The notes below the pieces were generated by a model. It did not search any database. It saw only the letters and a list, made by a program, of their open reading frames with translations, and was not told where the DNA came from. Positions 1 through 64,000 of a DNA stretch of 64,000 nt are shown piece after piece (position 1 is the first letter of the stretch; every line of letters begins with the position of its first letter). Position numbers and translations under genes: made by a program. This DNA is from Phapecoctavirus DIJ07P2, in the sequence record OZ035771.1; one strand, given 5' to 3'.

Positions 1-49
1 TATTGCCAATAGTAGTGATCGCCGTATCAAAGAACAGAATAGCCGCAAT

Positions 50-265
50 GTGTTTACTATGAGACAAGTTCAAGTGTGGCAGTTCCCCACTGTGAAGCAG
101 TGTAAAAATTCAGAAAAGTATTGCAAAAAGGTGTTAGACACAGAAGCAGTGAGCAAATATGCTATGCCAGACGGCTACACAGAAACAGTGGAGCTATCTT
201 GTCTGGCATCAATACAAAACATTTATAAACTTTATGGTGGAATATTACAGGAGGAAACATGTTAG
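50..265 (+). CDS. hypothetical protein (weak; start unclear)
   Basis: 71-aa track ORF, no recognisable motif, overlaps next ORF. Confidence 0.3.
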   Translation: MFTMRQVQVWQFPTVKQCKNSEKYCKKVLDTEAVSKYAMPDGYTETVELSCLASIQNIYKLYGGILQEETC

Positions 266-624
266 TTGACGTTCAAATTATGCGCAACGAAAGAATGGAC
301 TTCTTTGAAGCAGTAGAGAAACATCTGATCAGATGGGACTATGAATTTGTTCCTGCTGGATGTGGACCAGTAGAGCATTTAGCGGAAGACGACGATGTAT
401 ACATGATCATTCGTCAAGTGTACCAGACAGACCAGTGTGAAGAAACTCCCGAACTGATTTTGTTTGAGTGTAAAGATCTTGCAAAATATTTTGACTATGG
501 CGGAAAAGAGGGTCATAATCTCTCCAGATACAATAAACGTCTACTTATCTTAGACTACATGCGGAACAATAAACACAAACTCATCGACGCAGACGCAGTT
601 TATGGCTACTGGTGGATGGATTAA
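259..624 (+). CDS. hypothetical protein
   Basis: 121-aa ORF; AGGAGG upstream of ATG. Confidence 0.55.
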   Translation: MLVDVQIMRNERMDFFEAVEKHLIRWDYEFVPAGCGPVEHLAEDDDVYMIIRQVYQTDQCEETPELILFECKDLAKYFDYGGKEGHNLSRYNKRLLILDYMRNNKHKLIDADAVYGYWWMD

Positions 625-637
625 CAAAGGAGAAACT

Positions 638-817
638 ATGGCACGTTTAGCAGACCATGAAATCTTTAAACCTATTCTGAACCACTATGATGAACTTAAA
701 GCAGTGTTGGATTGTTATAGAGAGGATGAAGAACGTTTGGAAGTCAATCTTAAGATAGTTCTGATGAAAGCTTTTCAAGACGGGCAAGCTAAAGTTTTAG
801 AAGGCATGAAAAAATGA
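638..817 (+). CDS. hypothetical small protein (59 aa)
   Basis: track ORF 602..817 trimmed to ATG 638 preceded by AAGGAG; stop overlaps next start. Confidence 0.5.
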   Translation: MARLADHEIFKPILNHYDELKAVLDCYREDEERLEVNLKIVLMKAFQDGQAKVLEGMKK

Positions 818-1356
818 GAATAACTGATGAATATGTATTCTTCTTTTCACATAAAGATGTGTTTAGTAATTGGTATATTGCACCCTTTACAGAAACTGAA
901 CCAGGTTACAATGAGACTTTCTGTTGTGTTGAGCAATATATGATGTGGCGTAAGGCTTTGCTGTTCAAGGATCATGCGATTGCAGCAGCTATCCTTGATC
1001 ACTCAACTATACGTGACAACGAGAGGAAACAAGCATACTACAAACGTATGGGTCGAGCGGTATCTGGTTTTAATAATGATATGTGGGAAGAGAACCGTGA
1101 GCGTATTGTTATGCGAGGTTTATGCTTGAAATATGTACAGAATCCAGATTTGTATGCAGACTTACACCTTTACCAATACAAAACGTTTGTTGAAGCAAGT
1201 CCTTACGATAAGGTTTACGGTATTGGAATGGGAATGTATGAACCAGGGGTGCTAAATCCGGTCAACTGGAAAGGGCAAAATCTTTTAGGTAAATATCATA
1301 ACAAACTGATCGAAATACTTTTCCCAGACAAAATACCGCAAAGACGATATTTGTGA
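814..1356 (+). CDS. NADAR (YbiA-like) domain protein
   Basis: N-terminal FFFSxxDxFSNWY and EQYMMWRKA motifs plus C-terminal YGIGMG...GQNLLGK resemble YbiA/NADAR proteins. Confidence 0.7.
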   Translation: MRITDEYVFFFSHKDVFSNWYIAPFTETEPGYNETFCCVEQYMMWRKALLFKDHAIAAAILDHSTIRDNERKQAYYKRMGRAVSGFNNDMWEENRERIVMRGLCLKYVQNPDLYADLHLYQYKTFVEASPYDKVYGIGMGMYEPGVLNPVNWKGQNLLGKYHNKLIEILFPDKIPQRRYL

Positions 1357-1412
1357 TATTTTAACTTTTTTCATTTTTAGAACAAAGGTGTCACTTTGTA
1401 GCACAGAAATAA

Positions 1413-1447
1413 GGCTCCTACAGCACCGTAGAGAGCCTATTATTTTG
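1413..1447 (+). terminator. rho-independent terminator after NADAR gene
   Basis: nested hairpin GGCTC-CTAC..GTAG-GAGCC followed by T-rich tract. Confidence 0.5.
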
Positions 1448-1598
1448 TCCTATACAAACCCTTGTCTTTTTCAGTTTGCATCACTAGGATTCGATCTGAG
1501 TGGGTTCCTGAAGGTCTGCCAATAAGATTAAAGGTTATCTCAAATTCCCACTACCTATTATCTCAAAAATCCCTCAAATTATTTAAACTTTTTAAGAA

Positions 1599-1784
1599 TT
1601 TACAAAAGTGAAAGTTGAAAACCAAAATTTAAAGTTTAGGAAAATTATCTTAAAATGTCAGATACAAAACAAAACTCAAAAGTCAAGGAAAATTTTAAAA
1701 ATTTTGCGCGCCCACAGTATTTAAAGTTTTTTTGCTTTTACAAAAATGAAAGTACAAAAGCAAAATTTAAAGTTTACAAAAATT
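1599..1784. repeat. two ~47-bp AT-rich direct repeats
   Basis: TTACAAAAGTGAAAGTTGAAAACCAAAATTTAAAGTTTAGGAAAATT (1599-1646) vs TTACAAAAATGAAAGTACAAAAGCAAAATTTAAAGTTTACAAAAATT (1737-1784). Confidence 0.55.
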
Positions 1785-1796
1785 TATGCAGATGGG

Positions 1797-1899
1797 AATG
1801 AGAAGAGTTCTCATATGGAAATGCAAATGATAATGATTCGCATTTAGGTTTATAAATGAGATTGATTCTTATTTGATAAGGTAAATGATAATCATTCTC
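1797..1899. promoter_or_regulatory. Fur-box-like operator cluster (two 19-mers plus a palindrome)
   Basis: GCAAATGATAATGATTCGC (1823-1841) and GTAAATGATAATCATTCTC (1881-1899) match GATAATGATAATCATTATC at 14/19 and 16/19; palindrome ATGAGAAgagTTCTCAT at ~1797-1814. Confidence 0.4.
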
Positions 1900-2161
1900 A
1901 TTTAGAGAATGACGCGCAGGGGCGGTGTTTGTCTCGCGCTCCCGTGTCCCCTCGCCATGTAATAAGAATAACAGATCCAGCCAGGAAAGCAAGCGATTAT
2001 TTTATCTTTACATTTCTTTACAAATATATAGCGCCCAGCCTACCGGCGATCAACCTTCCAACCAGCGCCCTGGTATGTTAGCCCCGCCTTTACGCCGTGG
2101 GGGTGGCGCTTCCTCTTCTGTATGTAAAACAGTATAAGCCCGATCCCTGGGCTTGTCAAGA

Positions 2162-2428
2162 TTATTTTTTGTTTTCTTGCCAGGTTAGGACACCTAGCCA
2201 AAAATGAATATCACCTTTTCCCCAATGTGGTATATTGCTTTCTTTCCCACCTTCACGCGCCCAGGTAAAACCGCCCGTGTAACTTTGTAATTGATAACTA
2301 TCCTCGACCTTATAATCTGATAGGTTGAGAACTGTTTCAACCTTTAAGCCCGTTGCGCTTGCTACCTGGTGCACCGTGCCGCCTTGCCAGCCCAATGAGT
2401 GCATAAGGTGTAATGTAGTATTTGTCAT
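2162..2428 (-). CDS. hypothetical protein in GC-rich island
   Basis: 88-aa minus ORF with AAGGG RBS-like sequence; local GC content visibly higher than surroundings. Confidence 0.35.
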   Translation of the reverse strand: MTNTTLHLMHSLGWQGGTVHQVASATGLKVETVLNLSDYKVEDSYQLQSYTGGFTWAREGGKESNIPHWGKGDIHFWLGVLTWQENKK

Positions 2429-2537
2429 GGTGTCGCCCTTTCTTTGTTGTGCGCCCTGGTTGGCGCGGTAGAAAGATGATAGCCCTTTCCTTTATATATA
2501 GCAAGCAAAAAGAAAATAAAAAAGATTGAAAAAGTGA

Positions 2538-2595
2538 TTGACGTTCGCCAGGTGGCGGCATAATATTTACCACGTAGGGCGGCAATGGTGCCGCT
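2538..2595 (+). promoter_or_regulatory. early promoter / 5' hairpin cassette 1
   Basis: -35 TTGACG 2538, 17-nt spacer, -10 TAATAT 2561, CACGTAGGGCGG box, stem GCGGC/GCCGC 2578-2595. Confidence 0.6.
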
Positions 2596-2615
2596 CATTA
2601 TTTGGAATTAAGATC

Positions 2616-2813
2616 ATGGCAACATTGCACATTGTGGCGAAAGCTGGACAAATCAACGTAGTAGTAAACGGTTTTACTGAGTTCAGTCATCCCCAGGATG
2701 ATCATGAAACGGTTTTATCTTTCATTGATTCACTGTTAGAAATGGGAGTCATTACAGAAGACCAGCACGCTACAAAATGCAAACGCGTTAATCAGATTGC
2801 AGGAATAGAATAA
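2616..2813 (+). CDS. hypothetical small protein (65 aa)
   Basis: track ORF 2538..2813 trimmed to ATG 2616 downstream of the cassette. Confidence 0.55.
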   Translation: MATLHIVAKAGQINVVVNGFTEFSHPQDDHETVLSFIDSLLEMGVITEDQHATKCKRVNQIAGIE

Positions 2814-2819
2814 AAAGTA

Positions 2820-2878
2820 TTGACAACAACCAACAACCTGATAAGATGTATCACATAAGGCGGGAAATGGTTTCCCGC
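2820..2878 (+). promoter_or_regulatory. early promoter / 5' hairpin cassette 2
   Basis: -35 TTGACA 2820, -10 TAAGAT 2842, CACATAAGGCGGG box, stem GCGGGA/TCCCGC 2860-2878. Confidence 0.6.
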
Positions 2879-2902
2879 TCACAACAGAAGAGAGAAATCA
2901 TC

Positions 2903-3175
2903 ATGGCATCATATAGCGCAACAATGATCGTAGCTGGTACCACTGGTAAACCTATGAGCGGTGGCGGATCTTTCGCTAATATTAATATTGATGGGCGTTT
3001 ATCCCTGGACGCAGCGATCACCGTGGCGCGGGAAACATTTAAGAAAGAATGTGATTTCAACAAGCAAGATTATTTAGGTTTTGCTATTGAAAAAACGGCG
3101 CGTTTTGTTGATTATAAAAGTCCGAAAATGGTTGATACTACACTAAAAGCGCAAGATGTAGCCTTTTTGCTTTAA
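2903..3175 (+). CDS. hypothetical small protein (90 aa)
   Basis: ATG 2903 after conserved ACAACAGAAGAGAGAAATCATC leader; track ORF 2846..3175 trimmed. Confidence 0.6.
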   Translation: MASYSATMIVAGTTGKPMSGGGSFANINIDGRLSLDAAITVARETFKKECDFNKQDYLGFAIEKTARFVDYKSPKMVDTTLKAQDVAFLL

Positions 3176-3178
3176 GGC

Positions 3179-3233
3179 TTGACATTAACGAATAATTTGT
3201 TAATATGTTACATAAAGCGGGAACTATTCCCGC
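3179..3233 (+). promoter_or_regulatory. early promoter / 5' hairpin cassette 3
   Basis: -35 TTGACA 3179, -10 TAATAT 3201, stem GCGGGA/TCCCGC 3217-3233. Confidence 0.55.
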
Positions 3234-3251
3234 TATTTGTAAGGTGGTAGA

Positions 3252-3509
3252 ATGTTTTACATCAAATTAAAAGGTCACGTGATCGCGTTCAAGGATAACG
3301 CTTTTTACAGATTAGCAAAATATGCGTTAATACATCCCCATTATGTTTATATAAGGGGGCGTGATGAAATAAATATCTTTGATCAAACAACATGCGAGAA
3401 CATCGAGATCCGCAAGGTTGGCGTACGTGACTATCGTACATCTTTCTACCCTTGCAAGGATTCAGCAAGTCTTTTTAAAGTATGCCAATTGTTGAAAAAA
3501 GGTGGTTAA
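3252..3509 (+). CDS. hypothetical protein (85 aa)
   Basis: track ORF; GGTGG RBS. Confidence 0.6.
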   Translation: MFYIKLKGHVIAFKDNAFYRLAKYALIHPHYVYIRGRDEINIFDQTTCENIEIRKVGVRDYRTSFYPCKDSASLFKVCQLLKKGG

Positions 3510-3510
3510 T

Positions 3511-4068
3511 ATGGGCCGCGAATATGTGATCCAGTCTTGGGTAAAACATGAAGCAGATGATCCGCGCATCATTCCTGATTATCTTGTCGATGAATCCACG
3601 GGCTATAGCGGGGAGCAAATAGGTAACAGATTAGCACGTAGTAACGGCAACGTAAAAGCGCGTTATGTGCGCCCTGGCTGGCTGGCAAATGGTAACGCTG
3701 ATTTATCCAGTGCGGAAGATGCGAGCGACGGCGCGAAAGATAATCCTTTGTACAAAGTTGATCCGGCTTTTCGTGTCCTGGATGAATACCCCAGCAAGAT
3801 AGCGGCGCTCGATCAGGCCCTGGAAAGTAAGCGCATCACCTGGACCGCTTACAACATGGCAAAAAACGTACTTGATGGTAAATTGATTCAAGCTGAAAGA
3901 AAATTAGCCAAAATTGCAGCCATAGCCCAGGAGGAAGACGAGGAGACAACGGAAGAGGAAGAGTACGAAGAGATCCCGCCGTTGTTGTGTGTTGATGCTT
4001 TTCCTGATTATCAGCCGACAGAGGAAGAAAAAAGGATCGCACTAGAAAACTTTGAAAATAGTCTTTGA
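3511..4068 (+). CDS. hypothetical protein with acidic C-terminus (185 aa)
   Basis: track ORF 3502..4068 trimmed to ATG 3511 (AAGGTGG 5 nt upstream); C-terminal EEDEETTEEEEYEE. Confidence 0.55.
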   Translation: MGREYVIQSWVKHEADDPRIIPDYLVDESTGYSGEQIGNRLARSNGNVKARYVRPGWLANGNADLSSAEDASDGAKDNPLYKVDPAFRVLDEYPSKIAALDQALESKRITWTAYNMAKNVLDGKLIQAERKLAKIAAIAQEEDEETTEEEEYEEIPPLLCVDAFPDYQPTEEEKRIALENFENSL

Positions 4069-4122
4069 CATATCGCCGCCACTGGCATAATATTTACCAC
4101 GTAGGGCGGCAATGGTGCCGCT
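4065..4122 (+). promoter_or_regulatory. early promoter / 5' hairpin cassette 4
   Basis: -35 TTGACA 4065 overlapping previous stop, -10 TAATAT 4088, stem GCGGC/GCCGC. Confidence 0.6.
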
Positions 4123-4150
4123 CATAGTGAAATTATGCAAGAGGCTTACA

Positions 4151-4246
4151 ATGATTAATAAAGGAAATAGCTTGACGGTTGGAACGATTAACGCTATCAT
4201 TCTCGCCGTTCCATTTTGGGTTGTAGTAGCGGCTATTATTTTCTAA
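4151..4246 (+). CDS. hydrophobic micro-protein (31 aa, single TM helix)
   Basis: ATG 4151 after AGAGG; MINKGNSLTVGTINAIILAVPFWVVVAAIIF; below 60-aa track cutoff. Confidence 0.45.
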   Translation: MINKGNSLTVGTINAIILAVPFWVVVAAIIF

Positions 4247-4255
4247 AAAATATTC

Positions 4256-4316
4256 TTGACAACGTTTTTTAATCTGATAAGATGTATCACATAGGGCGGC
4301 GGAATACTTCCCCGCC
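4256..4316 (+). promoter_or_regulatory. early promoter / 5' hairpin cassette 5
   Basis: -35 TTGACA 4256, -10 TAAGAT 4278, stem GGCGGCGG/CCCCGCC. Confidence 0.6.
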
Positions 4317-4337
4317 AAAACAAAAAAGGGTAACACA

Positions 4338-4700
4338 ATGAGCAAGCAAATCAATACTATCATGTTTAATCTGGTATCTTTCCGCGATGATATGAAAAAT
4401 TTACCACGTGAAACGGTTGATATTCATGTTTCAGCTTATCGCGCCCTTATTGACATGTTACCGCTAAAACGTGATCAACATGCCGCTAATATGATGCTTA
4501 ATGCTATGCTTAAAAAGATGATTCAAACGGATCTCACCCTGGCATATGAGTATCAAGGGCGCTTATATGCAAATTACAACAGAGCGGTACCTGGTCTGGG
4601 AAGTACTGAAGAGTTGCACGGCTTAAACCTGGATCAAAACACTTGGGATAGTATGCGCCGCGTTATGGTATGGGCCGAAAGCGGTAAAATTTACGAATAA
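4338..4700 (+). CDS. hypothetical protein (120 aa)
   Basis: track ORF directly downstream of cassette 5. Confidence 0.6.
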   Translation: MSKQINTIMFNLVSFRDDMKNLPRETVDIHVSAYRALIDMLPLKRDQHAANMMLNAMLKKMIQTDLTLAYEYQGRLYANYNRAVPGLGSTEELHGLNLDQNTWDSMRRVMVWAESGKIYE

Positions 4701-4706
4701 AAACGG

Positions 4707-4763
4707 TTGACACTGTTTTTTATTCTGGTATAGTTTATCACGTAGGGCGGCAATGGTGCCGCC
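4707..4763 (+). promoter_or_regulatory. early promoter / 5' hairpin cassette 6
   Basis: -35 TTGACA 4707, -10 TATAGT 4729, stem GCGGC/GCCGC. Confidence 0.6.
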
Positions 4764-4783
4764 AACAATAAAAGGTTAACATC

Positions 4784-4963
4784 ATGACCATCATTGCAAA
4801 AACTGAGATTATAGGTTTAGATTCGATCCTCCTGGCTTATGAGGAAACTTTAAAAATGTATGTAGTGACCTATGGTGATTATGTGCGTGAATACGAATAC
4901 ATTGATCTTGCTTTCGAATGTTACATTCGCCAGGTCAATAAAGCCTATAACGATTATCGTTAA
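4784..4963 (+). CDS. hypothetical micro-protein (59 aa)
   Basis: ATG 4784 after AAAGG; 60 codons; below track cutoff. Confidence 0.5.
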   Translation: MTIIAKTEIIGLDSILLAYEETLKMYVVTYGDYVREYEYIDLAFECYIRQVNKAYNDYR

Positions 4964-4982
4964 AAGTTTTAGTCTTATACTA

Positions 4983-5034
4983 TTGACAATGAGTGATAGT
5001 ATAAGCATAATAACTTTTATCGGGAATACTTCCC
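4983..5034 (+). promoter_or_regulatory. early promoter / weak hairpin cassette 7
   Basis: -35 TTGACA 4983; short stem GGGAA/TTCCC 5021-5034. Confidence 0.45.
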
Positions 5035-5059
5035 ACTAACCAAAAAAGAGAGTAATATC

Positions 5060-5425
5060 ATGGCTATTAATATCAATGTTTCCTCTTATGCTACCCTGGC
5101 TGACACGGCTAAAATTGAATTATCCAGCATTGAGGCGGTGCATATTAGCGCCCGTCGTTGGTTTCAACAGTCCTACGGTAACACATATTTTTCTTTAATG
5201 GTTGACGTTGAGATCGGCGGTAAACTGATCGAGGTGGTTAACGTTCCGTTTCAATATGGTTATGGTGATCATTTTGATACCGTCGCCCTGGAAGAATTTA
5301 GCAAGGTTATTAATATGGAAGGTAAAGAGTTTTCACGCGGCGCGTATCTTTCCCGTTTTTGCCGTGATAATGGGATCACTGTATACAGTCATGCGAGCGA
5401 TGTTAAACGTAAAAAAGATTTATAA
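5060..5425 (+). CDS. hypothetical protein (121 aa)
   Basis: track ORF; conserved leader and ATG-GCT start. Confidence 0.6.
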   Translation: MAININVSSYATLADTAKIELSSIEAVHISARRWFQQSYGNTYFSLMVDVEIGGKLIEVVNVPFQYGYGDHFDTVALEEFSKVINMEGKEFSRGAYLSRFCRDNGITVYSHASDVKRKKDL

Positions 5426-5431
5426 AAAGCA

Positions 5432-5490
5432 TTGACAGCACGAATAAAAAGAGTAAACTGTATTACATAGAGAGCGGGAACACTTCCCGC
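5432..5490 (+). promoter_or_regulatory. early promoter / 5' hairpin cassette 8
   Basis: -35 TTGACA 5432, -10 TAAACT ~5455, stem GCGGGAA/TTCCCGC. Confidence 0.55.
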
Positions 5491-5515
5491 CTCACTGAAA
5501 AAAGAGATTAACATC

Positions 5516-5755
5516 ATGGCTAAATCAAAAATGTTCTTAGGTCACAAAAATAAAACTCATTGGAATGTAAGCCTTTGGATTAATAACGATGAATCGTTAT
5601 ATCGGTTGGCGAAAGAATTTATCGCCGCTAATACTAATCGTAATGATGCTGCCCGTGATATGATGTTATTCCTGGAACAAACTGGACAAGATAAAACTCC
5701 AGACGGTTTCAAGTATAGCACTACAGCGATCCGCGCCGCGATGGTTGGAATGTAA
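5516..5755 (+). CDS. hypothetical protein (79 aa)
   Basis: track ORF. Confidence 0.6.
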   Translation: MAKSKMFLGHKNKTHWNVSLWINNDESLYRLAKEFIAANTNRNDAARDMMLFLEQTGQDKTPDGFKYSTTAIRAAMVGM

Positions 5756-5768
5756 AGGAGATATAAAA

Positions 5769-5849
5769 ATGAAACATCGTTCTACCTATCTAACAAAACG
5801 TTTTAGCTTAGATCATAAATTGGGCTATTACGGAAGAAATAGAAAATAA
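5769..5849 (+). CDS. possible micro-ORF (26 aa)
   Basis: ATG 5769 with strong AAGGAG 7 nt upstream. Confidence 0.3.
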   Translation: MKHRSTYLTKRFSLDHKLGYYGRNRK

Positions 5850-5850
5850 T

Positions 5851-5910
5851 TTGACAACGTTTAAAATTAGTGTAAGATGTATCACATAGGGCGGGAAGTG
5901 GTTTCCCGCC
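5851..5910 (+). promoter_or_regulatory. early promoter / 5' hairpin cassette 9
   Basis: -35 TTGACA 5851, -10 TAAGAT 5873, stem GCGGGAA/TTCCCGC. Confidence 0.6.
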
Positions 5911-5932
5911 AACAACAGAGAGATTAAAGATT

Positions 5933-6160
5933 ATGGCTATCAATATTGTTCGCGTATCCGGCACCGTTGGCACTTCCCAAGTTATTGCAGTTGTAACAAA
6001 CAAAAAGATTAATGATGTATGTGAAAGCTTGAATAAGTGGGCTATTGTTAATTTTGGGGAATATGCAAGCGTCGAGTACATCGAATCCTACCAGGTGCCA
6101 ACCATCAGCCTAACCGATCTCAACGTTGATCGCTTGTTGTGCCTGGATGAATTAATCTGA
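5933..6160 (+). CDS. hypothetical protein (75 aa)
   Basis: track ORF. Confidence 0.6.
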   Translation: MAINIVRVSGTVGTSQVIAVVTNKKINDVCESLNKWAIVNFGEYASVEYIESYQVPTISLTDLNVDRLLCLDELI

Positions 6161-6170
6161 AAAAAGATTG

Positions 6171-6227
6171 TTGACACCGGAAAGAAAAAGAGTAGAATAT
6201 ATTACATAGGGCGGCAATGGTGCCGCT
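6171..6227 (+). promoter_or_regulatory. early promoter / 5' hairpin cassette 10
   Basis: -35 TTGACA 6171, -10 TAGAAT 6194, stem GCGGC/GCCGC. Confidence 0.6.
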
Positions 6228-6251
6228 CACAACAGAAGAGAGATTATCACG

Positions 6252-6467
6252 ATGGCTAATATCCGCACTTTACTGAAAAATGCAAGTCAAGTTTTATTTT
6301 CAGATGATGAGTATTTCAATAAAGACATTACAGGCGTGAAAAATTTAAAAGACGTGAAGGATGTTATCGGTATTCGTGGATCTTTACGTAAAGGTGACTA
6401 CTATGGTAACAAGGTGCAATATAAACTGTCAAAGGATTACAATTTTACTTTGACAATTATTTCATAA
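6252..6467 (+). CDS. hypothetical protein (71 aa)
   Basis: track ORF. Confidence 0.6.
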   Translation: MANIRTLLKNASQVLFSDDEYFNKDITGVKNLKDVKDVIGIRGSLRKGDYYGNKVQYKLSKDYNFTLTIIS

Positions 6468-6473
6468 AACCGC

Positions 6474-6536
6474 TTGCAATACTGCAAAAATAAAGTAAAC
6501 TGTATTCATCAAGGCGGTGGAATAGCCAACCGCCTA
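6474..6536 (+). promoter_or_regulatory. early promoter / 5' hairpin cassette 11
   Basis: -35 TTGCAA 6474, -10 TAAACT ~6497, stem AGGCGGT/ACCGCCT. Confidence 0.5.
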
Positions 6537-6558
6537 ACAAAGAGAAGAGGAAAACATC

Positions 6559-6726
6559 ATGATCACTTTCGCTACCCGTGAAGCCGCTCGCAACGTTGCA
6601 CGTAAAGTTAACGCCGCCAACCTGGGCGCTACGCTTAAAGCTCCGGTAAAAGATGAATCAGGCAAATGGATCTTCCCTGGTCTGCGTCATGCTGACAAGT
6701 TAGGTACTTTAAGCCTTAAAAAATAA
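6559..6726 (+). CDS. hypothetical basic micro-protein (55 aa)
   Basis: ATG 6559 after AGAGGAAAAC leader; below track cutoff. Confidence 0.5.
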   Translation: MITFATREAARNVARKVNAANLGATLKAPVKDESGKWIFPGLRHADKLGTLSLKK

Positions 6727-6729
6727 TCG

Positions 6730-6766
6730 TTGACTTTTCGTTATAGCGCCTTACAATGGGCGCTAT
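6730..6766 (+). promoter_or_regulatory. early promoter / hairpin cassette 12 (-10 inside the loop)
   Basis: -35 TTGACT 6730, -10 TACAAT 6752 lying in the loop of stem TAGCGCC/GGCGCTA. Confidence 0.45.
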
Positions 6767-6801
6767 AGAGAAGAGAAACCACTACTAACAAGGAAACCAT
6801 T

Positions 6802-7023
6802 ATGATCACTTTCGCTATTGTCGCCGTTGTTGCTGGTCAAGTTTACGTAAATGAGACATTTACTACAGAAGACAAGGCAGCAGGAGATATAACCGCCGTT
6901 TACAATGAGTGCAAGGCAGTAGAAAGGATGTTAGCGCCTTGTATGCTAATGAGTGAACGCCAGGACGGAATAACAGTATTTACTAACATTGGAACAGGGT
7001 ACCAAATGGTAGTAACAAAATAA
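6802..7023 (+). CDS. hypothetical protein (73 aa)
   Basis: track ORF. Confidence 0.55.
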   Translation: MITFAIVAVVAGQVYVNETFTTEDKAAGDITAVYNECKAVERMLAPCMLMSERQDGITVFTNIGTGYQMVVTK

Positions 7024-7026
7024 AGC

Positions 7027-7083
7027 TTGACACCGATTTAATTTTTAGTAAACTGTTACACGTAGGGCGGGAATAGTTCCCGC
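7027..7083 (+). promoter_or_regulatory. early promoter / 5' hairpin cassette 13
   Basis: -35 TTGACA 7027, -10 TAAACT 7049, stem GCGGGA/TCCCGC 7067-7083. Confidence 0.6.
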
Positions 7084-7102
7084 TCAAAAAGAGAGAAAGA
7101 TC

Positions 7103-7456
7103 ATGAAAGCACAAAATGCAATTAAAGAGTACATCCTTGCCGCTATCGGTTTTAATGATTACGGTATTACAACAGAAAAAGAGAAGATCGCGGAATTGAT
7201 GCGCCGTTTTAATTCCGAGTACTGGTACCCTGATAACCAATCACGTTTTAATTATAGTATTGTTAAAGCACTTGCATCATGGTTACAAGGTTTGCCATCA
7301 GATATTAATATCGCTTTCGAATATTGGGAAGTGGATCGCTTGTTAACATCCTGGGGATACATTAAAGAGAATAGCAGCGATGATAAAATCCAACGAGAAA
7401 GGGAAAATTATTGGCTTTATATTGCAGGCGTGATCCTTGCTTGCTCTTATGAATGA
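7103..7456 (+). CDS. hypothetical protein (117 aa)
   Basis: track ORF. Confidence 0.6.
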   Translation: MKAQNAIKEYILAAIGFNDYGITTEKEKIAELMRRFNSEYWYPDNQSRFNYSIVKALASWLQGLPSDINIAFEYWEVDRLLTSWGYIKENSSDDKIQRERENYWLYIAGVILACSYE

Positions 7457-7462
7457 TAAACC

Positions 7463-7516
7463 TTGACAATTTTACAAAACAGTTTAAATTAACAATATAG
7501 CGGCAATGGTGCCGCT
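7463..7516 (+). promoter_or_regulatory. early promoter / 5' hairpin cassette 14
   Basis: -35 TTGACA 7463; stem AGCGGC/GCCGCT 7499-7516. Confidence 0.5.
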
Positions 7517-7535
7517 CATATAAAGAGGAAACAAA

Positions 7536-7682
7536 ATGAATACATCTAATCGCGCAGAAAAAATTCAATCTTCCAAGATCCGCAAGGCCTGGAACGAGGA
7601 AGTGATCCGCAAAGGCGACAAGCGTAATAAAACAAAGCGCGGGAAGAGTGACAAATATAATTGGATGGATTTAGAGGATTAA
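7536..7682 (+). CDS. basic micro-protein (48 aa)
   Basis: ATG 7536 after AAGAGGAAAC; lysine/arginine-rich; below track cutoff. Confidence 0.5.
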   Translation: MNTSNRAEKIQSSKIRKAWNEEVIRKGDKRNKTKRGKSDKYNWMDLED

Positions 7683-7688
7683 CATAAC

Positions 7689-7716
7689 AAGGGCGCACCA
7701 AGCGCCCTTTCTTTTT
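7689..7716 (+). terminator. rho-independent terminator (conserved hairpin type, copy 1)
   Basis: AAGGGCGCACCAAGCGCCCTT followed by TCTTTTT. Confidence 0.6.
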
Positions 7717-7737
7717 ATATGCAGAGGATAAACAAAG

Positions 7738-7923
7738 ATGACTTTAAACGAGCTTAAAACAGCCTACAACGCAACATTAAAAATAGCCGTGCGTTACCGT
7801 GATGCGTATGGTTTTATCGCGCAGGGCGTGATCCTGGGCTTTTCTGACGATGGTTTGATCTATGTTGATGCACATCACAACAAGGTTAAACCTGAAAACG
7901 TCATTAATATAAAATATCTTTAA
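7738..7923 (+). CDS. hypothetical protein (61 aa)
   Basis: track ORF; AGAGGA RBS. Confidence 0.5.
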   Translation: MTLNELKTAYNATLKIAVRYRDAYGFIAQGVILGFSDDGLIYVDAHHNKVKPENVINIKYL

Positions 7924-7929
7924 AAATGG

Positions 7930-7988
7930 TTGACACCATAACCGGACCTGTTAAACTGTATTACATCAGGCGGGGAATAGTTCCCCAC
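7930..7988 (+). promoter_or_regulatory. early promoter / 5' hairpin cassette 15
   Basis: -35 TTGACA 7930, -10 TAAACT 7952, stem GGGG/CCCC. Confidence 0.5.
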
Positions 7989-8008
7989 CATACAAAAAGG
8001 TAAATATT

Positions 8009-8215
8009 ATGATCACCGCAAAACAAGAAAAAATCATTATCGACGTTGCAGCCGTTGCCGCTATCGCTATTATTGGATCTTATTATGATACCCGTTTCCC
8101 GTCGGCTATGCATGAGGTCGCCGCCGTTGCATCAGTTGGCGTACTGTTTTACGTTGGTAAACGCTATTTATCACCAATGATTAACAAGCTGACACCGTGG
8201 AAAAATAAAGGTTGA
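8009..8215 (+). CDS. small membrane protein (68 aa)
   Basis: track ORF; hydrophobic stretches. Confidence 0.55.
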   Translation: MITAKQEKIIIDVAAVAAIAIIGSYYDTRFPSAMHEVAAVASVGVLFYVGKRYLSPMINKLTPWKNKG

Positions 8216-8266
8216 TCCTGTTTTACATTATGTTATAGTTATCGTGTAGGGCGGCAATGGTGCCGC
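8212..8266 (+). promoter_or_regulatory. early promoter / 5' hairpin cassette 16
   Basis: -35 TTGATC 8212, -10 TATAGT 8234, stem GGCGGC/GCCGC. Confidence 0.5.
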
Positions 8267-8286
8267 GCCCCTTTGAGGATGCAATC

Positions 8287-8571
8287 ATGAGTAAAGCTAA
8301 CACCGTGCTAATGTTTTCCCTGATTAATGATCTCGCTTACTTGTCCAACATGACGCAGGAGGGTAACACATTAACGGCAACATTCACCAATAAGCTTGAC
8401 CGAGTGATCATCGTCTCACTGAAAACAGTTAGTAAAGGCTTTTACTTGTTAGCTTATCATTGTATCACTGATACCGATGAGACAAGCCAGGACTATAGCG
8501 CCCCTTTCCCTGAATCAATGGCACGGGAGATCATCGCCGCCGTTGTAAATGATGGTTTGTTTACTGCATAA
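8287..8571 (+). CDS. hypothetical protein (94 aa)
   Basis: track ORF 8257..8571 trimmed to ATG 8287. Confidence 0.55.
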   Translation: MSKANTVLMFSLINDLAYLSNMTQEGNTLTATFTNKLDRVIIVSLKTVSKGFYLLAYHCITDTDETSQDYSAPFPESMAREIIAAVVNDGLFTA

Positions 8572-8589
8572 AATAATTTAGAAAAAGGC

Positions 8590-8646
8590 TTGCAATCATT
8601 TTGAGATAGTGTATATTTAATTCATAGGGCGGCGGGAATAGTTCCC
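8590..8646 (+). promoter_or_regulatory. early promoter / 5' hairpin cassette 17
   Basis: -35 TTGCAA 8590, -10 TATATT 8612, stem GGGAA/TTCCC. Confidence 0.45.
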
Positions 8647-8669
8647 AAAGCAAACGAGAGGATTACACG

Positions 8670-8789
8670 ATGAGCAAGTACACAGTAGAATACACGGTAG
8701 AGAATCCGGCAGTATCCGAAGGTAAAAAGATGACATTTACCATCAGTATAATCGCTTTCGTTGTCACTATCTTATCAATCATCTTATAA
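8670..8789 (+). CDS. hydrophobic micro-protein (39 aa)
   Basis: ATG 8670 after GAGAGG; C-terminal TM segment; below track cutoff. Confidence 0.45.
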   Translation: MSKYTVEYTVENPAVSEGKKMTFTISIIAFVVTILSIIL

Positions 8790-8799
8790 GGTGCACACC

Positions 8800-8961
8800 A
8801 TGAAAACAACAGATATTATCAAAGAGATCGCCCTTGCCGCTGGCGTTGAGATCGAGGAAGTGATCGCGCTCAATCTTACAGAAAACGATCTGCGCAACTA
8901 TGAAGCGGAAAGCGTGAAAGCAAGTGGCGCGGTCCTGGCATATAATCCGGCTAACAAATAG
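8800..8961 (+). CDS. hypothetical micro-protein (53 aa)
   Basis: track ORF 8761..8961 trimmed to ATG 8800. Confidence 0.45.
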   Translation: MKTTDIIKEIALAAGVEIEEVIALNLTENDLRNYEAESVKASGAVLAYNPANK

Positions 8962-8962
8962 T

Positions 8963-9017
8963 TTGACAAGCTGAATCAACCTGATAAGATGTATCACATA
9001 GGGGCGACAAGCGCCCC
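8963..9017 (+). promoter_or_regulatory. early promoter / 5' hairpin cassette 18
   Basis: -35 TTGACA 8963, -10 TAAGAT 8985, stem GGGGCG/CGCCCC. Confidence 0.6.
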
Positions 9018-9038
9018 GCCTAACAGAGAGATAGAATC

Positions 9039-9317
9039 ATGACCATCGCCAAATTATCCGCCGAAGAAATCGAACAAGTGCTAACTACTAACCTGGAACA
9101 ATGGAAACGTGAGGCAGATATACAATCAGCACAATGGCTTAACGAGAAGTTAACACCGGATGATCTGAGTAAGATTATAGATCCTCAATTCTACGAAGAT
9201 ATTCACGACACCGTTTTAAGCGTCGAGGATGTACTTGATAAGCATTATATTGCTACTGATTTGCAGGTTTACGGGCGTAAAAACTTTATTACTATTCACG
9301 ACATTTACAATAACTAA
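9039..9317 (+). CDS. hypothetical protein (92 aa)
   Basis: track ORF. Confidence 0.6.
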   Translation: MTIAKLSAEEIEQVLTTNLEQWKREADIQSAQWLNEKLTPDDLSKIIDPQFYEDIHDTVLSVEDVLDKHYIATDLQVYGRKNFITIHDIYNN

Positions 9318-9325
9318 GGGATAAC

Positions 9326-9454
9326 ATGAATCCGAAAGATATGCAAGCATGGAAAGGGTACGACGATCTAAGCGCCTTGCGCAATAAGTCAAGCCGTAAC
9401 CTTAGACGGTTAGAAGCAAAGAAAAAGAAAAAACAGTTTGACAAGTCCGCTTAA
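9326..9454 (+). CDS. basic micro-protein (42 aa)
   Basis: ATG 9326 after TAAGGGATAAC; end overlaps next promoter; below track cutoff. Confidence 0.4.
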   Translation: MNPKDMQAWKGYDDLSALRNKSSRNLRRLEAKKKKKQFDKSA

Positions 9455-9494
9455 TCTGGTAAAGTGTATCTCGTAGGGCGGCAATGATGCCGCT
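9438..9494 (+). promoter_or_regulatory. early promoter / 5' hairpin cassette 19
   Basis: -35 TTGACA 9438, -10 TAAAGT 9460, stem GGCGGC/GCCGC (loop AATGAT). Confidence 0.55.
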
Positions 9495-9514
9495 CACAAG
9501 AAGAGAGAAAAATC

Positions 9515-9799
9515 ATGAAGATCACAAAAAGCCTAACTAATTATGCAGCACGTCGCGGATTATGCTTAACCGTTGAAAACTCAGGGAAAGAAGACTTTTT
9601 GTGTTTTTGGGAGCTTGAAAATGATTGCGAGTGGATGTTTTCTTATTCTATCTGCGAAGATCAAAACGGTTGTTTGTTAACCTGGCGCGGTAATATCTAT
9701 TTACCGGAAGAAATTAAAGAAGAGTTACCAGGTACGATCATGACAGAGAGACAGCTTAAGGAAGTGATCAATTTTGTAGGGCAAAACATTAAAAAATAA
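9515..9799 (+). CDS. hypothetical protein (94 aa)
   Basis: track ORF. Confidence 0.6.
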   Translation: MKITKSLTNYAARRGLCLTVENSGKEDFLCFWELENDCEWMFSYSICEDQNGCLLTWRGNIYLPEEIKEELPGTIMTERQLKEVINFVGQNIKK

Positions 9800-9800
9800 T

Positions 9801-9862
9801 TTGACAGCACGCAAACAACGTAGTAAAGTTTACCACATAGGGCGGCGGAATGGTCCACCGCT
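9801..9862 (+). promoter_or_regulatory. early promoter / 5' hairpin cassette 20
   Basis: -35 TTGACA 9801; CACATAGGGCGG box; GC stem ~9841-9862. Confidence 0.55.
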
Positions 9863-9884
9863 CACAACAGAAGAGAAACAAATC

Positions 9885-10055
9885 ATGATCCCGACTATGT
9901 TTTATGTATCGCGCAAAGGTCACAATATTTTTTGGTCTGAAGATTTAAATGAAGCCATGACGTTTGCCCGTGATCGTGTTGCTATCGGTGGCGTTAACAT
10001 CACCGTAACCGATGAAAATGGCATTGAATACTATAACGGCGACGATGAAGAGTAA
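9885..10055 (+). CDS. hypothetical micro-protein (56 aa)
   Basis: track ORF 9801..10055 trimmed to ATG 9885. Confidence 0.5.
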   Translation: MIPTMFYVSRKGHNIFWSEDLNEAMTFARDRVAIGGVNITVTDENGIEYYNGDDEE

Positions 10056-10062
10056 TTAATAA

Positions 10063-10082
10063 GGCGGGGAATACTTCCCGCC
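10063..10082 (+). other. orphan GC hairpin of the cassette type, no promoter
   Basis: GGCGGGGAATACTTCCCGCC directly after a stop codon with no -35/-10 upstream. Confidence 0.5.
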
Positions 10083-10121
10083 ACGCAGTGAATTTTCCGT
10101 TTGGGAAGTAAAAAATAAATC

Positions 10122-10182
10122 TTGACGATAATTTGTTATCTGATAGAATGTATTTCGTAGGGCGGGGCAATAAGGCAAGCCC
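10122..10182 (+). promoter_or_regulatory. early promoter / 5' hairpin cassette 21
   Basis: -35 TTGACG 10122, -10 TAGAAT 10144, TCGTAGGGCGG box. Confidence 0.55.
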
Positions 10183-10199
10183 ACAAAGAGGAAAATAAA

Positions 10200-10568
10200 A
10201 TGAGCAAATCAGCAATTAAAGCACTTGAAAAAGCACAAGAAGTGATCGCAACGTCAACCACTGGCGCAAAGGTTAATCTCGTTTGTTATCTGACAGATGA
10301 AACTATCCGTAAAAATTGGCGTAATGCTGATTTACTGGCTTGCTTATTGATTAATAGTGTCGCTAATGCTTTCCAGTGTGAAACAGCCGAGAGCCTGGAG
10401 GAAAACTTGTTTGATAATATGGATCAAGCCATTGAAACCTATATACAATCAAACCTGGATAGCTGGAACAGTAAAACATGGCCCGACAATTTACGCGATA
10501 CAACTGATCAACTGATCCGCCTTGCCCTGATGGTTGAACGCGATAACGTTTACAACAGCACAAAGTAA
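10200..10568 (+). CDS. hypothetical protein (122 aa)
   Basis: track ORF. Confidence 0.6.
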   Translation: MSKSAIKALEKAQEVIATSTTGAKVNLVCYLTDETIRKNWRNADLLACLLINSVANAFQCETAESLEENLFDNMDQAIETYIQSNLDSWNSKTWPDNLRDTTDQLIRLALMVERDNVYNSTK

Positions 10569-10576
10569 GATTATAC

Positions 10577-10598
10577 AAGGGCGCACTAAGCGCCCTTT
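10577..10598 (+). terminator. terminator-like hairpin (conserved type, copy 2)
   Basis: AAGGGCGCACTAAGCGCCCTT; weak T-tract. Confidence 0.4.
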
Positions 10599-10632
10599 AA
10601 CGTAAAGAAATGTAAATAATGCGCTATCCCTA

Positions 10633-10668
10633 TTGACAGGGGATCGGCGTTATATTATATTTAACTTA
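10633..10668 (+). promoter_or_regulatory. sigma70-like promoter without hairpin
   Basis: TTGACA 10633, 17-nt spacer, TATATT. Confidence 0.45.
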
Positions 10669-10706
10669 CTGGCAGCAAACAACGAAACGAAACAAAGGAC
10701 AACATC

Positions 10707-11126
10707 ATGAACATTAAATCAAATAATCCAGCTTACTCCTTCGATAACGCTTTTTGTCACGGTAGCGCCGCCAAAGGCTTCGAAATCGATGGTAAATTGG
10801 TTATCGTGAACGTTGACGGGGAAGAGGTTGCAGTGTATCCGGTAAACGATGTTAAAAGCCGTTTACAATGCCGCATGGATGTTACCGCATATCAGCTTGA
10901 TCCGGTCCGTGTAGTTGCCCTGGTATTAGAGGAAGAGATCAAAGCAATGCATCACAGTAATAAGTTTATTGGTGACGCGCAGGATAATATGAACGTTTGC
11001 CGCCATAAAGTTAATGAAGCATTGAAAGAATGCGGTTTTAAGGATCTGATGATTAAACGTGATGAAAAATTCCGCTTTCGTAATGACCTGGCAAACCGGA
11101 TCTACTCAATCTATGAAGCTTTATAA
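10707..11126 (+). CDS. hypothetical protein (139 aa)
   Basis: track ORF. Confidence 0.6.
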   Translation: MNIKSNNPAYSFDNAFCHGSAAKGFEIDGKLVIVNVDGEEVAVYPVNDVKSRLQCRMDVTAYQLDPVRVVALVLEEEIKAMHHSNKFIGDAQDNMNVCRHKVNEALKECGFKDLMIKRDEKFRFRNDLANRIYSIYEAL

Positions 11127-11139
11127 TCGACAACAAAAC

Positions 11140-11169
11140 AAGGGGCGCACAAAGCGCCCTTTCTTTTTG
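11140..11169 (+). terminator. rho-independent terminator (conserved type, copy 3)
   Basis: AAGGGGCGCACAAAGCGCCCTT followed by TCTTTTTG. Confidence 0.6.
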
Positions 11170-11199
11170 CCCGAACAATGTTGATAGCTTTCGCCTATG

Positions 11200-11680
11200 A
11201 AAAACCGACACAGAACAAAACTGAATAAATCGCGGTATCGAGCTAATCAACCAGCAAACGAATAACCATACCTCCCAGGGTTACAGGCTGTTAGAGAGCC
11301 ATTTAGAGCGGTTAAAATCGATCAACAACCAACAACAAACCATCAAAAACACCCTTTTACCTCCTTTCTAGTGCAATGATAACCATTATCATCTACCCAT
11401 GATTATCTATGCAATATAAGCGCATAATTATAATGTTGATAATAGTTCGCAACAACTAACCAACAAACAACATAAAACAATAAGCAAACTAATCATAATC
11501 AAAGGAATAATAGCAAGATGATTGATAACGACAAACAATCGAACCATGATGAATACTAAGCAAGATAACGATAACACGACAAAACAACCAACTAACGAAC
11601 AATAACAAACGAAACCATTAAAATAATAACTATTAGCAAAATAGTGCCTGAATGAAATCATTACAAAACGAATCATTCAC
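11200..11680. repeat. A+C-rich, strand-asymmetric low-complexity tract
   Basis: plus strand dominated by CAA/ACA/AAC repeats with very few G; no credible ORF. Confidence 0.5.
11372..11390. promoter_or_regulatory. Fur-box-like 19-mer
   Basis: TGCAATGATAACCATTATC; 3' 15 nt match Fur consensus at 14/15. Confidence 0.35.
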
Positions 11681-11699
11681 AGAGTCATCATTAGCACGC

Positions 11700-12060
11700 T
11701 ATGCCGGACACATAGCGAGCTAATAATAAGCCAACTACACCCCAACAATCATAACCATCGGTGACGGTTATTTCTTGTTACTGCGTAGCTTGCAATAATT
11801 GCAAGCGTAATGACGCTTACACTTATTGCGCTGGCTTATTATTAGCATTATATGTAATTACCAAGATCATAACATTAGCGCAATAACAATAGTCATTGTA
11901 ATAATTACATGAGTTATCACTATCGTTCAGTGTGATCATCATTAGCACAGTGAATAATTGCACGTAGCAACATGAGCGAATAGCGACAGGTTGCATAGTG
12001 TGCACATAGTGTATAAACATACAAGAAAATAAAGGCTAATCTTTTGGGGGCGAATACTAT
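11700..12060. repeat. cluster of palindromes and inverted repeats
   Basis: GCTAATAATAAGCC (11718) / GGCTTATTATTAGC (11838); CTTGCAAT-A-ATTGCAAG; AGCGT-AATG-ACGCT; ACAAT-AGTC-ATTGT; ATAGTGT direct repeat. Confidence 0.5.
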
Positions 12061-12150
12061 CGCGTAGCGATATGTTGAGCACCTTCTCTTAAACGTAAAT
12101 AAAATCAGAAAATTCTTGATTTATTTTAGTTTTTATGTTAATAAACGTTT

Positions 12151-12169
12151 AAATAATAATCATTCTCAT
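12151..12169. promoter_or_regulatory. Fur-box-like 19-mer
   Basis: AAATAATAATCATTCTCAT, 14/19 to Fur consensus. Confidence 0.3.
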
Positions 12170-12328
12170 ATAAATAATAGTCTGCTTGTCATGAGCGGGA
12201 TTAGTTGACAATGTTCCGTCATATGATGAAGTTGCCAAGCCATTGATAAATAAGTGTTTGTGTGATTTATAATCAGGTGGCCCACCTTGTCGCTATGTTG
12301 GCATGAGCCTTGCATAAGTCATTGAATA

Positions 12329-12350
12329 CGAATGATAATTATTCTCATTC
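12329..12350. promoter_or_regulatory. Fur-box-like palindrome
   Basis: CGAATGATAATTATTCTCATTC, near-perfect palindrome, 14/19 to Fur consensus. Confidence 0.35.
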
Positions 12351-12690
12351 GCATGATATTTGGGAATTGTCGCTGCGTGGACCTGACGGCCCGAAAATTC
12401 GCGTTAAGCACTTCTTACGTATACGCCATGATTTTTGCCATATGATATTGATTCTATTAGATATTCTTGCCATTATTGCCATGAAACATGGTGTCCCGAA
12501 ATAATCTCTCCCCGTAGATATTTTGGGTTACTTTTTATACAAGAGTGGGGTGTCAAAAATAATCAGTATATATGGGATAATTGATAGGAATCCCCTATGA
12601 TAATTCGATTGTAATTCCCTAAGATTGATCGTATGATGTTGGTGATTGATGATTGCCATGAAAGATGGCTAACGATGAGAGGAGATTGTC

Positions 12691-13065
12691 ATGCAAGAGA
12701 GTAAAAATGTTCCGTTGAGTAGTGCAACATTGCTTCGCTTCTATAAAGCATGGATTGCCAACTATCCTGCAATGAATCGCACAACGAGTGGCTTATGTGG
12801 TTGTCTGGTAGATTATGTAAATGATTTTGTTGGTGAGACAACTAGAGAAGAAGATAGAAGATGGCGGGATAGTTTGTTGGACCGTTTGAAATATGAAATG
12901 AGGAAACAATTTACATGTGCAGGGCTGGACTATAATCTTCCGTTCAATGCAGATTGCATGGATTACCTTTCAGAGTGTATAAACTTGGCGTGTCATACCA
13001 ACACGTTACGTCTTCAGTGGGTGAAAGACAGAATTGAAGATGCAAATAATGCTTGCATTGAATAA
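12691..13065 (+). CDS. hypothetical protein, paralog family A
   Basis: motifs GLCGCL and LRLQWVKDRIEDA shared with 13796, 16543 and 17800 genes. Confidence 0.55.
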   Translation: MQESKNVPLSSATLLRFYKAWIANYPAMNRTTSGLCGCLVDYVNDFVGETTREEDRRWRDSLLDRLKYEMRKQFTCAGLDYNLPFNADCMDYLSECINLACHTNTLRLQWVKDRIEDANNACIE

Positions 13066-13114
13066 AGATGTTTGTATAATGGATGACATAACAGATAGCC
13101 AATGAGGAGATGAA

Positions 13115-13324
13115 ATGAAGAATTTGAAAACTGTCACAATGTTCTTGACTAATCCTACACGTGTGCAAGCACTGGCTAAAGCCAGCCGTGTAGCTGTAGA
13201 ATTCCAAAACTTTAAGCCGTCCGTTGTGACAGGCAGTGAAACGTGTGTTATCGATTTCATTAACGAATACTTCCGAGGGAATCCGGTTGGTCGTTACTTT
13301 ATTAAGGGTCTGAAGGATGCATAA
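13115..13324 (+). CDS. hypothetical protein (69 aa)
   Basis: track ORF; GAGGAG RBS. Confidence 0.5.
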   Translation: MKNLKTVTMFLTNPTRVQALAKASRVAVEFQNFKPSVVTGSETCVIDFINEYFRGNPVGRYFIKGLKDA

Positions 13325-13547
13325 CATGAAACGCATGAAAATTCGTATTGAGAATGATGGTGGTTATAAAGGATTGGCACATGCAAAATTTCCACTTGTG
13401 TTGGAAGCTACGGTGGAATACAGTGGGCTTGCTCATGTGCGATTCTCGAAGATGATGGAAGTGCAGGAATGGTTTTGGGACGAGATAGATGCACGAGAAG
13501 GAGAAGATTATGTTTTCTTTCCTCACGAATATAACATTGTCTATTAA
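13317..13547 (+). CDS. hypothetical protein (76 aa)
   Basis: track ORF, overlapping start/stop. Confidence 0.5.
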   Translation: MHNMKRMKIRIENDGGYKGLAHAKFPLVLEATVEYSGLAHVRFSKMMEVQEWFWDEIDAREGEDYVFFPHEYNIVY

Positions 13548-13550
13548 AGG

Positions 13551-13799
13551 TTGTGTGCAATGATCACACCACAACAGAATGAAGCAGCAATGGATCTTCT
13601 TGATAGTTTGTATTTCGATAATTGGTACTCTGAATGTGAATGGATGAATATGCAAACTCTGAAAGAGAAGACAAAAGCGTTGATTACAGTAGATCAATTT
13701 CTTGCAGAGACGGAAAGAATGAATTATGATATGGCATCTCGCGCACGACGCGTTTCCATTTTCAATAAAATGTTAGCATTATGGGGAGGTAGAAAATGA
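13551..13799 (+). CDS. hypothetical protein (82 aa)
   Basis: track ORF. Confidence 0.5.
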   Translation: MCAMITPQQNEAAMDLLDSLYFDNWYSECEWMNMQTLKEKTKALITVDQFLAETERMNYDMASRARRVSIFNKMLALWGGRK

Positions 13800-14023
13800 G
13801 ACAATTCACTATACTGGAAGCACATGTGCAATGTGTTGCAGATTATGTCAAAGAACATTCAAGTTTGTTGGATGTAACCTGTGCAGTGCAAAATGATGTA
13901 GGTATTGTCTGTGTGCAACATATCCTATCTGAAACTCGTTACGAAGTATTCCGTGCTACCTTGTTTGGATGTGATCGTGTGAACTGGGTAAAAGAACGTG
14001 TAGCAGAAGAAATAATTGGTTGA
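13796..14023 (+). CDS. hypothetical protein, paralog family A (short form)
   Basis: C-terminal CDRVNWVKERVAEE motif. Confidence 0.5.
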   Translation: MRQFTILEAHVQCVADYVKEHSSLLDVTCAVQNDVGIVCVQHILSETRYEVFRATLFGCDRVNWVKERVAEEIIG

Positions 14024-14077
14024 CAGAAGGATCTGTCTTTGTCATAATCATCTCATCGAAACAGAGAGGAGAAAATC

Positions 14078-14491
14078 ATGAAAAAGTTTATTTGCACCCG
14101 TTCCACTAACAGTGATATCCTTGTAGGTAAGGTTATCAAAGGAGAACTCTTCCATGCAAACGGTAAGAAATATATTCTGCTGAAAGATTCTTTCAACGGG
14201 GAATATCCGCGCTGCACTTTCTTCAATTACAACACTCCATTTGCTTTAGAAGGAGATGCTTGGGAATGGGCTGAACTCAATCCTTGTTGTGAGGAAGAAG
14301 AATCTATGTTCTTAGGTTTAAACGTTTACCGTGTAGATTACACCATGTGCGGAGCGGAACATTCTGTTCGCGTAGAAGCCGAATCCAAACTACAAGCACC
14401 TTTCAAGGCAGGATTGACTTTGGGTCATTGTTTGGCAAACATTGAAGATGTTGTGATCCAAAGAGTTGTTTTAGAGAAAGAGGCTATTTGA
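14078..14491 (+). CDS. hypothetical protein (137 aa)
   Basis: track ORF; GAGAGGAG RBS. Confidence 0.55.
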   Translation: MKKFICTRSTNSDILVGKVIKGELFHANGKKYILLKDSFNGEYPRCTFFNYNTPFALEGDAWEWAELNPCCEEEESMFLGLNVYRVDYTMCGAEHSVRVEAESKLQAPFKAGLTLGHCLANIEDVVIQRVVLEKEAI

Positions 14492-14545
14492 CAGAAGACG
14501 GTACAATATTTAAAATATAAAGATTAACCACAAAAGGAGAGAAAC

Positions 14546-14845
14546 ATGCAAGTTGAAGACCTGATCAAGATTCTGAATAAAGCCAAAGAGAAGGGTGCTA
14601 TCAAAGACTGGAAACGTGAAACAAGTGAAGATTTATCTCATTGTTGTCGAGAATTTTACATTGAAGGTATTGCTAACGATCATTATACTATTGAATGGTA
14701 TATTAACTTAATGACTCTTAAACACGGTTCATTTGAGGTTTGGTTTGATGACATTGATGTAAATGGTTTTCATCCTGGCTATAAAATCGCTATGCAGTTA
14801 TCTTATCGTAGAGAAGTTGTAGCACATTTGGGTTTACATAACTAA
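14546..14845 (+). CDS. hypothetical protein (99 aa)
   Basis: track ORF; AAAGGAGAG RBS. Confidence 0.55.
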   Translation: MQVEDLIKILNKAKEKGAIKDWKRETSEDLSHCCREFYIEGIANDHYTIEWYINLMTLKHGSFEVWFDDIDVNGFHPGYKIAMQLSYRREVVAHLGLHN

Positions 14846-14855
14846 GGAGAAAAGA

Positions 14856-15179
14856 ATGCAAGCAGTTGTTAACGAAGCTATTATGAACTTATCCTTCTTG
14901 TTAGCTGGTTTAGGAGGTGTTCTCATAGGTTTGGCTCTTATCTGGTGTATTCGTCGATTAATCGGGTACCGACAAAAAGGTGTTTCATGTTTTGTATCTT
15001 ACAATTTTACAACTGCTTACAGCAATGAGGTTGGATCTGGTAATGCTCAAGCATTTTTACCAACATATCCTCCTACGGTGGAGGATATTCGAAACTTGGA
15101 AGTAGAACTTATGGGACTAAGTGATAACTATACATCTCTCGTTATTCAAAATATTTTTCGACTAAAACAGGAGGCGTGA
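14856..15179 (+). CDS. membrane protein (107 aa)
   Basis: TM helix LSFLLAGLGGVLIGLALIWCI. Confidence 0.5.
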   Translation: MQAVVNEAIMNLSFLLAGLGGVLIGLALIWCIRRLIGYRQKGVSCFVSYNFTTAYSNEVGSGNAQAFLPTYPPTVEDIRNLEVELMGLSDNYTSLVIQNIFRLKQEA

Positions 15180-15392
15180 ATGAAGGCACATTACCCTCAT
15201 CCCTTTGATCCTAAAAACAAAGCCGTAATTCTTCGTCAGTGGCAACGGGTTTGTCGTACTAAATGTCCAATTAATAGCCAACACAATGTGGACAAGGATT
15301 ATCTTGGGACATTTGTTGAATACACTTACATAGACAAAAACAAGCGTAAACAACATGTCGAGGAATACTGCTTAAAAGTAGAATGGCTGTAA
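15180..15392 (+). CDS. hypothetical protein (70 aa)
   Basis: track ORF, ATGA overlap with previous gene. Confidence 0.45.
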   Translation: MKAHYPHPFDPKNKAVILRQWQRVCRTKCPINSQHNVDKDYLGTFVEYTYIDKNKRKQHVEEYCLKVEWL

Positions 15393-15404
15393 ATAATAAA
15401 TACC

Positions 15405-15433
15405 TTGACAAGTGTTTATTCGTTTTGTAAAGT
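15405..15433 (+). promoter_or_regulatory. sigma70-like promoter upstream of recombinase
   Basis: TTGACA 15405, 17-nt spacer, TAAAGT. Confidence 0.4.
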
Positions 15434-15462
15434 GAGAATACAGCAATGGTTTAGGAGTGGTT

Positions 15463-16134
15463 ATGAAAAAGTTTGTTGTTTACAGTCGTCTTTCTAAACA
15501 GAAAAAAGGTGAGGCACAATATGGTATGGAGAGCCAAGAGAACGATATCCGTTACTTCTTAGACTCTGTGCCTGATGCTGAAGTTATTGGTCAATTTTCT
15601 GAATACTATTCGGGTAAGGGCGATTGGAAGCAACGTAAGGAACTGGTTAAAGCGGTTGAAATGTGTAAAGCTACCGGAGCAACTTTATTGGTAGCTAAAG
15701 TTGACCGCTTGGGTCGTAACAACGCATCCGTAGCAACTCTTCTAGAAATGATTGATGTTAAGATAGCCATCATGCCAGACGCAGATAAAATGGTTATACA
15801 GCTTCTGTCTGTTCTGGCTGAACAAGAAGTTAGAGGTATTGCTGATCGTATTAAAAAGGGTCTTGCTGTAGCAAAAAGCAAAGGTGTTTTATTAGGCAGT
15901 GCTAATCCTAAAACTGCTGCTGCACGTAGAAAAGGAAAAATGGAATACAATTCTGTTAAAGCAGACGCTTTTGCAGAGACATTTCGTGAACGCTTGGAGA
16001 TCCTTAGAGATTTAAATACACCTTACAAAACTATTGCTGAAAAATTCAATAGTAAGAAAATAGCAACAGCACGTGGTGGTAAATGGGATGCTAAAACTGT
16101 TTCTCGTTTGTGTGCCAGACTTAACATTAAATAG
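15463..16134 (+). CDS. serine recombinase (resolvase/invertase family)
   Basis: YSRLSK nucleophile context, VDRLGRN motif, VLAEQEVRGIADRIKKG helix; track ORF 15457 trimmed to ATG 15463 after AGGAG. Confidence 0.65.
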   Translation: MKKFVVYSRLSKQKKGEAQYGMESQENDIRYFLDSVPDAEVIGQFSEYYSGKGDWKQRKELVKAVEMCKATGATLLVAKVDRLGRNNASVATLLEMIDVKIAIMPDADKMVIQLLSVLAEQEVRGIADRIKKGLAVAKSKGVLLGSANPKTAAARRKGKMEYNSVKADAFAETFRERLEILRDLNTPYKTIAEKFNSKKIATARGGKWDAKTVSRLCARLNIK

Positions 16135-16142
16135 GAGAGGAT

Positions 16143-16565
16143 ATGAAACAAGAAAATGAATCTGTAGATCACTTAATCATGCTGTCAGCCCTTTTTGCCG
16201 GATGGGACGTATTTTTTGAAAATTTATTCAATTCTGCTACAGATGGTTCCGATTTTATGCGGCAGTTTAAACGACGAACTGTTGAGGACTATGCTTTCTA
16301 TTCAGGTCGGATTGAAAAAGGTTACGAAGATACAAATACAACACTCACCATTAAAGTTTTAGATGTGATGTTTAGTGTTATAGATGCTATCGACGAAAGT
16401 CTTCCGATCCTAGACAATTGTAATACGAAAGCCTATGTTTACAAAATAGCTCGTGCTTATGTGTCTGCAAACAGTTGTCTTCTTTCCACCCAGATTGCCG
16501 TGAACAATCTTGCCAACTTGTTTGACGAAGGAGAAACTTTTTATGACAATCGATTTGAAGTGTAA
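16143..16565 (+). CDS. hypothetical protein (140 aa)
   Basis: track ORF. Confidence 0.5.
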   Translation: MKQENESVDHLIMLSALFAGWDVFFENLFNSATDGSDFMRQFKRRTVEDYAFYSGRIEKGYEDTNTTLTIKVLDVMFSVIDAIDESLPILDNCNTKAYVYKIARAYVSANSCLLSTQIAVNNLANLFDEGETFYDNRFEV

Positions 16566-16908
16566 GAGGATTCTTTTAGATTTCTATAATAATTGGTTAG
16601 AACACCTCCGTCTCTTTCCAAGAGAAAGTGGTTACGCTGATGTTGGCTTATGCCGAGGTCTGCGTATGTATATAAGTGATGAATTTCGGGCCGAGCATTC
16701 TTTAGCATATTCTGTTTATGGTATGCAATTAGCCAGTTTTGAAAACGCTGGCTTAGATACAACTTTCCCATTTAACACAGCAAAATCTTTTGAGCAAGAG
16801 TGTAAGGAAAAACGTTGCATGTTTAATGAAAAACGTGTACAGTGGGTTAAGGATCGAGTTAAACAACTGGAACAAGAGTTGGATTTCTTTTATGACGAGG
16901 CAGAATAA
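16543..16908 (+). CDS. hypothetical protein, paralog family A
   Basis: GLCRGL and EKRVQWVKDRVKQLEQ motifs; track ORF 16510 trimmed to ATG 16543 (GAAGGAG RBS). Confidence 0.5.
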   Translation: MTIDLKCKRILLDFYNNWLEHLRLFPRESGYADVGLCRGLRMYISDEFRAEHSLAYSVYGMQLASFENAGLDTTFPFNTAKSFEQECKEKRCMFNEKRVQWVKDRVKQLEQELDFFYDEAE

Positions 16909-17180
16909 TGGATAGACAAACCTTAAAAACAATGGCAGATGCTACTAATTCCCCGTACTTTGAAAAAGTAAGTAAATTGGTAGTTCAAGCCGCAGAGGAA
17001 GGATATTATAACATAAACATCCACAACCCAAATCTTATACTAGAAATGCCAAGTGATAAGAAGATACAAGAGAGTATCTGTGAAGGTATTGTTAGTTACT
17101 GGCGCGAGCGTGGGTGTGGTGCAAACATGGCTTTAGACAGTGCAAACATTGTAAGATATATAAATATTTCTTGGGGATGA
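16908..17180 (+). CDS. hypothetical protein (90 aa)
   Basis: track ORF. Confidence 0.5.
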   Translation: MDRQTLKTMADATNSPYFEKVSKLVVQAAEEGYYNINIHNPNLILEMPSDKKIQESICEGIVSYWRERGCGANMALDSANIVRYINISWG

Positions 17181-17184
17181 TTTT

Positions 17185-17796
17185 ATGATTCAATGCACTC
17201 ATATCCAAATTACTTGGAGAGATGAACTTTACCATTTGGGACAATTTACTGTAGGGGAAACATACCTTGTCATTAAACATAATCCTAACATCGCAAACTT
17301 TGACAGGATGGTTCTTGTTGAGGACGATCTAGGTCAAACTTATTCTTTAGATCTAAAATATCCGTTTTCTTACGGCTACGATTGGATCGTTACTTTTGAA
17401 GACGTGGAGGAAAATAAAACAATGAACGAAAAAAATTCTTGGTATTATCGTTGTGAACTGCCGCCAGTAGGTGAAAAGGTTATCTTTGTTCCTGATTTGG
17501 AAAGATATTCTTGGGACAGTTCTTATTCTGTTCCTAAAGAAGGCACCGAAGTTGAAGTTATTGCACATCGCACAACTTCGCATGGTAACGATGTAGCAGT
17601 TGTTTTCTGGGATGATGAAGGCGCTGCTTGTGCAGGTGGCTTTGTTGCAGGTAATTTTGAACCGCTGCCAGATCCTTTGAAGGAGGCAATTTTAGGCGTA
17701 GCTTCTTTTGGACTCTCTTACACATCTGCACAAGAGATCGTAGAAGGTATTTTAAACGGTACCGTTCCAAACGAAATTTTTAAACAGATTAAATAA
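17185..17796 (+). CDS. hypothetical protein (203 aa)
   Basis: track ORF. Confidence 0.55.
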   Translation: MIQCTHIQITWRDELYHLGQFTVGETYLVIKHNPNIANFDRMVLVEDDLGQTYSLDLKYPFSYGYDWIVTFEDVEENKTMNEKNSWYYRCELPPVGEKVIFVPDLERYSWDSSYSVPKEGTEVEVIAHRTTSHGNDVAVVFWDDEGAACAGGFVAGNFEPLPDPLKEAILGVASFGLSYTSAQEIVEGILNGTVPNEIFKQIK

Positions 17797-17799
17797 TAG

Positions 17800-18208
17800 T
17801 TGCACCCCGTTCTGCGGGGTGTTATTGTATACGTAAAGGAGGCGCTAATGTATTACACTGAAGACTACATATTGTATAACTTTTTTAAAGGCTGGTTGAA
17901 ATGGGCTGAACAAGCTCCTGTCGGAGATTGTGTTTTTCCTTGGGATTCTCGTCAAGGTTTGTGTCGTTGTTTGGAAGATTGGCTTATAACCACAAACTAC
18001 AACTCAGAAACTAAGAAATCTACATCACAGAGACTAAAAAATGTTATTTGAAGAAGATGGTTTAGATCCGATTTATCCTTTCGGTGAGGAAAGTTTCCAC
18101 AATGGTCTTTTCCTTGGCACTCAACATTATGATAAAGATCGTGTAGATTGGGTAAAAGAAAAGGTAGCACAGTATGAATGGGGGTTAAGAATTATCACCG
18201 CTGGTTAG
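17800..18208 (+). pseudogene. paralog family A member split by a frameshift in an A6 run (or sequencing indel)
   Basis: GLCRCL motif in ORF 17800..18051, LDPIYPFGEE and DRVDWVKEKV motifs in the next frame (18041..18208); junction at CTAAAAAATG 18034-18043. Confidence 0.45.
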
Positions 18209-18378
18209 AAAGCTATCTTAAGAAATGCGAACTTGGTGTTCCAGGTTATACTTACGACACGGACGAGATTCTTGATGAAATGGAAGTTTGGTTTAAAGAG
18301 CCTCGTGAACTATTGGCAAATATTCTAATGGCTTGGGATGGTACGGCACAAAGCATCGAAGGAGGTAGAAATGAGTAA
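18178..18378 (+). CDS. hypothetical protein (66 aa; weak)
   Basis: track ORF overlapping the end of the frameshifted gene. Confidence 0.3.
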   Translation: MGVKNYHRWLESYLKKCELGVPGYTYDTDEILDEMEVWFKEPRELLANILMAWDGTAQSIEGGRNE

Positions 18379-18504
18379 GAAATTGTTTAATATTCGTGAG
18401 AATCGTGATGGATCGTTCTCTGTAGTCAATGAATTTAACGTTTCGGTTGGGACTTTTATTACTAAACGTCAAGCAGAACAAGTAAGAGATACTTTAAACA
18501 AGTA
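18370..18504 (+). CDS. hypothetical micro-protein (44 aa)
   Basis: ATG after GGAGGTAGAA; below track cutoff. Confidence 0.4.
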
Positions 18505-18522
18505 AGTTTTTAAGGGGGACTT

Positions 18523-18942
18523 ATGTTAGGTAAGATCAAAGCTTTTTTCAAACGTGTTATTGAAGGAAGTCCAACAGAAGGTGCATTAGGAAGATCCCTA
18601 ACAGGAGAACCACTTGCCATAATTTCTATCAGTCGGCATGGTGGATATTCCATTCGACAAACACCTTTAGGTATAAAAGGTAGTATGCTTTCTTGGACAA
18701 TATCTCAAGTTGGTGATAACAGGCTTGCAGCTATAGCATTGCTTCGTGGGGAGTATGACTATTGTTTATCAGCATCTTGTAAAAAGCACCTTATAGAGCA
18801 CATTAGAGACAGAGTAGAAAGAGAAGGCGGATACTTCTTCGAAACTAAGAGAAACCAACAAGGGACTCTTGACTTCACTAAGGTTTACTGGGACAATCAT
18901 ACTCGTCAAACTGTTGAACAAATTCTGGAGGAAAGATGTTAA
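18523..18942 (+). CDS. hypothetical protein (139 aa)
   Basis: track ORF; AAGGGGGA RBS. Confidence 0.55.
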   Translation: MLGKIKAFFKRVIEGSPTEGALGRSLTGEPLAIISISRHGGYSIRQTPLGIKGSMLSWTISQVGDNRLAAIALLRGEYDYCLSASCKKHLIEHIRDRVEREGGYFFETKRNQQGTLDFTKVYWDNHTRQTVEQILEERC

Positions 18943-19145
18943 AAGCTTTTGCTATATACTCTACTGTAGGATTCTTTTATTGGATTATAGTTATTGTTGG
19001 ATGTTGGTTAGGTTCTTGTGTTGTAATGGGAGAATGGTTAACATACAATGTATTTGAATGGGATGTAGTTTGTAGATCATTACTTGTTATATGGACTGTT
19101 ATTGTTTGTTGGATAACTGTTAGTCTAACATTGGATCTATACTGA
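18936..19145 (+). CDS. small membrane protein (69 aa)
   Basis: two hydrophobic helices, Cys/Trp-rich. Confidence 0.45.
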   Translation: MLKAFAIYSTVGFFYWIIVIVGCWLGSCVVMGEWLTYNVFEWDVVCRSLLVIWTVIVCWITVSLTLDLY

Positions 19146-19438
19146 TTAATAGATGGTAGATAGATGATCATAGTTTATCTACCTTCACTTACGTTTCATA
19201 CCTCACTATCGTGAGTAACATGAAACATTATTATATAGAAATCTACTACTCGCTATCGCTCGTAAACATATGTTTAGGGTACCATATTTTTTTGAAAAAG
19301 TCAATGCTGATTCACCTATCAATTATCTGTTTAAGATAAGTCTTACCTATCAATCTAAGTCTTAACTAGTATTGCACCTATAGTAAGACTATTCCTATAG
19401 TTATTAACCCTCTTCTTCTGTAGAATGTAATTAGATCC
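19146..19438. repeat. hairpins and iteron-like short repeats upstream of the 19506 operon
   Basis: GGTAGATA..TATCTACC hairpin; GTTTCAT..CCTCAC-tatc-GTGAG..ATGAAAC nested hairpin; ACCTAT(C)AAT x2, CCTATAG x2, AAGTCTTA/TAAGACT inverted. Confidence 0.45.
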
Positions 19439-19467
19439 TTGACAAACTCACAAAACTTGTGTTACAT
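19439..19467 (+). promoter_or_regulatory. sigma70-like promoter
   Basis: TTGACA 19439, 17-nt spacer, TTACAT. Confidence 0.45.
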
Positions 19468-19505
19468 TGTGTCTCACAGGTGAATAATACCGAACAGGAG
19501 GAAGA

Positions 19506-19721
19506 ATGAGTTCCAATTTTCTATACAAAGCAAAAGATTCACGAGATGGAGAGAACCATTGGTGGTTGATCACAGAAGATGGTGTTATCATCCTACCGTG
19601 GGACGGAGAGACGAAAGTTCAAATATTAGAGAAAGTAAAAGGTGTTAGTTTTAATGTTAGTCATGACATAACAACTTTCAAAGCTTTTGCTATGAATCCT
19701 AGTCTTGTTGCTGAATGGTAA
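19506..19721 (+). CDS. hypothetical protein (71 aa)
   Basis: track ORF; AGGAGGAAGA RBS. Confidence 0.55.
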   Translation: MSSNFLYKAKDSRDGENHWWLITEDGVIILPWDGETKVQILEKVKGVSFNVSHDITTFKAFAMNPSLVAEW

Positions 19722-19953
19722 TCCAGGAGAAAATATGACTAAAATGTATGCAGCCGTTGATAAGCTGGATGGGTCTGATTCTGTTTTTATTTTGAATAAA
19801 ATGGGTGTCTTAGTTTATGCCCGAACTTCTCAAAACATAGAACACCAAGTGGAAGCAGCACAAATTTTAGAGCAAATAACCCCTCCATACCTATACTCAA
19901 ATGTTGAGCGTTTTAACGATGCACTTGGTTTGACGTTAATAGCGGAATGGTAA
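19705..19953 (+). CDS. hypothetical protein (82 aa)
   Basis: track ORF. Confidence 0.5.
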   Translation: MLLNGNPGENMTKMYAAVDKLDGSDSVFILNKMGVLVYARTSQNIEHQVEAAQILEQITPPYLYSNVERFNDALGLTLIAEW

Positions 19954-20153
19954 TAATGGCGAAAATGTTGGAAATTGATAATGTCGTAACAATCACTACG
20001 TCCATACCTTGTCCTCCTATGCCTTGCCCCTATTGTGGTGGTGCAGGATATGTTATGGCGGATGTAGGTCAAATTTACGAGTGTAACCCGTGCAAAACCA
20101 CAGGCTATATCGAAATAGAATCAGAGGAGAAACACTATGAGCCAAAACGCTAA
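19947..20153 (+). CDS. zinc-finger micro-protein (68 aa)
   Basis: CPYCGGAGY...CNPCKTTGY, CxxCxGxG-type repeats. Confidence 0.5.
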   Translation: MVIMAKMLEIDNVVTITTSIPCPPMPCPYCGGAGYVMADVGQIYECNPCKTTGYIEIESEEKHYEPKR

Positions 20154-20586
20154 AGAAAAAGAAGTAATCACGGTAATCCGTCAGATGGAAGGTGCCGAAA
20201 ACAATGCTTTTGTTACTAAGATTCTTCTTAATATCTTTGAAGATATTATTTTAAACAATCCTGGTCATAAAGATTATCAGTATGATGTTATGATGGGTGC
20301 TTTGCTTGAGATTAACAAAAACACTTTTGCTGAATATGAGCAACACATGCTTTTACCAGAGGAAGATCAGGATTATTTGTTATCTGGTGCTTTAAGTGCA
20401 CAAGAAAATTTCTACCACGTTCTTAATATGGCTTATGCAGATGAACTTGCTGTTTCCCTTGAAGAGCGTATTCAAATGGTTCGTGATGTGATGAATGAAC
20501 AAATCCAAGAAGTTGAAGACTTGGTAGCAGAACCTTTAGCAGAAATTCGTGCAGCTATTGAAAAACAAAAAGGAACTCAATCATGA
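20137..20586 (+). CDS. hypothetical protein (149 aa)
   Basis: track ORF. Confidence 0.5.
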   Translation: MSQNAKEKEVITVIRQMEGAENNAFVTKILLNIFEDIILNNPGHKDYQYDVMMGALLEINKNTFAEYEQHMLLPEEDQDYLLSGALSAQENFYHVLNMAYADELAVSLEERIQMVRDVMNEQIQEVEDLVAEPLAEIRAAIEKQKGTQS

Positions 20587-20750
20587 TGCAAGTAGGTGAT
20601 GTGGTTTGCCTTAAAGGTGCAAACAAACAAATGACAGTAATAGAAAGTTATGGTGAATCTTGTAAAGTAACTTGGTTCGATGAAAACGGGGAATTGCAAC
20701 ACGCCATATTCGATCAAAAAGCTTTGAGGAAGGTTGAAGAAAAAGAATGA
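20583..20750 (+). CDS. small conserved-type protein (55 aa)
   Basis: ATGA-overlapped ORF MMQVGDVVCLKGANKQMTV...WFDENGELQ; below track cutoff. Confidence 0.45.
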   Translation: MMQVGDVVCLKGANKQMTVIESYGESCKVTWFDENGELQHAIFDQKALRKVEEKE

Positions 20751-21010
20751 GCCATCCGTCAATATTTTTCTGTTTTGTAGATCTTGAAAACGAGTCTTTA
20801 ATCGTTGATAGTGAGGGTTACTTCACTTATTGGGAATCCGAGCACGAAACTATAAGCGTAGTGAAAGAAATTATGCAAACTAATCCAAACCTACCAGCAC
20901 ATAAGTACGGTATTGCAAAAGTGTTTGTTACTAAAACAGAGTACACAAAAGAGCGAAGCACTTTGTATCATAATATTGAAGTGATTCACTATTTCAAAGA
21001 TGTTATTTAG
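20747..21010 (+). CDS. hypothetical protein (87 aa)
   Basis: track ORF. Confidence 0.5.
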   Translation: MSHPSIFFCFVDLENESLIVDSEGYFTYWESEHETISVVKEIMQTNPNLPAHKYGIAKVFVTKTEYTKERSTLYHNIEVIHYFKDVI

Positions 21011-21018
21011 GAGGTTAT

Positions 21019-21627
21019 ATGGAAGAGAAGATTTGGGATGGTAAAGATCCTTTAGAAGTGGGACATGTAGCACGTGTCAAAAAATCTACTACAGGCCCTG
21101 GTTTTTCTGGTTCGTATCATATACCAGAAGAGGGTCAGCACGTTACAATTTTGGCTCGTGACAAACAAAACGGAGCAACGCCTGTGTGGATTGTTCGTTG
21201 GTATGACAAAGATCTTAACATTTGCTTGTCACCTATTATGGCTCATTTGCTGGAAGCCCCTTGCTCTGAAGAAGCTCTCATTTTTGTTTCGGCTTTTCAG
21301 AAAGCCACAGGTTTAACATTAGATGCAAAAGATGTGCAAAAAGCATTTGACATTATTCAGGAAGACAACGATACTACATCTAACGACGAACTGGTTGAAG
21401 TTACAATCTTATCTTCAGCAGATATTCGAGAGATTGATAATTGTGATTTTCCAATCACATTTAAAATGTCACAGAAAGACGTGCAGTCATCTGGAAGTTG
21501 TTTTGGTATACCTCGTTGGTTTTTTGATTCTATCAAAAATTCTACTACAGAGGGATCAGATTATGATCAAGATGACATGCTTTGGTTCTTAAAAAACCGA
21601 GAGATTGTTCTCTCACCACTTAAGTAA
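21019..21627 (+). CDS. hypothetical protein (202 aa)
   Basis: track ORF; GGAGG RBS. Confidence 0.55.
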   Translation: MEEKIWDGKDPLEVGHVARVKKSTTGPGFSGSYHIPEEGQHVTILARDKQNGATPVWIVRWYDKDLNICLSPIMAHLLEAPCSEEALIFVSAFQKATGLTLDAKDVQKAFDIIQEDNDTTSNDELVEVTILSSADIREIDNCDFPITFKMSQKDVQSSGSCFGIPRWFFDSIKNSTTEGSDYDQDDMLWFLKNREIVLSPLK

Positions 21628-21636
21628 GGAGAAATA

Positions 21637-21738
21637 ATGGTTTCATTTATCGTAGGTGTAGTTGTAGGCTATCTTATTAACAAATATCAAGACGTTATCA
21701 CGGCAAAAGTAAAAGACATTTTAGACTCATCTAAATAA
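21637..21738 (+). CDS. hydrophobic micro-protein (33 aa)
   Basis: ATG 21637 after TAAGGAGAAATA; MVSFIVGVVVGYLINKYQ... Confidence 0.4.
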   Translation: MVSFIVGVVVGYLINKYQDVITAKVKDILDSSK

Positions 21739-21747
21739 TCTATCAAA

Positions 21748-21775
21748 GCTGCATCTTCAATAGGTGCAGCCTTTT
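21748..21775 (+). terminator. terminator-like hairpin
   Basis: GCTGCA..TGCAGC stem followed by CTTTT. Confidence 0.4.
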
Positions 21776-21790
21776 AAAAGGAGATACGGC

Positions 21791-21964
21791 ATGACTAAAC
21801 GCACTGATTTTAAATGTATGCATTGTGGGAAATCTTTTGGGGATCATCAAGCTCGCACATTCAATTGTCCACGTAAAGGTCGCGGAAATTTTAAAGGTTT
21901 TAATACCGCACATGTTTATTCTCCAGATTACGATAAACCAGAAGAAGAAAAATTTGTTATTTAA
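21791..21964 (+). CDS. zinc-ribbon micro-protein (57 aa)
   Basis: track ORF 21764 trimmed to ATG 21791 (AAAGGAG RBS); CMHCGK...FNCPRKG. Confidence 0.5.
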   Translation: MTKRTDFKCMHCGKSFGDHQARTFNCPRKGRGNFKGFNTAHVYSPDYDKPEEEKFVI

Positions 21965-21976
21965 TAAGGAGGTAAT

Positions 21977-22258
21977 ATGGAACTCGTTCAAGAACTGTAT
22001 AATGCTTTAGGAGCAAAAGGAAAAGATTGGCCCGAACATGCGCTTATTGCTATAAGAGACTCCGATGGTGAGATTAAGTTTTCAAGCGTAAGTAAAGAGC
22101 ACATTGTACAAACAAAACTGGGTATTTATATGCGTGGAACTTATTGCTTATTCAACACCAGAATGGTAGAAGCCCCTGTTATCGAGGATGGAACAAAAGG
22201 TTGCCCCACAATCGTAACAAAAGCTGAATATGAGAAGTTTTTCTACGCTAAGGCTTGA
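21977..22258 (+). CDS. hypothetical protein (93 aa)
   Basis: track ORF; AAGGAGG RBS. Confidence 0.55.
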   Translation: MELVQELYNALGAKGKDWPEHALIAIRDSDGEIKFSSVSKEHIVQTKLGIYMRGTYCLFNTRMVEAPVIEDGTKGCPTIVTKAEYEKFFYAKA

Positions 22259-22302
22259 CACAGAAACAATACTATAGGATAGTGATTCTATCGTAGCAAT
22301 AG

Positions 22303-22325
22303 AACCCGCTTCGGCGGGTTTTTTC
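22303..22325 (+). terminator. rho-independent terminator
   Basis: AACCCGC-ttcg-GCGGGTT followed by TTTTT. Confidence 0.7.
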
Positions 22326-22349
22326 ATATCTGTAGCAATAGGAGGTCGT

Positions 22350-22580
22350 GTGTTAAATAAAATCGAAGAAGGTTGTATGGCATTTTTGGTAGATAACCCG
22401 TTTCCGTTTATGGTTAAGATCCACATAGGAGAGTATTTAGGTAATGACGAATGGGATTGTAGTATCAATAGTGAAATGCACCACTACCAACCAACAATCC
22501 TTAAGACGGATCAAATGGCGCGTATTACAGTAGAGGATGAATTGATTATTGAGTTATACGAGAGAGCACTACACAAGTAA
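22350..22580 (+). CDS. hypothetical protein (76 aa; GTG start)
   Basis: track ORF; AGGAGG 4 nt upstream of GTG. Confidence 0.4.
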   Translation: MLNKIEEGCMAFLVDNPFPFMVKIHIGEYLGNDEWDCSINSEMHHYQPTILKTDQMARITVEDELIIELYERALHK

Positions 22581-22623
22581 GCTAGAACCCACCTAAATCA
22601 AACAGAGACGCTCTAAAATAGGA

Positions 22624-22650
22624 AAGGCACCCAAGTGGGTGCCTTTATTT
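22624..22650. terminator. bidirectional terminator between convergent modules
   Basis: AAGGCACCC-aagt-GGGTGCCTT with A-tract upstream and T-tract downstream. Confidence 0.65.
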
Positions 22651-22922
22651 TATTCTTCGTTAGATTGCGTTTCAGACGCGTTAAATTCGGTTTCAGTACA
22701 ACTTGCTAGGTAACTTATGTTTTGCATCACTACAACTACAGGTGTTTTAAGTTTATCTTCTAGCCCAGCAGCCACTTGAGCCAAGGCATTATCAATATTT
22801 GATTTCCTAACACCTGTTCCATGCCCTGTTGCCAAGTAAAGATTACCTTCCCCTTTTTGTGTAGCATTAGCAAAGTAGTAAACGTAATGTGCAAGGTAGT
22901 AATCACGGATTTCTTCAGTCAT
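22650..22922 (-). CDS. hypothetical protein (90 aa)
   Basis: track ORF. Confidence 0.45.
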   Translation of the reverse strand: MTEEIRDYYLAHYVYYFANATQKGEGNLYLATGHGTGVRKSNIDNALAQVAAGLEDKLKTPVVVVMQNISYLASCTETEFNASETQSNEE

Positions 22923-22965
22923 TTTATTCTCCTAATAAGAAAGGGGCCGAAGCCCCTTGAGTGGT

Positions 22966-23766
22966 TTATTTGTTTAAATGGTCTTCAACCATTTTGATAA
23001 AGCCTTCATCACTGAAGACTGTTCCTGCTTTCTCTCGGTAGACAAGCACTCCACGTTCTTCGTAGAGAGTTTGTTCTACAAAATTCAAACCTGGGTTAAC
23101 TACAACCATCTTAACCCCAATATTCAGGGCAGGGAAGAGTTCCCAGTTGAAGTTGATTACTTGGTTAGAGCAGCCTACAACGATAACCATATCTTGTGAT
23201 GTTAGTTGATCCAGTTTGTGATACATGTCTGTGTAGAGCGGTGCATTCTCACCAAAAAACACCACATTAGGCTTCACATATTTGTAATCGTCTACATCAA
23301 TAGCTGCGTAACCCACATCTTTGATAATTTTGTTATCAACAACAACTTCTGGCAAGAAACCATGAACGTGCAATATTTCTTCTCTATCGATTCCAGCGCG
23401 TTCTAATAGATCGTCAACGTTAGTAGTGATGTTAATAATCCTTTCTGCACCGTATTTTTCGAACCATTCTCCAATCTGAAGATGTGCTGGATTCGGGTCA
23501 ACTTTCTCTAATTCCACGCGACGTTTATTGTAGAAGTCGTGAGTTTTACGGTAGAGGTTATATCCTTCCACATCTAAGCCACCCATAGCATCAGGAATAC
23601 CCTGTTCTTGCTGATAACCGGCACGGAAGTTGAAAATGTCACAAACCTCAGAAAGATCATAAGAAGACCATAACGCCTCCCCTGAAGAAGTATCTGTTCT
23701 AAAAGCTGGGATACCGCTATCCACAGATAGTCCTGCGCCAGTTATGAATATGACTCTACGCGGCAT
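22966..23766 (-). CDS. Sir2-family protein (no zinc ribbon)
   Basis: GAGLSVDSGIPAFR, TTNVDDL, HG, VVFFGE motifs; no CxxC...CxxC module. Confidence 0.7.
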   Translation of the reverse strand: MPRRVIFITGAGLSVDSGIPAFRTDTSSGEALWSSYDLSEVCDIFNFRAGYQQEQGIPDAMGGLDVEGYNLYRKTHDFYNKRRVELEKVDPNPAHLQIGEWFEKYGAERIINITTNVDDLLERAGIDREEILHVHGFLPEVVVDNKIIKDVGYAAIDVDDYKYVKPNVVFFGENAPLYTDMYHKLDQLTSQDMVIVVGCSNQVINFNWELFPALNIGVKMVVVNPGLNFVEQTLYEERGVLVYREKAGTVFSDEGFIKMVEDHLNK

Positions 23767-24496
23767 AAATCTCCTCCTTATATTTTTCGCAAATGCTTTT
23801 ATTTGCAGGTTTATATTTTTCTTTCATCACCTTCAATCTTAGCTTCTCCAGAGCTATAGCACATCTCTCTGGATCGTTGAAACCATATTTGCAATACGTG
23901 GTCTTGTCAAACACAAACTTGAAAAAGAATGTTCTCTCTCTTGTTGCCACAAACACACAACTTAATCCTGAAGTGTTATCTATACGCTTCTTTTCTTTTT
24001 TGATATAAGATCCTTTCAAAATTTCTTGTTTTGCTAAAGCTCTAGCTACAATAGCTTCCTCTTTAGTTTTGAAACCTGAAACAGAGAAAGTTTCTTGGTT
24101 GTAGTTTATAACCCAAAGAAAAACACCATCCTTTTCATAAATACCTTCTAACCCATCCACATGTCTATTATTATTATTTAATAAATAGTTACTATCTAAT
24201 AAATTACTTTCCGCATTATTAAGTTTATTGCCGTCGTCATGGTCTATAACATCTGGACAGTAATTATGGTACATTTTAAAACAAACTCTGTGCTCCAAGT
24301 ATACAATACCATCTATTTTGACATGAGAGTAACCAACTTTATCAATAGTCCCTGCAATCTTCCCTGCGTATCTGCTATTCCACCTTTTGTTCTCTTTTGT
24401 TGTAGAAGGTTTAGGTTTCCAAACAAGACGACCATTCTCCACACTAAACCTTGATAACAAGTAATCTCTATCTGGTAAGGGTTTTCGTTCTATCAT
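23756..24496 (-). CDS. HNH homing endonuclease with AP2-like DNA-binding domain
   Basis: YLEHRVCFKMYHNYCPDVIDHDDGNKLNNAESNL HNH motif; GFKTKEEAIVARA AP2-like segment. Confidence 0.75.
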   Translation of the reverse strand: MIERKPLPDRDYLLSRFSVENGRLVWKPKPSTTKENKRWNSRYAGKIAGTIDKVGYSHVKIDGIVYLEHRVCFKMYHNYCPDVIDHDDGNKLNNAESNLLDSNYLLNNNNRHVDGLEGIYEKDGVFLWVINYNQETFSVSGFKTKEEAIVARALAKQEILKGSYIKKEKKRIDNTSGLSCVFVATRERTFFFKFVFDKTTYCKYGFNDPERCAIALEKLRLKVMKEKYKPANKSICEKYKEEIYAA

Positions 24497-24981
24497 TCAC
24501 CCTCGTCCTCCTCAAATGGATCATAAGAATCATATTCGTAAGTATCATCTTCTGAAAATTCTACTTCAAAGTAAATATCAAACTCTGCAAACAAACGTAG
24601 AATGTTGGACATGCTGTAATAGTTATCATAAGCTTCCTCTGCTTCATAGTAGAGGCGTAGCAAACGTTCAGCTTCTTCATCTTCTACCCATTTATGATCG
24701 ACATAGACAGAAGCAGCGTAGGTATTGTAGGCTTGTTCCCGAATATCGACAAGATTTCGGCTCAACAGTTCAGGGAAGTCCTTATAATTTACATTCAGTC
24801 TTCCGCATAACCACAAAGCAATATCATGCCAATCTGCATCCATACCACTAAAGCAACTTGCTTCTTCTCCAAAAGAAGCTTCTCCTAAATCACCACTAAT
24901 ACGAACAACATTAGATGAATTATAGCCACACGTTTCACAATCAGAGTAACTATTATGCACATTGATATTTACTTGAAACAT
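24493..24981 (-). CDS. highly acidic hypothetical protein (162 aa)
   Basis: Asp/Glu-rich throughout, C-terminus DDTYEYDSYDPFEEDEGE. Confidence 0.5.
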   Translation of the reverse strand: MFQVNINVHNSYSDCETCGYNSSNVVRISGDLGEASFGEEASCFSGMDADWHDIALWLCGRLNVNYKDFPELLSRNLVDIREQAYNTYAASVYVDHKWVEDEEAERLLRLYYEAEEAYDNYYSMSNILRLFAEFDIYFEVEFSEDDTYEYDSYDPFEEDEGE

Positions 24982-25039
24982 ATTCCCTCCTATAAAAGAA
25001 AAGCCCCCTGAAACAGGAGGCTTTGTTCAGATGTTGGCA

Positions 25040-25690
25040 CTATACCAGACTTTGTAGGTATTTGTCAAGGGCTTCTTGATCACCTTGGCAAACATAGCAA
25101 CGAAAGTCTTTAACAGATGGTACTTTATTCTCATCCCAGTCCCACATTATATTACCTTTGTAACGTGAACTAGGGAAGTCGAAAAATGCTGTATGGGTGA
25201 TGTGGTGTGGACCGCCCCAAACCTCTGTAAAGGTGAACTGCGGATACGCTACCTTCACCGCCTCCATAAACCAAGCTTTACGAATCAAAGCATTGTTGAT
25301 AAAATGCGCGTGACGTTCCATTTCTTCCCAGTTCTTCCACACACTTTTCTCGTCAAGGGAGAATACAAGATCCTCTTCAATATACAAGCCATCTTCGCAT
25401 TCATCAAAATCTGCCTCAAGACCTCCTACAGGTTCGTCGAGTCTAACACCATCAAAAGCAGAATATACCCACCAACCATCTTCCAGTAAGGCTTTGATAG
25501 GGACGAAGCCTTTATCAGCATATTGATCGAATTGTTTGACACGGTGGCTTGTGCAGTCTTCAAACTCACATTCTAAACGATATGCACCTTTTCGACGAGC
25601 CTCAAGACCGTGTGTACTGAAAATAACAACACTTCCTTCACCATCATTACGATCTACTTGATAAGCAACCACTGGTTTTGAATTTGACAT
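25040..25690 (-). CDS. hypothetical protein (216 aa) abutting MTase-like gene
   Basis: track ORF; start overlaps stop of 25690..26373. Confidence 0.5.
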   Translation of the reverse strand: MSNSKPVVAYQVDRNDGEGSVVIFSTHGLEARRKGAYRLECEFEDCTSHRVKQFDQYADKGFVPIKALLEDGWWVYSAFDGVRLDEPVGGLEADFDECEDGLYIEEDLVFSLDEKSVWKNWEEMERHAHFINNALIRKAWFMEAVKVAYPQFTFTEVWGGPHHITHTAFFDFPSSRYKGNIMWDWDENKVPSVKDFRCYVCQGDQEALDKYLQSLV

Positions 25691-26373
25691 TATTTCTCCT
25701 TATCTAGAAGATTGTTAGACAAAAACACTGCACGAGCAAAACCACGTGCGGTTAGTGATCTAAGTTGTTTTGTTTTTGCACTAGCTCCACCTAAGCTTTT
25801 CCAACCCCAGAAGCAGCCTATATGATCTACTGGTTTCTTCACTGGTTGAACAAAACCATTGCCGTGCCAAATACAAGTTTTCTTTGTATACCCATCACGG
25901 GTAGGCATTTTAGGATGAAAGCTTCCTTCCTCTTCAAACAAATACCCACCATACTCATAAGGATCAAAGTAAAAATCTGGTTTACGCCATAAGGTTGAAA
26001 GTTTACCTACTGGGTTCTCAATCATCCAAGGAACATTATATTTGTTACCCAAAGCTTCCACTACACGAATATTAGCTAAAGCTTCATCTAATTCCTCTGT
26101 GCTACGTTCGTGTTTGCTACCACTACCTGCTAACATAGTGCAAGGTGGAAATCCAAAAATAATATCGGGTTTAGGTATTCCATGATCTTCAGGGTTGAAT
26201 GTAGAATCTATCCAAGCATTCACATAGGTTATGTTTGGGTGCTCCATCCTAACCTCGTATTTACCGTGATCCCCTTCATCAGCGTTTACACAAAAACACT
26301 TGTGACCTGCTTCGGCATAACGTAACACCATGATCCCAGATCCGTCAAACATAGACAAAACTGTTTTACTCAT
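25690..26373 (-). CDS. compact C5-cytosine methyltransferase-like protein
   Basis: motif I-like LSMFDGSG, motif IV-like FGFPPC, motif VI-like ENPVG; track ORF trimmed to ATG 26373. Confidence 0.45.
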   Translation of the reverse strand: MSKTVLSMFDGSGIMVLRYAEAGHKCFCVNADEGDHGKYEVRMEHPNITYVNAWIDSTFNPEDHGIPKPDIIFGFPPCTMLAGSGSKHERSTEELDEALANIRVVEALGNKYNVPWMIENPVGKLSTLWRKPDFYFDPYEYGGYLFEEEGSFHPKMPTRDGYTKKTCIWHGNGFVQPVKKPVDHIGCFWGWKSLGGASAKTKQLRSLTARGFARAVFLSNNLLDKEK

Positions 26374-26764
26374 TACCCCTCCATTCAAGACAAGCCATAA
26401 CTTTACGCCAATCACTTTCTGTTAGGAAGATCTGTTCTGAACTGATCCACAAATCTAAATCTTCTACATCTGGAAGGCGGTAGCGTAACTCCAAGAGATC
26501 ATGTTCTTCAGGAGAAATGTATCCCAAATGTTCTGCCATATCGTGGAACCAAGCCCAACCGTGCATATTTTTAACTACATGCTCTCGTTGCGTCATGACT
26601 TTACGTTTCAGTCCAAACCAAGAAGTGATTACCACTTTACTCTCTCGGAGACGTTTGTCAATAGCCACTGTTTCTTTTTCGATACTCAACAACTTCACTC
26701 TTGCTTTGTTGAGATCCGCATGTGTTACTTTGAAGTAACTTTGTGACTGATCACACCAACCCAT
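26366..26764 (-). CDS. hypothetical protein (132 aa)
   Basis: track ORF. Confidence 0.45.
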   Translation of the reverse strand: MGWCDQSQSYFKVTHADLNKARVKLLSIEKETVAIDKRLRESKVVITSWFGLKRKVMTQREHVVKNMHGWAWFHDMAEHLGYISPEEHDLLELRYRLPDVEDLDLWISSEQIFLTESDWRKVMACLEWRGNE

Positions 26765-26765
26765 A

Positions 26766-27437
26766 TCAATAACCTCCTTCGTAAGGTTTCACCTTAGCCC
26801 TATCATAATATAACATCTCTGCCTCCTTCCGTTTACGAATAGCTTCTTCTTTACTGTTACCATAGTATAAACTAATATGCTCTCCATTGACTCGGATGTA
26901 TGCAATCCATTTGCCCCTATCTTTTCTGTATTTTACCCCACAAATACCGGATAGATTATCTTTCCTTAGTTTTTGATCATAAGATTGCATTGCGAGTGAA
27001 GCCCACTCACAGGTTTCTTTGCTATAAACATCAGCAGAATTAATTCTGTTTAAGGTTGTGTTTTGTGGTCTACTACCCATATCCTCAACGAAATTCAAAA
27101 AACCTAAGTCCCCCTTCTCTAACCATCTACAGCATACAGAAACTCCACTACCTCCATACTTAGGATAATTCGGTGAGTTCTCATTGGTGCACCTGTCTAT
27201 CATGGCATTGTAGGAATTATATGTATATCTATCCTCAATGAACTTGTAATGGTAACGCTCACAACCACAAGATTTAGTTTTACCAGATTTTAATCTTTCG
27301 GCTGTAGTAACAAACTTCTCACCGCAATGACAAATACAATTCCATTTTGTAGATCGTCCAGTCTCCTTAATTGCTACATCAAGAACTGTTATACCATTGA
27401 ATACCATTCCAGACAGGTTTTCTAATTTCCTCCCCAT
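26766..27437 (-). CDS. homing-endonuclease-like protein with AP2 domains
   Basis: Cys cluster WNCICHCG..KSCGC, VSVCCRW segment, GVKYRKDRGKWIAYIRVNGEHISLYYGNSKEEA AP2 module; start trimmed to ATG 27437. Confidence 0.55.
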   Translation of the reverse strand: MGRKLENLSGMVFNGITVLDVAIKETGRSTKWNCICHCGEKFVTTAERLKSGKTKSCGCERYHYKFIEDRYTYNSYNAMIDRCTNENSPNYPKYGGSGVSVCCRWLEKGDLGFLNFVEDMGSRPQNTTLNRINSADVYSKETCEWASLAMQSYDQKLRKDNLSGICGVKYRKDRGKWIAYIRVNGEHISLYYGNSKEEAIRKRKEAEMLYYDRAKVKPYEGGY

Positions 27438-27438
27438 A

Positions 27439-28374
27439 CTATTCCTCAAAAGGTTTAAGTAAGTGTTTATTAGCGTGGAATCTTTTGATGTAATCATCTT
27501 CTCCCATACTTTCATAAAGCTTCATCACGACATGGAAGGATTCATAGGCATATTCACGAAACCAACCACTAGTGATAGATGTGCAAACTTTAGATAAAGC
27601 CATCATAAAACTTTGCTTAGGTGTTGGACCTCCGATCTCTTCACCGAAAGGAATTTGTGAACGTTCCAAAGCCAAAACACACGCTTCTTCATAAACACCT
27701 AACAGGCGCACATGTTTTGGTTGAGCAAAAAACTTTTCTTTGCTGGTCATAACTTCACTTCCATCTTTCATATAAGATTTATATGCTGGAGCATCCATTA
27801 CCGCGATTGCTTCATGGATAGAATCATGATCATAAACATACGGAACCTCATCACCTTTAAAGAAGTCTTTACTTTTTACGTTTAAGTTCGGATGAGAGTA
27901 AGTGTATGTTTCTTTCTCACGCAACTCATAAATACTCTTAAGATTTTCTGGGATCTTTGCGCCCAGTGACCGCATGAAATGAATATCTTTCATAGTTTTA
28001 AAGAAGTGAGGACTATCCTTTTTAAAACGATGACTCATTTTAAGAAGGTAGAGCACATCTAAAGGAGCAACAACATGTCCAGCGTAAGTTCGACGAACAT
28101 CATCAGAATCTTCACAATAACTAATCAAAGCTTCTGTGCTATCTCCTTGAGAAGCAATATCGTATTCCAAATGTGCACCAGCTATCATTTTGACGTGGCC
28201 TTTGTTCCCTTTACGTTCTACAAGTTCAACAAACTCGTCTTGAGAGAACATTTTTGATAATTCTTCCCACTCTTGTTCTGTACAGAGATAATCTAAATCT
28301 ACACAAGGGCGATACAAGTCTTTTCCCATGTCCATAGCATGAATTTGTAATGCACGGCTACCAATTAACACCAT
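27439..28374 (-). CDS. hypothetical protein with possible nucleotidyltransferase-like motif
   Basis: N-terminal LIGSRAL...VDLDY resembles hG[GS]...DxD of Pol-beta-type NTases but spacing is atypical. Confidence 0.4.
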   Translation of the reverse strand: MVLIGSRALQIHAMDMGKDLYRPCVDLDYLCTEQEWEELSKMFSQDEFVELVERKGNKGHVKMIAGAHLEYDIASQGDSTEALISYCEDSDDVRRTYAGHVVAPLDVLYLLKMSHRFKKDSPHFFKTMKDIHFMRSLGAKIPENLKSIYELREKETYTYSHPNLNVKSKDFFKGDEVPYVYDHDSIHEAIAVMDAPAYKSYMKDGSEVMTSKEKFFAQPKHVRLLGVYEEACVLALERSQIPFGEEIGGPTPKQSFMMALSKVCTSITSGWFREYAYESFHVVMKLYESMGEDDYIKRFHANKHLLKPFEE

Positions 28375-28464
28375 AATATTTCTCCTCTATTGGTTGATAG
28401 GTTAAGTTTATCAAGCTTCCAGATTTCTGTCAATAAAAAACCCGCCGAAGCGGGTTATTATTTA

Positions 28465-28737
28465 CTAACACATTGAGGAAGAAGAGATCCAAACACCTCT
28501 TGTGGTTAAACCATTTTCATCCAACTCTACACCATAATCTTCACAAATGAAATCAATATAGTGATCTGCGGCTGGCGTTCCTGTAGGGTAATAAGTTTCT
28601 CCGTTACCGTAGTCACCTATCCAAGCTTGTTCCTGAAACTGTTCACAAAGTTCTTCGATTTCCTTACGAAACTTTCTTTGTGCTTGTTCCATCTCTTTAA
28701 CTTTCTTTTTTATCAGCAGTTCGCCTTCAGACTCCAC
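28465..28737 (-). CDS. small acidic protein, paralog family B
   Basis: C-terminus RGVWISSSSMC. Confidence 0.5.
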   Translation of the reverse strand: MESEGELLIKKKVKEMEQAQRKFRKEIEELCEQFQEQAWIGDYGNGETYYPTGTPAADHYIDFICEDYGVELDENGLTTRGVWISSSSMC

Positions 28738-28746
28738 AATCTCTCC

Positions 28747-29007
28747 TTAACAGCTACTACTGTGCCAAACGCCTTGAGAATTAACGACGAAACCATCATC
28801 ACCTTCACCATAACAAGAAGAGGATTGCCAATCTTCAAAACAGATTGCGTTATCTTCTAAACTAAGACCAAAACCAGCATCTTCAGCTTCTTTTGTAAGT
28901 TCGTCCACTAAAGCCATAATAGCTTGGGCTTTTTCAGTTAATTCTTCAACATTACGATCACTCATTAGTATTTCTCCTCCGGTTGGAAAACTGAACGACA
29001 AGCCCAC
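28747..29007 (-). CDS. small acidic protein, paralog family B (two motif copies)
   Basis: internal EDWQSSSC and C-terminal QGVWHSSSC. Confidence 0.5.
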   Translation of the reverse strand: MGLSFSFPTGGEILMSDRNVEELTEKAQAIMALVDELTKEAEDAGFGLSLEDNAICFEDWQSSSCYGEGDDGFVVNSQGVWHSSSC

Positions 29008-29279
29008 ATACTAGCTTCTTTTAAATGTTTAATAGCACAACGGATTTGATCAATACGCTCGTATGCAACATCTAATTCTTTTTCTGTGCCGTCAAAAGAC
29101 CCATGATATGCTTCACAATACTCTTCCTCTAAAGCTTTGAAGATTAAACCTAAACGCTCTTCTGCATCTTTAATAGCGTTAACCTTGCCAATCTTATCGT
29201 CAGTATGCGCCTTATAACCTTTGATATCTTCGATTCCCACTTTACCTCCTATTAACAACTTAAAGAAGATGGATGCCAA
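28965..29279 (-). CDS. hypothetical protein (104 aa)
   Basis: track ORF. Confidence 0.4.
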   Translation of the reverse strand: MASIFFKLLIGGKVGIEDIKGYKAHTDDKIGKVNAIKDAEERLGLIFKALEEEYCEAYHGSFDGTEKELDVAYERIDQIRCAIKHLKEASMWACRSVFQPEEKY

Positions 29280-29449
29280 TTTGTCCCAGTATTCTCATTT
29301 TCATCTTCTGGATCATAATAACCACCCATCCCATATTCAGGGGAGAAACGGAAACCTTCTCCAGTCTCGTCTGCTAACTGCTCTGCTTCCGCTAAAGCAT
29401 CATAAGCTGCTTTTACGGCTTCTTCTACTGTTTTAAACTTGGTCGTCAT
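29252..29449 (-). CDS. small acidic protein, paralog family B
   Basis: C-terminus TNWHPSSLSC. Confidence 0.5.
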   Translation of the reverse strand: MTTKFKTVEEAVKAAYDALAEAEQLADETGEGFRFSPEYGMGGYYDPEDENENTGTNWHPSSLSC

Positions 29450-29723
29450 AAAATTTCTCCTCTCCTAAAGACATGGTGACATGAAATGCACGATATGTAA
29501 ATTCGTTGTCCGTTGTATTTGAATAAAACTCAAATTGAACAACACCGTCTTGAGAAGACAAATACATGCCAATTTGAACTGTACCTTCTGGTACTAGGTA
29601 AGCATACTCTGGGCGTAGTGTTACATTGTAAAAATAAAGTTCACCAACACCCATTTCATCCCAAGCTTCCCAAGCGGTAACGAAGTTACTTTCAAAACTT
29701 GTTACTGATCCGAACTCTGCCAT
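29433..29723 (-). CDS. hypothetical protein (96 aa)
   Basis: track ORF. Confidence 0.45.
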   Translation of the reverse strand: MAEFGSVTSFESNFVTAWEAWDEMGVGELYFYNVTLRPEYAYLVPEGTVQIGMYLSSQDGVVQFEFYSNTTDNEFTYRAFHVTMSLGEEKFYDDQV

Positions 29724-30214
29724 AAAACCTCCTCAATTTTGTAGTTTGACTCCATCTCCAACACATTTCCACGAACGTCTCTCCGAAGAAAGGCATAAGC
29801 TTTATTAGGTATTGTAGACTCATATTTAACCATATCTGGCACAGCAAAAGATACTACTACTCCTGCTGGGCTTCTGTCAAGAGCCTTATTAATATTTCTA
29901 AGGATATCGTTAGCCAAGATTTCTGCCAATTCTCCAAGAACAGTTTCTGTTATATCTTTATATCCCATTAAGTATTTGTTGATATCTTTCATCTCCGTAT
30001 TGTTCAGAGTATAGTCCAAAGGATAGAAATTCAAAGCGGAGTCACTTTTATGTGTCCACATGAAATGCACCCGATCCGAGCAGAATCGTAACCCTCTTTG
30101 AAGAATATCTTCTACAACAGGCAGAATTTCTTTTGTCACATCATTAACCATGTTGTAATCTAAGATTTCTGCCAAGTTTGTTCTTTGTTCACCACGTTTA
30201 CGTTTAGGAATCAC
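29702..30214 (-). CDS. hypothetical protein (170 aa)
   Basis: track ORF. Confidence 0.5.
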   Translation of the reverse strand: MIPKRKRGEQRTNLAEILDYNMVNDVTKEILPVVEDILQRGLRFCSDRVHFMWTHKSDSALNFYPLDYTLNNTEMKDINKYLMGYKDITETVLGELAEILANDILRNINKALDRSPAGVVVSFAVPDMVKYESTIPNKAYAFLRRDVRGNVLEMESNYKIEEVLWQSSDQ

Positions 30215-30809
30215 TTGTTATTGCCCTCATTACCAAAGGTCGTAGAAAATCGTAAATCTCTTGTTTTGTTTTCCCACGAATGTTTAAACAAGGAACATTA
30301 TTGGCTTTAGCTATCTTCCAAGCCGTAGCTGTTCCACCTTTTGCATCTCCATGTTTATCAGTATTAGCACAAGCCAACAAGAAACATGATGGAGCAGGAT
30401 TCTCCAAATCTCTACCTAACACTTGATGCACATTACGTTGGTGCAATTTTCTAGCACCCTGCTTAAGCTTTTCATAGGCTGGGTGAACATCTTTGATCCA
30501 TTGCACAGAGATAGCATAGTTCATTGTATCTGGTTTTGCAAGAACAATAACATCCCCTGGAATCTGATTACCTTTGAAATTTTCCCAAGGAACATAAATC
30601 TCCTTGTTAGTAGGATTTTCAGACTCTTGGACACCTGTTTCAAAAGCAGAATCACTACCCTCTGCCTTCCCAGACCTTAATTTAAACCCAAGGTTTGAAA
30701 GCCATTTCCCTATGCCTACCATCAAAGCCCACTCTTCTTCGGATATGTCTCTACTTCCAACTCCCGTATAGAACAGTTCTGCCATAATCACCTCAACAAG
30801 TAATTTCAA
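30204..30809 (-). CDS. Rossmann-like (DprA/SLOG-type) nucleotide-binding protein
   Basis: GVGSRDIS ... RSGKAEGSDSAFETG pattern resembling the GxGxR / SGxAxGxD signature. Confidence 0.4.
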   Translation of the reverse strand: MKLLVEVIMAELFYTGVGSRDISEEEWALMVGIGKWLSNLGFKLRSGKAEGSDSAFETGVQESENPTNKEIYVPWENFKGNQIPGDVIVLAKPDTMNYAISVQWIKDVHPAYEKLKQGARKLHQRNVHQVLGRDLENPAPSCFLLACANTDKHGDAKGGTATAWKIAKANNVPCLNIRGKTKQEIYDFLRPLVMRAITSDS

Positions 30810-31101
30810 AAGGTGTATAGGGTTCCGTATTTCTCATGATCCAAGGACTGCTAGGATTGCTCGGATCATAAGGACCAAAAGGTTTTATGGTAGGTTGTGT
30901 TTCTTTCTTCTGAATCTCTTCAAAAATACGACGAAGTTCAGAATATTCTTGATCCACCATAAGATTCGGTGCATCTGATTCTACAGCTTGCAGATTATCT
31001 TCCTTAAAAAGAATCTCACGAACAAGATTAACATCTTCTGTTTCTAAGATAACTTCTTTACGGATATTGCCTACACTTTGAATAATTGTAATCTTATACA
31101 T
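30793..31101 (-). CDS. hypothetical protein (102 aa)
   Basis: track ORF. Confidence 0.45.
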   Translation of the reverse strand: MYKITIIQSVGNIRKEVILETEDVNLVREILFKEDNLQAVESDAPNLMVDQEYSELRRIFEEIQKKETQPTIKPFGPYDPSNPSSPWIMRNTEPYTPFEITC

Positions 31102-31844
31102 TAATCCTCCTCAAGAGTTGAATAAAATTGAAGACCACCGTCCATATCGAAATAAGCAAATGTTAAGTTATTATTGAACACAGATCCAGTATCCATATAA
31201 ACACGATTCGCATTGATAATAGGTGTTTTTACATAAGAGTGTCCATGAAACACATAGTCCACACCCATCACAACAGGAAGTTTCATTCCCTCTTTAGCAC
31301 AGTCCACCATATCTCTGTCCCACATAAGTGCTTCAGCAAAACGGTTTTCCTGTGTTTTTGTCATCTTCAAAGTGTATTCTGGAATATCTGTTACAGGGAG
31401 ATATTCCAAAGAAGATGGATACCCACCATGAATAAACGCAAGTTTCATGCCTCTGTAGTTAACAATGAGAACAACAGGTAAATCTTCTGTCATCATTGCT
31501 AAGGCTGTAGCTCCTTCTTCACCACATTCTTCAAGGACTGTATATCCTCCATTTTGATACCAACACTCGAAGTAGCTACGATCTCCTTCCAGCATAGCTT
31601 TAATCATCATGTCTTCATGATTTCCACGAATAGCATAGCGATTGTGTTTACGAGTAAATTCTAAAACACAACGAAAGTTTTGCTTTCCACGGTCAGTAAG
31701 ATCTCCTAAAGATACAACTACATCTGTATCTCGGATACCTAACTTTGCCTTTCCTTTTTCATACAAATTATAACAACCGTGCAGATCTCCAATTATAAAA
31801 AGATCTTGATCGCTTTTAACAGTAATTTCTCTATGTATGATCAC
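31101..31844 (-). CDS. Ser/Thr protein phosphatase (PPP / lambda-phosphatase family)
   Basis: GDLHG, GDLTDRG, GNHE metallophosphatase motifs. Confidence 0.8.
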   Translation of the reverse strand: MIIHREITVKSDQDLFIIGDLHGCYNLYEKGKAKLGIRDTDVVVSLGDLTDRGKQNFRCVLEFTRKHNRYAIRGNHEDMMIKAMLEGDRSYFECWYQNGGYTVLEECGEEGATALAMMTEDLPVVLIVNYRGMKLAFIHGGYPSSLEYLPVTDIPEYTLKMTKTQENRFAEALMWDRDMVDCAKEGMKLPVVMGVDYVFHGHSYVKTPIINANRVYMDTGSVFNNNLTFAYFDMDGGLQFYSTLEED

Positions 31845-32170
31845 TTATCCTCCTCAAAATCTAAGAAAATAAAAATATTCACCTTTCCTTCAATCTTTTG
31901 TTCTAAAACAAGATCGGCAAATTCTGCATAAGCTTTCTCTTCAACTTTTTCAATATGCTCTGCGGCATCTTTAAAAGGTGTATCCCCATCCACCTTTACT
32001 AATAAGAAAAGAGATCGCATTTCGACGCTTTTACTGTTACGAGGAAGGAAATCTACAGCTTCAACAATTCTCCAACCCAAATAGCCAGGAGTTTTATGAA
32101 TCTCCCCTAAATGCTTTTCTAAGATTTTACGACCCTCGTCGATAAGGGCTTGTTCTGTAGTAATTTCCAT
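31841..32170 (-). CDS. hypothetical protein (109 aa)
   Basis: track ORF. Confidence 0.5.
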   Translation of the reverse strand: MEITTEQALIDEGRKILEKHLGEIHKTPGYLGWRIVEAVDFLPRNSKSVEMRSLFLLVKVDGDTPFKDAAEHIEKVEEKAYAEFADLVLEQKIEGKVNIFIFLDFEEDK

Positions 32171-32180
32171 TCCTTCCTCC

Positions 32181-32771
32181 TCAAATTATTAACGAAACCG
32201 CATGACTAAATTTTGGTTCAGATATAACCTCTGCTACAGTCACATATGTATCGTGCAGCCAAAAAGATTCTACTCTACAAACACAAATACCGTTGATAAT
32301 GAAATCTACACAGGCTTTATTATTTTCGCACACTTGTTGTCTATAAACAACCCCTAAAGAGTCATAAAGTGATCTCACTGTTGCTACCATTTCATCTGTT
32401 TCATCTTCGTGCGAAACAAAGAAAACGAATACAGACAAGTTGTTAGCGAAAGTACTGCTATTCTCTACTTCAACCGACTTACAAGGTAAAAAGGAGTAAT
32501 ATTTACCGTTAGGTATCAATTTCGCCTCAACCTGGTTAAGTATGCTTTGAGATGGTTTTGTTACATAAAAAAGATTTTCTGTTGGGTTTTCAACATTACT
32601 CCTTACTATGCAACGAGTGGGGTTCGAAGGATCAAAAACATGATCGAAATCGACACACACAGGTAAGTTAACAACTTTAAACTTTTTGCTAAGAATGCTT
32701 ACTGCGGTAAAAATCAAACCAGCGTTTATTTTGCCAGTGAAAGTTGAACGCATAACTACTCCTCGGATCAT
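32181..32771 (-). CDS. hypothetical protein (196 aa)
   Basis: track ORF. Confidence 0.45.
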   Translation of the reverse strand: MIRGVVMRSTFTGKINAGLIFTAVSILSKKFKVVNLPVCVDFDHVFDPSNPTRCIVRSNVENPTENLFYVTKPSQSILNQVEAKLIPNGKYYSFLPCKSVEVENSSTFANNLSVFVFFVSHEDETDEMVATVRSLYDSLGVVYRQQVCENNKACVDFIINGICVCRVESFWLHDTYVTVAEVISEPKFSHAVSLII

Positions 32772-32962
32772 TCTACCAAAGAGAATTCCGCCTCTTCCAG
32801 GTAGATTACAGACCTTGTTGCATGATATTTAACGCTCCAGAAATTACCTTCGCGCCGTAAAAGTATCTCATTCACATCAAGATTACTTAGAAAAACCATA
32901 TAACTTAAAGCTTGTTGACGCGTTGAGAATTGTTTCTCTAAAAGTTCTTCTCCGCTCTGCAT
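32768..32962 (-). CDS. hypothetical protein (64 aa)
   Basis: track ORF. Confidence 0.4.
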   Translation of the reverse strand: MQSGEELLEKQFSTRQQALSYMVFLSNLDVNEILLRREGNFWSVKYHATRSVIYLEEAEFSLVE

Positions 32963-33210
32963 AATCCCTCCTTAAAAATACTCCCTCCGAGAAGGGAGTA
33001 TAAGTATATCACGTAGTTGTTATGTTGTCTTCTTGGATACCAGAATCCACTTCTGCAAACATATCTTCTGCACTGTAATTATTTCCAGTCCAGCGTGATA
33101 GAAGGATAGCACCAATCTCTTTTGCATGAGATTCAGACTCCGCATAAACGTTAGTCCCAGTGTCACCTTTTTCTTTTCATGTGCATAAATGCAGTAATAA
33201 TTGTAAGCCA

Positions 33211-33447
33211 TTAGTCTTCCCAGTCATTGTTCTCGGTAGAGTGAACCAAAGCTCGCACGATGCCGCCATAGTCTACTGCTTGGTTTGCAGCATGTTCGGC
33301 ATAAACTTCAATAGCTTTTTTGAAGAAAAGAGCAGTAGCTGCTTCAATATTATCCATTTCACCCTCTACATCAGTAGAAAGTGAAAGGTTGAGGCTTTCA
33401 TCTACTTCATCAAAATCAATAGCCACTGTCATAATTAGTTTACCCAT
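33211..33447 (-). CDS. hypothetical acidic protein (78 aa)
   Basis: track ORF. Confidence 0.4.
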   Translation of the reverse strand: MGKLIMTVAIDFDEVDESLNLSLSTDVEGEMDNIEAATALFFKKAIEVYAEHAANQAVDYGGIVRALVHSTENNDWED

Positions 33448-33459
33448 AGTTCACACTCC

Positions 33460-33969
33460 TTAAACAAAATAAAATGGTTGAGAGAGGCCCAAACGATTCT
33501 TTGGGTCGTATACATACCAAGCGTATGCTGTCTTATCTGTTCCACCTGCAACAAACGAAGGCCGTTCTGAAAGAACTATAAGGTTTGTCGGTGGATTCTT
33601 TTGATGGAACTCTCGTCGTTTCTTTGACTCCAAGAAGCCCAACCGAAGAAGATAAATACAAACATCCGCCTCTTTTAAGCTCTTTTCCAAGAACTCCATT
33701 GCTAACTTAAATGGAGGGTTTGTGATTATAATGTCGGGACGATTTTCCCACTCGTGACTAAAATAATCCTTACCTTCTTCAAGTTCACAATATTCTGAAC
33801 CTTCAGGAAAATGGCGATAAATCGCTTCAGCTTCACCTCTGCAAGGTTCTGCAAAAACCCAACCTTCTTCCTTTAGATTTTTGAAATCTATAACACTAAA
33901 CAAACTATTGATTGCTTTTTGCGGTGTAGGATAATAATCGCTCGTTGGGCGATCATAATCTAATGCCAT
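33460..33969 (-). CDS. small methyltransferase-like protein (NPPF motif)
   Basis: DIIITNPPF catalytic-type tetrapeptide as in N6-adenine / amino-MTases. Confidence 0.5.
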   Translation of the reverse strand: MALDYDRPTSDYYPTPQKAINSLFSVIDFKNLKEEGWVFAEPCRGEAEAIYRHFPEGSEYCELEEGKDYFSHEWENRPDIIITNPPFKLAMEFLEKSLKEADVCIYLLRLGFLESKKRREFHQKNPPTNLIVLSERPSFVAGGTDKTAYAWYVYDPKNRLGLSQPFYFV

Positions 33970-34387
33970 CTAAAATCTCCTCTTTTGTAATATTATCCAA
34001 CTCTTTAAAAGATGAAATCTCGTTTAATAATCCTATTTGATCAGCCTCTAGAGGATAAGTGTTTTTATCTGTTTTTCTAGACAAAATATCCTCAACAAAC
34101 TTATCAATAGCCAAAGAAGAATCATAAAATTTTAAAAGTTGGTAATCCATAGGAGATATTTTGTCATCTCTTAGAAATATTTCTAACATGTTTTCAGGAG
34201 TATCGTGGTTTAGTTTATGTTCACCAAAAATATTAACTTCGTAAACATCTTTGCCAAACCAACGTTTCTTCTTTTCAACAGTATAGGTTTTTGCCACCAG
34301 ACCATCTAAACAGTTTCTTGCCCTCTTACATGTTTGACGGTAAGAGTGGATAGCGCCTTCAACAAACTTAGCAGGAACTTGTAACAT
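33953..34387 (-). CDS. hypothetical protein (144 aa)
   Basis: track ORF. Confidence 0.45.
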   Translation of the reverse strand: MLQVPAKFVEGAIHSYRQTCKRARNCLDGLVAKTYTVEKKKRWFGKDVYEVNIFGEHKLNHDTPENMLEIFLRDDKISPMDYQLLKFYDSSLAIDKFVEDILSRKTDKNTYPLEADQIGLLNEISSFKELDNITKEEILDGIRL

Positions 34388-34432
34388 TATTAATCTCCTA
34401 TGTTTAAGAAATGCCCCCGAAGGGGCAGTTTG

Positions 34433-35125
34433 TTAAATAGCGGTTCCTTCGAAATCCGCCACATTTACGAGATTAATATTTTCAGATTTAGAAGTCAAGT
34501 TGTTTTCTGCAACAGATTTTTCTTCAGTATCCGCCTCGTTACCTGCCACGTTACGAGGTTCTTCTTCACCGTAGGGATTACCGAATTTCAAAAGATTGAT
34601 TAATTCTTCTTTGGAGAAGTTTTCTAAATCATCGTCTGTTAATTCAATAATCTCGTCTTGTTCTTCAATAAATGTTTCACCACCAGAAAAAGCATCTCGC
34701 TTTTTAGCTACTTCCATAGCTTGTTCTGGTGTTGCCCCTGCATCAAGAGCAGCTAAAGCAAAGTCTGACCCACTTCCTACTGCATAATATTCTTCATCAA
34801 TCGGATATGCACGTGTTGGATTGTTACCTTCGTGCAGGAAAATACGTCCGTCTGGATGAACAACAAGCGCAATAAACTCTTCATCTTCTTTATCTGGATC
34901 AGAATGAATCATCAAACCAGGGACAGCATCACGTGCTGCTTCGCACTGTAGGTTTTGTTCAAACCATTGAAAGAAAGAAAGCACGGAGGTCAGACGACCA
35001 GCACCACCTACAAGGTAATCTCCAATTTTTCGGACCTTTTTGAAATTAATAGAATCTACACGTCCGCCAAAAGTTACCTTACCATCACTCAAAATCTTAT
35101 TCTTGGTTGCAATAATTGTCGTCAC
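34433..35125 (-). CDS. HslV-like (proteasome beta-type) peptidase with long acidic C-terminal tail
   Basis: N-terminus MTTIIATKN (Thr right after Met), GGAG and GSGSDFALAA motifs; ~70-aa Glu/Asp-rich extension. Confidence 0.65.
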   Translation of the reverse strand: MTTIIATKNKILSDGKVTFGGRVDSINFKKVRKIGDYLVGGAGRLTSVLSFFQWFEQNLQCEAARDAVPGLMIHSDPDKEDEEFIALVVHPDGRIFLHEGNNPTRAYPIDEEYYAVGSGSDFALAALDAGATPEQAMEVAKKRDAFSGGETFIEEQDEIIELTDDDLENFSKEELINLLKFGNPYGEEEPRNVAGNEADTEEKSVAENNLTSKSENINLVNVADFEGTAI

Positions 35126-35628
35126 TATTCTTCCTCCTCTGTTAATGTTTTAAGAACCGCTTTCCCGCCATTCACATATTTGCAGATGTATTCTATCGCA
35201 CGTAGTGTCTCTTTGTCAACAAAAATTTGATCAGACGTTGCGAGCGGGTTATTAAGAAGATCACTGCAATCACGAACAAGCAGTGCTTTCTTATTAAACA
35301 AATTACTTAAGAACAGTAACTTCGCCTCTTCTTCTGTTATGTGCAGAAGGCTAGGATCGGAGCCAGCTATTCCTATTATACAATCAAACAAGCTTTCTTT
35401 ACTATCAGAAAGTTCTTGAAAATGGTTTAAAAGCCAATCTTCTCCTAGACACCAACATTTAAACATTTCCAGTTTATCTCGGAGGGTCATATTCTCTAAA
35501 GTAAGAGCAATCTCTTTTTCAATATGGTTTACACAAATTTGACGAAATTCGTTAGGTTTTACGAGTCCCGTTTGATAGCACTCATCTATACCACTTCTTC
35601 CGATAGCTATTGTTGCTACACCCATCAA
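35125..35628 (-). CDS. hypothetical protein (167 aa)
   Basis: track ORF. Confidence 0.45.
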   Translation of the reverse strand: MMGVATIAIGRSGIDECYQTGLVKPNEFRQICVNHIEKEIALTLENMTLRDKLEMFKCWCLGEDWLLNHFQELSDSKESLFDCIIGIAGSDPSLLHITEEEAKLLFLSNLFNKKALLVRDCSDLLNNPLATSDQIFVDKETLRAIEYICKYVNGGKAVLKTLTEEEE

Positions 35629-35660
35629 TCCTCCTTATAAATGGCTTCCCTGCCACGTTA

Positions 35661-36470
35661 TTAAATAAACACTTCAGTAATCAGTTTAGACAAACGTCCA
35701 CGTTTATTATCGTCCGTTGTCAGTTCAACATATCCAATAAAATCTACAATTGGCTCACGAACACCTTCTTCATTTTCTGGATATAAAAGTTCCAAAATTT
35801 GATGCAGACCATTGCTACGTTTTTTAATTGCATATGTCTGGCGAACATCGCCTAATACAATAACATGCGTATTAATACCTGCACGTTCAATAAGAAGTTT
35901 AAGTGTTTCTGTTGACATAAGTTGTGCTTCGTCAATAATGACAATTGTATTATCCAGGGTAGCTCCCAACAAATAGTTAGGAATATTCAATTCGATCTTA
36001 CCTGATCCAATATCATTTTCCAATTTATTGGCTGTCATGAATTGCTGGAAAATACGTTTTGTAGATTCGTAGTGTGCTGCTAGTTTATCTGTTTTATCCC
36101 CAGACAAGAAACCAATCTGGTCATCTCCGACTTCAGTAGGGTTCTTGATAAAAAGTAGTTTACGGAAGTCTCCTGAACGAAGCATCTGCAAAGCTTTCCA
36201 TAAAGCAACAGAGGTTTTACCAGTCCCTGCCGGAGCATTTACAACAGTCAGATCATTCCAAATCATGCTTTGAACAATCTTATTTTGGTCCCCTTCAGGC
36301 ATAAATTCATCTAAACGGTAATCGTCATTACCTACCGCTTTTGCTGCATAACGGCTTTCAATCTTTGCTGAATTAGCCAGTTTCTGCCGTTGTGTTTTAG
36401 CTGCGGTTTTATTTCCCATAGTAGCACTCCTTTTAGAAGGGGCCGAAGCCCCTTTATTAGTTGTAAGCAT
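35661..36470 (-). CDS. phoH: PhoH-like ATPase
   Basis: Walker A NAPAGTGKTS, Walker B IIDEAQ. Confidence 0.8.
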   Translation of the reverse strand: MLTTNKGASAPSKRSATMGNKTAAKTQRQKLANSAKIESRYAAKAVGNDDYRLDEFMPEGDQNKIVQSMIWNDLTVVNAPAGTGKTSVALWKALQMLRSGDFRKLLFIKNPTEVGDDQIGFLSGDKTDKLAAHYESTKRIFQQFMTANKLENDIGSGKIELNIPNYLLGATLDNTIVIIDEAQLMSTETLKLLIERAGINTHVIVLGDVRQTYAIKKRSNGLHQILELLYPENEEGVREPIVDFIGYVELTTDDNKRGRLSKLITEVFI

Positions 36471-36957
36471 CTAAAGTTCCAGAAGTCAGAACTTTAATTA
36501 CTCGTTCAGCACGGTTTGGCGTCTGGCTATACCATCGGCTTTTACGCATGTTTTTACCTGCTTGAGTATAATATGCATTGCTGATTAAAGTCAAGCTATT
36601 TTTAAACCCTTCAGCACCTTTTAACCCCAACTGGAAAACCATGTTGATTATTCCCAATTTACGAGTATCACTCACCTTATCATAGATTGGTGATAAGATA
36701 GCACTGTTTTTTATGTCTCTCTTCACTTTTGCAACATCGTCAGCAAAGATTTGACGGGCTTCTTTTTCTGTGATAACTCCATTGGTCTTACGACCAAGGA
36801 GATTATCTAAGATTTGAATAGCCTTTGCTTTATCTTTTATTTTAGTCAGAAGGTGTCCTATGCCGACTGTCCAATAACCAAGATGGTCTTGATAAACAGT
36901 AAGCTTCAGTCCTTCATCGACTCGTAGCATATCAAACTCATCTACTACTTTAGCCAT
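36457..36957 (-). CDS. T4-type lysozyme (endolysin)
   Basis: LRVDEGLKLTVYQDHLGYWTVGIGHLL and KSRWYSQTPNRAERVI closely resemble T4 gene e lysozyme. Confidence 0.85.
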   Translation of the reverse strand: MAKVVDEFDMLRVDEGLKLTVYQDHLGYWTVGIGHLLTKIKDKAKAIQILDNLLGRKTNGVITEKEARQIFADDVAKVKRDIKNSAILSPIYDKVSDTRKLGIINMVFQLGLKGAEGFKNSLTLISNAYYTQAGKNMRKSRWYSQTPNRAERVIKVLTSGTLDAYN

Positions 36958-36964
36958 TTACTTC

Positions 36965-37114
36965 CTATTCGTCATCTCCTACTCCGTGATCCAACTCGTT
37001 AAACAACAGGTGTTCTGGAGAAGTTTCACGTTTTGGTTTCGTTTTCTTTATGTTGGACTTCAGCTCATTTGCCAAAGCACGAGAAAAGATCTTACGTTTC
37101 TGTTTACTTTTCAT
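36965..37114 (-). CDS. basic micro-protein (49 aa)
   Basis: ATG 5 nt after glutaredoxin stop, GGAG RBS; MKSKQKRKIFSRALANELK... Confidence 0.4.
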   Translation of the reverse strand: MKSKQKRKIFSRALANELKSNIKKTKPKRETSPEHLLFNELDHGVGDDE

Positions 37115-37119
37115 AATTG

Positions 37120-37380
37120 TTACTCCGCAATTTGAGCCATGAGATCACGCAGTTCGGTAAAACCGCCTACGTATGTTACCTCCCCGTTCACTTCAGACAG
37201 AATTTGTGGAAATGTGCGTGGAGGAACTCCGGTAAGATCAACAACTGTTTTAGTCATTGATTCTAAATCGTAGTCTTGGTCAAGACTTAAATATTCAAAC
37301 TGTTTATTGCGCATGGTTAATAGTTGTTTTGACATTTCGCAAAATTGACAGTTAGGTTTACCAAAAATTACAAATTCCAT
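37120..37380 (-). CDS. glutaredoxin (NrdH/NrdC-like)
   Basis: CQFC active site in an 86-aa thioredoxin-fold-sized protein next to RNR genes. Confidence 0.7.
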   Translation of the reverse strand: MEFVIFGKPNCQFCEMSKQLLTMRNKQFEYLSLDQDYDLESMTKTVVDLTGVPPRTFPQILSEVNGEVTYVGGFTELRDLMAQIAE

Positions 37381-38222
37381 TACCTCTCCTTATTAAGTAA
37401 TACTGCTAAAGACCGTTCAATACCTTTATTTAAATCTGATTTTGTAAGATAGTGACTGGTTACTAATTGTGACTTCACCGGACGTGCTGCTGGAGCATTA
37501 TAGGTTGAAGCTGATACCGCCGATATCTTAACAGGTTCTGGCATCTGTGTCAAGATCTTTTCCGCAAACTCCGCCCAAGAAATAAGATGGCTTCCTGCAA
37601 AATGGTAAGTCTTTACAGATCTTGACCAACCTGTTTTTAATACTTCAAAAATAGCTTCTGCTAAATCTGGGGCATATGTTGGACAAGAGAACTGATCAGC
37701 AACAATAATAAAATCACGTTGTCCATCATTATAGCGAGACAACATGGTTTTTAGAAAGTTATTTCCAAATTCACTATATACAGACGCTGTTCGAATAATA
37801 TATGCGTTTGGGTTAACTCCTCGCACCATTTTTTCACCGAGTTCTTTCGTATACCCATAATTGTTTATCGGGTTAGGTGTAGTGTCTTCAAAAATAGGAT
37901 GAGAATAATTAAAAATATAGTCTGTAGAAATATGCACAAAATCAATTTTAAGTTTGCTGCACACTGCCGCAATATTTGCAGGGCCATAGGCATTAACAGC
38001 CAAAGCAGTAGCAAAATCCTGTTCTGCTTTATCTACAGCCGTATAAGCAGCGCAATTAATAACACCATCTACATAATCTTCAACAATAGCGTTTCGCACA
38101 GCTTCAAAATTTGTAATATCTACACGTTCTTTAGGATAAATTAAAGACACATTTGAAGGAGCCACTTTACGTAAAGCTTGTCCCAGTTGTCCATTACCAC
38201 CCAATACCAGATATGTTAGCAT
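37380..38222 (-). CDS. rmlD: dTDP-4-dehydrorhamnose reductase-like
   Basis: N-terminal LVLGGNGQLG Rossmann motif, 280 aa, translationally coupled to the RmlC-like gene. Confidence 0.7.
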   Translation of the reverse strand: MLTYLVLGGNGQLGQALRKVAPSNVSLIYPKERVDITNFEAVRNAIVEDYVDGVINCAAYTAVDKAEQDFATALAVNAYGPANIAAVCSKLKIDFVHISTDYIFNYSHPIFEDTTPNPINNYGYTKELGEKMVRGVNPNAYIIRTASVYSEFGNNFLKTMLSRYNDGQRDFIIVADQFSCPTYAPDLAEAIFEVLKTGWSRSVKTYHFAGSHLISWAEFAEKILTQMPEPVKISAVSASTYNAPAARPVKSQLVTSHYLTKSDLNKGIERSLAVLLNKER

Positions 38223-38782
38223 ACACCCTCGCTACGTAGCTGTTGAAAAGACTTAGCCATTGCATCTTTTGTTGATAAGATAGGTTTAAAATCTTCGTCA
38301 AAAATCATATCGAAGCCCCAATCAATCCCTATATCAGGATCATCCCAACGTAAACTTTGTTCGCTGGAAGGGTCGTATGGAGTTGTGCATTTGTATTCGA
38401 AGATAGCATCCATACTCAACACTATAAAACCATGCGCCAAACCAGGTGGAAGCCAGAACTGTGTATGGTGTCGTGCACGAAGAACAACACCGTCCCAAGC
38501 ACCGTAAGTAGGACTATCTTTACGTAGGTCTACAGCGAAATCCAATACTTCCCCACTTACACAACGAACAAGCTTACCTTGCGGATTATTTGTTTGAAAG
38601 TGCATTCCTCGCAAAACACCGAAGTTTGATTTAGACATGTTATCTTGAACGAAAGTTTGTCTACCGATGATATCTTCGTATTTTTGTTCATTATATGTTT
38701 CTAAAAAGAAACCACGATCATCTTTATAAACGTCTGGTTTGATAATTACCGCACCTTCAATTTTTGTTTTTTCTACTTTCAT
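38216..38782 (-). CDS. rmlC: dTDP-4-dehydrorhamnose 3,5-epimerase-like
   Basis: RGFFLETY ... VLRGMHFQ ... GKLVRCVSGEVLDFAVDLR ... WLPPGLAHGF; start trimmed to ATG 38782 (GGAGAG RBS). Confidence 0.8.
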   Translation of the reverse strand: MKVEKTKIEGAVIIKPDVYKDDRGFFLETYNEQKYEDIIGRQTFVQDNMSKSNFGVLRGMHFQTNNPQGKLVRCVSGEVLDFAVDLRKDSPTYGAWDGVVLRARHHTQFWLPPGLAHGFIVLSMDAIFEYKCTTPYDPSSEQSLRWDDPDIGIDWGFDMIFDEDFKPILSTKDAMAKSFQQLRSEGVC

Positions 38783-38926
38783 TTTCTCTCCGCTAATTTG
38801 AGTAGGTATTGCCCGTACTCTGTTTTCTTCAGTGAGTTTCCATGATATACCAAAGTCTCTAAAGAAATCCACCCTTTTTTGAAAGCAATTTCTTCCAGGC
38901 ACGCAATCTTCAACCCTTGACGGTTC

Positions 38927-39847
38927 TCAATAGTTTGCACTCCAACCCAGTTCAGACTCTATCTTAGAAGGATTGATTTCATAACGCAAGTCATGCCCTT
39001 TACGATCTTCAACAAAAGTTATCAAGTTGGAAGAAGGGTAGGTTCCTGCTTCTGGATGTACAGCATCCATGTAGTCACAAACCATATAGATGATCTCCAT
39101 ATTGGTTTTGGGATTACGTGTTCCCACATTATACGTTTTACCTGGTTCTCCACCTGTTGCCACTTGAAGAATAGCTCGCGCATGATCCTCAACAAAAAGC
39201 CAGTCTCGCACCTGATCGCCTTTACCATACACCGGAATCTCTTTATTCGTCAAGATACTTGTGATGATTTTTGGGATCAGCTTTTCTGGATGTTGATAGG
39301 GTCCAAAGTTATTGGAGCAGTTGGTTATCACAACAGGCAAATCGTAGGTACGGTGCCAAGCTTTCACAAGATGGTCAGATGCTGCCTTAGACGCACTGTA
39401 TGGGCTTGAAGGGGCATAAGCTGTCTCTTCGGTAAAGGGAACGCCAGAGTCTGCCATATCGCCGTACACTTCGTCTGTGGAGACGTGTACGAACATCTTC
39501 AGTTTATTCTTTGGGAGGAGCCTTGCAGCTTCCAATAAATTGTATGTACCAATAATATTGGAGTCGATGAAAACTCGTGGATTCTTGATAGAATTATCCA
39601 CATGACTCTCTGCCGCTAAGTGAATGATGAAATCGGGATTGCACTCTACTACTAAACTTTTTACTTGGGCTTCGTTTGCCAAATCTGTCATGCTTAGTTT
39701 AACGTGAGTGATATCGCCTACATTCTCAATATCTGCTGCATAGCTCATCTTATCAACGACAAAAACTTCGTTATTAGGATCTTGACAAAGAGAGCGCACC
39801 ACGGCACTCCCAATAAAACCAAGACCACCTGTTACCAGATAGCGCAT
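38927..39847 (-). CDS. rmlB: dTDP-glucose 4,6-dehydratase
   Basis: MRYLVTGGLGFIGSAVV, HLAAESHVD, YAPSSPYSASKAASDHL, YGKGDQVRDWLFVEDHA match RmlB/RffG-type enzymes. Confidence 0.85.
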   Translation of the reverse strand: MRYLVTGGLGFIGSAVVRSLCQDPNNEVFVVDKMSYAADIENVGDITHVKLSMTDLANEAQVKSLVVECNPDFIIHLAAESHVDNSIKNPRVFIDSNIIGTYNLLEAARLLPKNKLKMFVHVSTDEVYGDMADSGVPFTEETAYAPSSPYSASKAASDHLVKAWHRTYDLPVVITNCSNNFGPYQHPEKLIPKIITSILTNKEIPVYGKGDQVRDWLFVEDHARAILQVATGGEPGKTYNVGTRNPKTNMEIIYMVCDYMDAVHPEAGTYPSSNLITFVEDRKGHDLRYEINPSKIESELGWSANY

Positions 39848-39856
39848 CAGTTCTCC

Positions 39857-40183
39857 TTACCAGACGTTTTGTGATACTAATGTTTCAGTTTCAATATTAT
39901 ACTTATTAAGCAGTTCAAAATAGATCTCATTCGCTTTTTTATTTAAGCTTGTGAGGTCTATGGCACAAGCACCACAGCCGCTACACAGCTTGACACCGAA
40001 GACACAATCTTCAGGATCTGCATCGTACCACGGGGAAATGTTTTCCAAGCCCAAACCTTCGCAGAGAAACCAATTAAAGTCCCCATCGAACTGGTCTTCA
40101 ACTTGTGGGTCGTCTCCAAATATTTCTTTCCATTTATCATATGGTGCACCCTGTAACATACGCCATTCGATATCAATACCCAT
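39857..40183 (-). CDS. hypothetical protein (108 aa)
   Basis: track ORF. Confidence 0.45.
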   Translation of the reverse strand: MGIDIEWRMLQGAPYDKWKEIFGDDPQVEDQFDGDFNWFLCEGLGLENISPWYDADPEDCVFGVKLCSGCGACAIDLTSLNKKANEIYFELLNKYNIETETLVSQNVW

Positions 40184-40337
40184 TATTCATCTCCTCCTCT
40201 TCTTGAGCAGCTTTAATAATTGCTTCATAAATATCGTAAGCAATACCTCCACAACATCTAGCTTCGAAAGCTATTGCTTCTGCAATGTGATCTGTTAATT
40301 CTCGTGGAATGCGGACATACTCTTTTTCACTCTCCAT
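40173..40337 (-). CDS. possible micro-protein (54 aa)
   Basis: ATG overlapping neighbours; acidic C-terminus; below track cutoff. Confidence 0.3.
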   Translation of the reverse strand: MESEKEYVRIPRELTDHIAEAIAFEARCCGGIAYDIYEAIIKAAQEEEEMNNGY

Positions 40338-40479
40338 CTTCTACCTCCAACCCTTCTTTTTCAAAGACTACTACTCGCCCCTCACCATGACAATTCAGGC
40401 AAGGAAATGTTACCATAATTTCCACTTCCATTTGTCCAGTCCCACCACACACAGGACAAAAAATAAGTTTTTCAGCCAT
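40327..40479 (-). CDS. zinc-ribbon micro-protein (50 aa)
   Basis: CPVCGG...CLNCHG; TAATG overlap with upstream stop. Confidence 0.4.
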   Translation of the reverse strand: MAEKLIFCPVCGGTGQMEVEIMVTFPCLNCHGEGRVVVFEKEGLEVEDGE

Positions 40480-40688
40480 TATTCCTCCTTAATTATTTCA
40501 AACTTGGCAACACCATTTACAATAATATGACCACAAGACATAACTCCTAGCCAAGGATCGCCGTTTTTCTTCAGGCGTTTACCGAATACATCACAAAAAC
40601 CATTCTTCATTTCAGAGGCTTCATAAGAAGCCCCTTTATCAAAAACGTCTTTGAATGTGTCGATTATACCAACACATTTCAAAATCAT
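40479..40688 (-). CDS. hypothetical protein (69 aa)
   Basis: track ORF. Confidence 0.45.
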   Translation of the reverse strand: MILKCVGIIDTFKDVFDKGASYEASEMKNGFCDVFGKRLKKNGDPWLGVMSCGHIIVNGVAKFEIIKEE

Positions 40689-41773
40689 TCGAAGTCAAGC
40701 TCCTCATCATCAGAGAGATCTTTGTTAGCTGAATTTAATTTGTAGTTAGTTAACTGAATCTCTTGGGCTGCTGACTGAATCAAATCAGGATTCAACCATT
40801 TTTCCATCCAAGCTAAAGGACTATGTTTAGGTGCTTTAAACTTGGCTTTCATTTTCAATCGACGATAAATAGGAGCAGCATTGAAATAAACCCATTGTTT
40901 AGACAATTCGGCGTTAAGACCTACAATAAAACGCCCTTCACTAAACAGGTAGTCACACCACTGTTCCTCTTGTTCAACAACAGTGTCGAGAATCAAAGTC
41001 AACTCTTCGATATTGTCTTCGTAAATTTTACGCCAAATTGGGTCATGCATCAATGCATCAATTACAGCATAATCCATCTTAACATGCAAGATTTCATCTA
41101 GCATAATTTTCTGGATCAGTTTACAAGCTCCAACAAACAGTTGTTGTTCTGCCATAGCAAAAGTAGCAGAGAAGGAAGATATAAACTGAATACCTTCTAA
41201 CCCAATCAGGGCTACCATCCCTTTAAGAATCAGCAGTCGAAGTTCATCGTTAGCTTCAATCAATCCTAGAGCATACTTATGACCAGCTTCTTCCAACTGA
41301 CCCATGATATCAGCAATGATACCCATACGATTGAAAATTTTATCATTAATCATAATCTGATTGATGACTTCGATTGGATCTGGAGTACATTGACGGATTA
41401 TTTCAGAATACGTTAACGCATGGAGAACTTCCATTTCACTCTGCTTCATCATCATAGCACAGGCTTCATTGTTACTCAAGAATGGAGAGAACAAAGTGAT
41501 GATTGATTTTGCAAGAGAATCATTTTCCCATTGGAACGATAAGTTTTTAATCATAACATCATAGTTGTTTTTAGAACAAGCTACGAAATCTTTACGTGTC
41601 TGATCCAAGTTAACTTCGTTTTCATCCCAATCTTGTGCTTTTTGAAGTTTGTAGAGTTTGTGCATTTCTGGATAAGTCACGTTAACAGAATCAAAGATCC
41701 CTAATTGTTCCCCTAAAAATACTGGATATTTTCCTGTTTTGTAAACTTCATTGTGTAAATTAATTGCTGCCAT
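40685..41773 (-). CDS. nrdB: ribonucleotide reductase small (beta) subunit, class I
   Basis: 362 aa, ferritin-like helices with E/H clusters, ATGA-coupled to next gene. Confidence 0.85.
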   Translation of the reverse strand: MAAINLHNEVYKTGKYPVFLGEQLGIFDSVNVTYPEMHKLYKLQKAQDWDENEVNLDQTRKDFVACSKNNYDVMIKNLSFQWENDSLAKSIITLFSPFLSNNEACAMMMKQSEMEVLHALTYSEIIRQCTPDPIEVINQIMINDKIFNRMGIIADIMGQLEEAGHKYALGLIEANDELRLLILKGMVALIGLEGIQFISSFSATFAMAEQQLFVGACKLIQKIMLDEILHVKMDYAVIDALMHDPIWRKIYEDNIEELTLILDTVVEQEEQWCDYLFSEGRFIVGLNAELSKQWVYFNAAPIYRRLKMKAKFKAPKHSPLAWMEKWLNPDLIQSAAQEIQLTNYKLNSANKDLSDDEELDFE

Positions 41774-41818
41774 TTAAAATTCTCCTCGATAAAAAAGGGG
41801 GCCGAAGCCCCTTTATAT

Positions 41819-42475
41819 TTAGCCTCGAAACACTGTTTTTGTTTCAGCCAGATGCCAATAGAAATCCGCCTTGTTTACAAGAGTGTTGTACACCTCTTGA
41901 TAAAAATGTTCTTCCTCTTTGTAACGATCCGCTGTTTCCCTGATTGACTTAGCTTTATCCTTTAGCCAAGCGAAGTGTGCCTCTTCCTCTGTAGCGAAGT
42001 AACCTAAATGCTTACCTTTGCTCCCAGAAGCTTTGGCATAAATCTTACCATCTTTCCTAACATGTGCTCCTAGTAAGTATTTTCTTTCATACCTCTTAGC
42101 ATAACTTAAGAGTGTATTTATGTAAGGAGGAACAAACCTACAATATTCAGGACAGTAAACAGTATTTCCTTCAAGAACAAGATCTTTATCTAAAACAAAG
42201 CCTTCCACGTTATGTTCTTGATACCAGTTATCAAAGTTTGAAAAGGTGAACCAAGCATCACACACGGTAACATCTTTATAACCTGGTCTAATGTTTTCCA
42301 TACGATATGCGCGATTAAACATGCCTTTCCAAGCTGCATAGGAAGGATCTATGAATGTATTAACCCTTTTTCCATTGATAACACCACCTTCCCACAATCT
42401 ACGTTCAACATCCACAATCAAGGGGATTTCTCCCCTCTCTGTGAGAACGGTAACTTTACGTTTACCCTTCTTCAT
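41819..42475 (-). CDS. homing-endonuclease-like protein between nrdA and nrdB
   Basis: VTVCDAWFTFSNFDNWY and LGYFATEEEAHFAW segments shared with the 26766 protein. Confidence 0.5.
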   Translation of the reverse strand: MKKGKRKVTVLTERGEIPLIVDVERRLWEGGVINGKRVNTFIDPSYAAWKGMFNRAYRMENIRPGYKDVTVCDAWFTFSNFDNWYQEHNVEGFVLDKDLVLEGNTVYCPEYCRFVPPYINTLLSYAKRYERKYLLGAHVRKDGKIYAKASGSKGKHLGYFATEEEAHFAWLKDKAKSIRETADRYKEEEHFYQEVYNTLVNKADFYWHLAETKTVFRG

Positions 42476-42486
42476 CTGTTCTCCTA

Positions 42487-44730
42487 CTACATTTTACAGG
42501 CACTACACCCTTCGTCTTCAGAATCTTCTTGTGCTAAAGAATCTGCTGATTTTGTTCTACTGTTAAGATAATACAACGACTTGCCACCCAATCTAGCAAA
42601 ATTCAGAATAAACTGCATCTCGGCTTTCACTGATAAACGTCCACCTACCAATTTAGAATAATCTAGCCAAGAATCACAAGAAATTCCTTGGTCTGTAAAC
42701 TTGGTAAAGATACCATACATTTCTGCAAGGTCTTTAGCCGGAGTATCCCAGGCGGATTGGTAGAACATTTTCAGTTTTTCGTAGTCTGGAACAATAAATA
42801 ATACACTACCTTTCTGACTTTGTTTATACATAATAGTATCACGAACAGGGTACAGAGAGTTAGTAGTATTGCTTACCAAACTGCTGGACTCATTAGGTGC
42901 AATAGCAGCCAAGACACTATTACGGATACCACCTTGTTCAATGATTTCAGCACGTAAACCTTCCCAGTCCATTTTAAGATCAAAGTTACCGACACTATCT
43001 ACTGCTTTAGCATAGGTGTCAATCGGTAGCCAACCTTGAGGCCATTTGGTCTTATCGATCCATTCTGCATTACCTTTTTCCTTAGCCAGACGCAAAGAGG
43101 CTTTTGCCAACCAAAAGTAATGACGTTCTGCAAGTTCATGCATTAATTTTTTAGCATAATCATCTGAATAATTTACAAAATTACTTGCCAAGTAATGTGC
43201 TAAGTTTGTAATGCCTACACCAATAGATCTACGTGCTTTAGCAGTTATTTCGTTATGTTTAAATGGATAATCCATTGTTTCAATAACGTTGTCAATTGTC
43301 AATACAGTGTAGTATGCAACATCCTCATATTCTTCAGGTAATACACGACCAGCAACAATAGAAGATAAGAAACATAAAGCCAATTCTTGATCTTCTGTAT
43401 TTTCACCAGTAAAGAGATCCGGCATACTGTGAAAAGCTTTAGTTGGTAAGAAGATCTCTTGACACAGGTTTGATTGATACACCGTATCCAAGAAAGGTGT
43501 ATGGTTGTTAACGTTGTCAGCAAAGAACATGTAAATACGTCCTGTTTCTGCACGTTGAACAATAATCTCTGTCAGAAGATCACGAGCCTTAACAAATTTT
43601 TTCTTAATGCGACGTCGGCTTACTTTGTCATAAACTGCATCAAACTCTTCTTCACTTTTATACAAAGCTTCATAAAGTTCAGGAGCATCATCACAACTAA
43701 CTAACATCCAGTCTTCGTTTTTTGCTGCTCGACGCAAGAACGAACGGTTAACAACAATAGAATAATCCAGTTTGTCTACTCGTTTATCTATAGGTGTTGT
43801 TGGATTCTTCAGTCGAATCAGATCGTCGAAGTCTGGTTCAAGTATGGTAAAGGTAACTGTAGCACTACCTCCACGGCTTGCTTGCTTCGAAGCTCCAACA
43901 CTATCTTCCATCCATTTCAGATACGGAAGAAGACCACCGTGAATAATACGATTATTCTTAACACCTTGACCTGTGGCACGAGTTTGAAGATTAACACCAA
44001 TACCTGCGTTATTCAATGTATACTCATGAGCTAAGTAATTAGCAATGGCTAAAGATTCTGCCGTATCGTCTGCACGGAATAAACAACAAGACGCACTTCC
44101 TTTGATTGGAGTTCGTAGAGTCGTCAGATACGGCGATGGCAGATTAATCTTAAGATCGCTAACATAAGTATAAAGTTTTTTAATATCTTCTATACGGCGT
44201 TCTTTTGGTTGGATCTCCATAACCTTCATTGCGATACCAATGAAAAGAAACTGTGGAGACTCATGCACCACATCGTTTACTGCATCTCGAATAAGATATT
44301 TATCTACCATCTGACGTAAAACAGAATAACCATAAGTTAGATTTTTATTATGCTTTACAATCTTACCGATTTCTTTGATCTCTTCGTCAGTATAATCCAT
44401 TTTAGCCCAATGTCCACGTTCTACCATATCATGATAAAAGGTATTCAGTGAAGGGATACTGTGGTATCCCCCATGAGCCTGTTTGTAAATCATACCCAGA
44501 AGAAGTCTTCCTGCCATATCACTGTAAGCTTGTGTTTTCTTGTCAATACACGCTGCAATCATTGCTTTATGCAGATCACGTGTAGACACACCGTCATAAC
44601 ACCGCTTCACAGCTTCTAATTCAATTTCAGACCAGTTTAGTTTACCTGCTGCAAATTCAGACCACTTGCGAAGTTTTTCTGGATTAAACTCCTCTGTCTT
44701 ACCGTTAGATTTAGTTACAAAACGAATCAA
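42487..44730 (-). CDS. nrdA: ribonucleotide reductase large (alpha) subunit, class I
   Basis: 747 aa, NLCQEI catalytic region, C-terminal CSAC pair. Confidence 0.9.
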   Translation of the reverse strand: MIRFVTKSNGKTEEFNPEKLRKWSEFAAGKLNWSEIELEAVKRCYDGVSTRDLHKAMIAACIDKKTQAYSDMAGRLLLGMIYKQAHGGYHSIPSLNTFYHDMVERGHWAKMDYTDEEIKEIGKIVKHNKNLTYGYSVLRQMVDKYLIRDAVNDVVHESPQFLFIGIAMKVMEIQPKERRIEDIKKLYTYVSDLKINLPSPYLTTLRTPIKGSASCCLFRADDTAESLAIANYLAHEYTLNNAGIGVNLQTRATGQGVKNNRIIHGGLLPYLKWMEDSVGASKQASRGGSATVTFTILEPDFDDLIRLKNPTTPIDKRVDKLDYSIVVNRSFLRRAAKNEDWMLVSCDDAPELYEALYKSEEEFDAVYDKVSRRRIKKKFVKARDLLTEIIVQRAETGRIYMFFADNVNNHTPFLDTVYQSNLCQEIFLPTKAFHSMPDLFTGENTEDQELALCFLSSIVAGRVLPEEYEDVAYYTVLTIDNVIETMDYPFKHNEITAKARRSIGVGITNLAHYLASNFVNYSDDYAKKLMHELAERHYFWLAKASLRLAKEKGNAEWIDKTKWPQGWLPIDTYAKAVDSVGNFDLKMDWEGLRAEIIEQGGIRNSVLAAIAPNESSSLVSNTTNSLYPVRDTIMYKQSQKGSVLFIVPDYEKLKMFYQSAWDTPAKDLAEMYGIFTKFTDQGISCDSWLDYSKLVGGRLSVKAEMQFILNFARLGGKSLYYLNSRTKSADSLAQEDSEDEGCSACKM

Positions 44731-44746
44731 CTTCTCCTCCCTATTA

Positions 44747-45001
44747 TTAATGCATATTCAAAACATCTACATCATAACCGAACTTCATTTCATTAAAAAG
44801 TCCATTAGCATATAGAAAACCTTCAAAATGAGTTATGTCATCAAACCCTTTTGCTTTTGCTCGACGGTCTGCTTCTTGTCTTTTAGGAGATAAACGTTTT
44901 GAAGTGTCTAGAATTACAGTTACATTACAACCAACAGTTTCATCAAAATAGACTTCGATTTCACAGCCTTCATATTTATTATCAGTCATTGTCCCTCTCA
45001 T
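44747..45001 (-). CDS. hypothetical protein (84 aa)
   Basis: track ORF. Confidence 0.45.
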   Translation of the reverse strand: MRGTMTDNKYEGCEIEVYFDETVGCNVTVILDTSKRLSPKRQEADRRAKAKGFDDITHFEGFLYANGLFNEMKFGYDVDVLNMH

Positions 45002-45408
45002 TGATTAGCATCATCTGCTTTCGCAGGATCATAAGAGTTACCGAAATCATCCATCTTAATATGTGACGCACCCCAACCTGTAAATTCTTCATCACCAAAA
45101 TGAAAAATATCATTTTCTTGATAGATTCGTTTAAAACCACAATTAGGTGAAACAGGGAAAGTGAAAAGCGTTGTATTTGCAAACACTACTCGCTTATCGT
45201 TATTGCTTCGGATATTCACATTACGCTCAACAGAATAGTGTGAATCTTCAGCCATACCCAGCATTACAAGCGACGCTCTAATAATAGCATTTTGTTTCTC
45301 GTGTGGGATATTGCCATTGTGTTTATTTGATTCTAGTTTCCAGATAGGGGTAGACATTACAGTAGACATGCTTACGGTAGCCCAAGTTGTAGTATTTACT
45401 AATGACAT
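44998..45408 (-). CDS. hypothetical protein (136 aa)
   Basis: track ORF 44998..45441 trimmed to second ATG with AAGGAG RBS. Confidence 0.45.
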   Translation of the reverse strand: MSLVNTTTWATVSMSTVMSTPIWKLESNKHNGNIPHEKQNAIIRASLVMLGMAEDSHYSVERNVNIRSNNDKRVVFANTTLFTFPVSPNCGFKRIYQENDIFHFGDEEFTGWGASHIKMDDFGNSYDPAKADDANQ

Positions 45409-45507
45409 ATTTTCTCCTTCATTTTGAATGGGAGGACTCACCTCCTCCCAGTATTGTGCTATATTATACTAAAACTAATACTAAAGTCAATAACTATTTA
45501 AAACAGA

Positions 45508-46506
45508 TCACCATTTAGTATGATTTGTTAAAAGTTGACGATGTTGAATCCAGCCTTTGAAATTGCCAGACCAAAACTTACCATTACGATCTACATGGGT
45601 AATACCTGGCTCCCAAGAGTTAAAATCCCAGGGAGCATTGATAAACCAATCTTCAAAACAATTCTCTCCGTATTGTTCGCATGTTTCTTGCATTGGGGTG
45701 GCTTGATGTTCAAACGGAGAAGCATGAACCTTGCGCCCAGTCAGCAAACGACCATAGATATCTAAAGCTTTATCTTTAGTTGCATTTAAACGACGATAGC
45801 TAACCTGTGCACAACACGACGCTGAAATAGCTTTAGCTTCTTCCAAAGTAAGCATAACAACTTCTCCAGATTCGTCTTGAACACAGTATCCACCAAAAAC
45901 AAAATGATCATCACCTTCTGTGCCAATATTATCGTAGAAATGATCTACATAAGGTGTATGCCATTGTCCTGGTTCCAGCACTTCTGGTGTAGATTCTTCA
46001 TACTCTTTGTGCATCTCTTTAGCCAAAGCTTCGATAGTAGGATCAGCTTCTTTGTCATCACGTAGCCACCAGAAATTTTCATACTCTGTTGCTGTCAGAA
46101 CTGTTTTAATTCGTTGGAAAGGTTCCAGAAGACGGTTTGCAACTTGTTTGTGGTACCCTGCCAAAGAGAATTCTTCTGCGAAACGTGCTGCACTAAGCGC
46201 GGCAAGATCCCACCACTCTTGAGCAGTATAACCTGCATCAATAAGAGCGTCATGATCAACACCTTTATCCTGCATACCAGGTTGGTTAGCCCCAAAACGA
46301 TAAGGACGAGCAGGTTGATTTCGCACCATTTCAATCAGTGTTTTAACAGGTATAGCACGGCTAGAAGCAGCATTACGACTGAACAGGCGGTGAGTCATCA
46401 ATTCTGAATGAATAATACGTGGATATTCCAGTTCAAAAGTTACAATCTCTTTTCCGTCTTCAGTGATGGAATGCGCAATAATACTAGCCGAAATCTGTTT
46501 TGTCAT
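45508..46506 (-). CDS. thyX: flavin-dependent thymidylate synthase
   Basis: ELMTHRLFSRNAASSRAIP carries the RHRxxxxxS ThyX signature. Confidence 0.75.
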   Translation of the reverse strand: MTKQISASIIAHSITEDGKEIVTFELEYPRIIHSELMTHRLFSRNAASSRAIPVKTLIEMVRNQPARPYRFGANQPGMQDKGVDHDALIDAGYTAQEWWDLAALSAARFAEEFSLAGYHKQVANRLLEPFQRIKTVLTATEYENFWWLRDDKEADPTIEALAKEMHKEYEESTPEVLEPGQWHTPYVDHFYDNIGTEGDDHFVFGGYCVQDESGEVVMLTLEEAKAISASCCAQVSYRRLNATKDKALDIYGRLLTGRKVHASPFEHQATPMQETCEQYGENCFEDWFINAPWDFNSWEPGITHVDRNGKFWSGNFKGWIQHRQLLTNHTKW

Positions 46507-46515
46507 TTTTTCTCC

Positions 46516-47124
46516 TTAGTTTTTAAAATTGTTCAAAGTGTTAAAAACGTCCAAACATGTTAGCCACTGATCTTCTAAACCTGTGATCACAACATTTGGT
46601 TTTTTCTTTAGTTCTTCTAGATGGTTATCTTTATAAGGTGTATTAAAATATATTTTAACCACTTCATCTGGAAAATATAGTAGGTTATCAGCCCTGTCAT
46701 CTATTGCTATATCACAAGGCAATAAATATTTTTCTTTTGTAGCAAAAAAGCCGTTACCAGATCCTTTGCTAAAATCAATCGTATCTAATGTTCTTAAAAC
46801 ATGTTTATGCTTGGAACTCAAGTGACCACCTTTTGTCACACTTGCGATCAAAATATTGCTGCCTTTCCTTGAAACACACTTTAAGAAATCTGGCATACCT
46901 GTAACAAAACCCATTGTATCATAGAGATGAGGATTATCCAGGAATCCGTAAGGATCTATATTGAACTCCTCCCTGAAACCAGGGAAGTAGTTGGTAAGAT
47001 CGTAGTCTGCATTTTTTGTGAATGTGTCTATCTTAACACCAAGTCCACTAATCTTATTCAACCATTCTAACCAAGCAACATCTAATGGAGCCACAACTAA
47101 ATCCCAATCACATACGATCTGCAT
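46516..47124 (-). CDS. HAD-family hydrolase, putative 5'-deoxyribonucleotidase
   Basis: DxDxV motif (CDWDLV) near N-terminus and DD motif (IAIDDRADN). Confidence 0.5.
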   Translation of the reverse strand: MQIVCDWDLVVAPLDVAWLEWLNKISGLGVKIDTFTKNADYDLTNYFPGFREEFNIDPYGFLDNPHLYDTMGFVTGMPDFLKCVSRKGSNILIASVTKGGHLSSKHKHVLRTLDTIDFSKGSGNGFFATKEKYLLPCDIAIDDRADNLLYFPDEVVKIYFNTPYKDNHLEELKKKPNVVITGLEDQWLTCLDVFNTLNNFKN

Positions 47125-47160
47125 AAAACCTCCTCTCTCTTTTAGTATAGTTATCTTATA

Positions 47161-47736
47161 CTAACTTTCAATTTCCTGCAATAGGATTTTGACTATTTGT
47201 TTACGGCGTTTCGCTACTGTGCTTTCAGGTTCTATTTTACGCTTCTTCAACCAAGCTTTATCTTTCTTAGCTCTACACAAAGCTATCGCTTCTTTTTCAG
47301 CTTTCGCTTCTTCAAAAGATATACCTTGTTTGTCTGCATAAGCAAGAATAGAGTTGCACAATTTACAAACCATGCGCAAATCTTCTTCTTTCACATAGAT
47401 TAAACGGAAAACAAAAAGAGGAATATCATCAAAACATTGAAGTTGTTTTGCTGCGTGAATATGATCCACTTGGAAGTCTTTCATTCCTCCTCTATGTCCA
47501 CATATTTCGCACTCACAATTCCAAACTTGTTTTGGTTTTCCAGTTTTCTTGTCTATCATCACATTGCCGTCTTTATCTACTCGATCAACTTTAAAACGCC
47601 TTGCATTGATAACCTTAATTTTATTAGGGTGTCTCATCCATGCTTTTCTAAAACATCCCCTAAGATAAGTATAAAATTCAGCTTGTGTTTTCCAAGGTGT
47701 TCCTTCACCCCACATTATTTTTGGTTCACCTGCCAA
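47161..47736 (-). CDS. HNH endonuclease
   Basis: CECEICGHRGG...QVDHIHA...CKLCN. Confidence 0.7.
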   Translation of the reverse strand: MAGEPKIMWGEGTPWKTQAEFYTYLRGCFRKAWMRHPNKIKVINARRFKVDRVDKDGNVMIDKKTGKPKQVWNCECEICGHRGGMKDFQVDHIHAAKQLQCFDDIPLFVFRLIYVKEEDLRMVCKLCNSILAYADKQGISFEEAKAEKEAIALCRAKKDKAWLKKRKIEPESTVAKRRKQIVKILLQEIES

Positions 47737-47903
47737 TATTGCTCACCTTTTTAGCTGTATATTCCCCTGGTGGGATATTGTGTTTAAAAAACAAAAGGCG
47801 GTCTAACCCCGCCTTGCACATTGTTTCTGGAATAGTCAAAGTTAGTAAAAGTTTATCACCTTTTCGGTTGAATATTTTATAAACTTCTCCTGCTCCATAT
47901 TGT

Positions 47904-48305
47904 TTAGTATTGCTCGCCACTAATACGTTCCTTAAGTTGTTTAATAGCTTCAACTGCATCTACATAAGAAGAGTTATACATGTGTTTCAGTGCCACTCGG
48001 ATTAAAGGATCTTTTGTGAAGAAATCAATAAGAAGCATAGCTTGATCATGTTTAGCTGCATTTGTCATAGATGGATAATTTTCACGAACCATATACGTGC
48101 TATTTTGCATAAGGGTTCTTTCCAGTTCAATACAATGAATAGCTTTATCTAGGTTAATCTGACGTTCACCTTTAATACGTGTTGCGTATTTTGCCAATTT
48201 GCAAAAACAAGGTGTGCCACCAACCAAATAAGCTAGTTCAATAGGTTGCATTGCCATTTTTGTGTAGTGATCACCGTCAACCTGATTATCAAAAGCATTA
48301 GACAT
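47904..48305 (-). CDS. hypothetical protein (133 aa)
   Basis: track ORF. Confidence 0.45.
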   Translation of the reverse strand: MSNAFDNQVDGDHYTKMAMQPIELAYLVGGTPCFCKLAKYATRIKGERQINLDKAIHCIELERTLMQNSTYMVRENYPSMTNAAKHDQAMLLIDFFTKDPLIRVALKHMYNSSYVDAVEAIKQLKERISGEQY

Positions 48306-48570
48306 AATTTTCCTCCTGAATTCCTACTGCACCTTCTTCTGGGTAGTCTGCATAATAAGCTACCCTACCTTGATAGATAATATCACCATCGTCATTATAA
48401 ATTGCTGTATCTTCTTGGATTGTTATTTCAACGTCAAGAAGATCTGGATCTTTATTGATGGTATAGTTCAAACCTAACATTTCAAACAGTTCGAAAATTT
48501 CGTTACCTGTTAATGTAATGCTCATATTTCCTCCTTTTATTGTGGTTAGCAGAGTATACACTAATATCAA
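48298..48570 (-). CDS. hypothetical protein (90 aa)
   Basis: track ORF. Confidence 0.45.
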   Translation of the reverse strand: MILVYTLLTTIKGGNMSITLTGNEIFELFEMLGLNYTINKDPDLLDVEITIQEDTAIYNDDGDIIYQGRVAYYADYPEEGAVGIQEENYV

Positions 48571-48611
48571 ATTTTTGTCAATAAAAAAGGGAGCAAGAAG
48601 CTCCCTTATTA

Positions 48612-49571
48612 TTAGATTCCGATGATAGTTGCTGCTCGTTTATCCTTGGATCTGGTGTTTGCTCTACTACGTGACAAACCTCCGCAAGATTCACAACGAA
48701 TGATATCGAAAGAACTTACCGCAGTGTGGTATTGCTTACCAGTAACAACGTGAACGTGATCACTGCCACAACGAGAACAACGGACCTTCTCATCTGGATA
48801 ATAAGCGGATAAGTTAGGATGTTGTGGAATCCACGGAAGGATTTTCATATACAAATCACGGAGTGAAACAACATCACCATCATTGTAAATCTGCATACGT
48901 TCAAAAGCATCACGATCACCTTCACAACATGCTTTCCATAAAGGGAACCCCTCGTTATCCAGTTTTTCACTTTCTGTTTCGAAATATGCTCCCATTTCTT
49001 TAAGGGAGTTGGAAGGAAGTGCAAATTGTTTCTTAGCTGCCTTCAATGTATCAACAACTACATAGTTAGAAGGAGGAGCCATATCATGATATGCAAATCG
49101 TTGGTTAATATATGCACGGTCAAACTTGTATCCGTTGTGTGCCACAACTACATCTGCCTCATTTAGAAGGTTCCAAAGATCTTGGCAAAGCTCCCAATCA
49201 TCTGTATGATCAATATCAAAAAGAGGATAAGAAGATAAGTTCTTACCTTCCACTTCACCAGTATACAGGTCAGCAGAAGAGTAAGATAACAAATAACCCC
49301 TACGAATTACTTGATCTGGAGAAATGAAGGCTTTGAATCGACGGAAAGTATATGCAATCTCTGGTGCAGTTTCAACATCAATAATTTTAATAACTGGTTG
49401 TTTCTTTTTAACTGGCTCTTGTTTACTTGCTCCGAATCGTGCAAGGAAATCGTTCACTGTGCTTTTTCTTGTTGGACTACCTAAAACAATTGCTGCAATA
49501 TTGCGAGAAGACATACCCTCTGCACTCATACTAAGGATATCTGCTTTCTGCTCTTCTGTTAATCTGCTCAC
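48612..49571 (-). CDS. DnaQ-like 3'-5' exonuclease (DEDDy) with N-terminal HTH and C-terminal zinc ribbon
   Basis: Exo I IIDVETAP, Exo II VAHNGYKFD, Exo III YNDGD; CSRCGSD...CESCGG. Confidence 0.5.
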   Translation of the reverse strand: MSRLTEEQKADILSMSAEGMSSRNIAAIVLGSPTRKSTVNDFLARFGASKQEPVKKKQPVIKIIDVETAPEIAYTFRRFKAFISPDQVIRRGYLLSYSSADLYTGEVEGKNLSSYPLFDIDHTDDWELCQDLWNLLNEADVVVAHNGYKFDRAYINQRFAYHDMAPPSNYVVVDTLKAAKKQFALPSNSLKEMGAYFETESEKLDNEGFPLWKACCEGDRDAFERMQIYNDGDVVSLRDLYMKILPWIPQHPNLSAYYPDEKVRCSRCGSDHVHVVTGKQYHTAVSSFDIIRCESCGGLSRSRANTRSKDKRAATIIGI

Positions 49572-50257
49572 TCTTCCTCCTGTTGCGAGATGTATGACTG
49601 AAGCATACTCTCAAATGTTGTATCGTCATTATCCCAGCGTTTCATGTATACCAACTGGAAAATTGTTTCTATCCATTCGTCTGTTGTCATATGGACTTCT
49701 TCTCCATCCCAAGAAGTAAAATTAACACCATCTGGGAACCATGAGTAGTAAGTATCTTTAACTGTTTGGAAAAGCTCTGCTTGAGTTTTACAAGCTGAAA
49801 GAAGATTAAAACAAGTAATATCTCCAAACTTAATATCAAAATCTTGATAAGGTCGGATACTATCTGTTTTATCTCCCATTAGCATCTGATATGCTAACCA
49901 GTAACTGCCCCAACCTTTAACTTCTTTCTTTTTACCTTTATCTACGATCCATATATCGCCAATAGACTCGTCAATAAGAATTATATCTGGATTTTTAAAT
50001 ACTCCATCCTCTTTGTAGAAATTAAAAAGGATACTAGGAGTATGTAAACTATCTTTATCTATAGACACTACGATATAAGAAAATTTACCCGTCCTTTTAT
50101 AATCTTTATAACCTTGGAAACCATACTTCTCTAACTCATCATCAGCTTCTATTACAGTAACAACATCACCATTGTGGAACTCCACAAGATAATCTTTGGT
50201 TTCTGAAAGCTGAAGTGGTTTGATATCTAATCGTTCAGATTTATATTCTACAGGCAT
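49568..50257 (-). CDS. C-terminal part of an RNase H / 5'-3' exonuclease-like gene
   Basis: in-frame stop-free extension to ~50690 contains TIAAIDYDQIAFQAAS and GVIGVGKTF (H3TH-like); no canonical start in extension. Confidence 0.4.
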   Translation of the reverse strand: MPVEYKSERLDIKPLQLSETKDYLVEFHNGDVVTVIEADDELEKYGFQGYKDYKRTGKFSYIVVSIDKDSLHTPSILFNFYKEDGVFKNPDIILIDESIGDIWIVDKGKKKEVKGWGSYWLAYQMLMGDKTDSIRPYQDFDIKFGDITCFNLLSACKTQAELFQTVKDTYYSWFPDGVNFTSWDGEEVHMTTDEWIETIFQLVYMKRWDNDDTTFESMLQSYISQQEEE

Positions 50258-50698
50258 TTTGAAGGCGTGTCTGAAAGTTTTTCCTACGCCAATAACTCCG
50301 CAATATTTTTCTAAACGTAGATGTTTTAGAATACCTAAGACTTTTGTTTTAGCTGCTTGGAAGGTGTGTCCGATATCTTCTGGCGGGTATTGCTTATCAA
50401 TGATTTCGAACTCTTCCTTTGTGAAGGGACGTTTGTTTTTGGAGGCTCTTTCTGCATTTGTATCTCCTAGCCAACCTCCAATTTTAGTCTTGCTTTTACC
50501 CCAAAACTCTGTCTTATTTTTAAATTCCTTTTGAGCACCTGAAGGGATGTGCTTCGCAATGATTGTTCTTTTCTCTAATGCAGATGCTGCTTGGAAAGCG
50601 ATCTGATCATAATCAATTGCAGCTATTGTTTCTTCGTTGACATATAAATGAAGATCTTCAGGTTTAATTAAAATATAACCGCTAATATTTCCCCCTAA

Positions 50699-50908
50699 TT
50701 ATTCATCGTCATCCTCTGTTGAGAATGTTTTAGTATACGGACATTGACGACTTTTCGGGATTGCTATAACTTCATCTTGGTTAGCGTTAGAATAGTAGCA
50801 ATATTTTGTGTTGCCATTAACTTCAGAATCAGACAAGATTAAAGTAATTTGACCTGCTGCTACTGTGAAACTAAAAGCTAAAAGAACGACTGTCAGAATC
50901 TTTTTCAT
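50699..50908 (-). CDS. small secreted protein (signal peptide, two Cys)
   Basis: MKKILTVVLLAFSFTVAAGQ signal-peptide-like N-terminus; acidic C-terminus. Confidence 0.5.
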   Translation of the reverse strand: MKKILTVVLLAFSFTVAAGQITLILSDSEVNGNTKYCYYSNANQDEVIAIPKSRQCPYTKTFSTEDDDE

Positions 50909-50980
50909 AACGCCTCCTAAAAAGCCTACCTCATTAAGTAGGTAGGCATAATATCATAACTAATCCCGCAAGTCAAGAAC

Positions 50981-51859
50981 TTATTTAAGGATTGTTGCTT
51001 TGGTTAAATCTTCCATCAGACCTCGAATCTCATTGAAGCACAGAAGGACTGAAGCTTCAATACTACCTTCTTCGTCTGCAAAATATTTCGGAAAACGTAG
51101 TTTAGAAAGTTTAAACTCTTTATCCACTACAAAATCTACAACACCGTCATATTCAAGACCGATTGCAACAACATCTTTACCATCTTCTTTTAGTTCGACA
51201 GCTTTAGACTCGTATAGGGATTCTTTACTCCAAACAACAACGCCCTCGCTATCCTCCATTTTGATATAATTTCCGAGAGTAATACGATCTGCTTCGTGAT
51301 TCTCCAGCAATTCACCAAAACCTTTTACAATAGCTTCTTCGTGCACACTAAAACCTACCGAAGGGAAAGTCCCCAGAACGGAACGGAGGAAAGAAGTAAT
51401 CTCTTCTGCAACCTTTTTACTTCCATTAAGAACATAAAGAAGATTCGTAGTTTTATCCAAGACAACATAGTTAAAGAAATCTTCAGGTTCTGTTTCAGGC
51501 AATAGTGCAAATTCAATATCTTCCTTCATTGCTTTGACTACTTCTTTATCGACATAAAACTCTTTACCTTCGCTCTCCATGTCCTGACGCATTTCTTCTA
51601 GCCGTTCATTCAGAATACGTTTAACTTTCTTTTTATCTACCTTCTTCACAGATTGACCTACATTAAGCAGTTCAAGATCTGAGAACTCTTTTACAAATTT
51701 AGAGTCATCTTCGAAACGAACAAGACCGATAGTGTGTGACTGGGAGCCTTCTGCTGTTACAAATTCCAGAGGAATATCTGTAATGCTGTTAAGGGATGCT
51801 ACAGAAGCATTGTCACCAACAACCATAGGCAGAGCGGATTTAAAAGATTTTACAAACAT
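50981..51859 (-). CDS. hypothetical protein (292 aa)
   Basis: track ORF. Confidence 0.5.
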   Translation of the reverse strand: MFVKSFKSALPMVVGDNASVASLNSITDIPLEFVTAEGSQSHTIGLVRFEDDSKFVKEFSDLELLNVGQSVKKVDKKKVKRILNERLEEMRQDMESEGKEFYVDKEVVKAMKEDIEFALLPETEPEDFFNYVVLDKTTNLLYVLNGSKKVAEEITSFLRSVLGTFPSVGFSVHEEAIVKGFGELLENHEADRITLGNYIKMEDSEGVVVWSKESLYESKAVELKEDGKDVVAIGLEYDGVVDFVVDKEFKLSKLRFPKYFADEEGSIEASVLLCFNEIRGLMEDLTKATILK

Positions 51860-51915
51860 GTTTCCTCCTATTTAATACATCTCACATTACCGCCCGTAAA
51901 GGGCGGCTTACAACA

Positions 51916-52641
51916 TTACTTGTTAATAATACCTGCAATATTAGGTTTGACAAAGGTCGATGGTTTCATAATCTTACCTTTATCATCAAAGAACACATAC
52001 ACTTTCTGTTTTTCATTATAAACAGCATGAACACCAGTGTATGCCCCTTCTGGACGATTGGCATTTCGTTCTTCAATTGCAGCGCATTCTTGTGCAATGG
52101 CTGAATTGATATCCGAAGTTTTCCAAGTTTTCAGCAACTGTTGTTTAGTTGGATACTTGGAATCATTACTTTTCAATACCTCTTTAATAACTTTCTTTTC
52201 TGGATATTTTGAACGGATTAGAGTGTCACGAGACATACGCATAATACCAGCAGCCATTAGTGCCATTTGAACTGGCTCTGTAAATGTTTGTTCCAAAGCA
52301 TCGAAATCGGTATACACAGTTGGAGTAAAAACATCGCCTACAGCATAGTCCAAGAAATTCATCGTATGTTCTTCACCAAAGAACATGTAAGTCAGATAAC
52401 TGGATACTACAAAAATATCCGCTGCTGCATCCAAGAGTTCTACATGATCGTTTACTTTCGCGGCTGTTTCATACTCTTTAAGCTCTTCACGAACGAACCC
52501 GATTTGGGACATAAATAGCTCTTGAGTGAATTCAGGTTGTTCACCACCTCGTGCTTTGGCATTCCAATCAATTACGTGCTTTGCTGCATTTTTGAAAAAT
52601 TCAGTATCGAATTTAATATCTTTAAAAAAATTCTCGATCAT
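51916..52641 (-). CDS. hypothetical protein, possibly MazG-like NTP pyrophosphohydrolase
   Basis: REELKEYETAAKVNDHVELLDAAADI loosely resembles MazG acidic helix motifs. Confidence 0.35.
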   Translation of the reverse strand: MIENFFKDIKFDTEFFKNAAKHVIDWNAKARGGEQPEFTQELFMSQIGFVREELKEYETAAKVNDHVELLDAAADIFVVSSYLTYMFFGEEHTMNFLDYAVGDVFTPTVYTDFDALEQTFTEPVQMALMAAGIMRMSRDTLIRSKYPEKKVIKEVLKSNDSKYPTKQQLLKTWKTSDINSAIAQECAAIEERNANRPEGAYTGVHAVYNEKQKVYVFFDDKGKIMKPSTFVKPNIAGIINK

Positions 52642-52650
52642 TATAACTCC

Positions 52651-52911
52651 TTATTTAAAATAGCTTTCTAGAAAGTTGCTAATATTTACTACAGTCTCAC
52701 CCATGTAAATTCCTGCGAAACCGAAAACAAGCATACGTGGAATATTGAAATACCATTTATCCGCCGGAAAATATGCCAGAATTACAATAGCAATTGCTAT
52801 CAACATCATAAGAATTGTTGCTAAAATTATCATAAAAATGCCTCCAGGTATTTTGCACAATGATAAGCTAAGAAACAAGAAACTACCGCATACCCAACTC
52901 CAGACATACAT
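52651..52911 (-). CDS. small membrane protein (86 aa)
   Basis: three hydrophobic segments. Confidence 0.45.
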   Translation of the reverse strand: MYVWSWVCGSFLFLSLSLCKIPGGIFMIILATILMMLIAIAIVILAYFPADKWYFNIPRMLVFGFAGIYMGETVVNISNFLESYFK

Positions 52912-53033
52912 GAATCAATCGCAACACATATGGTTCTTTTCTTTGAATTCTTAGGAAAGTTTTCAGAAGCATTCATACAATAAAAAGAAAGCACACTGAA
53001 AACGATTAAAATGGCTAAGAACATTTTTCCTCC

Positions 53034-54161
53034 TTATTCTGCTGGTTCCCAAGTGCCTGGGATCATTTCTCGAATACGAACACCAACAGGTTTTGTTGGA
53101 ATACCTTCATCTGAAAATTCTTCATACTCTATTTCAACGAACTGATTAATCAAGGTAGAAGCATTCTCTGCTTTACGATAATTGATAGTCTCATGAGCAT
53201 CTTTACGCATTAAGAATTCGACTACTTTACCATTTTCCATCTCACCTGTCAACACTCCATCACCATTTTTATCACTTTTTGAATTTGTTACTTTAACTTC
53301 AAGGGTGTGGCGAGGCTTACGTTTAATAACGTCATAAGAACGTTTATCAAATTCGTAAACTCCGTGAGCATTACGATATACTACACCTTCAGCTTTCTCA
53401 AGTAAAGCTTTTTCATAGAAAGCATCAAACTGTTCTTGGTTTTCAATATACTCTGTATGAACTACGCAAATAAGCTCGTCAAGACCATAATCTTCAACTA
53501 CTGCCTTAAGAGCAGCAAGAACATCAACACGTTTTTCAAACGGTAGATCTGGAACTGGAATATCATATACGTAATAATTCAGCAAAGGTGTATTTGCATT
53601 ATGCTTCTTCCAGGCACTGTTAATTTGTTGCAGACTAAGGACACCTAACCCAGCAAACACTTCACCATCAAGAGGATGACCAACAACTTCACTAATAAAG
53701 TTTGGAATACCTTTCCAATGAGGTGGCAGGTTATACACTTCCCCAGCTTTTGATAAACACTCCCCTTTCATGTTAATCATAGAACGTAACCCGTTCAGTT
53801 TGTATTGTGCATAACCAGGGAACACAACCCTTTCAGGATAATCTTTATAATCCTGGCATTTCATTGGTGTAGAAGGAACATGGTTTTCAGCTTCTTCTTT
53901 TGTTTTATAATAGCCATTCTTTAACTGTTTTGTCCATTTGGCAAAAGCTTCAAGTTCAGCTTGTTCTTCTGGTGTTGTTTCATTGGAACGACCGATGTTT
54001 TTTGCTTCTGCTGTATAAGATTTTTCTGTGATTTTTCCACCTACCCTTCCATGAGCTACAGTAACAACTGCACCATCTGTATACACTGTCCACTGTTTAA
54101 GTTTTCCTTTTGAATCTTTACCATACAGTGTTTGATTTGTTTGTTGCATTAGTCCTCCCAT
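53034..54161 (-). CDS. ATP-dependent DNA ligase
   Basis: motif I KLNGLR, motif III DGEVFA, motif IV EGVVYR, motif V VIKRK. Confidence 0.7.
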   Translation of the reverse strand: MGGLMQQTNQTLYGKDSKGKLKQWTVYTDGAVVTVAHGRVGGKITEKSYTAEAKNIGRSNETTPEEQAELEAFAKWTKQLKNGYYKTKEEAENHVPSTPMKCQDYKDYPERVVFPGYAQYKLNGLRSMINMKGECLSKAGEVYNLPPHWKGIPNFISEVVGHPLDGEVFAGLGVLSLQQINSAWKKHNANTPLLNYYVYDIPVPDLPFEKRVDVLAALKAVVEDYGLDELICVVHTEYIENQEQFDAFYEKALLEKAEGVVYRNAHGVYEFDKRSYDVIKRKPRHTLEVKVTNSKSDKNGDGVLTGEMENGKVVEFLMRKDAHETINYRKAENASTLINQFVEIEYEEFSDEGIPTKPVGVRIREMIPGTWEPAE

Positions 54162-54370
54162 TTAAAAACTGAAATTTTCAATCTGTTACACACTTCATCC
54201 AAATCTGCGTCGAGTAACGTTGTAGATGTTGCCAACATATAATCAATGCTTGTGAAACCTTGCCCTTTGGCATAGTCAAGCATATCTTCATACATATCTT
54301 CAAGATCACCGTCATCAAAAGTAGCTAGAAAATCCTCGTCCCCGCTACGAACATAAAATGCAGTACTCAT
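54149..54370 (-). CDS. hypothetical acidic protein (73 aa)
   Basis: track ORF. Confidence 0.4.
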   Translation of the reverse strand: MSTAFYVRSGDEDFLATFDDGDLEDMYEDMLDYAKGQGFTSIDYMLATSTTLLDADLDEVCNRLKISVFKWED

Positions 54371-54558
54371 TCATCTTCATCCCAAGATTCAAAAGCACAA
54401 CAATCATCGGTTTCTATAATACCGACACGTCCACAGGTATTGCAAGTGATTTTATCCCCGTAGAATAAATAATTTTTATCACCCTCTGTGTTTACAGTTA
54501 TGTCATTACTACCACAAGGGCAAGTCAGCCAACCAACAACAACGATATCTTTTTTCAT
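54367..54558 (-). CDS. zinc-ribbon protein (63 aa)
   Basis: CPCGSND...CNTCGRVG. Confidence 0.45.
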   Translation of the reverse strand: MKKDIVVVGWLTCPCGSNDITVNTEGDKNYLFYGDKITCNTCGRVGIIETDDCCAFESWDEDE

Positions 54559-54567
54559 AATCCCTCC

Positions 54568-54894
54568 TTAAGCATTCAGTTCGTTGTTGAGTTCGTAAAT
54601 CTCTTCTTGAAGAGAATCGATCTCTTCCTCCAAACGGGAGATCTCTTCTTTTAGATATACCATTTCAGATTCTTTCTCTTCTAACTCATTTTCAAATTTT
54701 ACTTTATTCGCCTCATTTTCATAATGGAGTTCAGCGTAATCATCGCGCATTTGTTCAATAAGATGAATCAGAGACAAGATGTAATTATCTCCCGTTTCAT
54801 CACGCCACTCTTCACCGTGGCGGAGAACGGTAATTCGTCCAGTATCTTCATCTAAAATTGTCTCATATTTACGATCATCTGTATAAATCTGCAT
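54568..54894 (-). CDS. coiled-coil protein (108 aa)
   Basis: heptad-like EELEEKESEMVYLKEEISRLEEEIDSLQEEIYEL. Confidence 0.45.
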   Translation of the reverse strand: MQIYTDDRKYETILDEDTGRITVLRHGEEWRDETGDNYILSLIHLIEQMRDDYAELHYENEANKVKFENELEEKESEMVYLKEEISRLEEEIDSLQEEIYELNNELNA

Positions 54895-54903
54895 TATTAC
54901 TCC

Positions 54904-55308
54904 TTATTGAAGTTTAAGTGAACCACGAAGACGTTTCTCTTGCTGATCACGAATATATTGTGGAACCTCGTGAATTGAATCATTACCGTGCCTATTTTCA
55001 ACAACTAAAGAGATAACTTGATAACCAAACTCTTCAGCAAGAGTTAGATAAGGTTTAAGTTCTTTCTCTGTGGTTGAAGTGTTAGAAACAATAATCTTGT
55101 TAAGATTAGATGCCATAGCATCACGAACAATATTCTGACACCATGCGTGTGCTTTACCTACATTTTCTGGCTTCCAATCGTAAACACCACTTTCTGTGTA
55201 ATGATATTGATCTGCCTCACAGATAGGCCAATAACCTTCAGAAATAATTTCTGCTACCGTAGATTTACCAGCACCTGAAACGCCACGTAAAATGATAAGT
55301 TGTTTCAT
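54904..55308 (-). CDS. P-loop kinase (polynucleotide-kinase-like)
   Basis: Walker A GVSGAGKST at N-terminus, 134 aa, adjacent to ligase and phosphoesterase. Confidence 0.55.
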   Translation of the reverse strand: MKQLIILRGVSGAGKSTVAEIISEGYWPICEADQYHYTESGVYDWKPENVGKAHAWCQNIVRDAMASNLNKIIVSNTSTTEKELKPYLTLAEEFGYQVISLVVENRHGNDSIHEVPQYIRDQQEKRLRGSLKLQ

Positions 55309-56241
55309 TTATCCTCCAAAGAAGTTTTCGATTTTTTCACGTCGCTCCTGCTGATTTAAAGCAGCCCATTGAGTCTTCGTAAAATTATTTCGAATCCATT
55401 CTAACAAAGCGTAATATTCTTCGTCAACAATTTGTTTGGCATTTTTTGGATTATCCCAAATCAGATCCCACTTTTTATCTCCACCACGCATAAGAAACTT
55501 CTTAGTAAGATAGTGTGGTGATTTAATTTTTAAAAGTAAGTTGAACGGATAGTTTGTTTCACGAACTACAAACCCTTCGTGTTTACAATGTTTAGACATT
55601 TCAACAACATCTGAAAACTTAACCATTGGATGAACTTCAGGACGCTTAAATTTGGTGACAGAAGCAATTCCATCAAGAGCACCTTCAGGTAACATAAAAC
55701 TTGTCCCATCAGGATTTTGAATTCTGGCACCAATTAAGTATGCACCTGGTTCTTCTTCGACAATATGCGGATCAGAAGGATCACAGATTTCAAACAGGAA
55801 AGTTGCTTTTGCACTCTCTGCCCATTTGATGAAATGTTCTATGTCATCGCACTCTGAAACAATATGATTCTTTGCAATACTTGCAAAATCTGATTCAAGG
55901 CTTCCTGTTGTCGATACAATAAGTTGACCTTTATATACACCTACAGAGGCCATAAAACCATTTACTTTACGAACCACATCTACAAGTTCATCCGCTGGTA
56001 GATCTGTGCCATTCTCAAAACGATTAAAAATCTTAGTGAAAGGCCAAATAACAACATTGTCATCAGCATCAACAACGATTCCGCGACATTCTAGAAGACG
56101 AGAATCAATGTTCCATAGGTTATCCCAGAAAACTTTGTTCTTATACTTAAGAACAGATAGACCAGAATACTCTCCTTCTTTATATGTTTTCTTATGAACT
56201 AAACCTTTTTCAACCAAATCGTCGCAATTAAATTTAGTCAC
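55309..56241 (-). CDS. RNA-ligase-like nucleotidyltransferase
   Basis: motif I KVNG, motif IV EGFVVR, motif V LKIK; second ligase in region, beside kinase and phosphoesterase. Confidence 0.55.
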   Translation of the reverse strand: MTKFNCDDLVEKGLVHKKTYKEGEYSGLSVLKYKNKVFWDNLWNIDSRLLECRGIVVDADDNVVIWPFTKIFNRFENGTDLPADELVDVVRKVNGFMASVGVYKGQLIVSTTGSLESDFASIAKNHIVSECDDIEHFIKWAESAKATFLFEICDPSDPHIVEEEPGAYLIGARIQNPDGTSFMLPEGALDGIASVTKFKRPEVHPMVKFSDVVEMSKHCKHEGFVVRETNYPFNLLLKIKSPHYLTKKFLMRGGDKKWDLIWDNPKNAKQIVDEEYYALLEWIRNNFTKTQWAALNQQERREKIENFFGG

Positions 56242-56242
56242 A

Positions 56243-56794
56243 TTACTCTCCTTTGATTATTTTGTGATGGTCTACAGTTACGATATCTCGTTTACTCATC
56301 ATAGAAATTATCTCATCAAAATGTAAGATTTTTCCGTGTGCATCCCAACCCACATCTAACATTTTACCATAAGCTTCATCAGGGAAAGATCCGTGGGAAT
56401 GCCCGTGTAGCATGATTGATCCACGACCTTGTTTATTCCAGGAGGCTATAGGGTAATGGCTTAAGACGAAGAACAGCTTCTGATATTTCACTTCGTCATA
56501 ATACACCACTTCTCCATACTCTGCAAGCACTTCTCGGTGTTTGCTGTAATCATGGTTCCCAACACAATAAGTGATATCCCCTTGGAGGCGGGAAGCAATC
56601 TTACGGGTATCTTCTTCAGTCCCGAAACAGAAGTCACCCAAATGCCACATCTTGACACCTGGACTCGTAGCGCATTTATTCCATGCTTCGATCAGTGCTT
56701 CTGTCATGTGGTCCATATCTTCCCACGGTCGATATTCAGGAGCAAACTCTCGTATACGTTTGTGCATAAAATGCAAATCACTTGTAATAAACAT
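56243..56794 (-). CDS. calcineurin-like metallophosphoesterase
   Basis: DLHFMH, GDFCFG, GNHD, GHSHG motifs. Confidence 0.75.
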   Translation of the reverse strand: MFITSDLHFMHKRIREFAPEYRPWEDMDHMTEALIEAWNKCATSPGVKMWHLGDFCFGTEEDTRKIASRLQGDITYCVGNHDYSKHREVLAEYGEVVYYDEVKYQKLFFVLSHYPIASWNKQGRGSIMLHGHSHGSFPDEAYGKMLDVGWDAHGKILHFDEIISMMSKRDIVTVDHHKIIKGE

Positions 56795-57150
56795 TAGTAT
56801 AATCCCTCGCTAAATAGGTCACGATCATGACCATTACGTTCGTAGTCAATCTGGTCTGCGTGTTTTGCAATAATGTATGCATCTTCACGACTCCACCAAT
56901 TGTAGTATTGATCAATAAAACCTTGATTGTTTGGAAGACAATGCACTTTATCAAGTACACCTGCTTCTTTCAATACATTCAATTGTGCAGATAATACAGG
57001 ATTTGCATGTCGAACACAAGGAATAATTAACTCTTCACCATTATTCAAAATATACTTATTTGCAGCACAGACGATAACACGTTGCGCATAATGACCCTCA
57101 CCCATCCAGGTAAGAGGTTGGTAACAAATGTTGTTTTCAATACCACTCAT
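56794..57150 (-). CDS. hypothetical protein (118 aa)
   Basis: track ORF. Confidence 0.45.
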   Translation of the reverse strand: MSGIENNICYQPLTWMGEGHYAQRVIVCAANKYILNNGEELIIPCVRHANPVLSAQLNVLKEAGVLDKVHCLPNNQGFIDQYYNWWSREDAYIIAKHADQIDYERNGHDRDLFSEGLY

Positions 57151-57309
57151 TGTTTCCTAATCCTCCTCTCTTAAGTTATCCTCGAAAAAACTAGTATCTG
57201 GAAGTAAAAGATCATTACTTGTGTCGGGCCAATCCTCTTCTTCTCGGTAGATAAAGTAACCTTCGTCCTCTTCTTGTTCCGACCAAACCGAATGATGCAT
57301 GTTCTCTCC

Positions 57310-57666
57310 TTAATAGTGCACACGAATCATTTTAATACCATAACGCAGCATGGATTCTTTTGCAAGCATGAATTTATCCCCAGCGGCGGGATTAGAAGTA
57401 TGCACGAAAATGGTAGGTGAACCAAAGCAAGGTTTACCAAATGCCAGAAGTTCTTCCAGGCACAGGAAAACATCATACCCATCTTGGTCAGAATCTTCAC
57501 CCAAATCGTTGTCAAAATGCCACTCGTCTACAAAACGATAACCCTTCTGCACCTCATTCATGTAGCGAGAGGCAAGAAGTTCCTGTGATGTTTTAAACCA
57601 GATTGCATCTGGACAACCATAATCTTTTGGATCACGTAAATCATCAAGCCAAATAATAGTACCCAT
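57310..57666 (-). CDS. hypothetical protein (118 aa)
   Basis: track ORF. Confidence 0.45.
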   Translation of the reverse strand: MGTIIWLDDLRDPKDYGCPDAIWFKTSQELLASRYMNEVQKGYRFVDEWHFDNDLGEDSDQDGYDVFLCLEELLAFGKPCFGSPTIFVHTSNPAAGDKFMLAKESMLRYGIKMIRVHY

Positions 57667-57676
57667 ATAACCTCCT

Positions 57677-58147
57677 CTAAGCTGGCATGATTAAAAAAGA
57701 ACTCTCCACTTCAAAATGCCAATCATCTACAAGCCCTGATTCCCAATCCTTCTCTTCATGGAAAGAGCAAATCCAACGGTACATACCTGGCGGTGTATTC
57801 TCAACATCTTCTGGCAACCCGTAGTCCAAAGCTGTCAAACCGTTCTCTGTAAAACTAGGATGGAGATTAGGAGCTTTCAATACAGAAACCCTGCCTCCAA
57901 CATCTACAGCCACAATCCACTCTGTCATGTATGGGCTGTCATATTGAGGTTCATCAGAACCTACCTCAACAGCCTCTGTGCGTAAGATGATAATAGCCTG
58001 CTCTGTGATTGGGGCTTTGACAATATACCCGTGATCCTCAAAAAGATCGATAACCTCGAACTCATCGCCGTTTTCGACACCATAACTCTTATTCAAAGAG
58101 ATAAACTTCGGGTTATCATCGTAAGCTTTAGTTACTTTAATTCTCAT
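57677..58147 (-). CDS. hypothetical protein (156 aa)
   Basis: track ORF. Confidence 0.5.
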   Translation of the reverse strand: MRIKVTKAYDDNPKFISLNKSYGVENGDEFEVIDLFEDHGYIVKAPITEQAIIILRTEAVEVGSDEPQYDSPYMTEWIVAVDVGGRVSVLKAPNLHPSFTENGLTALDYGLPEDVENTPPGMYRWICSFHEEKDWESGLVDDWHFEVESSFLIMPA

Positions 58148-58368
58148 TTTTCCTCCTTCACTTTAACCTCAAATTCTACAGGCTTACCCTCAATGTAAAA
58201 ACAATGATACTCTGCCTTATCATCCTCATCACGAGGCCAAGTTACCAAGGAGTTATAGCAATCTTCTGGTGCTTTGAAGATGGTTTTAGTCTCCACAGTA
58301 ACATTCCCATTAAGTGTTGCCAATACCACCCACCCAGCTACAGGGATCATAGTGCCTCCACTTTCCAC
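58144..58368 (-). CDS. hypothetical protein (74 aa)
   Basis: track ORF. Confidence 0.45.
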   Translation of the reverse strand: MESGGTMIPVAGWVVLATLNGNVTVETKTIFKAPEDCYNSLVTWPRDEDDKAEYHCFYIEGKPVEFEVKVKEEK

Positions 58369-58529
58369 GTTTTACCCTTATCAACCAAGGTCTTTGCTAC
58401 AGCATACTCCTTCCCATTAACAAGGAAATAATAAACGATAAAAGATTTCCCGATTGTTACTGTCTTAGTAACCTCTACACGTTTAACACCTTGCATGTAT
58501 TTTGCCTTACCGGAATAGAGTAAAATCAT
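58347..58529 (-). CDS. hypothetical protein (60 aa)
   Basis: track ORF. Confidence 0.4.
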   Translation of the reverse strand: MILLYSGKAKYMQGVKRVEVTKTVTIGKSFIVYYFLVNGKEYAVAKTLVDKGKTWKVEAL

Positions 58530-58807
58530 TTTGCATTCCTCTTGTTGTTGATAACATCCATAGTAGTATATGGTTTATTAGTGCCATGATACTCCAGAAT
58601 CATTGGAGATCCTTCTTGCACTACTTCAAAGATACCATAAACAGAACTTTCAGCAAATACCATTTGCTTCGTACCTTCATCGTTTACAACGAGAGAAAAC
58701 TTCTTGCCTGTTCCGTTGAGGATCTCATATTTCTTTCCAACAGTAAATAATCCAGAGTACCACTCACTATCTGTTGCTTTTACACACTTCAGGAAAGTCT
58801 TGATCAT
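58526..58807 (-). CDS. hypothetical protein (93 aa)
   Basis: track ORF. Confidence 0.45.
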   Translation of the reverse strand: MIKTFLKCVKATDSEWYSGLFTVGKKYEILNGTGKKFSLVVNDEGTKQMVFAESSVYGIFEVVQEGSPMILEYHGTNKPYTTMDVINNKRNAK

Positions 58808-59157
58808 TTCTTTTTGCTCCTCTTTTTAGATTTCTCATACAAACCTAACACAGCAGCTTCTTTTGCACAAGTAGGAACTGAAGTCATTCCTCTTCGTTTT
58901 GCTTCTGGTAGTTGCAAAGTCCATATTCCCCACCAATAAATTTGGTCTGCCGTGAGTGGTTCAGCCATTGGATCTGCCTCCTGCTCCTCAAGACGTTGCA
59001 ACGCTTCTTCAATCTTCTCGATTGGTGTGTCAAAGACGAATGCCTCCGTATCAAATTTATCTTTCTTAGGAACTGATTTGGCTACTTTGAGAACCTCGTT
59101 TTTCGGTTTCTTAGTAACGTTCTTTGGCTTTGATAACTTCTTCGGTGTTTTCGCCAC
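58804..59157 (-). CDS. lysine-rich protein, possibly nucleic-acid-binding
   Basis: N- and C-terminal KK-rich tails (MAKTPKKLSKPKNVTKKPK ... KSKKRSKKK). Confidence 0.45.
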   Translation of the reverse strand: MAKTPKKLSKPKNVTKKPKNEVLKVAKSVPKKDKFDTEAFVFDTPIEKIEEALQRLEEQEADPMAEPLTADQIYWWGIWTLQLPEAKRRGMTSVPTCAKEAAVLGLYEKSKKRSKKK

Positions 59158-59350
59158 TTACTACCTCCATACGATCTAAAAAGTCATTCACAAATCTCCA
59201 GTAACGTTGACCTGTTCTAAGATCTTCATAGATAACCACAGGATCAAACACTTTAGATATTCCGGCAGGTTTTGGAAATTCCACTACCGTATATAAACCA
59301 CCTTTTGCTACACAAGAATAGGTTACGCCTGTAATTGGATAGTTGCTCAT
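59111..59350 (-). CDS. hypothetical protein (79 aa)
   Basis: track ORF. Confidence 0.4.
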   Translation of the reverse strand: MSNYPITGVTYSCVAKGGLYTVVEFPKPAGISKVFDPVVIYEDLRTGQRYWRFVNDFLDRMEVVSGENTEEVIKAKERY

Positions 59351-59541
59351 TTCTTTACGTACTCCATGATTGGGGTATGGTCGCCAGTAAGCGTAACACG
59401 GCTGTAGGACACATCTTGTGTCTTCAATGTATCAATCCACTCTAAGAAGTGTTCTTTCGCTTCTGTGTAGTTCTGTGTGCCTTTAACAACGTGTATACCA
59501 TCTAGCGTTACACGGAATACCATTTGAATAACGTCTTTCAT
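59347..59541 (-). CDS. hypothetical protein (64 aa)
   Basis: track ORF. Confidence 0.45.
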   Translation of the reverse strand: MKDVIQMVFRVTLDGIHVVKGTQNYTEAKEHFLEWIDTLKTQDVSYSRVTLTGDHTPIMEYVKK

Positions 59542-59637
59542 TTCTTACCTCCTTTGTTGTCAAAGTAGCTTACCAGAACATCGTGAACCACACACATGGC
59601 AAAAATCAGAACAATTGTTGCCAGGATTGGGTTCTCA

Positions 59638-59961
59638 CTAATTAGTGCTATCATCTTTAACCACCTCCAATTGCCTTTCGAGTTTAACTTTGTTTGAGAA
59701 CTGATAATGACACAACTTACATTGCATGTCAACAATCTGATCGTGATTTAACCCTACAATTTTAACTTCCTTTGCACCATCCCACTCCAAATACTCAAAA
59801 CCATCCAAATGATTACTCTTGTCCAACAGGAATGCTATCTGCTGCCATTCAATCTGAATATCATTTAAATGATATGCTGCACAGAAGATATCCTCGTAGT
59901 AAAAGACGATCATTGTCATTGCTTCGTCCAGCACAACTACCTCTTGTCTTGTAAATCTCAT
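59638..59961 (-). CDS. hypothetical protein (107 aa), first gene of minus-strand module
   Basis: AGGAGG RBS upstream of ATG 59961. Confidence 0.55.
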   Translation of the reverse strand: MRFTRQEVVVLDEAMTMIVFYYEDIFCAAYHLNDIQIEWQQIAFLLDKSNHLDGFEYLEWDGAKEVKIVGLNHDQIVDMQCKLCHYQFSNKVKLERQLEVVKDDSTN

Positions 59962-60215
59962 TCTAGCCTCCTAAACGCGTCTCTGACGCACTTTTTATAT
60001 ATAAGATGATAAATCACCTTACCTAGTAAGTGAACTTGCTCTACGAGCCTCTTATGAAGCTTATGTTATAGGCTATACTATTGCTACCTATTTAAGCAAG
60101 GTTTTTTGCACAAAGAAAATAATTTTTAATAAAACTCTTGACTTTTGTGTTCGAAGTATGCTACCCTAGAAATCTATTAACGAGCGCAGCGAGTTAAGGT
60201 TTTAGGTTGTTGATG

Positions 60216-60250
60216 TAGTACTCTGTACTCAAGTACTGTACTCCGTACTA
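60216..60250. repeat. GTACT iteron array (5 copies in 35 bp)
   Basis: tAGTACTctGTACTcaAGTACTGTACTccGTACTag. Confidence 0.6.
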
Positions 60251-60297
60251 GATTAATAATTATTAAATATTAATAATAAATAATTATTAGATCTAAC
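60249..60297. repeat. AT-only near-palindrome (~48 bp)
   Basis: TAGATTAATAATTATTAAATATTAATAATAAATAATTATTAGATCTA. Confidence 0.55.
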
Positions 60298-60443
60298 AAA
60301 CAGGTACAGTGTATCAGAACTGGTACGTACAGATCAACTTCTATCAATTAAAAATAAAATAATAAATTATTATAAATAATACTTGATCTATAGATTAGTA
60401 TGAAGTACAGTACGGAACATCTTAACAAGAATGGAGGTGTGCA

Positions 60444-60629
60444 ATGATTAGTGAGAATCCGTGCAAATGGCATCATGTGCCTATTAAAGATTGTATGTCT
60501 TGTAATCCACGTTCTATTTATAACATTGCATCTTATGATGATGACAATGTGTTAGACGATGATGAAGGCTGGGAGGATTTAGATTGGACTGGTTATGAAA
60601 CCAAAAAGGATAAAATTATTCCTAGTTGA
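60444..60629 (+). CDS. hypothetical protein (61 aa)
   Basis: track ORF; GGAGG RBS. Confidence 0.5.
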   Translation: MISENPCKWHHVPIKDCMSCNPRSIYNIASYDDDNVLDDDEGWEDLDWTGYETKKDKIIPS

Positions 60630-60658
60630 CTTAAGATATCCTTCGTGCTAAACTAGAA

Positions 60659-60919
60659 GTGAGGAGATGCCGATCACTCCCCATTTGGGGGTTCGAAGGA
60701 TATATGCAAAATAGCTTTTATTTTAGGTGCCGTGCTTGTAATAGGCATTTGACAAACCACTCCAGACGTGATAAAAATGGAGTCATCAAGGAATCAGACC
60801 TCTGTTCTATTTGCACAGGTTTGGCTTTTGATGATAGTCCCGAAAGGGTTTATCAGCATCAATATATAACAGACGTTCTCGTATCAAACTTGGTAGAGGA
60901 CGAACAACTAACAGATTAG
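60659..60919 (+). CDS. hypothetical Cys-rich protein (86 aa)
   Basis: track ORF; CRACNRH...CSICTG. Confidence 0.45.
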   Translation: MRRCRSLPIWGFEGYMQNSFYFRCRACNRHLTNHSRRDKNGVIKESDLCSICTGLAFDDSPERVYQHQYITDVLVSNLVEDEQLTD

Positions 60920-60927
60920 GAGGAACA

Positions 60928-61176
60928 ATGTCTCTATTAGAAAAACACGTGTTTGAAGATGGTAACGGCAATGCAGTTTTTCTTTTCCATCCAGAAAAAT
61001 ACACATCTGAAAACAATGGTACAACTTCTATTGTAATCACTAAAGATGTTAAAGTTATTGATTTCTTGGCTCTGATGCGAGAGATGGATCTTGAAATTAA
61101 TACTTTTAACGCAGAAGCTTTGGTTGTTGCTCTTCTGGAAAAGAAAGATAGTGAAGAAGTAGCAGAATACGCTTAA
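60928..61176 (+). CDS. hypothetical protein (82 aa)
   Basis: track ORF; AGGAGGAACA RBS. Confidence 0.55.
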   Translation: MSLLEKHVFEDGNGNAVFLFHPEKYTSENNGTTSIVITKDVKVIDFLALMREMDLEINTFNAEALVVALLEKKDSEEVAEYA

Positions 61177-61183
61177 ATAACTA

Positions 61184-61220
61184 TTGACAAACGTATCCTT
61201 CATATGTTAGGATACGTTCA
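61184..61220 (+). promoter_or_regulatory. promoter overlapped by a 9-bp inverted-repeat operator
   Basis: TTGACA 61184 followed by ACGTATCCT-tcatatgtt-AGGATACGT. Confidence 0.45.
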
Positions 61221-61226
61221 TCAAGT

Positions 61227-61417
61227 GTGGTAACAGGGTCGTTGACTTTTGTTAAGAGGGGCTTGCACTGCGGATAGTGTTAGAGACTACTTCTTCAGAG
61301 GTTAGCTACCAAAGAGGAAAAGGAATAGTCTCGGCTCAAGAACTTTTACGCTGAAAGTTGGGCTTGGTCTTAGAGAATGTAGCGGTTCTCTACAATCGTC
61401 AGCGTCTCTGTTACCAC
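61227..61417 (+). ncRNA. candidate structured leader / ncRNA upstream of first tRNA
   Basis: perfect 10-bp terminal inverted repeat GTGGTAACAG (61227) / CTGTTACCAC (61408) enclosing ~170 nt with internal inverted repeats; no ORF. Confidence 0.3.
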
Positions 61418-61423
61418 ATTTAT

Positions 61424-61498
61424 GGCCCTGTAGCTCAATGGGAGAGCTGTCGGCTCATAACCGATAGGTAGCTGGATCGAAACCAGCCAGGGCCACCA
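61424..61498 (+). tRNA. tRNA-Met (CAT) or Ile2
   Basis: acceptor GGCCCTG/CAGGGCC, anticodon loop CTCATAA, T-arm GCTGG-ATCGAAA-CCAGC, A73, CCA encoded. Confidence 0.75.
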
Positions 61499-61500
61499 AC

Positions 61501-61575
61501 GTCTTTATGGTGTAATGGATAGCACAGGAGTCTTCTAAACTCTTAGTCAAGGTTCGATTCCTTGTAAAGACACCA
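61501..61575 (+). tRNA. tRNA-Arg (TCT)
   Basis: acceptor GTCTTTA/TAAAGAC, anticodon loop CTTCTAA, T-loop TTCGATT. Confidence 0.75.
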
Positions 61576-61771
61576 GAACATTTTAACATGAATTAGCTCA
61601 AGTGATTTGAACCCACTACTGATCATGGTGGCAGAGAATGAGGCAAGTATGTCAGACATTATAAACAAAGGCCACGGTTATATTAGAAGACATAAATGCT
61701 CGAAGAGCACTGTTCGTGGAGAACGGGGGTTGGTGGAGTCACCATTCATGGTAAAATGTTTTAAAAAACTA

Positions 61772-61800
61772 TTGACAACAAGCATTATTTTATGTTAGAT
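61772..61800 (+). promoter_or_regulatory. sigma70-like promoter for downstream tRNAs
   Basis: TTGACA 61772, 17-nt spacer, TTAGAT. Confidence 0.45.
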
Positions 61801-61809
61801 TATAAGTAT

Positions 61810-61900
61810 GGAAGGGCAAATCGACGTGGCGACGAAAACGGTCTTGAAAACCGCCGAGCTTGAAAGAGCCTTGGGAGTTCGACTCTCCCTCCTTCCGCCA
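61810..61900 (+). tRNA. tRNA-Ser (TGA)
   Basis: anticodon arm CGGTCTTGAAAACCG identical to enterobacterial tRNA-Ser(UGA); long variable arm; T-arm GGGAG-TTCGACT-CTCCC. Confidence 0.75.
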
Positions 61901-61905
61901 GATTA

Positions 61906-61991
61906 GGTAGATTGGTGAAATGGTAGCCACGACAGTTTGCTAAACTGTAGTCGGAAACGGCGTGTAGGTTCGAGTCCTACATCTACCGCCA
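61906..61991 (+). tRNA. tRNA-Ser (GCT)
   Basis: acceptor GGTAGAT/ATCTACC, anticodon loop TTGCTAA, long variable arm. Confidence 0.7.
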
Positions 61992-62121
61992 AGTTCTTTT
62001 TAATGTAGCTTACTTTAGCAGAGTAAATCTTCGGCAAGTGGCGGTAACCACTTTACCGATAACTCATAGTTAGTGGTGTGAACACTGGCTATTTTAAAAA
62101 GAATTTAAATATTAGTATTTA

Positions 62122-62209
62122 GGTGAGTTAATTCCGTAGGGGTAGCGGGGCAGACTGTAAATCTGTTATCATTGCGATTCGGGTGGTTCGACTCCATCAC
62201 TCACCACCA
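62122..62209 (+). tRNA. tRNA-Tyr (GTA)
   Basis: acceptor GGTGAGT/ACTCACC, anticodon arm GCAGA-CTGTAAA-TCTGT, long variable arm, A73. Confidence 0.7.
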
Positions 62210-62215
62210 AATTAA

Positions 62216-62301
62216 GATGAGTTGGCTGAATGGTTTAAGCGGCGGACTGTTAATCCGTGTTCGAAAGAACAATATAGGTTCGAATCCTATACTCATCGCC
62301 A
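62216..62301 (+). tRNA. type-II tRNA with Asn anticodon GTT
   Basis: acceptor GATGAGT/ACTCATC, anticodon arm GCGGA-CTGTTAA-TCCGT, 15-nt variable region, G73. Confidence 0.55.
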
Positions 62302-62308
62302 GAATTAT

Positions 62309-62385
62309 GGACTTGTAGAGTTAAGGTAAACCCCCAGTCGCCAATAGGCTTCTGGAATTGCAGGTATCGAATCCTGCCGAGTCCC
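62309..62385 (+). ncRNA. tRNA-like element without canonical anticodon arm
   Basis: acceptor-like GGACTTG/CGAGTCC and T-arm GCAGG-TATCGAAT-CCTGC, but no 5-7-5 anticodon stem-loop and no encoded CCA. Confidence 0.3.
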
Positions 62386-62391
62386 AGCATT

Positions 62392-62466
62392 GCTCCTATA
62401 GTATAATGGCTATTACAACGGTTTTGTAATCCGTGGATCTCTGTTCGATTCAGTGTGGGAGCACCA
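62392..62466 (+). tRNA. tRNA-Thr (TGT)
   Basis: acceptor GCTCCTA/TGGGAGC, anticodon loop TTTGTAA, T-loop TTCGATT, A73. Confidence 0.7.
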
Positions 62467-62741
62467 ACACAACATTAAGAGCACTGTGATTGATCGTCGT
62501 ATCCTGTGCACAAGGTCTGCTCGAAAGACAGTGTTCTTAGTATTGTGTTGATCACAAAAAGAGTCACCCGAAACTTGACCGGAGTAGGGTTGGATGGGGC
62601 AAAATGAGAAGCGGCTCTCCCATCGACAGCAACGAAGAATAATATTTGACTTTGGTTTTGTATTATTTTAAGTTAGCTTACCGAACGTAGGGCTAGTCAC
62701 CCAAAGGGATACTCGTCACTGTCCCACCTATTAAATAACTA

Positions 62742-62771
62742 TTGACATTCGATAGTAAAATGTAGTATAGT
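62742..62771 (+). promoter_or_regulatory. sigma70-like promoter for downstream tRNAs
   Basis: TTGACA 62742, 18-nt spacer, TATAGT. Confidence 0.45.
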
Positions 62772-62788
62772 AAATATATATATACAAA

Positions 62789-62865
62789 GCGTTATTAGTG
62801 TTAGCGGTTCAGCATCCCGTCCTTCCAAGTCGGTGGCATCGGTTCGAATCCGATATAACGCTCCA
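62789..62865 (+). tRNA. tRNA-Gly (TCC)
   Basis: acceptor GCGTTAT/ATAACGC, anticodon loop CTTCCAA, T-arm ATCGG-TTCGAAT-CCGAT, U73. Confidence 0.7.
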
Positions 62866-62963
62866 AATTATTTAATAAAGGGTTGCCAGAAAACTTTCTC
62901 TTTTACTAATGGTTTTCTCTTTCTCTCACACCTCTTCTGGTTGCCCTTCATTAAATGATTTAT

Positions 62964-63039
62964 TGGTTTGTAGTGTAGTCCGGTAGCACACGACACTTTG
63001 ACTGTCGTAGGTTTGGTTCAAATCCAGACAGACCAGCCA
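62964..63039 (+). tRNA. tRNA-Gln (TTG)
   Basis: anticodon arm CGACA-CTTTGAC-TGTCG, T-loop TTCAAAT, G73. Confidence 0.7.
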
Positions 63040-63083
63040 TATAACAAAGGTGAGTCACTACCTTAAGTGCGAAGTTAAAATAT

Positions 63084-63160
63084 ACAGCCTTTAGCTCAAC
63101 CTGGTAGAGTGCATCGTTTGGGGCGATGAAGTTAAAAGTTCGAATCTTTTAAGGCTGACC
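63084..63160 (+). tRNA. tRNA-Pro (TGG)
   Basis: C1:G72 acceptor CAGCCTT/AAGGCTG, anticodon arm CATCG-TTTGGGG-CGATG, T-loop TTCGAAT, A73. Confidence 0.75.
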
Positions 63161-63235
63161 AAATTACAATTCCATGCGTCTGACAAAAGGTTAGTCGGTA
63201 TAAGACGTGGGATTTAATACTTATAAGGAGGACTT

Positions 63236-63577
63236 ATGTATAAATGTAGCCATTGTGGTGAAGAAGATCCGCAAAAGTTCTACGGTCATAAGAAATCTAT
63301 TTGTGGTTATTGTCATAATAAGTATACAATAGACTTAGGACAACAGAAAAAGAAGTATGCTCGTGATAAGTTAGGTGGTAAGTGTGTTTCCTGCGGTTAC
63401 GATAAATATCAGGAAGCTTTAGATATACACCATCTTGATCCGACAATAAAAGACCGGAGTTTCGCATCCATGCGTGGGTGGTCGCTTAAGAGGATTGATA
63501 AAGAGATAGAGAACTGCATCTTACTATGTAAGAACTGTCATTCAGCTTTCCATTCTGGTCATGATATTACTTGGTAG
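63236..63577 (+). CDS. HNH endonuclease within tRNA cluster
   Basis: CSHCG...CGYCH...DIHHLDP...CKNCH; AAGGAGG RBS. Confidence 0.75.
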   Translation: MYKCSHCGEEDPQKFYGHKKSICGYCHNKYTIDLGQQKKKYARDKLGGKCVSCGYDKYQEALDIHHLDPTIKDRSFASMRGWSLKRIDKEIENCILLCKNCHSAFHSGHDITW

Positions 63578-63591
63578 TAATACTAATTAAA

Positions 63592-63665
63592 TGTTTCGTA
63601 GTTCAATGGTAGAACCCACGACTGATAATCGTGAGACACAAGTTCGATTCTTGTCGAAACAACCA
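63592..63665 (+). tRNA. tRNA-Ile (GAT)
   Basis: acceptor TGTTTCG/CGAAACA, anticodon arm CACGA-CTGATAA-TCGTG, T-loop TTCGATT, A73. Confidence 0.7.
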
Positions 63666-63667
63666 GT

Positions 63668-63737
63668 TTCCCGTTAGACTTACAGGATAAGAGATCCACA
63701 ATTTATTGTGACGCTGGTTCGAATCCAGCACGGGATA
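63668..63737 (+). ncRNA. tRNA-like element with degenerate anticodon arm
   Basis: T-arm GCTGG-TTCGAAT-CCAGC and acceptor-like TTCCCGT/ACGGGAT (1-72 mismatch), middle forms CACAA-ttta-TTGTG instead of an anticodon arm. Confidence 0.3.
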
Positions 63738-63742
63738 CATAA

Positions 63743-63821
63743 TAGCGGGATAGAGGAGTCTGGTCGTCCTCGCCAGTTTCATATGCTGGAGATCATTGGT
63801 TCAAATCCAATTCCCGCCTCC
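63743..63821 (+). tRNA. tRNA with CAT anticodon (second Met/Ile2-type)
   Basis: anticodon arm CCAGT-TTCATAT-GCTGG, T-arm ATTGG-TTCAAAT-CCAAT, A1-C72 mismatch, U73. Confidence 0.6.
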
Positions 63822-63936
63822 AAATATCGCTTGCCAGCGGTATCTTTGAAGACCTTGCCTGGTTCCTTCTAAGATGGAGGGGTGCGACTCCTTAACGCAC
63901 AATCATAATAAAACATTTCAAATTAACAGTATTTAT

Positions 63937-63960
63937 TGGCCTCCTTATTGGAGGCTTTTT
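63937..63960 (+). terminator. rho-independent terminator
   Basis: GGCCTCC-ttatt-GGAGGC followed by TTTTT. Confidence 0.7.
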
Positions 63961-64000
63961 GCTATCTATTGAATAAAACTTGACTTATTATTTTTTATAT

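What the first reader, a model, noticed from the sequence alone, without database searches (positions are those of the whole stretch)
61576..62640. ORF-free structured spacers inside the tRNA cluster (ncRNA candidates)
Three spacers of 100-190 nt (61576-61770, 61992-62120, 62467-62640) lack credible ORFs (the track ORF 61607-61798 begins with TTG and has no RBS) yet contain long imperfect stems, for example ACACAACATTAAGAGCACTGTG pairing with ACAGTGTTCTTAGTATTGTGTT around 62468-62545, and GTGGCGGTAACCAC. Phage tRNA regions are known to co-encode small stable RNAs of unknown function.
Basis: partly seen in the sequence, partly recalled or inferred. Interest (0 to 1): 0.4.

Follow-up and report, generated by a model that had tools for sequence, protein, structure and literature searches.

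The report
Conserved structured RNAs between phage tRNAs
The gaps between tRNA genes in this E. coli phage are not filler: they hold small folded RNAs without protein-coding potential that are conserved across several phage families and resemble the unexplained "stable RNAs" known from phages T4 and T5.

Summary
The window is a phAPEC8-like E. coli myophage (Phapecoctavirus).

**Observation.** All three spacers are real, free of tRNAs and free of conserved ORFs. Both quoted stems exist.

**Evidence for each spacer**
- **S1 (61576-61766):** a ~190-nt RNA shared with Seunavirus phages. It has 60 consensus pairs, 19 of them with compensatory changes. Its core resembles a tRNA, with a ~105-nt insertion at the D-loop position, a shrunken T arm and an extended acceptor helix.
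- **S2 (61992-62108):** a four-way junction conserved in Phapecoctavirus, Justusliebigvirus, Certrevirus and some T5-like phages. In those sampled it is followed by tRNA-Tyr, tRNA-Lys or an HNH gene.
- **Spacer 3:** this really runs to 62788. It starts with an 83-nt hairpin, S3a, whose ~40-nt apical domain is invariant while its stem covaries. The same module occurs in lambdoid-type prophages and siphoviruses.

None of them matches any Rfam family.

**Architecture.** A long helix joins the 5' and 3' ends, and the elements lie directly next to tRNA ends or a promoter. T5/BF23 RNAs annotated "stable RNA with unknown functions" share this layout, but I found no sequence homology to them.

**Most likely explanation.** These are small RNAs co-transcribed with the tRNAs and cut out by tRNA processing. 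Neither expression nor function is shown.

**Verdict.** New members of a known but unexplained kind; moderate interest.

The parts
61184..61213 (+). Promoter-like site P-A (TTGACA, 18 nt, TAGGAT, with TG). It would drive S0, tRNA-Met, tRNA-Arg and S1.
   Evidence: Consensus scan. The context AACTATTGACA recurs at 61772 and 62742. A consensus match only.
61223..61421 (+). S0: a ~200-nt structured leader RNA. A 16+6-bp closing helix joins the first transcribed bases to the bases just before tRNA-Met. It lies outside the finding's coordinates but is the same kind of element.
   Evidence: z = -5.65. 66 consensus pairs; 8 changed on both sides and none broken against phiWec179 at 81% identity. Found only in Phapecoctavirus and phiWec-type phages.
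61576..61766 (+). S1: a ~190-nt structured RNA. It has an extended closing helix of 17 pairs and a tRNA-like core carrying a ~105-nt two-hairpin insertion at the D-loop position.
   Evidence: Alignment A4, 8 sequences including Seunavirus. 60 pairs, 96.4% of cells paired, 19 pairs with double changes against 4-5 in slid controls, 0 of 500 shuffles reach the score. CM hit at 61573-61771, 192 bits, + strand only. Local similarity to tRNAs z = 4.0, 0 of 200 shuffles. No conserved ORF.
61772..61801 (+). Promoter-like site P-B, immediately after S1.
61992..62108 (+). S2: a ~117-nt four-way-junction RNA. P1 is an 11-bp closing helix, P2 an invariant hairpin, P3 contains GTGGCGGTAACCAC, and P4 is the fourth arm.
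   Evidence: Alignment A3, 12 sequences from four phage genera. 37 pairs, 99.5% paired, 5 pairs with double changes against 0-1 in slid controls. CM scores 127.8 bits on + and 35 on -. It starts directly after the CCA of tRNA-Ser(GCT).
62122..62209 (+). tRNA-Tyr(GTA), missed by default ARAGORN. It is the usual downstream partner of S2.
   Evidence: Rfam tRNA 39 bits. ARAGORN at -ps85. S2 directly precedes tRNA-Tyr in the window, phiWec179, PBES02 and HildyBeyeler.
62467..62549 (+). S3a: an 83-nt hairpin. The lower stem of ~21 bp is variable but compensated, and the ~40-nt apical domain GATTGATCGTCGT...GTCTGCTCGAA is invariant.
   Evidence: z = -4.1. 29 pairs, 7 with double changes. The same module occurs in 17 IMG/VR stretches, one of them the phiWec-like myophage contig; those inspected are prophage-type (L035 lambdoid). 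It is also in Klebsiella phage SCNJ1-C, Nonanavirus PJ16 and 40 of 5426 E. coli genomes, unannotated at the places listed.
62550..62640 (+). S3b: a conserved stretch with one moderately supported hairpin (GATGGGG...CTCCCATC).
   Evidence: Conserved in phiWec179 and Citrobacter phage Tr1. 18 predicted pairs, 3 with double changes and several broken; z about 0 alone. Weak.
62672..62735 (+). S3c: a ~50-nt conserved sequence block (CCGAACGTAGG..GTCA.CCAA.GGGATAC.CGTCACTGTCCCAC). Its structure is unproven.
   Evidence: About 90% identical in Tr1, where it precedes a ribosome-binding site and a CDS instead of a tRNA. No covariation.
62742..62771 (+). Promoter-like site P-C (TTGACA, 18 nt, TATAGT), upstream of tRNA-Gly.
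62866..62963 (+). S4: a ~25-bp closing stem around a ~45-nt CU-rich loop, between tRNA-Gly and tRNA-Gln. It lies outside the finding's coordinates.
   Evidence: z = -5.3. Nearly identical in phiWec179.
63938..63956 (+). Intrinsic-terminator-like hairpin closing the tRNA/ncRNA cluster.

Best explanation
**What they are.** The spacers are genes for small structured non-coding RNAs embedded in the phage's tRNA operons.

**How they would be made (inferred).**
- They are transcribed on the + strand from sigma-70-type promoter-like sites at 61184, 61772 and 62742, as part of polycistronic tRNA precursors.
- Each element begins within 0-3 nt of the CCA end of the preceding tRNA, or close to the predicted start of the transcript.
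- In most relatives each ends a few nt before the next tRNA.
- The host tRNA-maturation machinery would therefore cut them out as discrete molecules. RNase P cuts at the 5' end of the downstream tRNA, and endonuclease plus exonuclease trimming acts at the 3' end of the upstream tRNA.
- A long terminal helix pairs the two ends and should protect them from end-dependent decay.

**What they would do (inferred).**
- Because their unpaired nucleotides are as strongly conserved as their helices, they probably act as folded RNAs that are recognised by a protein or another RNA. They look like more than passive spacers.
- S1 is a tRNA-derived mimic that cannot be a decoder. It has no encoded CCA end, G in place of the usual U before the anticodon-like triplet (the position of tRNA U33), a 4-bp/4-nt T arm and a 105-nt insertion.
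- S2 and S3a are independent modules that move between unrelated phages.
- My best guess at their role is accessory host-takeover or counter-defence RNAs. For S1 that would mean a decoy for a tRNA-recognising host factor.

**Shown versus inferred.**
- Shown: conservation, structure, strand, non-coding nature, position and modular distribution.
- Inferred: transcription, processing, stability and any function.
For: **Structure with covariation**
- S1: 19 of 60 pairs doubly changed, 0 of 500 shuffles reach the observed score.
- S2: 5 of 37 pairs doubly changed, against 0-1 in slid controls.
- S3a: 7 of 29 pairs.
- S0: 8 of 66 pairs, none broken.

**Strand.** Covariance-model scores are 128 bits on + against 35 on - for S2, and + only for S1. 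Many conserved G-U pairs appear in the pair tables.

**Not coding.**

**Breadth**
- S1 occurs in Stephanstirmvirinae and in Vequintavirinae/Seunavirus at about 70% identity, always inside a tRNA cluster.
- S2 occurs in Phapecoctavirus, Justusliebigvirus, Certrevirus and T5-like HildyBeyeler.
- S3a occurs in lytic myophages, siphoviruses and lambdoid-type prophages.

**Direct abutment to tRNA ends or promoters.**

**Invariant unpaired blocks.** In S1 these are AUUAGCUCA, ACUGAUCAU, GAGAAUGAG and GGUGGAGUCACCAU. The whole apical domain of S3a is invariant.

**Precedent.** T5 and BF23 records annotate RNAI, RNAIII, RNAIV, RNA2H, RNAX and the tRNA-like RNA1-3 as stable RNAs in their tRNA regions. 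RNAI, RNAIII and RNA2H show the same closing-helix architecture in their minimum-free-energy folds.

**Cassette behaviour.** The slot between promoter P14a and tRNA-Tyr holds S2 in HildyBeyeler but a different closing-stem RNA in BF23.

**tRNA ancestry of S1.**
Against: - There are no expression data. No RNA-seq or northern evidence for these phages turned up in the literature searches.
- Promoters and the terminator are consensus matches only. The promoter count in the region is not above chance (8 found against 10 expected).
- Alignments are small (8-12 sequences, effective number about 1), and several rows are close relatives.
- The tRNA-likeness of S1 fails both standard tRNA models. The permissive ARAGORN mitochondrial mode is uninformative, because 94% of shuffles also pass.
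- S3b and S3c lack structural support.
- Nothing links any of these RNAs to a target, so the decoy or counter-defence role is speculation.
Confidence: 0.62

Rival explanations
1. The elements act only in cis as processing, insulation or stability modules of the tRNA precursor. Long helices would serve as RNase III or RNase E entry sites, or as folding insulators that keep neighbouring tRNAs from misfolding, and the excised pieces would be by-products.
For: - Every element abuts a tRNA or the predicted start of the transcript.
- S3a has a ~21-bp near-perfect lower stem starting 1 nt after the CCA of tRNA-Thr. That is the size of a classical RNase III substrate (my own knowledge).
- From my own recollection, T4 species 1 RNA is cleaved by RNase III in vitro.
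Against: - An insulator or cleavage site needs helices, not invariant loops and junctions across 30% sequence divergence.
- The S3a module also occurs where no tRNA is present in the fetched locus, as in PJ16, and about 190 nt from the nearest tRNA in a lambdoid-type prophage.
- Different phages manage with 2-8-nt tRNA spacers in the same clusters.
Confidence: 0.2
2. They are decaying relics without function: tRNA pseudogenes and scars left by homing-endonuclease traffic.
For: - S1 has tRNA-like sequence.
- The cluster holds degenerate tRNA-like pieces at 62309-62385 and 63668-63737.
- HNH genes sit in or beside these clusters.
Against: - Compensatory substitutions and invariant blocks are maintained between subfamilies.
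- The modules have been acquired independently by unrelated phages.
- Relics would not keep 96-99% of cells paired.
Confidence: 0.05
3. They work at the DNA level, for example as cruciforms, replication or packaging signals, or terminal inverted repeats of a miniature mobile element.
For: - The long closing helices are inverted repeats in the DNA.
- The modules are mobile between phages.
Against: - Conserved G-U pairs and the strong strand asymmetry of the covariance-model scores fit RNA rather than DNA.
- Internal helices covary as well.
- The covariance models for S1 and S2 find one copy each in the window, and S3a is single-copy per E. coli genome.
Confidence: 0.05
4. They encode small proteins.
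For: A 63-codon TTG ORF spans S1 in this window. Some GenBank records annotate hypothetical proteins there.
Against: The frame is broken by indels and stop codons in relatives. Single-base indels occur between close lineages. The substitution pattern follows the helices rather than codon positions.
Confidence: 0.03

Closest known systems
Bacteriophage T5/BF23 stable RNAs of the tRNA gene region (RNAI, RNAIII, RNAIV, RNA2H, RNAX; tRNA-like RNA1, RNA2, RNA3)
   Same: - They sit between tRNA genes or between an early promoter and the first tRNA.
- They are annotated as stable RNAs with unknown functions.
- In minimum-free-energy folds a terminal helix joins the two ends in RNAI, RNAIII and RNA2H.
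- A subset is described as tRNA-like, as S1 is.
- They are absent from Rfam.
- S2 occupies a T5-type slot (P14a to tRNA-Tyr) in the T5-like phage HildyBeyeler.
   Different: - No sequence or covariance-model homology between S1 or S2 and anything in the T5 or BF23 tRNA regions.
- No T5-like hits for S0, S1 or S3 by blastn.
- The T5 RNAs are annotated as detected stable RNAs in the records, whereas these elements are not annotated at all.
Bacteriophage T4 species 1 and species 2 RNAs (rnaC, rnaD) in the T4 tRNA cluster
   Same: They are small stable RNAs of still-unknown function, co-transcribed with phage tRNAs and released by tRNA processing. This is from my own knowledge and was not tested here.
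   Different: No T4-like phage appears among the blastn hits for the spacers themselves. Homology was not otherwise tested.
Bacterial Y RNAs (YrlA type): a tRNA-like module plus a long helix formed by the 5' and 3' ends
   Same: S1 also combines a tRNA-derived module with a long terminal helix.
   Different: - No Rfam Y-RNA family matches at E <= 10.
- In S1 the terminal helix continues the acceptor stem rather than replacing the anticodon stem, and the T loop is lost. The description of YrlA architecture is from memory.
- I did not check for a Ro/Rsr gene.
tRNA-punctuated release of non-coding RNAs (the mascRNA/MALAT1 and mitochondrial punctuation principle)
   Same: The ends of the element are defined by cleavages of the neighbouring tRNAs.
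   Different: That precedent is a eukaryotic or organellar system. The resemblance concerns mechanism only, and processing is not shown here.
Large ornate phage-associated RNAs found near tRNA genes (GOLLD, ROOL)
   Same: They are structured RNAs of unknown function that often lie next to tRNAs in phages. This is from my own knowledge.
   Different: Those RNAs are 500-800 nt. Neither they nor any other non-tRNA family reaches its gathering score in the window or in the related loci searched.

Membership tests
tRNA (Rfam RF00005 / ARAGORN) | Cloverleaf scoring at or above the family threshold (29 bits), or an ARAGORN call | tested here: not met
   No tRNA hit in S0, S1, S2 or S3, even at E <= 10 on S1 alone. 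ARAGORN at -ps70 gives no + strand call in the spacers. S1 with its insertion removed is still rejected by the bacterial model at -ps60.
tRNA-derived / tRNA-like RNA (S1 only) | Sequence similarity to tRNAs above chance, and cloverleaf-compatible order of arms | tested here: inconclusive
   - Local alignment of S1 to the window's tRNAs gives z = 4.0, 0 of 200 shuffles.
- With the insertion removed, z = 3.2-4.7, and the score exceeds all 500 random window 66-mers.
- The D-stem halves GCUC and GAGC are invariant, so they carry no covariation evidence.
- The ARAGORN mitochondrial-mode call is meaningless because 94% of shuffles also pass.
- S0, S2 and S3a show no such similarity.
T5/BF23 stable RNAs of the tRNA region | Located inside a phage tRNA gene cluster, co-oriented with the tRNAs | tested here: met
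T5/BF23 stable RNAs of the tRNA region | Sequence or structure homology to RNAI, III, IV, 2H, X or RNA1-3 | tested here: not met
   The covariance models of S1 and S2 find nothing in the T5 (L012) or BF23 (L002) tRNA regions. blastn gives no T5-like hit for S0, S1 or S3.
T5/BF23 stable RNAs of the tRNA region | Accumulates as a discrete stable RNA during infection | not testable with these tools
   This needs a northern blot or small-RNA sequencing.
Y RNA / YrlA | Match to the Rfam covariance models; a Ro (Rsr) partner gene | tested here: not met
   No match at E <= 10. I did not look for an Rsr gene.
Any other curated RNA family (Rfam 15: riboswitches, ribozymes, sRNAs, GOLLD, ROOL, 6S, tmRNA) | Score at or above the gathering threshold | tested here: not met
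   Only tRNAs reach the threshold in the window and in 15 related loci. Sub-threshold hits are scattered chance-level matches.
RNase III processing hairpin (S3a) | About two turns of near-perfect double helix, cleaved by RNase III | not testable with these tools
   The helix length fits: a lower stem of ~21 bp. Cleavage was not tested.

The most novel reading that the evidence does not exclude
The tRNA clusters of large virulent enterobacterial phages double as islands of exchangeable RNA-based accessory genes. On this reading:
- S1 is a tRNA mimic that titrates a tRNA-recognising host factor, such as an anticodon nuclease or another tRNA-targeting immune effector.
- S2 travels with tRNA-Tyr as a two-part module.
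- The S3a apical domain is a portable protein-binding RNA shared by lytic and temperate phages.

If so, these would be RNA counter-defence or host-takeover factors, and they would give a first function to the class of phage "stable RNAs" that has gone unexplained since the 1970s.
Probability: 0.15. Interest if true: 0.8.

Novelty: new member of a known kind. Interest (0 to 1): 0.45.

Why it matters
- **An old open question.** Stable RNAs of unknown function in phage tRNA clusters have been known for about 50 years in T4 and T5, and none has a function.
- **A broader phenomenon.** This locus shows the phenomenon is not confined to those two phages. At least three distinct RNA families have covariation-supported structures, are missing from Rfam, and carry at most the occasional "hypothetical protein" call in the GenBank records sampled. 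They are shared across phage subfamilies, and S3a is shared between lytic and temperate phages.
- **Signs of selection.** Modular exchange, invariant unpaired nucleotides and a variable cassette slot in T5-like phages are what one expects of selected accessory genes.
- **Testable material.** The coordinates, structures and natural presence/absence variants make knock-outs and pull-downs straightforward.
- **Annotation.** Some pipelines place spurious hypothetical proteins on these regions.

Tried and rejected
- **Rfam.** I scanned at gathering and at E <= 10 on the window, on S1 alone and on related loci. Only tRNAs and chance-level hits appeared.
- **Homology to T5/BF23 stable RNAs.** A pattern search and two covariance models found none.
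- **ARAGORN on S1 with the insertion deleted.** The bacterial mode is negative. The mitochondrial mode is positive in all 8 sequences, but also in 94% of shuffles and of random window pieces, so I discarded it as evidence.
- **tRNA similarity of S0, S2, S3a, S3c and S4.** Not above chance; S3b is marginal at z = 2.1, 6 of 200 shuffles.
- **Protein-coding reading.** Rejected.
- **Public-collection scans.**
  - The S1 3' motif and the S3a apical motif were each scanned against one genome per bacterial species, with zero hits.
  - The S1 5' motif in metagenomes gave four contigs; the two long ones are ~150-kb phage-sized contigs.
  - IMG/VR added few new S1 or S2 sequences, and one S2 motif hit (L007) was a chance match.
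- **Literature searches.** Searches for T5 stable RNAs, phage tRNA-cluster ncRNAs and tRNA-like decoys found nothing specific. A 2023 survey of candidate structured RNAs in viruses mentions tRNA-like candidates only in general terms (PMC10690425).
- **S3b and S3c.** Consensus folding gives weak or no covariation.
Full report
**Source and layout**

The window is 98-99% identical to Phapecoctavirus phages (phAPEC8 group, Stephanstirmvirinae) such as Escherichia phage nepoznato and ESCO13.

The region 61184-63956 is a + strand tRNA cluster. ARAGORN finds 10 tRNAs. Rfam and relaxed ARAGORN add three more:
- tRNA-Tyr at about 62122-62209
- tRNA-Ser(TGA) at 61811-61900
- a doubtful tRNA-like element at 62309-62385

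Three promoter-like sites share the context AACTATTGACA, at 61184, 61772 and 62742. One terminator-like hairpin lies at 63938. These are consensus matches only, and the promoter count is not above chance.

**Checking the observation**

- No + strand tRNA is called in them at any ARAGORN threshold tried.
- Both quoted stems are present in the minimum-free-energy folds.
- The folds are more stable than dinucleotide shuffles. S1 gives z = -3.2, S2 z = -3.8, spacer 3 to 62740 z = -2.7, and its first hairpin alone z = -4.1.
- The TTG ORF across S1 is not conserved. It is frameshifted in phiWec179 and carries stops in four relatives.

**S1 (61576-61766)**

blastn finds S1 in 97 phage records. These are Phapecoctavirus at 95-99%, phiWec-type phages at 82%, and Seunavirus (Vequintavirinae: GAP31, PVP-SE1, SSE121, 4MG) at about 70%. 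Wherever tRNAs were checked, it lies inside a tRNA cluster, and in Seunavirus it sits directly before tRNA-Leu.

An 8-sequence alignment gives a consensus structure of 60 pairs in 8 helices.
- 96.4% of cells are paired.
- 19 pairs are changed on both sides, against 4-5 when the 3' partners are slid by 1-3 columns.
- None of 500 shuffles reaches the observed values.

A covariance model finds one copy per genome, on the + strand only.

Between the helices lie blocks that never vary: AUUAGCUCA, ACUGAUCAU, GAGAAUGAG and GGUGGAGUCACCAU.

Read 5' to 3', the element has these parts:
- a 17-pair terminal helix;
- UA-GCUC, as at the start of a tRNA D arm;
- about 105 nt forming two covarying hairpin domains;
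- AGAGC;
- a 5-6-bp arm with a 7-nt loop carrying YGG;
- a GAGGUC-type variable loop;
- a 4-bp/4-nt stub where the T arm would be.

The evidence for tRNA ancestry is mixed.
- Alignment to real tRNAs is above chance. Local alignment gives z = 4.0 with 0 of 200 shuffles. With the insertion removed, z = 3.2-4.7, higher than all 500 random window pieces.
- Both standard tRNA models reject it.
- The permissive ARAGORN mode that accepts it also accepts 94% of shuffles.

I therefore call S1 tRNA-derived with moderate confidence, and not a tRNA.

**S2 (61992-62108)**

S2 occurs in 177 phage records: Phapecoctavirus, Justusliebigvirus, Vequintavirinae (Certrevirus PBES02) and a subset of T5-like Tequintavirus at about 82%.

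It follows tRNA-Ser(GCT) or, in the T5-like phage HildyBeyeler, the promoter that BF23 annotates as P14a. It precedes tRNA-Tyr, tRNA-Lys or a homing-endonuclease gene.

Twelve sequences give a four-way junction of 37 pairs.
- 99.5% of cells are paired.
- 5 pairs show double changes, against 0-1 in slid controls.
- Helix P2 and several junction bases are invariant.
- The model scores 128 bits on the + strand and 35 on the - strand.

BF23 has the same promoter and the same tRNA-Tyr but an unrelated RNA in between. That RNA also has a long closing helix (z = -4.7). The slot therefore behaves like a cassette site.

**Spacer 3**

Its first 83 nt form the S3a hairpin. The same module appears in these places:
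- Klebsiella siphovirus SCNJ1-C, upstream of tRNA-Arg and tRNA-Met.
- Nonanavirus PJ16, which has two such hairpins in a ~700-nt stretch I read as non-coding, although one minus-strand hypothetical CDS is annotated there. One hairpin shares the apical domain with a completely different but still paired stem. The other shares the stem with a different apex.
- 17 IMG/VR stretches, one of which is the phiWec-like myophage contig; those inspected are prophage-type. In L035 the gene order is NinG-like and Q-like ORFs (read by eye from the translations), tRNA-Met, tRNA-Arg, the hairpin, then a putative lysis cassette.
- 40 of 5426 complete E. coli genomes, single copy. There is no annotation at the places listed apart from an adjacent pseudo-tRNA-Gly.

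Seven of 29 pairs show double changes, while the ~40-nt apical domain is invariant.

The rest of spacer 3 is less secure. S3b and S3c are conserved in phiWec179 and Citrobacter phage Tr1, but their structure is weakly supported or unsupported.

- **S0 (61223-61421)** is the whole leader between promoter P-A and tRNA-Met. It gives z = -5.65, with 66 pairs, 8 double changes against phiWec179 and none broken.
- **S4 (62866-62963)** is a ~25-bp stem around a CU-rich loop, z = -5.3.
- **PVP-SE1** carries yet another closing-stem RNA (z = -5.5) and a conserved tRNA-like RNA with a CCA end next to its S1.

**How it most likely works**

Shown:
- conserved, covarying, strand-specific, non-coding structures;
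- ends that coincide with tRNA ends or with a promoter-like site;
- independent spread among unrelated phages.

Inferred:
- The elements are transcribed with the tRNAs.
- They are freed by RNase P and tRNA 3'-end processing.
- The terminal helix protects them.
- They act as folded RNAs recognised by a partner.

The invariant unpaired nucleotides and the modular exchange argue for a trans-acting accessory function rather than a passive spacer. HNH homing endonucleases in and beside these clusters offer a plausible vehicle for the exchange. A decoy role for the tRNA mimic S1 is attractive because phage tRNA clusters are thought to counter tRNA-targeting defences (PMC10264068, seen). Nothing here tests that idea.

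**Comparison with what is known**

The closest relatives in kind are the T5/BF23 "stable RNAs with unknown functions" and "tRNA-like RNAs", annotated in GenBank records AY543070 and AJ604530. From my own knowledge, the T4 species 1 and 2 RNAs belong to the same kind.

Location and architecture match, but sequence homology was tested and not found. None of these RNAs, the T5 ones included, is in Rfam 15.

**Verdict**

The elements are new, undescribed members of an old and unexplained class. I score interest as moderate, because no function can be assigned from sequence alone.

Noticed in passing
window 61223-61421: The whole leader between the first promoter-like site and tRNA-Met is a ~200-nt RNA. 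It has the most significant fold in the cluster (z = -5.65) and 8 compensatory changes against phiWec179.
   Followed up: yes
window 62866-62963: A ~25-bp closing stem encloses a ~45-nt CU-rich loop containing CACACCUCUUC, which resembles the 16S anti-Shine-Dalgarno end. z = -5.3, and it is nearly identical in phiWec179.
   Followed up: partly
window 62309-62385, 63668-63737 and 63823-63935: These are degenerate tRNA-like elements and a structured tail.
- 62309-62385 has a good acceptor stem and T arm but an odd anticodon arm, and ARAGORN calls it only at -ps85.
- 63668-63737 scores 24 bits on the tRNA model.
- 63823-63935 lies just before the terminator.
   Followed up: partly
window 63236-63577: An HNH endonuclease ORF (Pfam HNH, E = 1.5e-6) sits between tRNA-Pro and tRNA-Ile. 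In phage TSP7_1 these two tRNAs are 6 nt apart, so this is a presence/absence (homing) polymorphism.
   Followed up: partly
L003 2460-2620 versus L002 8214-8320: In T5-like phages the slot between promoter P14a and tRNA-Tyr holds S2 in HildyBeyeler. In BF23 it holds an unrelated closing-stem RNA (z = -4.7) that is not annotated in the BF23 record.
   Followed up: partly
L010 2198-2494 and L009 2384-2493: Seunavirus phages carry a conserved ~108-nt tRNA-like RNA with an encoded CCA end (tRNA-Sec model 23.5 bits, below threshold). PVP-SE1 also carries a further 177-nt RNA with a 17-bp perfect closing stem. Both are unannotated.
   Followed up: partly
L010 2687-3257 and L024 480-1058: An HNH gene is inserted into tRNA-Leu directly after S1 in PVP-SE1 and SSE121. 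It leaves a 5' tRNA-Leu fragment followed by a complete copy.
   Followed up: no
L045 2500-2694: In an E. coli prophage, the 3' strand of the S3a-type hairpin (GTTGTGGT) is also the 5' acceptor strand of a 115-nt "pseudogenic tRNA-Gly". The two structures are therefore mutually exclusive.
   Followed up: no
L027 600-1340: Nonanavirus PJ16 has a ~700-nt stretch that I read as non-coding, although a minus-strand hypothetical CDS is annotated over part of it. It runs from a promoter-like site to a terminator-like hairpin, holds two S3a-type hairpins and shares sequence with SCNJ1-C. It may be a long ncRNA.
   Followed up: no
window 60200-60420: An AT-rich block with many short GTAC-containing repeats flanks palindromic AT runs, upstream of the small ORFs that precede the tRNA cluster.
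   Followed up: no

What the first reader, a model, noticed from the sequence alone, without database searches (positions are those of the whole stretch)
62122..62301. Adjacent tRNA pair: Tyr(GTA) and a Tyr-like type-II tRNA bearing the Asn anticodon GTT
The tRNA at 62216-62301 has a long variable region like tRNA-Tyr and an anticodon arm (GCGGA-CTGTTAA-TCCGT) differing from the neighbouring Tyr tRNA (GCAGA-CTGTAAA-TCTGT) essentially by A36 to T, while its discriminator is G73 (Asn-like) rather than A73. A type-II scaffold with Asn identity elements is unusual; it may be a duplicated Tyr gene retargeted to Asn codons, which raises the question of which amino acid it carries.
Basis: partly seen in the sequence, partly recalled or inferred. 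Interest (0 to 1): 0.55.

Follow-up and report, generated by a model that had tools for sequence, protein, structure and literature searches.

The report
Phage asparagine tRNA with extra arm
This E. coli phage carries a real asparagine tRNA with the long extra arm normally found only in leucine, serine and tyrosine tRNAs; the same design turns out to be common in phages (including T5) and almost absent from bacteria, and it may help phage tRNAs escape bacterial enzymes that cut tRNAs.

Summary
Window 62216-62301 is an 86-nt tRNA with anticodon GTT, discriminator G73, encoded CCA and a 15-nt variable arm (GUUC-GAAA-GAAC plus AAU). tRNA-Tyr(GTA) lies just upstream at 62122-62209. The window is a Phapecoctavirus-like E. 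coli phage.

The Asn tRNA is not a local oddity or a recent Tyr duplicate. Long-arm tRNA-Asn(GUU) also occurs in T5, T4-like, Vequintavirinae-like and jumbo phages, and in at least 120 IMG/VR contigs. It makes up about 16% of pattern-matching Asn genes on viral contigs. Only 30 sites matched in 185,579 bacterial and archaeal genomes, mostly inside dense tRNA arrays, and none in 5,426 complete E. coli genomes.

The arm is supported by covariation. Across 101 distinct long-arm sequences the ends are Asn-type: G73 in 98 and U1-A72 in 69. The anticodon arm is identical to E. coli asnT. The arm geometry is Tyr-like, not Ser-like.

[quoted passage not shown] That paper does not mention the arm.

Best reading: an Asn-charged tRNA that decodes AAY. 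That the extra arm blocks host tRNA nucleases is an inference. This is a new variant of a known kind.

The parts
62216..62301 (+). tRNA-Asn(GUU), class II (long variable arm), 86 nt with encoded CCA. Acceptor 62216-62222 / 62291-62297; D arm 62225-62240 (3-bp stem, 10-nt loop); anticodon arm 62242-62258; T arm 62274-62290; discriminator G73 at 62298; CCA 62299-62301.
   Evidence: ARAGORN; Rfam RF00005 62.1 bits; RNAfold cloverleaf; annotated tRNA-Asn in close relatives.
62249..62251 (+). Anticodon GTT in loop CTGTTAA. The whole arm plus two 5' bases (CGGCGGACTGTTAATCCGT, 19 nt) is identical to E. coli K-12 asnT.
62259..62273 (+). Variable arm, 15 nt: stem GUUC/GAAC (62259-62262 with 62267-62270), GAAA loop, then 3 unpaired nt AAU.
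   Evidence: ARAGORN bracket output. Covariation in 35 distinct homologues with a 15-nt arm: all 4 pairs change on both sides, and the inner 3 pairs are 97-100% paired with 3-5 pair types. Compensatory GTTC/GAAC -> GAAC/GTTC -> GAGC/GCTC in VEcB and Seu621.
62122..62209 (+). tRNA-Tyr(GUA), class II, A73, encoded CCA, with a 3-nt insertion (AUU) after position 9.
   Evidence: Rfam RF00005 39 bits with alignment; ARAGORN only at a lowered threshold; annotated as an 88-nt tRNA-Tyr in Dompiswa phage TSP7_1.
61772..61801 (+). Promoter-like site TTGACA-18-TAGATT upstream of the run Ser(TGA)-Ser(GCT)-Tyr-Asn-[tRNA-like]-Thr. Candidate only.
   Evidence: Consensus scan. The number of such sites in the region is not above the shuffled expectation, so this is weak.
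62308..62388 (+). Conserved tRNA-like element between Asn and Thr(TGT): acceptor-like stem, T arm with an 8-nt loop, no 7-nt anticodon loop. Context only; role unknown.
   Evidence: RNAfold z = -3.2; conserved, with compensatory changes, in Justusliebigvirus VEcB; not called by ARAGORN or Rfam.

Best explanation
The gene at 62216-62301 encodes a functional phage tRNA-Asn(GUU) that reads AAC/AAU and is charged with asparagine by the host AsnRS. It carries the known E. coli Asn determinants (G34, U35, U36, G73) on a class-II body: a long variable arm, a 3-bp D stem and an enlarged D loop.

It belongs to a large, almost virus-restricted family of long-arm tRNA-Asn genes that includes the tRNA-Asn of phage T5.

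Proposed role, in two parts:
(a) It supplies Asn decoding capacity to an AT-rich, Asn-rich phage.
(b) It supplies it in a shape that host tRNA-targeting immune nucleases handle poorly. The example is the PARIS effector AriB, which nicks E. coli tRNA-Asn between positions 40 and 41. The extra helix leaves the core three nucleotides 3' of that site.

Shown here: tRNA structure, Asn-type identity elements, selection on the arm, virus enrichment.
Taken from the literature: host tRNA-Asn is an AriB target, and T5 tRNA-Asn helps defeat PARIS.
Inferred: charging with Asn, and the arm as the cause of nuclease resistance.
For: Structure:
- ARAGORN, Rfam at 62.1 bits and the RNAfold MFE all give the same type-II cloverleaf.

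Selection:
- There are compensatory changes in the acceptor, variable and T stems among tuntematon, VEcB and Seu621.
- On alignment A1 (35 sequences, anticodon arm through T arm), 95.5% of cells in the whole structure are paired versus 73% in shuffles and 31-42% in slid controls. The variable-arm helix itself is 87.1% paired, and all four of its pairs change on both sides.

Identity:
- GUU plus G73 is the transplantable E. coli Asn identity set (PMC9976931).
- The anticodon arm is identical to E. coli asnT over 19 nt.
- In 101 distinct long-arm Asn genes, G73 occurs in 98 and U1-A72 in 69. Short-arm Asn genes look the same (84/87 and 73/87). Tyr (A73 64/64), Leu (A73 101/101) and Ser (G2-C71 118/124, A3-U70 108/124) do not.
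- The arm geometry is (0-1 unpaired, 3-4 bp, tetraloop, 3-4 unpaired), like Tyr. Ser tRNAs have 4-7 bp and 1 unpaired nt.

Distribution:
- 757 GenBank phage records match.
- T5, SB9, CHI14 and KPV15 annotate 81-83-nt tRNA-Asn genes.
- At least 120 IMG/VR loci match; 19 of 120 in a mixed sample are long-arm.
- Only 30 hits in 185,579 genomes, mostly in tRNA arrays.
- No match in 5,426 complete E. coli genomes.

Function:
- PMC12409363 reports that E. coli tRNA-Asn(GUU) is cleaved by AriB at 40|41.
- The T5 Asn and Thr(UGU) genes are both long-armed.
- The window tRNA keeps the host cleavage-site sequence exactly, so any resistance must come from elsewhere in the molecule.

Demand:
- Asn codons are 51.6 per 1000 in window ORFs, at 38.6% GC.
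Against: - No charging or cleavage data exist for this tRNA or any long-arm Asn.
- Class II synthetases such as AsnRS approach tRNA from the variable-arm side (my own knowledge, from the AspRS-tRNA complex). The arm is therefore not obviously neutral for AsnRS.
- A long arm plus G73 is part of the SerRS recognition set.
- The phage's own Ser(GCT) has an arm of the same 15-nt length, differing in register by one nucleotide.
- The PARIS paper attributes escape to substitutions near the cut site. It could not exclude that the tRNA-Asn of phage Bas34, a T5 relative, is cleaved.
- T5 tRNA-Lys evades AriB while remaining short-armed, so an arm is not required for evasion.
- Long-arm Asn genes are not preferentially linked to Lys(UUU), Thr(UGU) or Tyr genes.
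Confidence: 0.55

Rival explanations
1. Ordinary codon-supply tRNA with a neutral, inherited arm. The long arm arose once or a few times in an old phage tRNA-Asn lineage. It is kept folded only because an unfolded insert would harm the tRNA, and it has no role in defence evasion.
For: The phage is AT-rich and Asn-rich, and its tRNA set fits A/U-ending codons. Covariation shows only that the arm must fold. Nearest neighbours of long-arm Asn genes are mostly other long-arm Asn genes (89 of 101), which fits inheritance within a lineage. There is no linkage to other defence-target tRNAs.
Against: Phages acquire tRNAs from hosts, and host tRNA-Asn genes are short-armed. Even so, about 16% of pattern-matching tRNA-Asn genes on viral contigs are long-armed, against a vanishing share in cells. 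The family spans very different acceptor and D-arm types: 48 clusters at 80% identity. The same conversion is seen for Thr(UGU), another AriB target.
Confidence: 0.27
2. Identity switch. Because of the long arm and G73, the tRNA is charged wholly or partly by SerRS (or by TyrRS) and inserts Ser or Tyr at Asn codons.
For: SerRS ignores the anticodon and relies on the long arm, G73 and acceptor pairs (PMC9976931; PMC7609411). The window tRNA has G1-C72, C11-G24, G9 and a Ser-like D arm. The phage's own Ser(GCT) has an equally short 4-bp arm.
Against: - The window tRNA has A2-U71 and U3-A70 in place of the G2-C71 and A3-U70 conserved in phage Ser tRNAs.
- Its arm geometry is Tyr-like with 3 unpaired nt, not the 1 typical of Ser.
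- G73 is an antideterminant for TyrRS and LeuRS.
- Most family members carry U1-A72, C2-G71 and C3-G70 like cellular tRNA-Asn.
- It is the only Asn tRNA of many virulent phages.
- Overexpressed T5 tRNA-Asn improves rather than harms growth under PARIS.
Confidence: 0.07
3. Decoy. The RNA acts mainly as a competitive, non-cleavable ligand that soaks up tRNA nucleases, rather than as a translation substrate.
For: The PARIS authors raise this possibility for overexpressed viral tRNAs. The window tRNA keeps the exact host anticodon arm, including the AriB site.
Against: It has full tRNA features: an encoded CCA and conserved G73, anticodon and T loop. The phage also has high Asn codon demand. A decoy would not need a perfectly conserved GUU anticodon and discriminator.
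Confidence: 0.08
4. One reading: a recent duplicate of the adjacent tRNA-Tyr gene retargeted by A36 to T and A73 to G.
For: The genes are adjacent. The acceptor stems match at 6 of 7 positions, the arm geometry is Tyr-like and the anticodon arms are similar.
Against: Identity is 58% overall. The D arms differ, and the Tyr has a 3-nt insertion. The anticodon arm equals that of host asnT. Homologues already exist in other virus families where the Tyr gene is quite different, e.g. VEcB. There is no general similarity to co-resident Tyr genes.
Confidence: 0.03

Closest known systems
Phage T5 tRNA-Asn(GUU) (Tequintavirus; LR597659.1 34162-34244)
   Same: Same family. It is 83 nt with GUU, G73, encoded CCA and a long variable arm (GUC-GAAA-GAC plus AAC). 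It is 87% identical to the window tRNA over positions 24-77. It is reported to contribute to neutralising PARIS/AriB (PMC12409363).
   Different: T5 has a 4-bp D stem with a 7-nt loop, C16, the acceptor stem GGGUCGU, and a U28-A42 pair next to the AriB cut site. The window tRNA keeps the host sequence there.
Cellular type-I tRNA-Asn(GUU), e.g. E. coli asnT
   Same: The anticodon arm is identical over 19 nt; G73, A37 and the T-loop type also match. The same AsnRS determinants are present.
   Different: asnT has a 5-nt variable loop, a 4-bp D stem and the U1-A72 acceptor stem UCCUCUG. The window tRNA has a 15-nt arm, a 3-bp D stem with a 10-nt loop, G9 and G1-C72.
Bacterial class-II tRNA-Tyr(GUA)
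   Same: G34 and U35, a short 3-4-bp variable stem followed by about 3 unpaired nt, and a similar anticodon arm.
   Different: Tyr has A73 (64/64) and A36. G73 is an antideterminant for TyrRS.
Bacterial class-II tRNA-Ser
   Same: Long arm, G73, G9, and a 3-bp D stem flanked by G13 and A22.
   Different: Ser tRNAs have longer arms (4-7 bp) with 1 unpaired 3' nt, and G2-C71 plus A3-U70. The window tRNA has A2-U71 and U3-A70.
allo-tRNAs and nematode nev-tRNAs (class-II bodies carrying anticodons other than Leu, Ser or Tyr)
   Same: A long variable arm combined with an anticodon of a normally short-armed family.
   Different: allo-tRNAs, as I recall, have 8/4 or 9/3 acceptor/T geometry. They are charged according to Ser or Ala elements regardless of anticodon (PMC7609411). 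nev-tRNAs are charged with Leu (own knowledge). Here the geometry is canonical 7/5, and the acceptor end and discriminator match the anticodon's own family.

Membership tests
tRNA (Rfam RF00005) | Covariance-model score above the gathering cut-off, with a cloverleaf fold | tested here: met
   62.1 bits against 29. ARAGORN and RNAfold give the same cloverleaf.
Class II (long-variable-arm) tRNA | Variable region longer than 10 nt that forms a helix maintained in evolution | tested here: met
   15-nt region with a 4-bp stem and GAAA loop. All 4 pairs covary in 35 homologues.
Class II (long-variable-arm) tRNA | Class-II type core: 3-bp D stem and enlarged D loop | tested here: met
   The window tRNA has a 3-bp stem, a 10-nt loop and G9. 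Across the family, D loops of 9-11 nt dominate, against 7-8 nt in short-arm Asn.
tRNA-Asn (E. coli AsnRS substrate) | Anticodon G34 U35 U36 | tested here: met
   GTT at 62249-62251 in loop CTGTTAA. The loop is invariant in 101 of 101 long-arm homologues, but it was part of the search pattern.
tRNA-Asn (E. coli AsnRS substrate) | Discriminator G73 | tested here: met
   G at 62298. G73 occurs in 98 of 101 homologues and was not part of the search pattern.
tRNA-Asn (E. coli AsnRS substrate) | Actual aminoacylation with asparagine | not testable with these tools
   Indirect only: T5 tRNA-Asn, whose gene is long-armed here, helps rescue cells depleted of host tRNA-Asn (PMC12409363).
tRNA-Tyr (bacterial) | Discriminator A73 | tested here: not met
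   G73 in the window tRNA; phage Tyr tRNAs have A73 in 64 of 64.
tRNA-Tyr (bacterial) | Anticodon GUA (U35 and A36) | tested here: not met
   U35 is present, but position 36 is U.
tRNA-Ser (bacterial SerRS substrate) | Long variable arm of Ser-type length and orientation | tested here: inconclusive
   A long arm is present, but it is 4 bp with 3 unpaired 3' nt. Phage Ser tRNAs mostly have 4-7 bp and 1 unpaired nt. The co-resident Ser(GCT) is 4 bp with 2 unpaired nt.
tRNA-Ser (bacterial SerRS substrate) | G1-C72, G2-C71 (and A3-U70) acceptor pairs plus G73 | tested here: not met
   G1-C72 and G73 are present, but 2-71 is A-U and 3-70 is U-A. Phage Ser tRNAs have G2-C71 in 118 of 124 and A3-U70 in 108 of 124.
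Phage long-arm tRNA-Asn family (T5 type) | Sequence similarity that spans the variable arm, with the same architecture | tested here: met
   blastn hits to T5-like, T4-like and other phages cover query positions 24-77 or 6-77, including the arm. Sequences were inspected.
Defence-evading phage tRNA (anti-PARIS type) | Substitutions at or next to the AriB cut site (positions 39-41) | tested here: not met
   The window tRNA has U36AAUC|C41 and an arm identical to E. coli asnT.
Defence-evading phage tRNA (anti-PARIS type) | Resistance to cleavage and rescue of infection | not testable with these tools
   Needs AriB cleavage assays and plating assays.

The most novel reading that the evidence does not exclude
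Phages systematically change the architectural class of their tRNAs to escape tRNA-targeting immune nucleases while keeping synthetase identity. Asn(GUU) and Thr(UGU), both AriB targets, gain a long arm. Leu loses its long arm, as in T5. The long-arm tRNA-Asn would then be the commonest example of a general 'shape camouflage' strategy, and a natural class-II tRNA accepted by AsnRS.
Probability: 0.35. Interest if true: 0.8.

Novelty: new variant of a known kind. Interest (0 to 1): 0.6.

Why it matters
Textbook bacterial translation has long variable arms only on Leu, Ser and Tyr tRNAs (and Sec). A widespread natural class-II tRNA-Asn with matching Asn identity elements would show that AsnRS tolerates an extra helix.

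It would also add a structural route, beyond point substitutions in the anticodon arm, by which phage tRNAs could evade tRNA-cutting defences such as PARIS.

It makes a specific claim testable, because the window tRNA has the host's exact anticodon arm. A simple arm-swap experiment can therefore separate the effect of the arm from that of local substitutions.

Such tRNAs may also be useful as nuclease-resistant or orthogonal scaffolds.

Tried and rejected
- Recent local origin from Tyr or Ser. Pairwise identities are 58-60% to everything class II. A masked-core comparison shows no special similarity to co-resident Tyr or Ser. Rejected as a recent event.
- Number of origins. V-less clustering of long- and short-arm Asn genes gave one mixed cluster at 70% identity and 48 long-arm-containing clusters at 80%. 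This does not settle single versus multiple origin.
- Linkage to other defence-target tRNAs. Neighbour and co-occurrence counts for Lys(UUU), Thr(UGU) and Tyr are not enriched relative to short-arm Asn loci.
- E. coli chromosomes, prophages and plasmids. No megablast match to 62122-62391.
- Literature. Nine full-text searches and targeted reads were done (reads 21-23, 26-28, 37, 38, 43, 45, 56, 76). None found a description of a long-arm tRNA-Asn. Older subscription papers on T5 tRNA sequences are outside the library, so prior mention cannot be excluded.
- Supplement of the PARIS paper. It is not held, so I could not see the T5 tRNA-Asn sequence the authors used. I assume it is the single tRNA-Asn gene found in the tRNA region of T5_ev212.
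- One genome hit (L157, Azoarcus) is a short-arm tRNA-Asn with a tandem duplication in the variable region, not a family member.
- The promoter scan gave plausible sites, but no more than expected by chance.

Full report
**What is there**

The window is a Phapecoctavirus-like E. coli myophage. The tRNA cluster at 61400-63900 is 97-98% identical to ESCO5, ESCO13, TSP7_1 and many others, where the genes are annotated as tRNAs.

ARAGORN calls an 86-nt tRNA-Asn(gtt) at 62216-62301. Its bracket output shows:
- a 7-bp acceptor stem;
- a 3-bp D stem with a 10-nt loop;
- the anticodon arm GCGGA-CUGUUAA-UCCGU;
- a variable arm GUUC-GAAA-GAAC followed by AAU;
- a 5-bp T stem, G73 and an encoded CCA.

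Rfam's tRNA model scores it 62.1 bits (cut-off 29) with a 12-nt insertion in the variable region. The thermodynamic minimum-energy fold is the same five-helix structure.

The upstream tRNA-Tyr(GUA) is real. It is 88 nt with CCA (62122-62209) and has a 3-nt insertion after position 9. That insertion explains why default ARAGORN misses it.

**It is not a local curiosity**

A blastn search of the 86 nt against GenBank phages hits 757 records. Hits in T5-like, T4-like, jumbo and other phages extend across the variable arm.

Genes annotated tRNA-Asn are 83 nt in T5, 83 nt in Epseptimavirus SB9, 81 nt in Winklervirus CHI14 and 82 nt in Jiaodavirus KPV15. All have GTT, G73 and a variable hairpin.

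An exact-pattern scan of IMG/VR used the Asn anticodon arm, 15-26 nt, then GGTTCGA. ARAGORN found about 86 distinct long-arm (79-94 nt) tRNA-Asn(gtt) genes among the 96 distinct Asn sequences in those loci.

When the gap was widened to admit short-arm genes as well, 19 of 120 loci were long-arm, about 16%. Long-arm loci hold a median of 10 tRNAs.

The same long-arm pattern found only 30 sites in one genome each of 185,579 bacterial and archaeal species. About 20 of these are true long-arm genes. Most sit in dense tRNA arrays, for example more than 30 tRNAs in 8 kb in Micromonospora, or on MAG contigs. Nothing matches in 5,426 complete E. coli genomes.

They are rough, but the contrast between viruses and cells is very large.

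**The arm is a selected structure**

I aligned 35 distinct homologues with a 15-nt variable region; the alignment is gapless. All four arm pairs change on both sides. The inner three are 97-100% paired with three to five pair types each, comparable to the T stem. The whole structure is 95.5% paired, against 73% in shuffles and 31-42% when partners are slid.

Closer relatives show compensatory changes in every stem. For the arm these are GTTC/GAAC, then GAAC/GTTC, then GAGC/GCTC in the window, VEcB and Seu621.

**Whose identity does it carry?**

The published E. coli Asn identity set is the anticodon plus G73. It can be transplanted into another tRNA (PMC9976931). The window tRNA has both. Its anticodon arm plus two flanking bases is identical to E. 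coli asnT over 19 nt.

The table compares 101 distinct long-arm Asn genes with other classes from the same loci. None of these positions was part of the search pattern.

| Class | n | Discriminator | Acceptor pairs |
|---|---|---|---|
| Long-arm Asn | 101 | G73 in 98 | U1-A72 in 69; C2-G71 in 45; C3-G70 in 42 |
| Short-arm Asn | 87 | G73 in 84 | U1-A72 in 73 |
| Tyr | 64 | A73 in 64 | G1-C72 in 59 |
| Leu | 101 | A73 in 101 | not compared |
| Ser | 124 | not diagnostic | G2-C71 in 118; A3-U70 in 108 |

The long-arm Asn profile matches short-arm Asn and differs from Tyr, Leu and Ser.

The arm's geometry is 0-1 unpaired nt, a 3-4-bp stem, a tetraloop, then 3-4 unpaired nt. This matches phage Tyr tRNAs. 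Ser tRNAs have 4-7 bp and 1 unpaired nt; Leu tRNAs have 1-2 unpaired nt. D loops are enlarged and G9 is frequent, as in class-II cores.

The molecule is therefore a class-II body with Asn-type ends. For the window tRNA specifically, G73 argues against TyrRS and LeuRS, for which it is an antideterminant. A2-U71, U3-A70 and the Tyr-like arm argue against SerRS. Partial serylation cannot be excluded, because the phage's own Ser(GCT) has an arm of the same length, shifted by one nucleotide.

**Origin**

Overall identity to that Tyr is 58%, similar to Ser(GCT) at 59% and E. coli serV at 60%. The design predates the divergence of several virus families. Long-arm Asn genes are not unusually similar to co-resident Tyr or Ser genes.

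An ancient chimeric origin, with a class-II core and Asn ends, remains possible. Clustering did not resolve one origin from several.

**Function**

A 2025 study of the PARIS defence system (PMC12409363) reports the following:
- Joint expression of the T5 versions of these three tRNAs is sufficient to inhibit PARIS.
- AriB is modelled to contact the anticodon stem and D-loop positions 16-17, and probably other parts of the tRNA.

That paper never mentions a variable arm. In T5 I find that both tRNA-Asn (83 nt) and tRNA-Thr(UGU) (87 nt) are long-armed. T5 tRNA-Lys is short-armed, and the two T5 tRNA-Leu genes called are, unusually, short-armed too.

Long-arm Thr(UGU) makes up 11 of 75 distinct Thr(UGU) genes in the viral loci.

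The window tRNA keeps the host's cut-site sequence exactly. The obvious differences in the region AriB is modelled to contact are the extra helix, which emerges three nucleotides 3' of the cut, and the remodelled D arm.

I therefore propose that the arm hinders such nucleases while AsnRS still recognises the anticodon and G73. This step is inference. Points against it:
- T5 tRNA-Lys evades AriB without an arm.
- The authors could not exclude cleavage of the tRNA-Asn of phage Bas34, a T5 relative.
- I found no linkage of long-arm Asn genes to Lys, Thr or Tyr genes.

Plain codon supply also applies. Asn codons are 51.6 per 1000 in this 38.6%-GC window.

**Comparison and novelty**

The gene itself is routinely annotated as tRNA-Asn, and the T5 tRNA-Asn has functional data. 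What appears undescribed in the searchable literature is twofold:
- These are class-II tRNAs.
- The design is common in viruses and nearly absent from cells.

The searches were made, with reads. Old subscription papers on T5 tRNA sequences could not be searched.

It differs from allo-tRNAs and nev-tRNAs. In those, a class-II body overrides the anticodon's meaning. Here both ends of the molecule agree with the anticodon. I rate it a new variant of a known kind, of moderate to high interest because it is directly testable.

**Verdict**

The most likely reading is an Asn-charged, AAY-decoding phage tRNA whose extra arm is an adaptation against host tRNA nucleases. Overall confidence is about 0.55: higher for Asn identity, lower for the shielding role.

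Noticed in passing
window 62308-62388 (+): A conserved tRNA-like element lies between tRNA-Asn and tRNA-Thr(TGT). It has a 7-bp acceptor-like stem GGACTTG/CGAGTCC and a T arm GCAGG-TATCGAAT-CCTGC with an 8-nt loop. An extended hairpin replaces the anticodon arm. RNAfold z = -3.2. It is present in tuntematon and TSP7_1 and, with compensatory changes in both stems, in Justusliebigvirus VEcB. ARAGORN and Rfam do not call it. It could be a structured processing signal, a decoy or a decaying tRNA.
   Followed up: partly
window 61810-61900 (+): A Ser(TGA)-like class-II tRNA with an irregular D arm. Default ARAGORN misses it, and Rfam matches it only to tRNA-Sec at 37.4 bits, below the cut-off of 47. 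ARAGORN at a lowered threshold calls tRNA-Ser(tga). One relative (ASO2A) annotates two Ser tRNAs here.
   Followed up: partly
window 62122-62209 (+): The tRNA-Tyr has a 3-nt insertion (AUU) between position 9 and the D stem. This is an unusual connector also seen (TAA) in some actinobacterial-array long-arm Asn genes.
   Followed up: partly
window 63236-63577 (+): A 113-aa HNH endonuclease ORF (Pfam PF01844, E = 1.5e-6) is inserted between tRNA-Pro and tRNA-Ile. In TSP7_1, a close relative, Pro and Ile are only 6 nt apart, so this looks like a homing-endonuclease insertion in the tRNA cluster.
   Followed up: partly
L260 (phage T5_ev212) 8134-8220, 9881-9957, 14050-14126: T5 tRNA-Thr(UGU) is 87 nt with a long variable arm. 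T5 tRNA-Leu(UAG) and tRNA-Leu(UAA) are 77 nt with 5-nt variable loops. These architectures are the reverse of the cellular norm.
   Followed up: partly
IMG/VR loci, e.g. L013, L046-L048 (Cys), L021, L051, L114 (Trp), L019, L082, L176 (Thr): The same viral contigs carry long-arm versions of Cys(GCA) (6 of 61 distinct), Trp(CCA) (5 of 69) and Thr(UGU) (11 of 75), with arm geometry like the long-arm Asn. Many Leu tRNAs there have short variable loops.
   Followed up: no
window 63668-63737 (+): A weak tRNA-model match (24.3 bits, below the cut-off of 29) lies between tRNA-Ile and the second tRNA-Met. It may be a degenerate tRNA.
   Followed up: no
L130, L131, L135, L154 (Micromonospora / Verrucosispora chromosomes): Dense arrays of 23-36 tRNA genes within 8 kb include an 89-90-nt long-arm tRNA-Asn with U1-A72. 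These are the main cellular home of the design, presumably on mobile or phage-derived elements.
   Followed up: no
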